Assembly: GCA_046760555.1 (NCBI GenBank) | Contig: JBHIEI010000004.1 | Span: 322-32,321 of the forward strand | Direction of reading: 5' to 3' | Length of the DNA stretch: 32,000 nt | DNA from: Candidatus Bathyarchaeia archaeon | Lineage (GTDB): Archaea > Thermoproteota > Bathyarchaeia > JBHIEI01 | In this document: positions 1-32,000 of the stretch, one piece after another | How positions within the stretch are numbered: the first letter of the stretch is position 1 | Layout of the letters: every line of letters begins with the position of its first letter | The notes under the pieces: generated by a model | Database searches by the model: none | What the model was told of the DNA's origin: nothing | The model's input: only the letters and a program-made list of their open reading frames with translations | Made by a program: the position numbers and the translations under genes

Positions 1-200
1 TCATACGCAGCCCATAAATCGCATCCGAGTAATTCGTAGTCTACCGTGTTGTTGAAGCCTACTATTCGAAGGTTCTCTAGGTTGGGGATATTACTGATAT
101 ATCCGGTGCCGTCACATGTTGGACAGGTAAGCTGTGTCAAGACAAGCGCCCCCAGTAGCGAAAATATCAGTCCGAAGGCAAAGAGATTCGTTCGAGACAT
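1..200 (-). CDS. hypothetical secreted/membrane protein, N-terminal part only (gene runs off the left edge)
   Basis: Absent from the ORF track because it is open at the window edge. ATG at 200-198 and the frame stays open to position 1: MSRTNLFAFGLIFSLLGALVLTQLTCPTCDGTGYISNIPNLENLRIVGFNNTVDYELLGCDLWAAY... It has a hydrophobic N-terminal segment followed by a CxxCxGxG zinc-finger-like motif. Confidence 0.4.
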   Translation of the reverse strand, partial: MSRTNLFAFGLIFSLLGALVLTQLTCPTCDGTGYISNIPNLENLRIVGFNNTVDYELLGCDLWAAY

Positions 201-524
201 ACTAAAAAATAACGATAAAGTACCTTATCAGTTCGTCGCACTATACTGGAAGCTTATCCTTGCTAGAACCGTGGCACGTTTTGGACCAAGTCTCGCGTCC
301 TAGAGAACCTTCTCGAGATCATAGTGCATACTCGCTTTTACTTGCGACTCGAAGAGTAGGTGGTGAGTTGAGTACTAGTGGTGTGCAAAATGGTCAGATG
401 CTAAAGCGGTTTTGCAACTTTATTAAAGTTGATTTTAGAACTTTTTGAAGTTTTACTAATAAATGTAATACTTTACATTGTATAAAGAATCTTTTTAATC
501 AAACACAGGAATTAAATAATAGTT

Positions 525-1139
525 TTGACATCAGAAGGAATTACAAGAAGAGAGTTCTTGAAGGGAGCTGTAGCGGGTGCCGCTGCAGCCGCTGTAGCAA
601 CGGTAGCAATCGAAGAACTTAGACCACGAGCGCCAGTGGTAGTAGAGGTAGAAAAACCCCCACCACCGGCACCACCTGAATACTCTAAGCCGATAACGCT
701 GACCGTGAACGGCGAGAAATACAGTCTCAGAGTTGGTAACAACTGGACTCTAGCCGAGACCCTTAGGGAAAAGCTAGGACTCGTAGGTACCAAGATTGGT
801 TGCGGACGAGGAACCTGCGGAGCCTGTACGGTCATCGTCGACGGGAGAGCCGCTTTTTCCTGTTTGATGCTCGCAGTCGAGGCTGAGGGCAAGGACATAG
901 AAACCATCGAAGGGCTCTCCGACGAGATCACACTTCATCCGCTCCAACAGTCCTTCCTCGAGCGTCACGCCTTTCAGTGCGGCTTCTGCACCCCGGGAAC
1001 GATCATGTCCGCTAAGGCGTTGCTGGATAGGAAGCCAAGTCCCACATTAGAAGAGGTTAAAGAGGCCCTCTCCGGGCATCAGTGTTCGTGTGGTGAGCTA
1101 AGGAAGCCTGTCGAGGCGGTGCTAGCAGTAGGGAAGTGA
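525..1139 (+). CDS. (2Fe-2S)-binding small subunit of a xanthine-dehydrogenase-family Mo-hydroxylase, with twin-arginine (Tat) signal
   Basis: TTG start. The N-terminus MTSEGITRREFLKGAVAGAAAAA matches the Tat consensus. It has the plant-type ferredoxin motif CGRGTCGACTV and the second-cluster motif QCGFCTPG, typical of CoxS/CutS/PaoA-type subunits. Confidence 0.9.
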   Translation: MTSEGITRREFLKGAVAGAAAAAVATVAIEELRPRAPVVVEVEKPPPPAPPEYSKPITLTVNGEKYSLRVGNNWTLAETLREKLGLVGTKIGCGRGTCGACTVIVDGRAAFSCLMLAVEAEGKDIETIEGLSDEITLHPLQQSFLERHAFQCGFCTPGTIMSAKALLDRKPSPTLEEVKEALSGHQCSCGELRKPVEAVLAVGK

Positions 1140-1143
1140 GAAA

Positions 1144-3402
1144 ATGGCCGAATATGAGGTTGTAGGAAAACCCGAGCTGATCGATAAGCAGGGTAAGTAC
1201 GTGGTCACAGGGACTTGGGACTTCGCAGACGATCACCGACCGCCTGAAAAGCTCTACGCAAGGATACTCCTGTCCCCGTATGCTCATGCGAGGATCAAGA
1301 GCATAGACACGAGCGCGGCGGAAGCACTCGAGGGCGTGGAAGCAGTGGTCACCTACAAGGACTGGCCAGTACCAGCCCCTGCTGGATTGGTGAAACCCAT
1401 GAAGGAGGAATTGCTCCACTGGGGGGACGAAGTGGCTGCGGTCGCAGCCACAGACCCGAGCATAGCCGAGGAAGCCCTAGGGCTCATAAAGGTCGAATAC
1501 GAGGAGCTTCCGTCCGTCATCGATCCGGATGAAGCCATGAAGCCAGACGCCCCACTTTCCGGGGTCCTACCCGACTCTAACGTCGTGAAGACTACGGAAA
1601 TCACACGAGGTGACGTGGACGCGGGCTTCGCGGAGGCGGACGAGATAGCCGAGGACGAGGTGGGTTGGACAGGCTACTTCCAGCACAACCCGTCACAGAC
1701 CCGCACAGCTACGGCCATGTGGGTTGGAGACCATCTTTGGGTCTGGACCAACTCCCAAAACGTGTTCCTCCACCGTGCAACGCTAGCCAGCGCCCTAAAC
1801 ATGCCCCAGAACAAGGTCAGAGTCATCTCCCACGGCACGGGTACGGGCCATGGAGACCTGCACTGGAACGATTGGACAGTCATAGCGGCGCTCCTAGCCA
1901 AAAAGGCCGGCAAGCCGGTACAACTCAGAACCACCAGACTCGAACACTACTGTAACTCCACACACCAGTACGCGAACAAGTGCAAACTAAAGATAGGTGC
2001 CAAAGCGGATGGGACGTTCACGGCGATTGAAGGTACGTTCTGGGCAGACGTAGGGAGCGGCGGTCTCACGGGGTTGGTGGGCGATACCATCTCCCCGATC
2101 AGGATCACGTTCGAGTGCCCCAACGCGAAGTTCACGGGCTACGGAGTCGTCAACAACAAGCCCATGGGCGCCTACTGGCGATGCGTGGGGGAGCCGTCAG
2201 GCTCGTTCCTCATGCATATAGTCATCCAACAGCTGGCTGAGAAGCTGGGCATGGACCCCGTGGACGTTTATCTGAAGAACGTGAAGAGGGAAGGTGCAAT
2301 AGACGCGGAGTCCGGGAAGCCCATCGCCAGCGTCGCCATGGCCGAATGCATAGAGAAGGCCGCGGAGGAGATAGGCTGGAAGGATAAATGGCACGCCCCG
2401 GGCGCCAGAACACTTCCCGACGGGAGGAAACACGGCATAGGCTTCAACGCCATCGTCTGCAACAAGGGAAGGATGTCAAGGCCAGTTAGCGCAGTCGTGT
2501 ACCTCACGGGTGACGGCAAAGCTGAGTTACTATCGGGCATAACTAGGGCAGGAGGTGGAACGACCACCACACACGCCATCATGGTCGCCGAGGAACTGGG
2601 ATTGAACTTTGATGACGTTAGAGTGATACAGGGAGACACAGCGACCTGCCAGGACGGTGGAGGTCAAGGAGGCAGCACCAGGACGATCACCACGGGAGCA
2701 GCCTGCGTTGAGGCTGCCAGGGATGCCAAACGGCAGCTCTTCGAGGTGGCCGCCGATATGCTTGGAGTAACTACCGAGGAGCTGGAAGCCAAGGACGGGA
2801 AGATCTACGTAAAAGCAGATCCGGAGAAGTCGGTCACACACGCTGAAGCCGTCGCCAAACACTGGGGCCCCATCGTAGGTAGAGGCAACACCTGGCCGTC
2901 TGAGCTACTAGAGCCTATAGGCGAATACCCAGCGGGCACTCCGTGCCACGTGTACACCATGGTTACGACGTTTGCCGAAGTAGCCGTGGACACCGAGACC
3001 GGAGACGTCGAGGTGCTGCGCATAGTCTGCGCCGACGACGTAGGCCAAGCGATATTCCGGAAGGGCTGCGAGAGCCAGATAGAGGGAGGGAACGTGATAG
3101 GAATAGGCGAAGCGTTCACCATGGATCAGGTTCTCGACCCTGAGACCGGAGCAACCCTCACCAGCATGTGGGAGCAAAGTCACCCGACCCAGCTCGATGT
3201 CCCCGATCCCGAGGATAACGTATCCATCATAGTGGAATCAGGCGACAAGTGTGGGCCCTTCGGATGCAAGGGGTTGGGCGAGCCACCAGTAGCGACGCCC
3301 CACGGAGCCATCTGCGCCGCCGTTTACAACGCCACTGGCAAGTGGATCAAGAGCCACCCGATCACGCGAAAGAAGGTGCTTGAGGCACTGGGGAAGGGAT
3401 AG
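1144..3402 (+). CDS. molybdopterin-binding large subunit of a xanthine-dehydrogenase-family Mo-hydroxylase (aldehyde oxidoreductase-like)
   Basis: 752 aa. The layout is typical of this family: an N-terminal a/b-hammerhead-like region (ARILLSPYAHARIKSID), GGGQGGSTRT-like and GLGEPP motifs near the Moco site. It starts 4 nt after the small subunit. I did not see the VAYRCSFR loop of true CO dehydrogenases. Confidence 0.9.
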   Translation: MAEYEVVGKPELIDKQGKYVVTGTWDFADDHRPPEKLYARILLSPYAHARIKSIDTSAAEALEGVEAVVTYKDWPVPAPAGLVKPMKEELLHWGDEVAAVAATDPSIAEEALGLIKVEYEELPSVIDPDEAMKPDAPLSGVLPDSNVVKTTEITRGDVDAGFAEADEIAEDEVGWTGYFQHNPSQTRTATAMWVGDHLWVWTNSQNVFLHRATLASALNMPQNKVRVISHGTGTGHGDLHWNDWTVIAALLAKKAGKPVQLRTTRLEHYCNSTHQYANKCKLKIGAKADGTFTAIEGTFWADVGSGGLTGLVGDTISPIRITFECPNAKFTGYGVVNNKPMGAYWRCVGEPSGSFLMHIVIQQLAEKLGMDPVDVYLKNVKREGAIDAESGKPIASVAMAECIEKAAEEIGWKDKWHAPGARTLPDGRKHGIGFNAIVCNKGRMSRPVSAVVYLTGDGKAELLSGITRAGGGTTTTHAIMVAEELGLNFDDVRVIQGDTATCQDGGGQGGSTRTITTGAACVEAARDAKRQLFEVAADMLGVTTEELEAKDGKIYVKADPEKSVTHAEAVAKHWGPIVGRGNTWPSELLEPIGEYPAGTPCHVYTMVTTFAEVAVDTETGDVEVLRIVCADDVGQAIFRKGCESQIEGGNVIGIGEAFTMDQVLDPETGATLTSMWEQSHPTQLDVPDPEDNVSIIVESGDKCGPFGCKGLGEPPVATPHGAICAAVYNATGKWIKSHPITRKKVLEALGKG

Positions 3403-3414
3403 AGGTGACGTGAG

Positions 3415-4371
3415 ATGAAGATATTCTATCACCACGACGCGAAGACGCTTGACGAGGCGGTCTCACTACTCCAGCAGTATGAGGGGAAGGCCAGGGTCAT
3501 CGCTGGTGGCACAGATGTGATCTCCGGGTTACAGGCTAGGCTGTACCCCGAGTTACCGGAGGCCTTGGTGAACATAAAGACCATCCCGGACCTCGACTAC
3601 ATCAAGGAAGAGGGAGGGGTCCTGAAGATCGGAGCCCTAACCACGCTCTACGACATCTACACCAACGGTACGGTGGCTGACAAGTACAAGGCGCTTGCGC
3701 AAGCGGCCCACGCAGTGGGATCACCCGAACTGAGGAACATGGGCACCATAGGAGGAAACCTCTGCCAGCACCTGAGATGCTGGTACTACAGACTAGACTA
3801 TAACGCGTTCCACTGCCTGAGGAAGGGAGGGGTTGTCTGCTACGGTATAGCCGGAGACAACCGCTACTTAAGCATCTTCGGAGGGCCGGAAGGCTGCTAC
3901 GGAGTATGCCCCTCAGACACTGCACCAGCCCTGGTCGCACTGAACGCGAGCGTAGTGACAACCGAGCGGACCATACCAATCGAGGAATTCTTTTCGAACC
4001 TCGAACCTGGGCACGTCCTCGGTCCTAGCGAGATACTGACAGAGATCCAGGTGCCTGCTCCTGGCGACAGCAAGCAGGCGTTCCTTAAATCCGCCGTAAG
4101 GAAGACGTTCGACTTCGCCTTAGCGAGCGCTGCAGCCGTCATCTCGCCTGCAACCGGAGCGGTCAGCTCCGCCAGGATTGCCATAGGTAGCGTTGCACCA
4201 ACACCACTGAGAGCCACGGCCGCAGAGGAAGCCCTCATAGGGAAGACGATCACCACGAGTGTGGCCGAAAGCGCAGCATCGGCGGCGGTCGAGGGAGCGG
4301 TACCTCTCTCCATGAACAAGTACAAGGTACAGATCGCTAAGACTCTGGTAAAGAGAGCGATCCTAGCGTAG
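3415..4371 (+). CDS. FAD-binding medium subunit of the Mo-hydroxylase (CoxM/CutM/PaoB-like) with a Cys-rich insertion
   Basis: The N-terminus AGGTDV...TIGGNL matches the FAD-binding domain of molybdopterin dehydrogenases. Six Cys lie between residues 117 and 165 (CQHLRCWYY...FHCLRKGGVVCYG...GCYGVCPSD). It is the third gene of the S-L-M operon. Confidence 0.9.
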   Translation: MKIFYHHDAKTLDEAVSLLQQYEGKARVIAGGTDVISGLQARLYPELPEALVNIKTIPDLDYIKEEGGVLKIGALTTLYDIYTNGTVADKYKALAQAAHAVGSPELRNMGTIGGNLCQHLRCWYYRLDYNAFHCLRKGGVVCYGIAGDNRYLSIFGGPEGCYGVCPSDTAPALVALNASVVTTERTIPIEEFFSNLEPGHVLGPSEILTEIQVPAPGDSKQAFLKSAVRKTFDFALASAAAVISPATGAVSSARIAIGSVAPTPLRATAAEEALIGKTITTSVAESAASAAVEGAVPLSMNKYKVQIAKTLVKRAILA

Positions 4372-4436
4372 AAGAAGCTTAACTTCCGCCCGAGTTCCCT
4401 TCTTTAAGTAGGTAACTCTCCAAAAGTATAGACAAA

Positions 4437-4667
4437 TTGAGTAAGCCTATTGTCGAATCTATAGGGGATATTATGAAGCGGTACGAGGGACTATGGGTCG
4501 CTGTAAAAGTGACCGAGAGAGATGAGTCCGGGCAGCCGCTGAAGGGCGAGGTGATCTCCAAGCGTGCTCTTCGGTCAGAGTTGATGAGCGAGATCCGAAA
4601 GGAAGAAGACATCTGTGTATTCCGTGCGGGGCCGGTCCCTAGACAGAGATACGTGGCGATGTTCTGA
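4437..4667 (+). CDS. small conserved-type protein (DUF5678-like, tentative)
   Basis: 76 aa: ...IMKRYEGLWVAVKV...GEVISKRALRSELMSEIRKEEDICVFRAGPVP. The pattern (kY.G.WVAv ... vi ... el ... i ... v..P) is what I recall for DUF5678 proteins. Its stop overlaps the next start (TGATG). Confidence 0.55.
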   Translation: MSKPIVESIGDIMKRYEGLWVAVKVTERDESGQPLKGEVISKRALRSELMSEIRKEEDICVFRAGPVPRQRYVAMF

Positions 4668-5074
4668 TGAGGGTGGAGCTGCCCCTAGAGACGCCCATAA
4701 CCCTTTTCGTCCGCATCGTCGGTGAAAAAACCACCCGAGAGCTACGGGCCGTCCTGGACACGGGCTCGATGTACTCCTTGATTCCCAGGGAGGATGCTGT
4801 CCAGCTGGGCTACACAACCCTGTATGACCCCCTGCAACCACAGCTAGGAGGGGAGGGAGCACTAACAGTCACGGGTAGCTACATCATAGAGGTTCCTGTC
4901 GTTACGCTAAAGGAGGTCAGACTTGGGGGACTAAAAGCAGAAAACGTCAAGGCGGTCGTCTGGGACCTCCCGGAACCGAGTGGAGCGGATGTGCTGCTTG
5001 GGATCAACTTCCTAAAGAACTTCAAAACCACGCTTGACTACAAGAAGGGAACCCTGACAATAGAAGAGATTTAG
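4667..5074 (+). CDS. retropepsin-like (clan AA) single-domain aspartic protease
   Basis: 135 aa with the catalytic AVLDTGSMYSLIP (D-T-G) motif and a C-terminal VLLGINFLKNF motif. The size fits a homodimeric retropepsin fold. It is translationally coupled to the upstream 76-aa gene by a 1-nt overlap. Confidence 0.75.
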   Translation: MRVELPLETPITLFVRIVGEKTTRELRAVLDTGSMYSLIPREDAVQLGYTTLYDPLQPQLGGEGALTVTGSYIIEVPVVTLKEVRLGGLKAENVKAVVWDLPEPSGADVLLGINFLKNFKTTLDYKKGTLTIEEI

Positions 5075-5145
5075 ACCCCCATTCAGGAACGAATCGGACG
5101 TCACACCAAATAGCCTTAACCAGGCATGCTGAGAGTAACTAGACA

Positions 5146-5379
5146 ATGAGTGAGATGGAGGAAAGGATAAACGTAAAGAGGCTAAAACTGATCGTGGCTG
5201 CGTGGGAGAAATTCCCCGGTGTCCACACGGTTGAGGATCTAGCTCGGGAAACAGGTCTTCCTCTAACAGTCGTCAGTGAATTCTATCGCCTGCTGGAAAT
5301 GATCAGGATGAAGGGTTTGTATCCCACCCGTCTCGAAGGCACCGAGCGCACATACTTTATCAAAAGAGTCACCATTTGA
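5146..5379 (+). CDS. hypothetical small protein, possible (winged) helix-turn-helix
   Basis: 77 aa with an ATG start. The segment HTVEDLARETGLPLTVVSEFYRLL looks like an HTH. I recognise no family. Confidence 0.45.
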   Translation: MSEMEERINVKRLKLIVAAWEKFPGVHTVEDLARETGLPLTVVSEFYRLLEMIRMKGLYPTRLEGTERTYFIKRVTI

Positions 5380-5879
5380 GACCTCATCAACAGTTTTGTG
5401 TGCTCCGGGGATAACATCGAGAGGCTTTACTCTCAGGTAAATACACGCGCAACCCGCTCTGAAATTCCTCTACTCGTGAACAGAAAAATTCTTCGCCGGA
5501 GTGATACGGAGACCGGCTTATCGGGACTGGAACCTTTACCACCAGTCCGATGACAGTAGCAGAAGCCGGCTGATTTCGAAAGTATTTCCAAATTTCGGGT
5601 ATTGAGCGAAAATCCTAGCCATCATCGGAACGTGGTCACCGTATTATCGCGGCCATTGATTCCCATCAGAAGGTACCGACTAGCAGACCTTTTTATGGAT
5701 AGATGCTTCGAGGCTTTGGTCAATAATCGGGCTATTCCTCTCAAGAGCCTTATGATAACAAGGGAAGTTGCTATAGACCCAAAATGCGGGTATTGTCCTC
5801 AGACCGAGTCTGCCTCGTGAGAATAAAAACCATCTCAAACTTATCAACAGTATTTGGCTTTCCTTCAGAGGTATCTCTG

Positions 5880-6050
5880 ATGGGAAAATGTGACATCTGT
5901 GGCAGAAACGAAAAGGATCTCACCCTGATCGGGGTCACCCACAAGGAGTTGGGTTTCGTCAACGTATGCCAAGCCTGTTGGAAAAAGCTCTATGAGGACA
6001 ACCTCTTCGTAGGCGGGTCCAGTAGCTCAGATGGTCCATGCTGTGGATAG
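5880..6050 (+). CDS. small zinc-ribbon protein with a Cys-Cys C-terminus
   Basis: I trimmed the 88-aa track ORF (5784..6050) to its internal ATG at 5880: MGKCDICGRNEKDLTLIGVTHKELGFVNVCQACWKKLYEDNLFVGGSSSSDGPCCG (56 aa). It has CxxC...CxxC plus a terminal PCCG. Confidence 0.45.
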   Translation: MGKCDICGRNEKDLTLIGVTHKELGFVNVCQACWKKLYEDNLFVGGSSSSDGPCCG

Positions 6051-6062
6051 CGAATGAAAAAG

Positions 6063-6176
6063 TCATTTCTTTAACGCCACATTTACAAGGGTTATCAGAA
6101 CAGGCACCTCAATAAGTGGACCGATAACGGTGGCAAAGGCTTGACCGAACCAATCCCAAAAATTGCAATGGCGACG
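6063..6176 (-). pseudogene. C-terminal remnant of an ACR3-family arsenite efflux transporter
   Basis: The minus-strand frame reads RRHCNFWDWFGQAFATVIGPLIEVPVLITLVNVALKK*, bounded upstream by an in-frame TAG. The segment GPLIEVPVLI.LVNVAL matches my recollection of the last TM helix of Acr3/ArsB(ACR3). There is no start codon, and only about 75 nt remain before the divergent ArsR gene, so most of the gene is missing. Confidence 0.5.
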
Positions 6177-6251
6177 CTATTGCGACCGGCTCGCTATAGG
6201 GACGACTATCCGCCAGTAAATCGGCTTTAATGCTTTGAAACATATTTAATT

Positions 6252-6662
6252 ATGTTATTAATGAGCGAACGTGTAAAGGCAAGGCTGCGCCGTCTGATTT
6301 CCTCGGAAGTCTGCAAGGCGGAGGATGTCGAAGGGTATACAGCTGAGCTGAAGCGACTTGCCAAGAGTATAGGTAATGAGGCGACTTTCAGATCTAAGAA
6401 AAGGTTCTTCAAGGCATTAGGCGACTCGACTCGGCTAAGGATCCTCAAAATGCTGGGCGCGAAGGAGATGTGTGTATGCGAGATCATGGTTGCCTTGGAT
6501 CTCACCCAGCCCAACGCCTCGCACCACCTAAACATCCTTGAGCGTGAAGGCATCGTCAAGAGGAGGCGTGAAGGGAAGTGGGTGATGTACAGCCTATCCA
6601 TGCCTCAGATTCTGAGCATCATCGACAGTGTTGCTCCCGCTTCTTCAGCTAAGGTCCCCTGA
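6252..6662 (+). CDS. ArsR/SmtB-family metal(loid)-responsive transcriptional repressor
   Basis: FKALGDSTRLRILKMLGAKEMCVCEIMVALDLTQPNASHHLNILEREGIVKRRREGKWVMYSL is a classic ArsR wHTH, with the CVC metalloid-binding triad at the start of the recognition region. It lies divergent to the acr3 remnant. Confidence 0.9.
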   Translation: MLLMSERVKARLRRLISSEVCKAEDVEGYTAELKRLAKSIGNEATFRSKKRFFKALGDSTRLRILKMLGAKEMCVCEIMVALDLTQPNASHHLNILEREGIVKRRREGKWVMYSLSMPQILSIIDSVAPASSAKVP

Positions 6663-6712
6663 ATCGCCCAGATGGGCTATTTATCAGTAGGATAGCCTAT
6701 CCTTCTTTCGAG

Positions 6713-6808
6713 CGCCGGGGGTGGGACTCGAACCCACGAGGGCCAACGGCCCACGGACTATCCGCCTGGCTTAGCAGGCCCGCACCTTAACCGCTCGGTC
6801 ACCCCGGC
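6713..6808 (-). tRNA. tRNA-Ser (anticodon GCU) with a 12-nt insertion (putative non-canonical intron) in the 3' strand of the anticodon stem
   Basis: Minus strand: GCCGGGG TG ACC GAGCGGTTAA GGT G CGGGC CTGCTAA GCC[AGGCGGATAGTC]CG TGGGCCGTTGGCCCTC GTGGG TTCGAGT CCCAC CCCCGGC G. The acceptor and T arms are perfect and the long variable arm marks a class II tRNA. Removing 6756-6767 restores a perfect CGGGC/GCCCG stem. No CCA is encoded. Confidence 0.85.
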
Positions 6809-6889
6809 CATAGAAAAAAGGTCCGTGACTATTTATGAGGACACCCCACCTGACCCCATCAGCGCTACGATCAGCCCTCTTCCAGGCAT

Positions 6890-7205
6890 GTGGTGCGGCG
6901 ATCCCAGCACTCGATAACCTAGCTACCCCGGGCGTGGCACACGCCCTCGAATGCGGAGACTCAAAGCGATCCAGCGTCCGAAGTAAGGCTGCTCCCTCCC
7001 GGGCCTGGCCCGTTCCCCTCGGTGAGGAACGCCGTTTCTCCCCTACGAGAGATAGACGTCTCCGTTGGTCCTTTGAGGCGCACCCTCACAGTTAAGTGTG
7101 CCGGCCTAAGGGATAGGTCGGCTACCTCATGCTGGCATTCAGCCCGCCATAGAGAGCATTTGCGATACAGGAGAGCCCTAGCCTCCCGCCTAGACCGCCG
7201 CACCA
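6890..7205 (-). ncRNA. signal recognition particle RNA (archaeal 7S/SRP RNA)
   Basis: The minus strand begins GGTGCGGCGGTCTAGGCGGG and ends GGGATCGCCGCACC, so the 5' and 3' ends pair. It contains the helix-8 signature GCCAGGCCC-GGGA-GGGAGCAGCC (compare the universal CAGGxCCGGAAGGxAGCAGCC with a GNAR tetraloop). It is about 315 nt. The three ORFs called here are spurious. Confidence 0.85.
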
Positions 7206-7227
7206 TCCTCTTGGAGTAAATGGATCA

Positions 7228-7235
7228 ATTAAATT
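7228..7235 (-). promoter_or_regulatory. TATA box for the SRP RNA gene
   Basis: On the minus strand, AATTTAAT lies about 24-31 nt upstream of the predicted 5' G of the SRP RNA. Confidence 0.4.
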
Positions 7236-7534
7236 TTCAGATAGTCGAGAAGGCATGGCGTGGAGGTCTCCATGATCTCTCGGTCTGGAACGGCGATTCT
7301 GGTGGCATGTCTGAAAACGAGAGGGCGCAGACGTTGGGGAAGCTTCACGCTTTCAGGACGTTCGCTCTTTTGGAGAATGCATTAGGGTCCAAGCCTGGGC
7401 TCTCTGGCTATCGTTGTGAGATCCGACTTAGCCCGCCATATCGGAGGCTCTATCGAGGTGACCATTCTGGTCGAAGAGCGCAACCTGGGCATCTGGATTA
7501 CAAGCGATAGAAAGACGCCGCCTTGATCAGGCTT

Positions 7535-8458
7535 TTATTTTCGAGACAGTAGAGAGCAGGAGTTACATAATTCGTTGGTAGAAGGTTCGCCGCAGAGCCT
7601 GCAGCTTCCAATGATCCCTGTCTGCCTTGGCAGACCTTCTTGAATTCTAAGAAAAGAGCGGAAGAGATTGAATTTGATACCGGGATGCCTCGTATCTAAT
7701 CTGTTCATGAGGGATCGGATGTCACCCCGTAAGGACAGGGTCGCGTAGGGGCACACCGACGACTGGAAAGGTATCGACTTAAGATGGGCGTACAGAGACA
7801 GCTCTCTCTCCGGCGTCTCGAAGAGGGGTTTTATCCTTCTGACAAATTTGGGGTGATCGATCGTTGTAGTGGGGGATACACGAGAGATCCTGTCCACATT
7901 GCCATGGACGACATTTAGCAGAAAGGTTTGAACCACATCGTCCAGCGTGTGGGCCGTCGCCAGTTTGTCAGCCCCCATTTCCCTCGCTAAGACGTTTAAT
8001 GCCTTTCGCCTGAGTACGCCGCAGTAAGAGCAGGGAGAGAGCTCGTCTCCCTTGGCCCTGACTATCTCGTCCAGATCGTAGCCGTAGAGCTCTTTAAAGG
8101 AGCGAGTTGTGAACTCGATCCCGATTTTGCGACAGAACTCTGATGCGATCTCTACTGCCTCAACCCGATATCCTCCTATCCCCTCGTCAATGGTTATTCC
8201 CACCAGCTCGCTTCGGGGATATCCCTCCTCGATGCGGCTCAGAATCGACGACAGGGCGAGGCTATCCTTCCCCCCAGAAATCGCTATGGCGATTTTATCG
8301 TCCGGGTCAAGCATGCCGTACTTGGCGATCGTCCTCCTCACCTTCGCCTCAATCCACTGAATGAAACAACCTCGGCAAAACCGAGTTCCGGAGGACACTT
8401 GCATGTACGTGGCTCTTTTTCCACACATCGAGCACCGTTTCTCCTCGATCGATCTCAT
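7535..8458 (-). CDS. tRNA 2-thiolation PP-loop ATPase (TtuA/NcsA family)
   Basis: I trimmed the 372-aa ORF to Met66 (MRSIEEKRCSMCGK...). It has an N-terminal CxxC..CxxC zinc finger, the PP-loop IAISGGKDS, PCSYCGVLRR, ATAHTLDD and a C-terminal CRLCG...CNSC finger, and is colinear with my recollection of Pyrococcus TtuA. Its ATG overlaps the stop of the upstream gene (ATGA at 8455-8458). Confidence 0.85.
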   Translation of the reverse strand: MRSIEEKRCSMCGKRATYMQVSSGTRFCRGCFIQWIEAKVRRTIAKYGMLDPDDKIAIAISGGKDSLALSSILSRIEEGYPRSELVGITIDEGIGGYRVEAVEIASEFCRKIGIEFTTRSFKELYGYDLDEIVRAKGDELSPCSYCGVLRRKALNVLAREMGADKLATAHTLDDVVQTFLLNVVHGNVDRISRVSPTTTIDHPKFVRRIKPLFETPERELSLYAHLKSIPFQSSVCPYATLSLRGDIRSLMNRLDTRHPGIKFNLFRSFLRIQEGLPRQTGIIGSCRLCGEPSTNELCNSCSLLSRK

Positions 8459-9558
8459 CGCAATACCCCTAGCCCCACCAGCATGGATAGGAGGAGAAGC
8501 GTCACGAAGAAGACGCTCGAAGCAATAACTATCAACCGGCTCCTCTTCGGCCAGTATCTGTCGGCTACGGCCTGCAGCATCCCTCCCCCGTCTAGCAGGT
8601 ATATGGGTAACATGTTGACCACACCGACACCCAGGGAGAGCATGTGCGCCCAATCGAGTGTTGCCAGTAGACCGATCGACACCTCCTCTCCAGCCAGCCC
8701 ACCCCGTAGTGGGAAGTAGTTCCTCGGACGGATGCCTATCACTGCCCTACCGTTTTGGCTTCCGGCGGACAGGATCACCTCGCCCCTGCTTGTTTCAAGA
8801 ACGAGAGTTTCTCCGGGGTGCACTTCGCTCATGAACTCGGATAACTGCCTGACGCTGTTTATGGGACTGGAGTTTATCGAGTAGATCACGCAGTTTTCAG
8901 CAAGCTTACCCACGATCTCATCCCTTACCACTCTCACGACCTGAACGCCCGTGGGGGTCGGTGAGAATAACGCGGGTACCAGGATGATGATCAGCAGGGC
9001 TACTGCGAGGTTCGCGGTCGATCCCATCGATAAAACTCTGAGTTTAGAAGATAGGGAACTCTGCTTAAAGTGCTCTTCGGAGGGCTCTATGTACCCACCG
9101 GGGATGACAAAAGCGAGAAATATGCCCGCTGCTTTGACCGGGATCCCCTCAGCAGCCGCCATGTACCCATGGGCAAACTCATGGGAGATTAGCACGATGG
9201 CCGCGGATATCACAAAATAGGGTAGCTGGGGCCAGTCTATGGTCACCCCAGGAATGGGGGGGACAACTGATACGACCGCTTCCGTCCGAAAGAAAACCTG
9301 TCCAAGGTTCGAGATGAATATGTAACAAGCGAAAAACAGTAGGCCAGCACCTATGGCGATCCCGATGTCGCCGATCACCTTTCCCACCTTACCACCCTTC
9401 ACTCTCCGGAAAACCGATGCGATGCGATCCGACTTGAGGTTTATGAAAAGGGGTTTGACCTCCACGCCATACTTGCCCAGCTGGCGATATCTCCCGATCA
9501 GGTATACAACTGCCCAGAAGGACAGAAGGAAAACGATGAACGGCAGAATGGGGCTCAA
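8455..9558 (-). CDS. site-2 protease family (M50) membrane metalloprotease with PDZ domain
   Basis: It has the HEFAHG (HExxH) motif, a PDZ-like segment (VVRVVRDEIVGKLAENCVIYSINSSPINSVRQL) and NMLPIYLLDGGGM (NxxPxxxLDG), plus several TM helices. The track ORF extends to a GTG at 9651. I prefer the TTG at 9558 because a TATA-like element sits about 27-34 nt upstream of it. The start remains uncertain. Confidence 0.85.
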   Translation of the reverse strand: MSPILPFIVFLLSFWAVVYLIGRYRQLGKYGVEVKPLFINLKSDRIASVFRRVKGGKVGKVIGDIGIAIGAGLLFFACYIFISNLGQVFFRTEAVVSVVPPIPGVTIDWPQLPYFVISAAIVLISHEFAHGYMAAAEGIPVKAAGIFLAFVIPGGYIEPSEEHFKQSSLSSKLRVLSMGSTANLAVALLIIILVPALFSPTPTGVQVVRVVRDEIVGKLAENCVIYSINSSPINSVRQLSEFMSEVHPGETLVLETSRGEVILSAGSQNGRAVIGIRPRNYFPLRGGLAGEEVSIGLLATLDWAHMLSLGVGVVNMLPIYLLDGGGMLQAVADRYWPKRSRLIVIASSVFFVTLLLLSMLVGLGVLR

Positions 9559-9583
9559 GTTACACCCGTTATAGGGAAAGGTG

Positions 9584-9594
9584 CTTAAATAATA
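9584..9594 (-). promoter_or_regulatory. TATA-like element upstream of the site-2 protease gene (possibly shared with the divergent gene)
   Basis: Minus strand: TATTATTTAAG, followed by 26 nt and then the TTG at 9558. Confidence 0.3.
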
Positions 9595-9608
9595 CCCTCC
9601 AAAAAGGT

Positions 9609-9956
9609 TTGCTGGGGGTTGCGGTAAAAGGATTCCACTACCTTCTAGCACTACCGATCGGGCTACTATTTCTGGCGATGCTCACGCCAGCGTACTCTTC
9701 GGCGACCTTACAACCCCACGACACCAGTGATGTCGAGGACGTCATCCAGAAAGTCACCAGTGTGATCGAGACGTTTCTCCAGGTGGTAGCGAACTCGGCC
9801 ATGAACATAGCCCGTCTCTTCTACGTTGTGATGGCAATCGTCGGCTCCATTCTGTGGACCTCTAGACTCGATCGCCTCATGGGTCGAGATCTGATATTGG
9901 GAGCGGTTTTACTTGCGTTTGTCTCCGAGTTCATAATCCCAGTGATCCTACACTAA
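9609..9956 (+). CDS. small secreted/membrane protein (signal peptide plus two C-terminal TM helices)
   Basis: 115 aa with a TTG start. It has a signal-peptide-like N-terminus (LLALPIGLLFLAMLTPAYSSA/TLQ). Two hydrophobic helices follow, separated by the basic loop TSRLDRLMGRD. I recognise no family. An alternative ATG start lies at 9678. Confidence 0.5.
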   Translation: MLGVAVKGFHYLLALPIGLLFLAMLTPAYSSATLQPHDTSDVEDVIQKVTSVIETFLQVVANSAMNIARLFYVVMAIVGSILWTSRLDRLMGRDLILGAVLLAFVSEFIIPVILH

Positions 9957-10130
9957 TGGGACGAAGAACGCGATGATCCTTTCTCAGGAATGGTGTTTGG
10001 GGTCCTCACTCCTCCTCGCCTCCCATTAGCAGGAGTTAAAGAAAGCGAAGTCTGACTTCAAGATCAGAGATCCCTTTTCGAATCACGCTTCAGCAGCCTC
10101 AAATGCCATATTCGATCGCGCGTACACCAT

Positions 10131-10577
10131 ATGGTGCGGGACATCCGGATCCGAAGGGGAAGAATCAGAGACCTTGGAGCCGTATGCGAGATCGAGAGGC
10201 TTTCATTTAGTCATCCCTACACTCCCACCCTTCTCAGAGACCTCCTTCTATCCAGCCCGGACTCGTTTTTTGTTGCGGTCTCGAACAGCGATGTGATCGG
10301 GTACATCGCAGGGAGATTGGTAAAGAGGCATGGGGGGCACATCGTAACTCTGGCTGTGCACCCAATGTTTAGGGGGAGGGGAGTTGGGGAAAAATTGACC
10401 GAGAGGTTGATTCAACACTTCAGGGCAAGAAAGGCTGGAAAAGCACAGTTAGAAGTTCGAATAAGCAATGTGATGGCCCAAGAGCTTTACCTTAAGCTTG
10501 GCTTCATCCGCCATCGGATCATCCCCTCTTATTATCCCGATGGGGAGGACGCGGTCGTGATGGTTGCTAACCTTTAG
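10131..10577 (+). CDS. GNAT-family N-acetyltransferase (RimI / N-alpha-acetyltransferase-like)
   Basis: 148 aa. The acetyl-CoA site LAVHPMFRGRGVGEKL (Q/RxxGxG/A) and overall length are typical of RimI/Ard1-type enzymes. Confidence 0.8.
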   Translation: MVRDIRIRRGRIRDLGAVCEIERLSFSHPYTPTLLRDLLLSSPDSFFVAVSNSDVIGYIAGRLVKRHGGHIVTLAVHPMFRGRGVGEKLTERLIQHFRARKAGKAQLEVRISNVMAQELYLKLGFIRHRIIPSYYPDGEDAVVMVANL

Positions 10578-10602
10578 TTTTAGTTCGAATTATTGAATTG
10601 GA

Positions 10603-12897
10603 TTGGAAATAGATCTCTGGCCCCTCGACTTCACGTACAGCATCTCCGAAGATGAGGTTCGATTGTGGGGGATCGATGGTGAGGGGAGAAGGGTAGTCGT
10701 CCTCGACCAAGGCTTCCACCAGTATTTCTTTCTGATCCCCGAGCCTGGTGCAGAATCCGGGGAGTTGATAAATCATCTCAAATCGAGGGCAGGAAGCGAG
10801 GTTCTGAGCCTGGAGACCCAGGAGAAGAAGCTCTTCGGAAAACCAACGGAGGTAATTCGAGTTACATGCAGCAACCACAAGTTCTTGCAATCCATAGCTC
10901 GCCGGCTTCGCAAAACAAAAGGGGTAAAACGGGTTATCGAAGATGACATTCGCTACACAACGAGGTACCTGATTGACAACGACGTTCTACCCTGCACCTG
11001 GCACACCATAGACGCAAAGGAGGTCGAAAATAGGTGGGGATACGCCGTAGGTGCTGTTTACGAGGCTCTTGAAAGACCGATTAGAACCGAGAGGGTCGAA
11101 ATCCCCCAGCTGAGGACGCTGTCCTTCGCCATCGAATACTATGCCCCCATGGGTGTTAGCTCCAAGGAAGCCTTCGTAGCGGTGATCTCAGCTAAAACGG
11201 AGGAGGGAGGCACAGCACAGTTTATGGCAGAAGATGGGGATGATCACGGCGCAATCGCCAAGTTCGCTACCTTTGTCATGGAAGAGGATCCCGACATCGT
11301 TGTGGGCCATGGGTCAAATTTCTTCGATTGGAAGGTCTTGCTGGATCGGGCATCGGCAAATGGCATGAAGATCCCTATCGGACGGGATAGATCAAAGCCC
11401 CACCGAAGTGTGTATGGGCACATTTCGATAGCCGGCCGCGCAAACGTGGATCTTCTGAACTATGCGGAACGGGCACCGGACATAAAGCTCAAGGACCTCA
11501 TCCATGTGGCATCGTTTTACGGTTTGGATCGAGCCAGAGATGTCGCCCAGGTTAGCTCGATAGATGTCCCCCGCCTTTGGAGGGAAAATAGAGAGGAGCT
11601 GCTACGTTTCAGCCGTCATAAGGTGGAGCTAATCCACGAACTCTCCCTCAAGCTCCTCCCATTCTTCATCCAGCTGTCTTGGGTGGTTGGCCTACCCCTC
11701 GATCAGGTCGTGGCTGCTGCCGTGGGCTTCAGGGTTGAGCGCAACCTGATGAGGCACGCCCACATGGAGAACGAGCTCATACCAAAGCGGATGAAGCGCC
11801 CATTCTTGCCCCCTTACAAGGGGGCTTTGGTTTTGGCACCCAAGCCTGGCGTGCATCGGGACATTGCGATCATGGACTTCTCCTCGATGTATCCCAGCCT
11901 CATGATCAAGTACAACATTTCACCGGATACGCTTGTGCCCTCCGATGCCCGGGTCCCTGAGGATCAGGTCAACCTGGTGGCAGAGCTGAATCAGCGTTTC
12001 TTCAAGTCGCCCGAGGGCTTCTACAAGAAGCTCCTCGCGAGACTGATCGAGCTCAGACGCGCAATTAAGACGAGGATGAAGAAACTACCTCCCGACTCTG
12101 AGATGTATATGCTTCTCGATCAGCGGCAAAAGGCAATCAAGATAGTTACCAATGCCACTTACGGCTACATGGGCTGGGTAGGGGCTAGGTGGTACGCGAG
12201 GGAGGTCGCTGAAGCCACAGCTGCCCTAGGCAGGGAGACGATAGAGAGAGCCATCAGCGAGGCAAAAAGAATCGGGCTTGGGGTGCTGTACGCCGATACC
12301 GACGGTTTGATGGTTCGAAACGAACCAGAAAAGATCGAGGAATTCCAAAGTCTGATAGAAAGGGAGATCGGTTTGCGTATCCAGCCGCACAAGTTCTACG
12401 ACTACGTACTCTTTACCAAGGCTAAGAAGAAGTACGCTGGTTTGGAACCCAGCGGGGAGATCGACATCGTCGGATTCGAGAGCATCCGTGGTGACTGGGC
12501 TATGGTGGCGAGGGAGGCAGAGGAGGAGATCATCCGGATCCTACTGAAGGAAAGATCGATCGAGAAGGCAAGATCTTACGTTGAGAAAATCATCGAGCGA
12601 ATCAGATCCAAGCGGGTCCCGTATGACAAATTCATTATCTGGAAAACCTTAACGAAGCCGATAGCGGAATACAAGGCTCGAGCCCCTCACGTAGCGGCGG
12701 CTAAGAGGTTGTTTGATGCCGGAGGGAAATTGGAGGCTGGTGATAAGATAGGTTTTGTTGTGACACGGGGGGAGGGCAAGCTATATGAGAGAGCGATGCC
12801 CTACGCTCTAGCCTCCCGTGATCAGATAGACCTCGATTACTACGTCAACAATCAGGTTCTACCTTTGGTGGATCGGTGCTTCGAGGCCTTGGGATAG
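10603..12897 (+). CDS. polB: family-B DNA polymerase
   Basis: 764 aa. Pol motif A is MDFSSMYPS, motif B is KIVTNATYGYMG, motif C is LYADTDG, plus KKKYAG. The exonuclease motifs look degenerate (see findings). TTG start. Confidence 0.9.
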   Translation: MEIDLWPLDFTYSISEDEVRLWGIDGEGRRVVVLDQGFHQYFFLIPEPGAESGELINHLKSRAGSEVLSLETQEKKLFGKPTEVIRVTCSNHKFLQSIARRLRKTKGVKRVIEDDIRYTTRYLIDNDVLPCTWHTIDAKEVENRWGYAVGAVYEALERPIRTERVEIPQLRTLSFAIEYYAPMGVSSKEAFVAVISAKTEEGGTAQFMAEDGDDHGAIAKFATFVMEEDPDIVVGHGSNFFDWKVLLDRASANGMKIPIGRDRSKPHRSVYGHISIAGRANVDLLNYAERAPDIKLKDLIHVASFYGLDRARDVAQVSSIDVPRLWRENREELLRFSRHKVELIHELSLKLLPFFIQLSWVVGLPLDQVVAAAVGFRVERNLMRHAHMENELIPKRMKRPFLPPYKGALVLAPKPGVHRDIAIMDFSSMYPSLMIKYNISPDTLVPSDARVPEDQVNLVAELNQRFFKSPEGFYKKLLARLIELRRAIKTRMKKLPPDSEMYMLLDQRQKAIKIVTNATYGYMGWVGARWYAREVAEATAALGRETIERAISEAKRIGLGVLYADTDGLMVRNEPEKIEEFQSLIEREIGLRIQPHKFYDYVLFTKAKKKYAGLEPSGEIDIVGFESIRGDWAMVAREAEEEIIRILLKERSIEKARSYVEKIIERIRSKRVPYDKFIIWKTLTKPIAEYKARAPHVAAAKRLFDAGGKLEAGDKIGFVVTRGEGKLYERAMPYALASRDQIDLDYYVNNQVLPLVDRCFEALG

Positions 12898-12900
12898 GTG

Positions 12901-14034
12901 CTACAACTCCTCCGGTAGCATCACTCGCACACTTGGAGCCTTCTTCTCGATCTTTGCCCGGGCTCCGCAAACGTATTTTATCCCTACCTTCTTTGCAATG
13001 TTAACGATCCTCTGGGTTACGATCCCATCGAATACTACGGCATAGGCACCCTTAACATCCGGTAGAGTTTTCGCGAGCTCACTCACCGAACACGAGAATA
13101 TGGGCTGGCAATCCTTATCCAGTACGCGCGCTTCCAGTGTTCCCTTGAGTTCCTCCAGGAGCTCCTTGCACCTTCCCCATAGCTTTTCATCCCTCTCGGG
13201 CTCCTCGGGCTTTTTCTCAGCCTTCTTACGAAATCGATCGATTGGAATCGGAGCCTTCAGAAGTTTTCTGATGGCTGTGGGGGATAGCTCCTCTACCTCC
13301 ATATTCCTCGGAGCCCTGATGACATATTTCACGTCGGCCTCCCTGAGCAGCTCCCTGAGGATGAACTCTCCACCTCGATCACCATCGAGTAGGGCCGTCG
13401 CCTCCTTCTTCTTGCAGAGCTCGACAATCGACTTTGGCACACTGACACCGTTGAGCGCTATCGCATTGTTTATACCAGCCTCTAGCAGTTTTATCACATC
13501 AGCCCTACCCTCGACGATTATGATGGAGTCCGAGCTGGCAACGTCGGGTCCGGCGGGAAGCTTCTCAGCCCCAAACTCCCCAACCTTGTATGTGATGGCC
13601 GCCTTTTCCACCTGATCCTCGACGTCCTCGAGGCTTGGGACGTCGGTGAACCTCCACGAACGCAGTATCTCCTTGGCCCTCTTAACGATCTCCACTCGCT
13701 TAGTTTTCCGTGTGTCCTCGATCCCCTCGAGCTTGAAGTTTGCCGCGTATGGACCGACCTTGTCGATGCTCTCGATCGAGGCCGCGATCAGAGCGGTTGA
13801 CGCTCGGCTCAGACCGCTGGGGATGACGATGGAGCCCTTGGTCTCCTTTTCCTCCAAGTTTGCCTCGACCTCTATCCTACCTACCCTTCCCGACTTCTGT
13901 AGCTCGCGCAGGTCGAGCTTTGGACCGAAGAGCCCCTCTGTTTGCCCGAAAAGTGCTCCAACCACATCGTTTTTGTCAACGTTCCCGTTGACCTTGAACT
14001 CGATTTTAACCAGATACTTCAGACCTTTACTCAT
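12901..14034 (-). CDS. dnaG: archaeal DnaG-type primase (Toprim domain)
   Basis: YLVKIEFKVNGNVDKNDVVGALFGQTEGLFGPKLDLRELQKSGRVGRIEV is the conserved archaeal DnaG N-terminus. The Toprim core is IIIVEGRADV...DGDRGGE. I chose the second ATG (MSKGLKY) because it forms an ATGA overlap with the gap stop. The track ORF starts at 14046. Confidence 0.9.
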   Translation of the reverse strand: MSKGLKYLVKIEFKVNGNVDKNDVVGALFGQTEGLFGPKLDLRELQKSGRVGRIEVEANLEEKETKGSIVIPSGLSRASTALIAASIESIDKVGPYAANFKLEGIEDTRKTKRVEIVKRAKEILRSWRFTDVPSLEDVEDQVEKAAITYKVGEFGAEKLPAGPDVASSDSIIIVEGRADVIKLLEAGINNAIALNGVSVPKSIVELCKKKEATALLDGDRGGEFILRELLREADVKYVIRAPRNMEVEELSPTAIRKLLKAPIPIDRFRKKAEKKPEEPERDEKLWGRCKELLEELKGTLEARVLDKDCQPIFSCSVSELAKTLPDVKGAYAVVFDGIVTQRIVNIAKKVGIKYVCGARAKIEKKAPSVRVMLPEEL

Positions 14035-15065
14035 AACACGCTCCATGAGCGGAGCACATTTAAAGTTTCATCTGTCAGCTTCATGGACTCGTCCCGTCTC
14101 ATCAGCTTCATGGATGCCCTGATGGCATCGATATTTTCGAGTATGACATCAGCTTCGGAGTGGACCGCCTGCAAATAGTACAACTCGTCATCGATGATCG
14201 ATACGGATTCGGACCAGACGGGGATTTCGTATACGTCACCCCTCGATCTGCCCAGATCCTTAGCCATGTCGATCACATGAGCGGTTGAAAGGATCCTCTC
14301 CTTGCCACTGATCAAGACCACTCGAGGAGTCTCATCGAAGAGATCGGTCACTCCCTCCTCGTTGACGCCCTTTGACTCGAGGGTTACTGAGAGAGCATGG
14401 AGGTGCATGTGAGTTACAGAGGTCTTCAGGGCCACAGTCACGATCGGAAGCCCTGGCAAAACCGTGTTCACATCGGGACCCTGGTGAGACGGAACCGTTA
14501 TCGGGTCAGGTACAACCGCGTTCATGGGACCGTGACCAATATCATCGGGATCGGAGCCCCGTCGGATCAGCACTCCGCGGGCCCTTTTAACACCAAAGGC
14601 CTGATCGAGGGCATGAAGCGTTCGGCATAGACCCGTTGTATTGCAGGATACGCATCGGATATATCCCTTACCGTACGCCTTTTCGTAGTTGCACTGAGCG
14701 ACGAAGGACACATCTGCTACGTCGGCTTTCTCACCGCCCTGGAAGATCGCATTGACGCCCATTTCCTCATAGATCGGTTTGTACCTCCTTCCGATGCCTC
14801 CTGGAGTGGCGTCTACAACGACATCAACACTTCTGAGCAGATCCCTCACCGTGCCCTTGACCGGGATGTCCTCCTCCTCAAACGATTTCAACCCCTTCTC
14901 TGTGGCTGAGTAGATGTCATATCCCTTCCTAATGGCCGCGATCGACTTGTAATCCGGTCCCGTTTTGGCTATCCCGACCAGCTTCATGTCAGGCTGTAGA
15001 GTCACGGCATCGGCAATTCGTCTGCCTATCGTGCCATATCCATTAACACCAACTTTAACTACCAA
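14031..15065 (-). CDS. gap: archaeal type-II glyceraldehyde-3-phosphate dehydrogenase
   Basis: MVVKVGVNGYGTIGRRIADAV is the NAD(P)-binding N-terminus and CVSCNTTGL holds the active-site Cys. At 344 aa it has the typical archaeal GAPDH length. Confidence 0.9.
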   Translation of the reverse strand: MVVKVGVNGYGTIGRRIADAVTLQPDMKLVGIAKTGPDYKSIAAIRKGYDIYSATEKGLKSFEEEDIPVKGTVRDLLRSVDVVVDATPGGIGRRYKPIYEEMGVNAIFQGGEKADVADVSFVAQCNYEKAYGKGYIRCVSCNTTGLCRTLHALDQAFGVKRARGVLIRRGSDPDDIGHGPMNAVVPDPITVPSHQGPDVNTVLPGLPIVTVALKTSVTHMHLHALSVTLESKGVNEEGVTDLFDETPRVVLISGKERILSTAHVIDMAKDLGRSRGDVYEIPVWSESVSIIDDELYYLQAVHSEADVILENIDAIRASMKLMRRDESMKLTDETLNVLRSWSVL

Positions 15066-15073
15066 TCCACCAC

Positions 15074-16141
15074 CTAGGTACTAATAGTACGAATCTCTTT
15101 GAGAAGCTTTGGTTTCCTCTTGAAGTAAAGCCGAACAGGTCGCAGGATCGCGCTCAGGCTCTCAGCAACGGCCATTTTGACATCCAGTGGGTGCAACCCT
15201 CTAGCGTACTCGCAGGCTAGATCCGAGTAGTCACGAAATACTGAGCTCCTCTTCTTCCCTTTGGCTCTAGTTACAACTAGCTTGTCGACCCTTGGAAAGA
15301 TGAGATATCTCGCTATCTCCAACACGGGATTCATCTCGACCTCTCCGGGGGGACAATAGGCCTTCATTATCTTCTCCCGTATCTCTTCGGGCTCGTCGTG
15401 GATGAAAATAGAACTGGCTGGCCTAGACTTGCTCATCTTAGCATCAACTAAGATCTCCTCACGTCTCATTTTCTGGGTATCCATCCGATTCGTTCCTTGG
15501 AGACCCACTAGCAGTGGGGTATGAACAGCGATCGGCTTCTTCCTCCCTAGCTTTGGGGCAATCTCTCGCGCCAGTACATGGGCTCTACGCTGGTCTTCGC
15601 CCCCAAGACACAGATCAACATCCAACATGAATATGTCAGTGACCTGCATGGAGGGGTAGATGAGCTTCGCGAAATCTATCCCCAAATCGCCTTTCTTTCT
15701 CCCCAGAATGGTCAGTGCCCGTTTGGCCCGAGCTAGACTCACGTGCTTAGACAATCGGAGCAGGGTGGTCCAGTACCCAGGCTCGCCTATTAGATCCTCT
15801 GCGTAGACGAAGGATGCCTTTCGAAGATCAACCTCCAGAGCCTCGAGACATTGCTTGATGTACTCGGCACATTTTCCGATATTACCGATGTTCCCTCCAA
15901 GCTTATCGTTGATCAGGGCATGCCATGTAGCCAGGAGAACCGTCATGTCTACGCCAGCGTTAATCAGATCCTTGAGCTTTTCGATCCATATGATCCAAGA
16001 GATCGGCAATAGCCCAGAGGGCTCGACGCCGATGTATCCTGTCAATCGAGCCCTAGATTCGATCGATTTTTTCAGCTCATGAGTGGTAATTACCTCCTGG
16101 GTGTTCCTCGTTATGAGCTCTAGGCGCTCCTCGGTATCCAT
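15074..16141 (-). CDS. tyrS: tyrosyl-tRNA synthetase (archaeal type)
   Basis: It is colinear with my recollection of Methanocaldococcus TyrRS: IGVEPSG..., LLATWHALINDK, YPSMQVTDI, GGEDQRRAHVLARE, KMSKS, KAYCPPGEVEMNPVLEIARY. The HIGH position reads PISW (see findings). Confidence 0.85.
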   Translation of the reverse strand: MDTEERLELITRNTQEVITTHELKKSIESRARLTGYIGVEPSGLLPISWIIWIEKLKDLINAGVDMTVLLATWHALINDKLGGNIGNIGKCAEYIKQCLEALEVDLRKASFVYAEDLIGEPGYWTTLLRLSKHVSLARAKRALTILGRKKGDLGIDFAKLIYPSMQVTDIFMLDVDLCLGGEDQRRAHVLAREIAPKLGRKKPIAVHTPLLVGLQGTNRMDTQKMRREEILVDAKMSKSRPASSIFIHDEPEEIREKIMKAYCPPGEVEMNPVLEIARYLIFPRVDKLVVTRAKGKKRSSVFRDYSDLACEYARGLHPLDVKMAVAESLSAILRPVRLYFKRKPKLLKEIRTIST

Positions 16142-16278
16142 GATATCTCAGTAACCGTAAGTGGGCTTCGCCTGTCCCATGTCTGGGTGCCCCTCCCTCA
16201 TCTTGTATCGGTTGAGTCCGTCGGCATGGATTTCCGGCGAAGCCATCTCAAAAGGTCGTTTCGCAATAAATCTTTTAA

Positions 16279-17952
16279 TCAACGCCATGCGCCCAAACCT
16301 GATACCTGACTCAAGTCCACTTCAAACGCGGCCACCGGCATATCCAATTGAAAGTTTGTGAGAACCTCAGGATGGATCTCGCCCAGAACGCCGAGCTCAC
16401 TATTGCGGACCACAATACCAGCACCCCTTCCCTTCAGGAAGCTACGGTGTCTGATCGGTTTCAGGGTCCACTTTTTAACCCCGAGGCTGGGGAGCAAGGA
16501 GTAGATAATCGCCTGAACCCCTTCGTAGCTCACCTTCGAATCGCTAATGGCTGCCGCGAGCTTTACCACACTTCTGGTCCCCGTTTCCTCTCGACCATCG
16601 ACCGTCACCACATCACCGCACTCAAAAATCTTCTGGGGAAATGGGGCGTGCTTGTTGAAGCTTAGGAAATTCAGAAGGCATGGCAGCAGCCAGTTTCTCA
16701 GCGTGCTGTAGGTCTGTGAGACGGGATTCGCGACCCTCACAATTTTCTCTGGGGAGAGGCGCATCCTCGTAAACAAGACCTCCTCGTTGGACATCATGTA
16801 GTTTAGAACTTCTTGAAATCCAAAGCCGACCATCAGATCTCGAACCCTCCTTATAGCCTCAGCATCCGCGGATTCTCTGCCTATGGTGGCTATTGATGGA
16901 TACTCAGGCTCGACGTTATCGTATCCGTATACCATCAAGACATCTTCGACGAGGTCGATCTCGTGTAGTACGTCGCTGCGATAGGCGGGTACCAGAACCC
17001 TCAAACGGTCACTATCTACCAACTTTACGCCCAACCGCATCCTCTGCAAGAGACCCTTGATCTCGCGAGCCGACATCGATAGACCCGTTATCTGATTCAC
17101 ATAGTCTCTGCTGAGCTCCATTTCCGCAGGTGACAGATCTGGGGTATGATAAACACGACCGGAATCCTTGACCCTGACATTTCTGACCTGTCTGCCCCGT
17201 TGTAATAACGCCAACGTCATGATGCTCAACACGTTATCAACGAGTTTCTTGTCGGTACCTGTAACGTCTACAAAGATGTTACGGGTGCTCTCGGTCACGA
17301 CGGTATGGATGCTGTTGATGATGGGAGGCATCGATAGGACTGTCCCCTCATCGTCTACGAGAAGGGGATACCTATCAAATGGTCTAATGATGTGACCATA
17401 TTGTACTCCCTTCGGGGTCAGATCTAGGATCTCGCTCCCAGACATCTCCCGAGTCTCTCCGAGGGGCACGAACCTGATCTCATCCGGTTTGAGCGCCAGA
17501 TAGTTGATCCTGGGAGTTATGGCATCCTTGTCGTGGATTCCGATGGAAACCTTTCTCCTATGTCTACAGTAGGTTTCATGCAGCTTCTCTTGGAGTTGCA
17601 TTATCTGCCGCACCGCCTCGTTCGAGAGCCGTAGACCCAACACCTCGGAAAAAGCCACGCACGGTCTGACCCCCTTGACACTTTTGTCGATCGTGGCTGT
17701 GACAACACCCCTCTGTACGCGTATCTTTGGGGGACCAACTTCAAACCCCTCTAAGCCCTTGAGCGCGACGGCTATCCCCTCTGTGGAGAACAAGTCGGGC
17801 CTATCCGGGGTCACTTCGACGGTGATCTCATCGCCCTCGACCGCCTGCACCTCACATTTGAGAGAGGTCAGGTCACTTAGTAAGCGGTCCATGTCCACTG
17901 CCTTGCCAAGGATACCAAAGAGGTCGTCGCGGTCCATCGTTACCGTGGGCAT
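16279..17952 (-). CDS. pheT: phenylalanyl-tRNA synthetase beta subunit
   Basis: 557 aa with archaeal PheT length and layout (B3/4 and B5 domains and a class-II-like C-terminal domain). It starts directly after the pheS stop (17952/17953). Confidence 0.9.
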   Translation of the reverse strand: MPTVTMDRDDLFGILGKAVDMDRLLSDLTSLKCEVQAVEGDEITVEVTPDRPDLFSTEGIAVALKGLEGFEVGPPKIRVQRGVVTATIDKSVKGVRPCVAFSEVLGLRLSNEAVRQIMQLQEKLHETYCRHRRKVSIGIHDKDAITPRINYLALKPDEIRFVPLGETREMSGSEILDLTPKGVQYGHIIRPFDRYPLLVDDEGTVLSMPPIINSIHTVVTESTRNIFVDVTGTDKKLVDNVLSIMTLALLQRGRQVRNVRVKDSGRVYHTPDLSPAEMELSRDYVNQITGLSMSAREIKGLLQRMRLGVKLVDSDRLRVLVPAYRSDVLHEIDLVEDVLMVYGYDNVEPEYPSIATIGRESADAEAIRRVRDLMVGFGFQEVLNYMMSNEEVLFTRMRLSPEKIVRVANPVSQTYSTLRNWLLPCLLNFLSFNKHAPFPQKIFECGDVVTVDGREETGTRSVVKLAAAISDSKVSYEGVQAIIYSLLPSLGVKKWTLKPIRHRSFLKGRGAGIVVRNSELGVLGEIHPEVLTNFQLDMPVAAFEVDLSQVSGLGAWR

Positions 17953-19458
17953 CTACGATCCCCTAAGCGCCTCGAGGTCCCTGCTAAACAGCTCACGAAT
18001 GTCGTCGATTCCCAGTGAGGCCATAGCCAACCTTCCGATTCCAATCCCCCAGGCCAAAACAGGACACTTAACATTGAAGGGTGCAGTGACTTCTGGTCGG
18101 AAGATGCCGCCTCCCAAGATCTCCATCCAACCTATTTTTGGGTGATGAACCATGCTCTCAACGCTTGGCTCCGTGAACGGGAAGTAGCTTGGCCTGAACC
18201 TCACCTCCTTGAATCCTAGGAGCTGAGCAAATGTTTTTAGGAAGCCAAGGAGATGCTTGAAGTTTACACTCTCCTCGATGACTATCCCCTCACAGTGGTA
18301 GAACTCCATGGAGTGGGTGGAGTCAAGTGCCTCGGGTCGGAACACGCGAGCCAAGGCGAACATCTTAGCTGGCGCCTCTCCCGTATAGCCGGCCATGTAT
18401 CTGGCGGAGATCGCGGTGCCCTGGGTTCGCAGTACTAAACTTCGGGCTACATCAAAGCTCCATGAGTAACCCCAGCCTCTAGAGCCGGTGGTTCCTCCCT
18501 TCTCGTGGGATAGTTTCACCCGCTTCACGATCCTCTCGGGAGGGAGTCTACCCTCCTTGGGGTATTCTAAGCGATAACTCGAGTGTATCTCTCTCGCCGG
18601 ATGATCCTGCGCTTGGAAGAGGGCATCGAAGTTCCAGAACTCCGTCTCGACGTAGGGTCCGCTAGCCTCCTCGAATCCCATATCCAAGAGGATCCTTCTC
18701 ACCCTCTCAAGGTACTCTAGATACGGATGCTTTTTTCCGGGATGGATCCTCGGAGGTGGGATGGCTACATCGTACCCCTTAAGCCGTACCTGTCTCCACC
18801 TCCCCGTCTTGATCATCTCGGGGGTTAGAACAGTGGTTTCCTCGATGGCTGGTATACCTCTCTGGATAAGCTCTACACCCCTTCCGCTCAGGCTGATCTC
18901 CACCCTAGTAACTCCCCTCGTCTCTATCAGCCTCCTCCTCCTTAGATCCGATACCACCCCTCTGAGATCCCTTGGCAATCCCTCTACCTCACGAGCCCCC
19001 TCACCAAGCATGGTGAGTAATCGCTCGTCTGTCCCTTGCTCCGCCTTTCCCTTGGTTACGAGAACACTCACCCCCTCGGAATCAGCCATCTTCGCCCACC
19101 CCTTTCTGAGGATCCATCCGATGGCTATTCTTCCCTCGTCCCTCCCAAGAGAAGCCTTCCGAAGGCAATCAACCAAGGGGGCCTCGCCTCCAAGCTCCTG
19201 AAGGGCGTTCCATAACCTTCTCTCCGGCAAACCAAGCCTCACGTATGAGAGCCCCTCCGCCGTGAGACTTGCCAACACCCATTTATGCTTTGAAACATCA
19301 ACCAACCCACGCTCAAGGAGAGACTGAACCAGCGCCATGGTCTTTCCAAGCCTCATCCCAACCTTTCGGGCAAGGGTATCAGCATCGCTTCGACCCTCGA
19401 GTCTACTTAACCCTTCTAGGATCCTCCCCTCGTTGGGATCGAGCTTCAACTCACCCAC
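17953..19458 (-). CDS. pheS: phenylalanyl-tRNA synthetase alpha subunit
   Basis: 501 aa. The N-terminus has wHTH repeats. The class II core contains FRPSYFPFTEPSVE and GIGIGRLAM motifs. Confidence 0.9.
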   Translation of the reverse strand: MGELKLDPNEGRILEGLSRLEGRSDADTLARKVGMRLGKTMALVQSLLERGLVDVSKHKWVLASLTAEGLSYVRLGLPERRLWNALQELGGEAPLVDCLRKASLGRDEGRIAIGWILRKGWAKMADSEGVSVLVTKGKAEQGTDERLLTMLGEGAREVEGLPRDLRGVVSDLRRRRLIETRGVTRVEISLSGRGVELIQRGIPAIEETTVLTPEMIKTGRWRQVRLKGYDVAIPPPRIHPGKKHPYLEYLERVRRILLDMGFEEASGPYVETEFWNFDALFQAQDHPAREIHSSYRLEYPKEGRLPPERIVKRVKLSHEKGGTTGSRGWGYSWSFDVARSLVLRTQGTAISARYMAGYTGEAPAKMFALARVFRPEALDSTHSMEFYHCEGIVIEESVNFKHLLGFLKTFAQLLGFKEVRFRPSYFPFTEPSVESMVHHPKIGWMEILGGGIFRPEVTAPFNVKCPVLAWGIGIGRLAMASLGIDDIRELFSRDLEALRGS

Positions 19459-19496
19459 AATTTCAATGAGCTTATTAAGTATCTTTTAGAGGGCAG

Positions 19497-20375
19497 ATGA
19501 TAAACTCTATCGATAAGTACAAACAGGCGGGTAGGATAGCGAGAAGAGCTCTGCGCGAGATCGGGGGCCTCGTACGAGCTAACGCGAAGGTGTTGGACAT
19601 CTGTGAGAGGATCGAGTCGATCATCATCGAGGGGGGAGGGAAACCCGCATTCCCCTGCAATGTTTGTATAAACGACGTCGCCGCCCACTATACGTCGCCT
19701 CCTAACGATGACGCCACCATCCCCCCGAGGTCCGTCGTCAAGGTGGATCTTGGGGTTCACGTGGAGGGGTGTATCGTTGACACAGCAAGGACGGTGGCCC
19801 TGGACCCCAGTTTCGCAGAACAGGTGAAAGTAGCCGAAGGGGCTCTGACCTCGGGCATCGAGGAAGTACGTGACGGCGTCAGCATCTCGAGTGTTAGCAG
19901 GGCTATTCAGGGCCACATTGAGGAGGCTGGGTACAAACCCATATGGAACCTCACGGGGCACAAGATCGACAGATACGTCCTGCACACGGGCAAGTCCATC
20001 CCGAATGTGGTTCGGCATTCCGCCGGGAAACTGAGGTCCGGAGAGATCTACGCCATCGAGCCCTTTGTAACTGAGATCCACGGCAAAGGCGAAGTCACCC
20101 ATACCGGAGAAGCGTACATATTCCGATTCGATAAAGCGAGATCAACAAAAAACAGGGAGGAAAGGGAACTCGCTGATTGGATAAGGAACAACTTCAGAGG
20201 TCTCCCGTTTACCAAGAGATGGCTTCCCCCAGACCGTCGCGACGCGCTACCGGGTCTTCTTTCCCGAAAGATAATAAGGCCCTACCCCGTCCTGATCGAA
20301 GCAGGTGGGGGCAAGGTTACCCAAGCCGAGCAGACGATCGTCGTGACGAAGGACGGGTGCCTGGTTTTGACCTAG
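19497..20375 (+). CDS. map: type-2 (archaeal) methionine aminopeptidase
   Basis: 292 aa. KYKQAGRIARRALREI, FPCNVCINDVAAHYTP-like and HTGKSIPN are pita-bread-fold metal-ligand regions typical of archaeal MetAP2. It lies divergent to pheS with a 38-nt spacer. Confidence 0.9.
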   Translation: MINSIDKYKQAGRIARRALREIGGLVRANAKVLDICERIESIIIEGGGKPAFPCNVCINDVAAHYTSPPNDDATIPPRSVVKVDLGVHVEGCIVDTARTVALDPSFAEQVKVAEGALTSGIEEVRDGVSISSVSRAIQGHIEEAGYKPIWNLTGHKIDRYVLHTGKSIPNVVRHSAGKLRSGEIYAIEPFVTEIHGKGEVTHTGEAYIFRFDKARSTKNREERELADWIRNNFRGLPFTKRWLPPDRRDALPGLLSRKIIRPYPVLIEAGGGKVTQAEQTIVVTKDGCLVLT

Positions 20376-20379
20376 ATGC

Positions 20380-20775
20380 CTACTTAGAGCTCCCCCTGTA
20401 GATGGCGGTGATCGTCATGTGGGATTTACACTTCGGGCACTCCTTGACCGTCCCCTTGAATATAACGTCCCCCCTTTCGAACCCTCTAACCGACTTGAAG
20501 TTGCACTTGTCGCACTCTTCAACAGTGAATACCCTTTCGTTCTCCACCCTTCTCACGGCACGATACCTCCTTGAGATTTGGGACAGCATGGAAATGGTCA
20601 CCATGAGGCCGAGGATGCCTGTGAACAGGTAGATGGAGACCCTGGAGAACTCTGCGCCCTCGACGAAGTAGAGCTGCCAAGCCGAAAACAGAGAGATTGC
20701 GGTGAGCACGACAACGATCAGAAGGAAGAGAATGGCCGTTATGGGAAATAGCCCCTTCCTCTTAGGAGACTCCAA
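20380..20775 (-). CDS. membrane protein with C-terminal zinc ribbon
   Basis: 131 aa with two predicted TM helices followed by CDKC...CPKC. It overlaps the upstream gene by 14 nt, which implies an operon. Confidence 0.6.
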   Translation of the reverse strand: MESPKRKGLFPITAILFLLIVVVLTAISLFSAWQLYFVEGAEFSRVSIYLFTGILGLMVTISMLSQISRRYRAVRRVENERVFTVEECDKCNFKSVRGFERGDVIFKGTVKECPKCKSHMTITAIYRGSSK

Positions 20776-21877
20776 TCGTATTACCTATCCCAGCGATAAT
20801 CACGGCCCCCCTCTTAGGGACCCTCTCCTCGATTATTCGTTTCACCGCACCCAGCGCATGTTTCGACGAATCTAGGATGGTTTTGGTGATCGGCGTGATC
20901 GCCTCAAGGATGCTCTCCTTTACCACAACGCCGTAGAGGGGGATCTTGTACTTAGAAGCCACCTCTTCTATCTTATACTTCTCGATCCCGATCCCGCCTA
21001 TGGCGGCCCCGATCCCATCGGCTATGCTCCCCGATTTTTCCCCCTCCAGTTTAAGTGCCGCATCCACCATGATGATCGCGTCCACCTTGCCACCGCTCTC
21101 CTCGATGACCCTCTCGATACCATCGCCGGGCTTGCCCACGCTCCCTCCAGGTCCCTTCGCCTTCAGAGCGAAGACGTGCCTACCATCAATCGAGAGCTCG
21201 CCCACGACGACGTCCTTTGCGATCTCCCGCCTCTTCTTTGCTGAACGCAGGAGGTTCGCGGCAACAATCGCTCCGATCCCGTCACCTATCGGTTGGCCCT
21301 CAGCGAAGGCTGACAGAGCCTTGGCGTAGGCTTGAGCCTGCTCCACTATCAGCGGTAAGACCATTTGGAGTTGGGCTATGACGAAGTAGCTCTTCGTCCT
21401 CTTTCCCAGCAGGTAATAATGCCTAATCACCTTGTAGACGAGGTTGAGGGCAGCCGCAGCCTCAAGCATGTTCTCTAGGTTATTTACTTGCCCCTCGTCA
21501 GCGGCAGGAGCTAGCGTTTTAACCTCCTCCTTGAACTTATCGTCTCTGACGTTGACGATGTGTTCGAATTTCCATACAACGCCTGCCGGATCCATGTCCG
21601 CGGGGGAAACAACGAAGTGCTCCATGAACCGATCTACCGCCGGGGTTGGATCCTCCGTGCCCCCCTGCTCCCTGATGGCCTTTATCACGTCCATTCTCCC
21701 CTTGGCCCTCATGTACTTCAGTTTGGTAAGCTGTCTGCTAACCTGAAGTAACGATAGCGAGAGTTGGATCCGTTGTCCGTAGAAGATGAAGACGAAGAAC
21801 ATCCCGTAGAAGGCCAGCTGCAATAGCAGTCCGAAAGTATCCCCTGTTGTTGGGAGCTGAGACACGGGCATAAGCAT
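20762..21877 (-). CDS. conserved archaeal membrane-anchored protein (DUF1512-like, tentative)
   Basis: 371 aa. It has an N-terminal TM helix (FGLLLQLAFYGMFFVFIFYG) and then a soluble Gly-rich C-terminal domain (GAAIGGIGIEKYKIEE..., IIAGIGNTIG). The length and layout match my recollection of DUF1512 proteins. Confidence 0.65.
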   Translation of the reverse strand: MLMPVSQLPTTGDTFGLLLQLAFYGMFFVFIFYGQRIQLSLSLLQVSRQLTKLKYMRAKGRMDVIKAIREQGGTEDPTPAVDRFMEHFVVSPADMDPAGVVWKFEHIVNVRDDKFKEEVKTLAPAADEGQVNNLENMLEAAAALNLVYKVIRHYYLLGKRTKSYFVIAQLQMVLPLIVEQAQAYAKALSAFAEGQPIGDGIGAIVAANLLRSAKKRREIAKDVVVGELSIDGRHVFALKAKGPGGSVGKPGDGIERVIEESGGKVDAIIMVDAALKLEGEKSGSIADGIGAAIGGIGIEKYKIEEVASKYKIPLYGVVVKESILEAITPITKTILDSSKHALGAVKRIIEERVPKRGAVIIAGIGNTIGVS

Positions 21878-21900
21878 ACCTATTCAATCATCTAGATTTT

Positions 21901-21906
21901 AAAAAA
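21901..21906 (-). terminator. oligo-T terminator downstream of the 5S rRNA
   Basis: Minus strand: ...GTCAC CAATTGCTAA TTTTTT. A T6 run lies about 11 nt after the 5S 3' end, the usual archaeal termination signal. Confidence 0.35.
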
Positions 21907-21916
21907 TTAGCAATTG

Positions 21917-22039
21917 GTGACCGCGACTTTCCTGACTTCGCGTAGCCGAAGACAACACTACCGTCAGGAACGGAGCGCGGCTTAACTTCCGAGTTCGGAA
22001 TGGGTTCGGGTGTGTCTCGCGCCCTATGATCGCGGTCAC
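21917..22039 (-). rRNA. 5S ribosomal RNA (stand-alone)
   Basis: Minus strand: GTGACCGCGATCATAGGGCGCGAGACACACCCGAACCCATTCCGAACTCGGAAGTTAAGCCGCGC...GAAAGTCGCGGTCAC. It contains the universal CCGAAC...GGAAGTTAAGC core, and a 10-bp helix I joins the two ends. It is about 123 nt. The two overlapping 87-aa ORFs are spurious. Confidence 0.85.
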
Positions 22040-22057
22040 TTCTAATATCACAGTGGC

Positions 22058-22065
22058 ATAAATAT
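22058..22065 (-). promoter_or_regulatory. TATA-like box upstream of the 5S rRNA
   Basis: On the minus strand, ATATTTAT lies 19-26 nt upstream of the predicted 5S 5' end. This is slightly closer than the ideal spacing. Confidence 0.3.
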
Positions 22066-22184
22066 CTACACCCGTGAATGGTGGGGCTGGCCGGATTCGA
22101 CTCCCTGCAGATCTCCAAAAAGACCTTAGCCCACTCGACTGTTGAAGGCATCGCAGCACCAAGCCATACTTCTGAATCGAATAG

Positions 22185-22805
22185 TTACCACGAGGACTCG
22201 ATTCGCGCTATCGCGTATTCATCCGATCGAATCACATCGGCCACAGTTAGCTTGGTAGCTCCAACTATTGATATGCTCGGCGATTCGCTGATCTTCTTAG
22301 CCTTCTTAAAGAGAAAGTTCGCCAGCGATTTTGCACCTGAAGCGTCTTCGGACCACGAAAGATCGTATACAATAGCGTCTGCAGCACGTACGTGAACACC
22401 AATGAAGGGACCGCTTAAGCTCACCCTATCCTTCTTCTGAAGGTCTTGGGGGAGATCCGGCCGTATCTTCTCAAAAGCTTCTCCGGCGAGTCTATCAATC
22501 GCTTCCTGAGCTTCTTCAATGTCGTTTAATACAAAGCGCATAGGGGGGATTTCATCCTGACTGCCGATATCGAAGTCAACAAGTTTGGAATCTTCCCTAA
22601 AGGTCTCAAGCAACCTCTTGAAGCCCCTCTCCACATCTACTAATTTCTCGCAATACGCAGATATATGCGGGTGATAAATACGAGTGGGCCCCTTGGACTT
22701 AAACAGGACATCGACCCTGAAGAAAGTTTTCGCTGGAATCTTACTGGCCTTCTCCTTAAGTTGTAACAGCGCGTTCTGTTCCCATTCTGACAACGGCAAC
22801 GTCAT
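22185..22805 (-). CDS. hypothetical protein (no recognisable family)
   Basis: 206 aa with an ATG start. Its composition is protein-like and acidic. It is the last gene of the TGT-like/LAGLIDADG cluster, 79 nt downstream of the LAGLIDADG gene. Confidence 0.55.
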   Translation of the reverse strand: MTLPLSEWEQNALLQLKEKASKIPAKTFFRVDVLFKSKGPTRIYHPHISAYCEKLVDVERGFKRLLETFREDSKLVDFDIGSQDEIPPMRFVLNDIEEAQEAIDRLAGEAFEKIRPDLPQDLQKKDRVSLSGPFIGVHVRAADAIVYDLSWSEDASGAKSLANFLFKKAKKISESPSISIVGATKLTVADVIRSDEYAIARIESSW

Positions 22806-22884
22806 CTGCCCCAGAACCTCTTTATGTATCTATCCAATTTCCTCCGCTTTTCCGGAGAGAGAAAGCCTATCTCATCCCGGAATT

Positions 22885-23730
22885 TTATGCATCATCACGC
22901 CTAGCTATCTCTAGATCATAATGTTCAGACCAGCTCTCGGTGGCTTTGGTTTTCTCGTAGCCGTGGTGAGATATCGTGCTTTTTATTCCAAAGAAATCTC
23001 TCAGCAAAGTTTGCACCTCCTCTAATCCTCGTTTGTTCGACGAACTTCCTACAACTCGGGTGCTAGAGGGTTTATCCCCGGTGTGAAGATATCCATCGCC
23101 CTCAAAATAAGCGCTCAACCAACACCTTGCTCCCTCTTTATCCAAGTGTTCAAATGGCACACGCCACGCATACGTGTAGATAGGTCCATACTTAGCAAAA
23201 TCATAAGCCATTTCCTTTCCGTAACCGCGTATTTCATCGCGCTTTGGGTAATCGTGAGCCTTTAGGTCGTAAACTTTTTCGAAATTTTCAGCGAAAATCG
23301 ACCTAACGGCTGGATTTGACTCGCTCAGCCTTATTTCGTACTTATAATGCCATCCCCATTTCCCGCGATATTTTTCCCAATACGCACCGCAAGCAAGACT
23401 ACCGTCTGCGCAGGCGGCACCATGCAAACTCGCTTTCTCCCTCGAGAATATTTGACGATGCCCTTCTGGCACGACCTCAAGTAGCATACCTTTGCTTAGT
23501 TTAAACAGCGCTCTGTTCTCTTCTATGAGCACCTTGACCTCTGCAAAAGAGCCTATCTCTTGGTCTCCCTTGCTGACATGAAAGCCCTCTTCGGTTTGGA
23601 GTATGATGTACTCTCCGATCTCGTATCTCTCGGGCGCTGTCTCAGGGCAATCCGCGGGAGACCCCGACTCGATTTCTTGGCCCAAGTGAAATCTCTCCTT
23701 CGCCTGTTTTGTGTGAAGTCCAGACCCCAT
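22885..23730 (-). CDS. free-standing double-motif LAGLIDADG endonuclease-like protein with an approximately 100-aa N-terminal extension
   Basis: Two LAGLIDADG-type motifs lie 103 aa apart: LHGAACADGS (res 102-111) and LSAYFEGDGY (res 205-214). Each is followed by the usual beta-rich segment and a helix (AVRSIFAENFEKVY, LEEVQTLLRDFFGIKSTI). The ATG lies 1 nt after the stop of the TGT-like C-terminal ORF. Confidence 0.7.
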   Translation of the reverse strand: MGSGLHTKQAKERFHLGQEIESGSPADCPETAPERYEIGEYIILQTEEGFHVSKGDQEIGSFAEVKVLIEENRALFKLSKGMLLEVVPEGHRQIFSREKASLHGAACADGSLACGAYWEKYRGKWGWHYKYEIRLSESNPAVRSIFAENFEKVYDLKAHDYPKRDEIRGYGKEMAYDFAKYGPIYTYAWRVPFEHLDKEGARCWLSAYFEGDGYLHTGDKPSSTRVVGSSSNKRGLEEVQTLLRDFFGIKSTISHHGYEKTKATESWSEHYDLEIARRDDA

Positions 23731-23731
23731 A

Positions 23732-24004
23732 CTACCGCCTCTCGTGTAAACTGATTATTTGGGCCAAATTGTGAAGCGCCATGGATTTTGTATCAACGAG
23801 TAGCTCATTCCACCTCCGCCCTCGGCAAAAGTCGCAGTCGCATTCGTAGAGAATGTTGGACTCCAAGCTTCCTACCCCATCTCTTACGTAGACCATACCT
23901 CCCTCGGCCCTTAGGAACCAGCTGAGGCTGGCAAAGTGTACTATCGGATCCTCGGTCAGGTACGCCAAGAATGGATCCCTAACGAAGGGCGTGCCGTAGA
24001 TCAC
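23732..24004 (-). CDS. TGT-like protein, C-terminal fragment (zinc-binding subdomain)
   Basis: 90 aa with a GTG start. (V)IYGTPF...DPIVHFASLSWFLRAEGGMVYVRDG...YECDCDFC...(17 aa)...ALHNL is colinear with the archaeosine/queuine TGT segment G.G.P...DlFDSasY...CxCxxC...H. The zinc ligands C55, C57, C60 and H78 are present. Confidence 0.7.
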   Translation of the reverse strand: MIYGTPFVRDPFLAYLTEDPIVHFASLSWFLRAEGGMVYVRDGVGSLESNILYECDCDFCRGRRWNELLVDTKSMALHNLAQIISLHERR

Positions 24005-24558
24005 GACGTTCGCTCCGAGTTTTTGGCCCTTCTCAGCATGTACTTGAACAGGATCTTACCCACCTTCCCCATGCGGGACAGCTCCCTGTGGGGGAGGACG
24101 AGGGTTCGGAGGCCCATCTCTAGGAGGCGATCTACGCACCAGGAGACCTGCACTTGATTCGCTCCCTTAACTATGCCTAAGAGTGGGATATCCGTGTTTT
24201 CAACTGCATAAAGGGCGTTGTTCACGAAACTGAATATTTGACTCCACGATATCGCCAGCGGGTCGTCGACGTAAGTGTAACAGTCCAGAATCATCGCCAC
24301 ATCCGGGTCGATCGCGTTCAGGAGCTCGACGTACTTCTTACCTGTCAATTGGTCTAGGAGTTCGTCGGGCATAACAGATGACACTATGATTTTTCCATCA
24401 ATCGAGAAATTCGTGGATGCCTTTATCCTTGACCTTTTTGAACAAATCCTTATCGCTAACAGCCTCTCCATCTTGACGATTGCAGCATCGTAAGACACAG
24501 AGTCCCAAAACCAGCTAGTCTTGTCGTCGAGTTTGATTATAGGTGTAAAAGCGGGCAA
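24001..24558 (-). CDS. TGT-like protein, N-terminal fragment (barrel N-half)
   Basis: 185 aa, ending in a GTGA overlap with the next ORF. Alternating beta/alpha pattern; the segment AMILDCYTYVDD sits where TGTs have the substrate-binding DSGG(F/Y)Q strand. The assignment rests mainly on continuity with the C-terminal fragment. Confidence 0.55.
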   Translation of the reverse strand: MPAFTPIIKLDDKTSWFWDSVSYDAAIVKMERLLAIRICSKRSRIKASTNFSIDGKIIVSSVMPDELLDQLTGKKYVELLNAIDPDVAMILDCYTYVDDPLAISWSQIFSFVNNALYAVENTDIPLLGIVKGANQVQVSWCVDRLLEMGLRTLVLPHRELSRMGKVGKILFKYMLRRAKNSERTS

Positions 24559-24611
24559 ATCGATATCGGGTTGTGGTTCCAGTCTTGGGACTCTCCTAGG
24601 CTCTGCTAAGG

Positions 24612-24806
24612 CTAGCTCTGTGAGCTACTCCTTGGGCAAACCGACCTGAAGGCGCAGAAACTGCTTGGATACGTCAATCCGATGTGTTTAACGCATTGTA
24701 TACAACACTGCCTGACGAGGCAAGAGACGCCCTCGCATCCACCGCACAGATTAAGTAGGGGGCACCTAACACAATCCTTTCCGCAACCACCGCTAGGCAC
24801 AATCAT
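24612..24806 (-). CDS. Cys-rich micro-ORF (13 Cys in 64 aa), coding status uncertain
   Basis: MIVPSGGCGKDCVRCPLLNLCGGCEGVSCLVRQCCIQCVKH... starts at an ATG 16 nt after the tRNA-Trp 3' end and ends 53 nt before the TGT-like gene. It has CxxxCxxC and CxxCx5CxxC spacings. I see no promoter of its own. Confidence 0.3.
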   Translation of the reverse strand: MIVPSGGCGKDCVRCPLLNLCGGCEGVSCLVRQCCIQCVKHIGLTYPSSFCAFRSVCPRSSSQS

Positions 24807-24821
24807 TTGTTTCGGTTCGTT

Positions 24822-24983
24822 TGGTGGGGCTGGGGAGATTTGAACTCCCGCCCTACGGGTTCCCCCAGCGCGCTCCAGAAGATCCTCATCCCGAAATCGG
24901 TCAGCACGCTTCCACAGCCAATGCTTCTGGAGCCCCTAACGTCGGCGAACCGATGTCGTCATAGCTGGCTAGACCACAGCCCC
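24822..24983 (-). tRNA. tRNA-Trp (anticodon CCA) with two introns (19 nt at 28/29 and 66 nt at 37/38), CCA encoded
   Basis: Minus strand: GGGGCTG TG GTCT AGCCAGCTA TGAC G AC[ATCGGTTCGCCGACGTTAG]GGG CTCCAG[66 nt]A CCCGT AGGGC GGGAG TTCAAAT CTCCC CAGCCCC A CCA. Removing 24936-24954 and 24861-24926 gives a 74-nt body with a perfect ACGGG/CCCGT anticodon stem. Both insertions can be drawn as BHB motifs. Confidence 0.8.
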
Positions 24984-25042
24984 ACAGTCTTTGTTGTCCC
25001 ATACTACCCTTAAAAATTTCGTTGGGTTGTCTGGACACCAGA

Positions 25043-25117
25043 TGGGGCCGGGGAGATTTGAACTCCCGACCTCGCGGGCCCAAGCCGCGAATCGTAGCCA
25101 TGCTGGACCACGGCCCC
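25043..25117 (-). tRNA. tRNA-Pro (anticodon UGG)
   Basis: Minus strand: GGGGCCG TG ... CGCGG CTTGGGC CCGCG AGGTC GGGAG TTCAAAT CTCCC CGGCCCC A. It is intron-less and has no encoded CCA. Confidence 0.9.
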
Positions 25118-25233
25118 TTCCTTACACCTCGATTCCTTACCATGTACTTCCAACTTCTAATCAAGGATGTGGGGTCATTATTCTAAGCCCAGATTAAATA
25201 ATTATCCACGGATAGAAGTTTATTCGAAAAGCA

Positions 25234-26442
25234 TTGGATTACTACCATGCGACCAGGGACTTTTGGTTAAAAAACCTGGCATCCCAATTGAAATCACCGA
25301 CCTTGGTGAGGATCGACATAAACGTCCCCGTTGTCGATGGTAGAGTGGTTGAGGATAACCTGCGTCTACAGGTTTATAGCCACGTGCTGGAGCTGCTCTC
25401 GGAATACTCCGGGCTCGTTGTGATGGCTCACCAGGGGAGGCCGGGAGGGAGGGGCTTCATTCCGCTCGAGCAGCACTCGATCGCGCTCCGTAAGTCGTTG
25501 CCCTCGGGTACCAACATCGAATTCGTGCCGCTAAAGGAAGTCTTCAGTGAGCAGACCTTAAGGAGGATTCGGGATCTGAGGGAGGGAGACATCCTTCTGC
25601 TGGACAATGTGAGAATGTTGGACGAGGAATACCACTTCGACCCTTCTAGCTCGGCTTTTGTGGATCACTTCAAGGGGTCAATTAAAACCTGTGTTAATGA
25701 CGCCATATCGGTGTGGCATCGACCCCACTCCAGCTTGATGTGTCTGCCCTACATCGCCACAACGTACATCGGTCTCAGATCCACCCACGAGCTCAGGGCC
25801 CTGAGCGACATCCTGAATGAGAAGGGCGAGGATTGTGGCATCGTCATCGGTGGCTCGAAGCTCGGTAAGGCGAGTTACCTTGCGAAGATCCTGAAACGCA
25901 TGGAGGCCTTCACGGGGGGTCTACCCGGGCAACTGATAGCTCGGGCAAAGGGGTTTGATCTGGGGAAGAACAACAACAACCTACTGAAGATGAGACTTCG
26001 CTCGGATCATTTCGAACTCGCTAGAATCCTGGTCAAGAGGTTCGATGTGCACCATCCGATCGACTTCTGCGTTGTTGAAGATGGGGAGAGAAGGACAGTA
26101 CCACTGGAACAGATGAAGAGGAGCGAGGGCTTGATCATGGATATCGGAGAGGAGACGATCAAGGAGTATGCTTCGAAGTTGCAGGAGAAAACGATCAAGA
26201 TCAGGGTAGGACCGCTGGGGGTTTACGAGCGGGGGTTCGACGGTGGGGCGAGATTGACGAAGATGATTGCTGGAAGCGGGCTGATCTTCGTGGGGGGTGA
26301 TACCTCTCAGGAGCTGATCCGGTACGATCTCGATGGTAAGATCTCTAGCATGGGGGGGCTGATCCTTCTTGGCGGGGGTTCGTTCATTCATGGGTTAGCT
26401 GGTGAGCTCTATCCCTCGGTCGACCTAATCCTGAAACAGTAG
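25234..26442 (+). CDS. pgk: phosphoglycerate kinase (archaeal type)
   Basis: 402 aa. It has LVRIDINVPV (R.D.N.P), VVMAHQGRPG and GPLGVYERGFDGG...FVGGDTS. TTG start at 25234. Confidence 0.9.
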   Translation: MDYYHATRDFWLKNLASQLKSPTLVRIDINVPVVDGRVVEDNLRLQVYSHVLELLSEYSGLVVMAHQGRPGGRGFIPLEQHSIALRKSLPSGTNIEFVPLKEVFSEQTLRRIRDLREGDILLLDNVRMLDEEYHFDPSSSAFVDHFKGSIKTCVNDAISVWHRPHSSLMCLPYIATTYIGLRSTHELRALSDILNEKGEDCGIVIGGSKLGKASYLAKILKRMEAFTGGLPGQLIARAKGFDLGKNNNNLLKMRLRSDHFELARILVKRFDVHHPIDFCVVEDGERRTVPLEQMKRSEGLIMDIGEETIKEYASKLQEKTIKIRVGPLGVYERGFDGGARLTKMIAGSGLIFVGGDTSQELIRYDLDGKISSMGGLILLGGGSFIHGLAGELYPSVDLILKQ

Positions 26443-26483
26443 ACCCTCAACGTCGACCCACCATCGCATGGTTCGATCGAGAG

Positions 26484-26557
26484 AGCCCCAGGCGGGATTC
26501 GAACCCGCGACCTGATGCTTACAAGGCACCCGCGCTTACCGGCTGCGCTACTGGGGC
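26484..26557 (-). tRNA. tRNA-Thr (anticodon UGU)
   Basis: Minus strand: GCCCCAG TA GCGC AGCCGGTAA GCGC G GGTGC CTTGTAA GCATC AGGTC GCGGG TTCGAAT CCCGC CTGGGGC T. It is intron-less with discriminator U. Confidence 0.9.
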
Positions 26558-26609
26558 TTCCATTGATTAGTGGGATCGAACTTTAGTCTTTTCGCCGTAG
26601 AACGAGCCT

Positions 26610-26700
26610 TGGTGCCGGGGGAGGGACTCGATCCCTCGATCTCTGGATGTCTCAGGCTCCCTCATGAGTCCAGCGCATTACCAGCCTATGCAACCCCGGC
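26610..26700 (-). tRNA. tRNA with anticodon CAU (elongator Met or Ile2-type), 14-nt canonical intron, CCA encoded
   Basis: Minus strand: GCCGGGG TT GCAT AGGCTGGTA ATGC G CTGGA CTCATG[AGGGAGCCTGAGAC]A TCCAG AGATC GAGGG ATCGAGT CCCTC CCCCGGC A CCA. The intron (26649-26662) forms a minimal BHB. The central helix is CTCA/TGAG, the bulges are TGA and ACA, and the outer helix is GG/CC. Confidence 0.85.
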
Positions 26701-26701
26701 C

Positions 26702-27451
26702 TCAATATGATTGCGCTTCCTTGTGCTTTTGACTTTTTATCGTGATGACGCCCGACCTCGTGCCAACATAGGCCAGCGTTGCCATCCGGAGGAAGAGCCC
26801 ATTCTCTACGACCCCCGGGATGAGATTCAATTTTACCTCCAACCCCAATGGATCATCGATGAATCCAAAATCGGCATCCACGATAACATTCCCATTATCG
26901 GTGATAACAGGACCTACCTTACCGCTCCCCTTCCGCACCTTTCCGCTCCCACCCAGTCCCTCGACCCTCCTCAAAACGAATGGGAGCGCGAAGGGAAGCA
27001 CCTCGATCGGTAATGGCTGCCCCTCCCCGAGCCTGTCGGTGAGTTTGGTCTCATCAGCAATTATGACGACATCTCTAGCCATGGTGTCCACAATCTTTTC
27101 AAGGGTCAGAGCCCCTCCGCCACCCTTTATCAGGTTCAGCTGCCCCCGATCTATCTGATCGGCCCCGTCGATTGCCAGATCGATCGTTGGGTGCTCGTAT
27201 GGTGTTGCTATCGGTATGCGATGCTCCGAGGCGAGCATTTGGATCTGCAAGGAGGTTGGTATGCAGCTGACCTCGAGGCCTTCGGCCTGGATTCTATTCC
27301 CTAGGGCTTCGACCGCGTGAACGACTGTAGAGCCACTTCCGAGACCAACGACGGAACCGTCTTTGATGTGACCAACGGCTTTGAGTGCGGCTCCCCGCCT
27401 TGCACCCTCGATCCATCCTTCCTTACTCCTCCTCGACCTCCATCCTCTCAA
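26702..27451 (-). CDS. rpiA: ribose-5-phosphate isomerase A
   Basis: It has VVGLGSGSTV, AIDGADQID and KGGGGALTLEK motifs. The TTG start at 27451 overlaps the upstream gene by 29 nt, so the true start is uncertain. Confidence 0.9.
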   Translation of the reverse strand: MRGWRSRRSKEGWIEGARRGAALKAVGHIKDGSVVGLGSGSTVVHAVEALGNRIQAEGLEVSCIPTSLQIQMLASEHRIPIATPYEHPTIDLAIDGADQIDRGQLNLIKGGGGALTLEKIVDTMARDVVIIADETKLTDRLGEGQPLPIEVLPFALPFVLRRVEGLGGSGKVRKGSGKVGPVITDNGNVIVDADFGFIDDPLGLEVKLNLIPGVVENGLFLRMATLAYVGTRSGVITIKSQKHKEAQSY

Positions 27452-28166
27452 GCTTCTTCAACTCCTTTTCGATCTCACCCATCAGCCTTCTGACCTCTTC
27501 ATCAGCCTTGGTCTTCTCTTTCCGAGTCTCCTCCCTCTCCTCTCCCTCAGTAGTTGGAGTTGGTGGAGGAGTGGTGGGAGGCTTCGGTGGAGGCGCCTTG
27601 ACGATCATGAGCTTTTCTCGAAGATCCGCCATCCTCTTATCCATCGAGAGGTACCTCTCGGCGAAATCCTTCACGAGTTTTCCCCTCGTCTCCTCCAGAT
27701 CGTACAACTCCGCTACAGCCTCGTTGCGGGCAGCCTCCTCGTCGAGCTTATGCATCCTTTCCCTATACCTCTCAACCATACCCTCCGCCTCATCGCCTGC
27801 TAGGATCCCCTTATCGCGCGCCTCGTAGATCTTCGTGATGAAGTCGGCTAGGAACCCCCTCTCCATCTTCAGGGCCTCTAGCTTACCCTTAGCCTCCTTA
27901 GCCTCCTCGAGCTTTACCGTATGTTCTAGGGGTCGAGCGAGAACCTCTTCGACGGCGACCTCCCTGACGGGAAGCTCTTCCTCACCTGTCTCCATCCTCC
28001 TCGGTTTAGTTGCCGAAAAAACAATGACGATGAAAAATGCAATGGCAATCAATCCTATGATAACCGAGACATCCAACGTGGAGAGTGGAAGGGGCTGAAG
28101 TATGGGTTGTAAAGCGGTAGCCCACCGGGTGTTACCGATTGCTTGGATGATCTCGATCAGCGTCAT
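27423..28166 (-). CDS. membrane-anchored coiled-coil protein with a Pro/Thr-rich linker
   Basis: 247 aa. A TM helix (VSVIIGLIAIAFFIVIVF) is followed by Glu/Lys/Arg-rich heptad-like segments, then APPPKPPTTPPPTPTT and an acidic tail ending EVEEE. I recognise no family. Confidence 0.6.
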   Translation of the reverse strand: MTLIEIIQAIGNTRWATALQPILQPLPLSTLDVSVIIGLIAIAFFIVIVFSATKPRRMETGEEELPVREVAVEEVLARPLEHTVKLEEAKEAKGKLEALKMERGFLADFITKIYEARDKGILAGDEAEGMVERYRERMHKLDEEAARNEAVAELYDLEETRGKLVKDFAERYLSMDKRMADLREKLMIVKAPPPKPPTTPPPTPTTEGEEREETRKEKTKADEEVRRLMGEIEKELKKLERMEVEEE

Positions 28167-28592
28167 ATGTCAAAACTTCTCTTAAAAATAACGATCCCTG
28201 GGCAAATGGTTAACTTATTTTGACCTAACTCCGTCCTCACCACGCTCCCTGCTCCCCCTTCCCGATTCGTGTTATGTCTGATAGTTAATTTAGCTTCACA
28301 TTTCTTTCGATGTTTGCATTTAGTTCTGATCATCGTGATGCCGCAGCTAGAGTCACAGCCCAAATCATCGTTGTCCGCGGACATCTAGTCACATGTAACA
28401 TCGAGGTACCGGTGATAGTTGGCGATCTGAGGGCAGGGCGATGAGACAGCGAATGGCAGAATACTACTAGGACACCCTCCCGCGGCCTAGCCGCAACCTT
28501 TCATGCTGGCACCATAGGCGCAGAGGTAATCCCAAACATTCCAAGAAATGTTTGAGTAAAAGATGATTAGCGTGGAACCCATATACTGAGCT

Positions 28593-29090
28593 ATGGTTAG
28601 AGCCCAAGTTCTGGAGTTCGTACGGAACCTGGCGCCACACCATCATTCGGTCTTCTTTTATGATTCGTTGGAGGACAAGCATGAGGTCCTCGCCGTGTTT
28701 GTGGAGGCTGGTCTGGAGAACGGGGAGCTGGTCATCTATGTAGCCAGCGAAGAAACGCCTCGACAGATCACCGAGGCACTGAAAGGGTACGGTGTAGACG
28801 CTGGCCATGAGGGCCTGAGGATTTTGAACTTCGATCAATGGTACGTTATCGACGGTAGGTTCAGCCGATCGACCGTTACGCAGAATTGGCAGAAGGCCGC
28901 CTCAACGGCGATTGAGTCGGGCTACAAGGGACTTAGGGCAATGGGTGAGGCAGCCTTCGCCTTTTCGCATGGCTTGGAGGAGAAGTTCTCAGAGTACGAG
29001 CTGTCCCTTGGAAGCGAGCTGAAAATCCCGATGACAGCCATATGCCAATACACCATTAGCGTCATTCCAAGCGATCGATACCTGGCATAG
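28593..29090 (+). CDS. MEDS-domain protein (stand-alone)
   Basis: HHHSVFFYDSLEDKHEVLAVFVEAGLENGELVIYVASE... and ...MTAICQY match the MEDS (methanogen/methylotroph DcmR sensory) domain pattern (H.c.fY.seee....f...gl..ge...y.......lC.Y). Confidence 0.7.
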   Translation: MVRAQVLEFVRNLAPHHHSVFFYDSLEDKHEVLAVFVEAGLENGELVIYVASEETPRQITEALKGYGVDAGHEGLRILNFDQWYVIDGRFSRSTVTQNWQKAASTAIESGYKGLRAMGEAAFAFSHGLEEKFSEYELSLGSELKIPMTAICQYTISVIPSDRYLA

Positions 29091-29401
29091 CGTTGAAGCT
29101 GGTTGAGTGAATTTTAACAAAAGCCTAGCTCTAGCTGGCGACCGTGCTGGTAGCGATCGCCGAAGAAACGCGTATGACCAGGCTATTGTGTCTAGGGCAA
29201 TCGGAAAACATGAAAAAACGCAAGCTTGTGGAATTGCACAATCCTCCTGAGTCGCCCTAGGGTAAACGTGTGGGGCTTCTCAGCGTGCGATCCACGATAC
29301 GGCTGGACTACCCGGGGCTATATCTAGCAACTCATCGAAAAAATGTGCTTTGGTACCAGACTGGTGGAGGAACCTGGGAAAGTCTGAATAACTTGGGATA
29401 T

Positions 29402-30427
29402 TCAGTTTGAAGAACAATACGATTCATCTAACGTCAGCTTCTTCAACTCTCTCTCAAGCAGGGCCAGTTCCTTTTCCGAGAATGCTTTCGGATGTACAGG
29501 AATAAGCATAATGCCATTTTTAGTTGCCATGTCGTTGCGTTTATCCTGGACAAAGTTGTAGGTTGCGTGGAACCCATTACGATCTACAAGGTACTCCAGA
29601 CCATCCAAGAGGACGATGGGATCTTTAGCGGAGTCAACAAAACCCACTATCAGCAAGGACAAATCAAGCAGACTGTGAACAGTTCTCTCCTCCCTCCCAC
29701 CCTTATCGGTTAACCAAAAGATAGCTGATCCATCCACACTGTATTTCTCCCTAACTTTTTCGGGATGCTCTCTGCTAATACACAAGCCCTCCTTTTTCAG
29801 AAGCAGATTGGAGTTGAAAATGTGGAATGCCTGCCTTGGGTCGTCCCCCACAATCATGTAGCTTTCCGATGGCTCAAGCCGATATTTCGGCAGAGTGCGG
29901 ATAGTGGTTCCGAGCGTGGGTCTCTCATTTTGGCTTGCTTTCTTTACGGCAAGGGCGGCCTGATCAGCGTAAGCCTGCAAAGATCGAACATCCCTAGGGC
30001 TGAAGTCATCGGGTTTATCGCTATACACGTTGAGAGCACCTATCACCCTGTCCTTAATCCTCATAGGGAAAGCTGCCGACGAACGGTAGCCCCTCTCCAT
30101 CGCCTCCGATCGCCAGGGTTTATACCTTGGATCAGTGTCTATGTGACGTTGGGTAACGGGTCTTTGCTCCCTGATTGCTGTGCCCGTTGGACCCCTACCC
30201 AATGGCGAATCATCATACCTGATGGTTATTTTTTGCAGATACTCTCTTACAAACCCTGCGCTGGCGATGGGTCTAACCTCTTTGGATCGTTCATCGATTA
30301 ACCCGATCCAAGCCATTCTATAACCGAGTCTCTTTACTACATCTTCGCAAATGAGATTCGAGATCCACGCTAAATCCAAGAAAGAACTGAGTCGTAGGGG
30401 TACTGGCTGAAAACTCGCCACTTTCAA
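29402..30427 (-). CDS. GAF domain protein with C-terminal DUF835-like domain
   Basis: The N-terminal half is GAF-like (MAWIGLIDERSKEVRPIASAG...GPTGTAIREQRPV...SSAAFPMRIKDRVIGALNVYS). The C-terminal half (SYMIVGDDPRQAFHIF...GLCISREHPEKVREKY...IFWLT...) matches my recollection of DUF835. TTG start. Confidence 0.75.
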   Translation of the reverse strand: MKVASFQPVPLRLSSFLDLAWISNLICEDVVKRLGYRMAWIGLIDERSKEVRPIASAGFVREYLQKITIRYDDSPLGRGPTGTAIREQRPVTQRHIDTDPRYKPWRSEAMERGYRSSAAFPMRIKDRVIGALNVYSDKPDDFSPRDVRSLQAYADQAALAVKKASQNERPTLGTTIRTLPKYRLEPSESYMIVGDDPRQAFHIFNSNLLLKKEGLCISREHPEKVREKYSVDGSAIFWLTDKGGREERTVHSLLDLSLLIVGFVDSAKDPIVLLDGLEYLVDRNGFHATYNFVQDKRNDMATKNGIMLIPVHPKAFSEKELALLERELKKLTLDESYCSSN

Positions 30428-31118
30428 GATATAGAAAACGACGAATAATTAATATACCGTAACAGAGCGCTCAGCTGCGCCTGTTTTCGTAATATGGAGC
30501 TAAAAAAATTACGGAATCGGGAAAAATGCACTCTGCGAGCTGAAGAGCCGTTTCGCACCTGTCTTATCCTCAGGTCCCTCGGCGAAAAATAAACCGAGTC
30601 ACTTTGGAGGAATACGCCTTTAACGTTTACTTCTCGAAAACCTCTGGAGGTTCTCACGAAACTCCAGCAATAGCTCGACCAACTCTGAACTGTAACTTAT
30701 GGTTTTCCTTCTTCGCCCCCCTCTATTTTATCTTGAGAGGGAAGCATTCGCCTTGTTAAAAACCACCTGACGGCTCCGACGTAGGTGACGATCAGCGACC
30801 TAGATATCGTCCTGTCGGCGTTTTTGCCGGTCTTCTTCCGTGCTCGTTTCGCGGCCAATCAATCCATGGTTGACCCTGTTCTTCAGGTTCTCGTTGCCGA
30901 CGCGACTTCTTGCGATCCCCCCTTCGCCTCGTCGATGAGTTGCGTAGCGTCCATCCCGTGAACTCCTGACGCCGAAGGCACAAAGCCCTTGGTCTTATTT
31001 CCAGCATCAAACATGGAAGGAGAAACTTGTCGGTTTACTCCGATGGCGAGGCAGGTTTAGAAAAATCACACCGCTTCAAAAGAATTAAGAGAAGCCGCGG
31101 CAAAACTACATTGCATGA

Positions 31119-31223
31119 GCCCCGGTGGCTCAGTGGCTAGAGCAAGCTGATTGCGGTCAGAGCGGCTGCCTCGTAGCGCCGAGAGAGAGCAGTAGGTCGC
31201 GGGTTCGATCCCCGCCCGGGGCT
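31119..31223 (+). tRNA. tRNA-Thr (anticodon CGU) with two insertions (about 20 nt after the D-arm and 12 nt at 37/38)
   Basis: GCCCCGG TG GCTC AGTGGCTA GAGC [AAGCTGATTGCGGTCAGAGC] G GCTGC CTCGTA[GCGCCGAGAGAG]A GCAGT AGGTC GCGGG TTCGATC CCCGC CCGGGGC T. The spliced form is a 73-nt tRNA with a GCTGC/GCAGT stem and discriminator U, as in the other Thr tRNA. C3-G70 rules out the alternative Ala(UGC) reading. A T-run follows. Confidence 0.75.
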
Positions 31224-31311
31224 TTTTCCCATGAAAGCGGGCAAAATATGCGTAAAATCAAAGAGGCTAAACCAACATCGAGGTAGAGTAAGACAAAAGG
31301 GGGTTTCAGAA

Positions 31312-32000
31312 ATGAACGCAGTCGATCTGGTGCTCGACGAGATCCGTCAGCGTATAGTACCTACTAGGAAGGATGAGGAGAAGATTAGGGAACTACAGGA
31401 CGACCTGATCGGGCGGGTTGAGAAAGCACTGAGAAAGCACCGAGTAAGGGCGACCGTTTCTCCCCAGGGATCCGTGGTGAAGGGAACGTGGCTTAGGGAT
31501 GACGTCGACGTCGACATCTTCGTTCTTTTTCCGACCAGCGTAACAAAGGAGGGGCTGGCCAACGTCGGTCTAAAGGTGGCTAGGGAGGCCATGCGAGGGT
31601 TCGAACAAATCCACCGATACGCCGAGCACCCCTATCTGGAATGTATGGTGCCCCTGGAGGGCACGAAAGTCAGAGTAGATGTGGTGCCGTGCTATCATGT
31701 GGAGAGGGGCAGGTGGCTTAGTGCCACAGACAGGACGCCCTATCATACTCGTTACGTGCTCAAGCGCCTGCGTGAAAGTGCAAGTCTTGGTAATGAGATA
31801 AGATGCACCAAAGCCTTTCTCAGGGGTCTAGGGGTATACGGTGCCGAGATCAGGGTACAGGGATTCAGCGGCTACGCCTGCGAGTTACTCACGATTCATT
31901 TCGGATCTTTCCTCGGTCTTCTGAATGCCGCATCGAAATGGCGGGGCAGAGAGACGGTCGATGTGGAGGGGCACTACTCGGGAAGAGAGAAGGAGCTCAG
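31312..32000 (+). CDS. cca: CCA-adding enzyme (archaeal class I tRNA nucleotidyltransferase), 5' part; continues beyond the window
   Basis: Absent from the ORF track because there is no stop in the window. ATG at 31312: MNAVDLVLDEIRQRIVPTRKDEEK...SPQGSVVKGTWLRDDVDVDIFVLFP...RYAEHPYLECMV...VDVVPCY...TDRTPYHTRYV...KAFLRGLGVYGAEIRVQGFSGYACELL. These are hallmark motifs of the archaeal CCA enzyme. Confidence 0.85.
   Translation, partial: MNAVDLVLDEIRQRIVPTRKDEEKIRELQDDLIGRVEKALRKHRVRATVSPQGSVVKGTWLRDDVDVDIFVLFPTSVTKEGLANVGLKVAREAMRGFEQIHRYAEHPYLECMVPLEGTKVRVDVVPCYHVERGRWLSATDRTPYHTRYVLKRLRESASLGNEIRCTKAFLRGLGVYGAEIRVQGFSGYACELLTIHFGSFLGLLNAASKWRGRETVDVEGHYSGREKEL

What the first reader, a model, noticed from the sequence alone, without database searches (positions are those of the whole stretch)
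22185..24806. Candidate undescribed module: TGT-like base-exchange enzyme, LAGLIDADG nuclease-like protein and orphan ORFs, between the 5S rRNA and a tRNA cluster
Five co-oriented minus-strand ORFs fill the gap between tRNA-Trp/Pro and the 5S rRNA. They are a 64-aa Cys-rich ORF, the TGT-like N- and C-halves (GTGA overlap), a LAGLIDADG-type protein whose ATG lies 1 nt after the TGT stop, and, 79 nt further on, a 206-aa orphan. The tight coupling implies co-expression of a transglycosylase-fold protein with a DNA-endonuclease-fold protein. Neither is in its usual context. The TGT-like protein is only about 275 aa and lacks the PUA and C-terminal domains of archaeosine TGT. The LAGLIDADG protein is not inside an intron or an intein. 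TGT paralogs of the DpdA type insert 7-deazaguanines into DNA as part of modification/restriction-like systems. A base-exchange enzyme paired with a nuclease would fit a modification-dependent or modification-protected defence or mobile module. The locus looks slightly more AT-rich than its flanks and sits next to tRNA genes, a common target for integration in archaea.
Basis: partly seen in the sequence, partly recalled or inferred. Interest (0 to 1): 0.7.

Follow-up and report, generated by a model that had tools for sequence, protein, structure and literature searches.

The report
Decaying tRNA-flanked TGT-fold plus LAGLIDADG cassette
Between a tRNA-Trp gene and the 5S rRNA gene of a Bathyarchaeia genome lies a frameshift-ridden copy of an undescribed three-gene cassette (a transglycosylase-fold protein, a LAGLIDADG nuclease and an unknown partner) that recurs in other archaea next to tRNA genes and looks like a small mobile or selfish element.

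Summary
The five ORFs are present at the stated coordinates, but they are three genes. The 64-, 185- and 90-aa ORFs are pieces of one roughly 360-aa gene: a Cys-rich N-terminal domain followed by a TGT-fold barrel with a zinc site. This gene is broken by at least four frameshifts. The LAGLIDADG gene has lost its last ~28 codons to a fifth frameshift, and the "79-nt spacer" is that lost coding sequence. Fourteen neighbouring genes checked in the window have intact domains, so the module is decaying in this genome.

The module is nevertheless real. TGT-like, LAGLIDADG and a ~200-aa gene occur together in six other lineages, and TGT-like plus LAGLIDADG in a seventh. The members that carry names are Thermoproteota or Bathyarchaeia, annotated as hypothetical proteins. 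Flanking genes differ between lineages. Five of six assessable lineages have a tRNA gene beside the module, and four have partial tRNA direct repeats at both borders (64 nt in the best case, 23/28 nt here). No integrase is present.

The TGT fold is confirmed and is closest to ArcTGT. The two catalytic aspartates of TGT/DpdA are replaced by Ser and Ala throughout the family, and no preQ0 genes accompany the cassette. A DpdA-type 7-deazaguanine exchange is therefore not supported.

Best reading: a compact, tRNA-gene-associated mobile or selfish nuclease cassette, possibly with a conflict role, that is dying here.

The parts
24822..24983 (-). tRNA-Trp(CCA) gene with encoded CCA and two introns (19 nt at 24938-24956; 66 nt at 24861-24926). 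It forms the left border of the cassette.
   Evidence: Default ARAGORN and the Rfam tRNA model both miss it. The tmRNA model picks up its acceptor and T-arm. After the two introns are removed, ARAGORN calls tRNA-Trp(cca).
24822..24849 (-). Left copy of the direct repeat: T-arm, 3' acceptor strand and ACCA of tRNA-Trp (GGGAGTTCAAATCTCCCCAGCCCCACCA).
23732..24806 (-). TGT-like pseudogene. It reconstructs to ~359 aa: a Cys-rich N-terminal domain (CX3CX2C-X5-CX2C...), a TGT-fold TIM barrel, and a CxCxxC...H zinc site. In the window it reads as three ORFs (24612-24806, 24001-24558, 23732-24004).
   Evidence: Intact homologues are 51-62% identical over the reconstructed protein. N-terminal domain in L002. 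Profile against the PDB hits ArcTGT. AF2 and Foldseek.
24614..24618 (-). Frameshift 1 (A instead of AA), separating the Cys-rich domain from the barrel.
   Evidence: The near-identical Logan contig L003 has the extra A and reads through (P0005).
24397..24470 (-). Frameshifts 2 and 3: GG instead of GGG near 24468, and a 2-nt loss near 24400. Together they put ~24 codons out of frame.
   Evidence: The alternative frame reads GEAVSDKDLFKKVKDKGIHEFLD, which matches the homologues. The ORF's own frame does not.
24020..24024 (-). Frameshift 4 at an A5 run (A6 would restore the frame). This creates the 'GTGA overlap' between the 185-aa and 90-aa ORFs.
   Evidence: The same frameshift is present in L003 and P0004.
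22802..23730 (-). LAGLIDADG gene, ancestral extent ~309 aa. The present ORF is 22885-23730. A 1-nt loss near 22888-22890 cuts off the last ~28 codons. Motifs are LHGAACADG and LSAYFEGDG.
   Evidence: Pfam LAGLIDADG_3. Full-length homologues P0008 and P0009 cover 100% of the reconstruction. C-terminus found in another frame. Invariant D-G in both motifs. Nearest solved relative is an archaeal V-ATPase intein endonuclease domain.
22185..22805 (-). Third cassette gene, 206 aa, apparently intact, family unknown.
   Evidence: 27-35% identical to the third gene of five other cassettes and 16% to a sixth (L011). No Pfam, NCBIfam, PADLOC, PHROG or PDB match.
22079..22105 (-). Right copy of the direct repeat: a degenerate tRNA 3'-end remnant (GGGAGT-CGAATCCGGCCAGCCCCACCA). 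It lies 80 nt after the stop of the third gene and 42 nt before the 5S rRNA.
   Evidence: 23/28 identical to the tRNA-Trp 3' end. The exact 12-mer CCAGCCCCACCA occurs only at these two places in 32 kb. It is not a tRNA by Rfam or ARAGORN.
21918..22037 (-). 5S rRNA gene, a host flank and not part of the cassette.
   Evidence: Rfam 72 bits. 5S-DUF1512 synteny is conserved in 8 of 8 relatives checked, none of which has the cassette.

Best explanation
The interval from about 24821 to 22106 is a ~2.7-kb three-gene cassette inserted at the 3' end of tRNA-Trp, upstream of the conserved 5S-DUF1512 block. In this genome it is being lost to frameshift mutations.

The cassette family encodes three proteins:
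1. A ~360-aa protein with an unclassified Cys-rich (probably metal or Fe-S binding) N-terminal domain, and a TGT-fold TIM barrel with the TGT zinc site.
2. A free-standing two-motif LAGLIDADG endonuclease with a family-specific ~90-aa N-terminal domain.
3. A ~200-aa protein of unknown fold.

Shown: the gene content and tight coupling are conserved. Flanking genes differ between lineages. A tRNA gene lies beside the cassette and partial tRNA direct repeats mark its borders. No integrase is present. The TGT fold is present, but the canonical catalytic aspartates are absent.

Inferred: the cassette is a mobile or selfish unit that enters at tRNA genes. The LAGLIDADG protein supplies DNA cleavage, either for homing-type spread with co-conversion of the adjacent tRNA or as a toxic effector. 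The TGT-fold protein keeps the base-binding Asp but lacks the covalent-catalysis Asp. It therefore more likely recognises a nucleic acid or base (tRNA, tRNA-gene DNA or a flipped base), or performs non-canonical chemistry, than exchanges 7-deazaguanine. A conflict or defence role for the cargo is compatible with this reading and is not excluded.
For: Gene structure and decay:
- Homologues and three-frame translation show the three-gene structure and the frameshifts.
- The 14 other window genes scanned show no split or truncated domains (PolB, PheRS alpha and beta, RpiA, PGK, DUF1512 and others).
- All 3 differences between the window and the 99.93%-identical contig L003 fall inside the TGT-like gene.

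Conservation:
- TGT-like, LAGLIDADG_3 and a ~200-aa gene occur together in L001/2/7, L004/5/6, L008, L010 and L011/12.
- L099/100 has the TGT-like and LAGLIDADG genes in a possibly permuted order.
- The neighbours are unrelated from lineage to lineage.

tRNA borders:
- L011: 64-nt repeat (61/64) running from the anticodon of tRNA-Leu to its 3' end, on both sides of the cassette.
- L004/5: 31-nt repeat with compensatory T-stem changes.
- L008: a perfect repeat of at least 30 nt of the tRNA-Gly 5' part.
- Window: 23/28 nt, with an exact 12-mer that is unique to the two borders.
- L001/2/7: tRNA-Pro 100 nt from the cassette end.
- A reconstituted tRNA plus a partial tRNA repeat is the established border signature of archaeal integrated elements (PMC3293823).

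Other evidence:
- Between L001 and L002 the flanks are 99.4-99.5% identical. The block holding the cassette and its tRNA is 93.7% identical.
- 80 loci with DUF1512 relatives lack the cassette, although 5S-DUF1512 synteny is kept in all 8 checked.
- TGT fold. Missing catalytic Asp.
- The LAGLIDADG catalytic Asp-Gly is invariant in both motifs.
Against: - No recombinase or integrase of any known family lies between the repeats, so the insertion mechanism is unexplained.
- The window's own repeat is short and degenerate (23/28).
- One lineage (L001/2/7) has an adjacent tRNA but no detectable repeat. L010 could not be assessed.
- No empty site, circular form, plasmid copy or viral copy was found.
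- Homing by a LAGLIDADG enzyme does not normally create target duplications.
- All loci other than L001/L002 are short metagenomic contigs.
- The Logan contig that shares the frameshifts may come from the same sample as the MAG, so the frameshifts are confirmed by independent assembly, not necessarily by independent data.
- No function was tested for any of the three proteins.
Confidence: 0.55

Rival explanations
1. One reading: a DpdA-like enzyme inserts a 7-deazaguanine into DNA and is paired with a nuclease, forming a modification-protected or modification-dependent restriction or defence module.
For: - TGT fold and a weak match to the PADLOC 'TGT' model.
- Obligatory pairing with a nuclease, either LAGLIDADG in trans or a calcineurin-like phosphoesterase fused in cis in a sister branch.
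- A distant branch sits in an operon with ThsB-type TIR proteins, next to a Dam methylase.
- L002/L007 have Mrr_cat and PIN/RHH genes directly upstream, in a strain-variable segment.
- Both the TGT-like gene and the nuclease gene are damaged here, as expected if an R-M-like pair is lost together.
Against: - The general-acid Asp and the nucleophile Asp are invariant and essential in TGT and DpdA. They are Ser and Ala in every close member, and the nucleophile is absent in all but one (P0153, a canonical TGT) of the 122 aligned relatives.
- DpdA 7ui4 scores E 1.5e-3 against 6e-15 for ArcTGT.
- No QueC/D/E, FolE or DpdB-like genes were seen inside the cassette or directly next to it in any locus read.
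- The close family has no relatives among phages, plasmids or IMG/VR contigs.
Confidence: 0.2
2. The three genes are passive cargo left from a larger tRNA-integrating element, or a cassette moved in trans by an integrase encoded elsewhere. The genes themselves play no part in mobility.
For: - The border signature (tRNA plus a partial tRNA repeat, at anticodon-loop or T-arm positions) is the one left by archaeal integrases.
- No recombinase is present inside the cassette.
Against: - In four divergent lineages (35-60% protein identity) that use different tRNAs (Trp, Leu-GAG, Leu-UAA, Gly), the repeats enclose exactly these three genes and nothing else (spacing 2.7-2.9 kb).
- It is hard to see how independent decay of larger elements would always leave the same three genes.
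Confidence: 0.15
3. A cellular tRNA-modification or tRNA-processing operon that lies beside tRNA genes for functional reasons. The TGT-like protein would act on tRNA and the LAGLIDADG protein would act as an RNA-binding maturase-like factor.
For: - ArcTGT is the closest structure.
- The cassettes sit next to tRNA genes, often intron-bearing ones.
Against: - Distribution is patchy: 6 close hits among 5.8 billion proteins, and one hit among 185,579 species genomes with a search pattern that finds only close relatives.
- Several copies are pseudogenised (the window and L008).
- The adjacent tRNAs differ, and partial tRNA duplicates flank the module.
- The family lacks the PUA and C-terminal tRNA-binding domains, and lacks the catalytic Asp.
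- The catalytic Asp residues of the nuclease motifs are conserved.
Confidence: 0.07

Closest known systems
Archaeosine tRNA-guanine transglycosylase (ArcTGT, PDB 1iq8) and bacterial TGT
   Same: - Same (beta/alpha)8 barrel. Foldseek E 5e-14 and TM 0.67 to 1iq8; about 1e-9 to bacterial TGTs.
- Same CxCxxC...H zinc motif.
- The base-binding Asp (ArcTGT D130) is kept as the D of 'LDCYTY'.
   Different: - The general-acid Asp (D95) is Ser and the nucleophile Asp (D249) is Ala.
- There are no PUA or C-terminal domains.
- An extra Cys-rich N-terminal domain is present that has no Pfam match.
- Family-specific near-invariant residues are D120, Y151 and G187 (P0001 numbering).
DpdA and the Dpd 7-deazaguanine DNA modification-restriction system (PDB 7ui4; PMC10164549)
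   Same: A TGT-fold protein encoded together with nuclease-type partners, outside a tRNA-modification context.
   Different: - Weak similarity (E 1.5e-3).
- The catalytic Asp95 and Asp256 equivalents are absent.
- No DpdB ATPase, DpdC or preQ0 pathway genes.
- The partner is a LAGLIDADG protein.
Archaeal tRNA-gene-integrating elements (SSV-type and pNOB8-type; PMC3293823)
   Same: A reconstituted tRNA gene at one border and a partial tRNA direct repeat at the other. The first element gene lies directly downstream of the tRNA on the same strand.
   Different: - No tyrosine recombinase is present.
- The element is only ~2.7-2.9 kb with three genes.
- The gene next to the tRNA is the TGT-fold protein.
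Free-standing homing endonuclease genes and intein or intron LAGLIDADG endonucleases (nearest solved: archaeal V-ATPase intein, 7qsu)
   Same: - Two-motif LAGLIDADG core with both catalytic acids.
- Higher divergence across the cassette and its adjacent tRNA than in the flanks between two strains. This resembles a co-conversion tract.
- Recurrent pseudogenisation.
   Different: - Not inside an intron or an intein.
- Always accompanied by a TGT-fold gene (seven lineages) and, in six of them, by a third gene.
- Flanked by target duplications, which classical homing does not create.

Membership tests
TGT structural superfamily | TIM-barrel fold superimposable on TGT or ArcTGT | tested here: met
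   AF2 model of homologue P0001: pLDDT 92.6, pTM 0.90. All of the top 50 Foldseek PDB hits are TGTs, the best being 1iq8 at E 5e-14. The family profile hits 1iq8 at E 6e-15.
TGT structural superfamily | Structural zinc site CxCxxC...H | tested here: met
   C324, C326, C329 and H347 are invariant in the close family and align with the ArcTGT zinc motif. The site is absent in the distant ~300-aa branch.
Catalytic TGT/DpdA (base-exchange enzymes) | General acid/base Asp (Zm D102, ArcTGT D95, DpdA D95) | tested here: not met
   It aligns to the first Ser of the 'SSIMPDE' motif, both in the HMM alignment to 1iq8 and in the MAFFT alignment with the bona fide TGT P0153. A conserved Asp five residues later (D120) cannot be placed without model coordinates.
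Catalytic TGT/DpdA (base-exchange enzymes) | Nucleophile Asp at the end of beta8 (Zm D280, ArcTGT D249, DpdA D256) | tested here: not met
   It aligns to the Ala of 'FASLSW'. The position is Ala, Ser, Gly, Val or Ile in all but one (P0153, a canonical TGT) of the 122 relatives. The residue is essential in DpdA.
Catalytic TGT/DpdA (base-exchange enzymes) | Base-recognising Asp (Zm D156, ArcTGT D130, DpdA D130) | tested here: met
   The D of 'LDCYTY' is present in at least 90% of 122 sequences.
Dpd system | Co-encoded DpdB-like ATPase and/or preQ0 synthesis genes | tested here: not met
   None lies inside the cassette or directly next to it in the window or in any locus read.
ArcTGT | C-terminal C1, C2 and PUA tRNA-binding domains | tested here: not met
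   The protein ends ~15 residues after the zinc-site His. Foldseek TM normalised to the target is only 0.40.
LAGLIDADG endonuclease | Pfam LAGLIDADG-type domain above threshold | tested here: met
   PF14528 scores 34.8 bits against a cut-off of 22.5. It is also recorded for 7 of the 8 homologues.
LAGLIDADG endonuclease | Two LAGLIDADG motifs, each ending in a catalytic acidic residue followed by Gly | tested here: met
   LHGAACADG and LSAYFEGDG. D109-G110 and D212-G213 are invariant in 9 sequences.
LAGLIDADG endonuclease | Site-specific DNA cleavage | not testable with these tools
   Needs a biochemical assay. The window copy also lacks its last 28 residues.
Homing endonuclease in an intron or intein | Embedded in a self-splicing intron or an intein | tested here: not met
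   It is free-standing, with its own start 1 nt after the TGT-like stop. No Hint or intein domain was found.
tRNA-integrating archaeal mobile element | Intact tRNA at one border and a partial tRNA direct repeat at the other | tested here: met
   L011 61/64 nt, L004/5 24/31 nt, L008 at least 30/30 nt, window 23/28 nt. Not found in L001/2/7.
tRNA-integrating archaeal mobile element | Element-encoded tyrosine (SSV or pNOB8 type) or serine recombinase | tested here: not met
   None of the three window proteins hits a recombinase family in Pfam, NCBIfam or PHROGs. No recombinase Pfam family is recorded for the cassette genes of the other loci.
tRNA-integrating archaeal mobile element | Empty site in relatives, or an excised circular form | tested here: inconclusive
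   Only ~50%-identical DUF1512 relatives were available. They keep 5S-DUF1512 synteny and lack the cassette, but their upstream regions are not comparable.

The most novel reading that the evidence does not exclude
The cassette is an autonomous, integrase-free mobile element of a new kind. A protein built on the tRNA-recognising TGT fold, catalytically remodelled and carrying a metal-cluster domain, targets tRNA genes or their transcripts. It directs a dedicated LAGLIDADG nuclease and a third factor to insert the element there, regenerating the tRNA from an element-borne copy.
Probability: 0.2. Interest if true: 0.9.

Novelty: new variant of a known kind. Interest (0 to 1): 0.7.

Why it matters
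If the cassette is self-mobile, it would add a new way of targeting tRNA genes, without a tyrosine integrase, to the known archaeal mobile elements. It would also give the TGT fold a role outside base exchange.

If it is a conflict system, it defines an unannotated superfamily of 216 protein clusters, with every named member called 'hypothetical' or 'metallophosphoesterase'. In that superfamily a catalytically remodelled TGT barrel is repeatedly wired to effectors: LAGLIDADG in trans, a phosphoesterase in cis, and TIR proteins in an operon. Such a barrel could serve as a sensor or reader of modified bases or nucleotides.

Either outcome can be tested with three small proteins from intact copies. 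For this genome specifically, the locus is a dying insertion with no expected function.

Tried and rejected
- Programmed frameshift at the A5 run. Rejected: the gene has three further frameshifts at unrelated sites, a near-identical strain carries yet another, and the homologues are uninterrupted.
- Poor sequence quality. Rejected: none of the 14 other window genes scanned is split or truncated.
- Intein or intron origin of the LAGLIDADG gene. No splicing domain and no intron context were found.
- Function of the 206-aa protein. Pfam, NCBIfam, PADLOC, PHROGs, a homologue search and a profile search against the PDB gave nothing.
- Cys-rich domain. No Pfam match, even at E up to 10. The resemblance to SPASM or radical-SAM Cys motifs comes from memory only and was not tested.
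- Virus or plasmid carriage. Nothing in IMG/VR (pattern scan), INPHARED or PLSDB.
- Empty-site comparison. The metagenome scan returned only ~50%-identical relatives.
- The genome-contig scan found only JAPDIZ01, because the pattern was narrow. The first attempt with A2 failed.
- The first AF2 run with 6 sequences was unusable (pLDDT 57).
- tRNA repeats around the phosphoesterase-fusion locus L014. None found, although a tRNA-Glu is adjacent.
- Literature searches for a described TGT-plus-LAGLIDADG, TGT-plus-TIR or '8xMP' system found nothing relevant.
- A box C/D RNA in the tRNA-Trp intron was considered but not established.

Full report
**What is in the window**

The window is archaeal: it contains an archaeal SRP RNA, an isolated 5S rRNA and intron-bearing tRNAs. 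Exact protein matches place it in a Candidatus Bathyarchaeia MAG. The junction details (GTGA overlap, ATG 1 nt after a stop, 79-nt gap) are correct.

**The ORFs are three genes, two of them broken**

A search with the joined 185- and 90-aa halves found only six proteins among 5.8 billion.

- The intact homologues P0001, P0002, P0003 and P0006 are uninterrupted.
- P0001 (from L002 and L001) begins with a sequence that matches the window's 64-aa Cys-rich ORF.
- Read upstream, the L002 gene starts MEVAENCGRNCSRCYFFSINLCSGC... This parallels the window's MIVPSGGCGKDCVRCPLLNLCGGC....
- A 99.93%-identical Logan contig (L003) carries one extra A at 24616 and reads straight from the Cys-rich domain into the barrel (P0005).

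Three-frame translation and tblastn locate further lesions.

- About 24 codons between ~24468 and ~24400 are out of frame. The alternative frame reads GEAVSDKDLFKKVKDKGIHEFLD, as in the homologues.
- The 'GTGA overlap' is a frameshift at an A5 run (24020-24024).
- The TGT-like gene therefore has at least four frameshifts.

The LAGLIDADG ORF is also truncated.

- Full-length relatives (P0008 at 308 aa, P0009 at 307 aa) end in ...KFRDEIGF.SPEK..KL......R..G.
- The window encodes this sequence in another frame inside the '79-nt spacer'.
- The restored stop overlaps the ATG of the 206-aa gene as ATGA.

The damage is confined to the module.

- The 14 other window genes scanned show no split or truncated domains (PolB, PheRS alpha and beta, RpiA, PGK, DUF1512, TtuA-like, M50, aldehyde oxidoreductase, GAF/DUF835, Toprim and others).
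- All three differences between the window and L003 over 4.5 kb lie inside the TGT-like gene.
- In this genome the module is decaying.

**The module is real and conserved elsewhere**

The same three genes, abutting or overlapping, occur in six further lineages.

- L001/L002/L007, from Bathyarchaeota MAG JAPDIZ01 and relatives.
- L004/5/6.
- L008.
- L010.
- L011/12.

In L099/100 the TGT-like and LAGLIDADG genes are preceded by a possible third-gene homologue (E 0.07), which suggests a permuted gene order.

Neighbouring genes differ from lineage to lineage.

- L002: PIN/RHH, Mrr_cat, RIO1 and the CCA-adding enzyme.
- L004: AzlCD and CorA.
- L011: ion transporters.
- The window: tRNAs and the 5S rRNA.

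L008's LAGLIDADG gene is frameshifted at its second motif.

**The TGT-like protein**

An exhaustive profile search found 216 clusters at E ≤ 1e-3, of which 28 are at E ≤ 1e-30.

With a 122-sequence alignment, AlphaFold gave a confident model (pLDDT 92.6, pTM 0.90).

- All of its top PDB matches are TGTs. ArcTGT 1iq8 is best (E 5e-14, TM 0.67) and bacterial TGTs follow at about 1e-9.
- By sequence profile, 1iq8 scores 6e-15 and DpdA 7ui4 only 1.5e-3.

The zinc motif CxCxxC...H and the base-binding Asp (ArcTGT D130, the D of 'LDCYTY') are conserved. The catalytic residues are not.

- ArcTGT D95 aligns to Ser ('SSIMPDE').
- The nucleophile D249 aligns to Ala ('FASLSW').
- This holds both in the HMM alignment and in a MAFFT alignment that includes one bona fide TGT, P0153, which keeps DCGG...FDS.
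- According to PMC10164549, these Asp residues are invariant in TGT and DpdA, and alanine substitution abolishes exchange.

Canonical base exchange is therefore not expected. The family has its own near-invariant residues (D120, D147, Y151, G187).

The ~60-80-aa N-terminal domain has 8-11 Cys (CX3CX2C-X5-7-CxxC...) and no Pfam match. A metal or Fe-S cluster is an inference.

Sister branches differ in their partners.

- One branch is fused to a calcineurin-like phosphoesterase.
- A distant ~300-aa branch without the zinc site sits in an operon with ThsB-type TIR proteins, next to a Dam methylase.

Named members are Thermoproteota, Thermoprotei or Bathyarchaeia 'hypothetical proteins'.

**The LAGLIDADG protein and the third protein**

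The LAGLIDADG protein has these features.

- Pfam LAGLIDADG_3 is above threshold.
- The two motifs (LHGAACADG and LSAYFEGDG) have invariant Asp-Gly.
- The nearest solved relative is an archaeal V-ATPase intein endonuclease domain (E 3e-5).
- It is free-standing and has a conserved, family-specific ~90-aa N-terminal region.

The third protein is conserved only within the cassettes (mostly 27-35% identity). It has no detectable relatives or structure matches.

**tRNA borders**

In the window the cassette starts 15 nt after the CCA of a tRNA-Trp gene. ARAGORN recognises this gene only after a 19-nt and a 66-nt intron are removed.

Eighty nt past the last stop codon, and 42 nt before the 5S rRNA, lies a 27-nt remnant. 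It is 23/28 identical to the T-arm and 3' end of tRNA-Trp. The exact 12-mer CCAGCCCCACCA occurs nowhere else in 32 kb.

The same arrangement is much clearer elsewhere.

- L011: a 64-nt repeat (61/64) runs from the anticodon of tRNA-Leu(GAG) to its 3' end and brackets exactly the three genes.
- L004/5: a tRNA-Leu(UAA) 3' end, and a 31-nt copy with compensatory T-stem changes.
- L008: a repeat of at least 30 nt of the 5' part of a tRNA-Gly.
- L001/2/7: an intron-bearing tRNA-Pro lies 100 nt beyond the third gene, but no repeat was found.

With about 50 tRNA genes per genome, adjacency within ~150 nt is expected for roughly 1% of loci (my estimate). Here it is seen in five of six assessable lineages.

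A reconstituted tRNA plus a partial tRNA direct repeat is the accepted border signature of archaeal integrated elements (PMC3293823). The repeats are 2.7-2.9 kb apart and enclose no recombinase.

Two further observations fit an insertion.

- Between L001 and L002 the flanks are 99.4-99.5% identical. The block holding the cassette and tRNA-Pro is 93.7% identical, and the segment upstream of it is non-homologous. This suggests exchange of the unit.
- In 8 of 8 distant relatives checked the 5S-DUF1512 pair is conserved, and none of 80 such loci has the cassette. The cassette is therefore an insertion in this lineage.

**Interpretation**

The best-supported reading is a compact tRNA-gene-associated mobile or selfish cassette, and the copy in this window is dying.

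- Shown: the cassette's composition, its conservation, its borders and its decay.
- Inferred: how it moves and what its proteins do.

The nuclease is the obvious candidate for DNA cleavage. The TGT-fold protein keeps a base pocket but not covalent catalysis. It is better viewed as a recognition module, or as a non-canonical enzyme.

A defence or conflict role is compatible with the effector partnerships across the superfamily and with some island-like contexts. The specific DpdA/7-deazaguanine model is not supported.

A purely passive-cargo model and a housekeeping tRNA-enzyme model are less likely. The reasons are given under the rival explanations.

**Limits**

- Most loci are short metagenomic contigs.
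- No empty site or circular form was found.
- No coordinates were available to place D120 in the active site.
- The frameshifts are confirmed by independent assembly, not necessarily by independent samples.
- Nothing was tested experimentally.

Noticed in passing
window 24822-24983 (-): tRNA-Trp(CCA) appears to carry two introns: 19 nt after position 26 and 66 nt at position 37/38. Default ARAGORN and the Rfam tRNA model both miss it, and only the tmRNA model touches its acceptor and T-arm. Whether the long intron holds a box C/D guide, as in some archaeal tRNA-Trp genes, was not established.
   Followed up: partly
window 6712-6808 (-), 26613-26700 (-), 31119-31223 (+): Three further tRNA genes are longer than standard, probably because of introns. 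Two are seen only by Rfam, and ARAGORN gives the third an undetermined anticodon. The first lies right next to the SRP RNA (6896-7200).
   Followed up: no
L015 2005-4370 (also L016, L017): A distant ~330-aa branch of the same TGT-like superfamily has no zinc site and no Pfam family. It is followed 1 nt later by a ThsB-type TIR gene, then an '8xMP' protein and a second TIR gene. A Dam-type methylase, DUF6996/6997/7226 and a metallophosphoesterase lie nearby. This looks like an undescribed Thoeris-like arrangement.
   Followed up: partly
P0037, P0041, P0043, P0045 and others; L014 4815-6605; L009 342-2156: A 500-617-aa archaeal branch fuses the Cys-rich and TGT-like module to a C-terminal calcineurin-like metallophosphoesterase. 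One member is in Ca. Culexmicrobium profundum. L014 has HEPN/nucleotidyltransferase genes, a second phosphoesterase, a 1689-aa ORF and a tRNA-Glu nearby. In L009 the gene is followed by unknown 485-aa and 90-aa genes.
   Followed up: partly
L010 3-240: There are four copies of a ~32-nt repeat spaced 64-70 nt apart (a CRISPR-like array), about 750 nt upstream of that lineage's cassette.
   Followed up: no
L001 7800-9328 versus L002 6983-9328 (and L007 2226-5104): Directly upstream of the cassette, near-identical strains differ. L002 and L007 carry a PIN gene, an Mrr_cat/NA-iREase1 restriction-like gene and a 366-aa unknown gene. L001 has unrelated small ORFs. This is a strain-variable islet beside PIN/RHH toxin-antitoxin pairs.
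   Followed up: partly
window 20380-22037 (-); L029, L030, L036, L048, L051, L067, L070, L079: The 5S rRNA gene sits immediately upstream of a DUF1512 gene in the window and in all 8 relatives checked (~50% protein identity). In 63 of 80 loci a small Cys-containing membrane protein follows. This synteny may reflect co-transcription.
   Followed up: partly
L011 3490-3545: Just upstream of the right-hand 64-nt repeat there is a second anticodon-arm-like stretch (GGCGCAGGGCTTAGGCC) that resembles a tRNA-Leu(UAG). The border may therefore record more than one recombination event.
   Followed up: no
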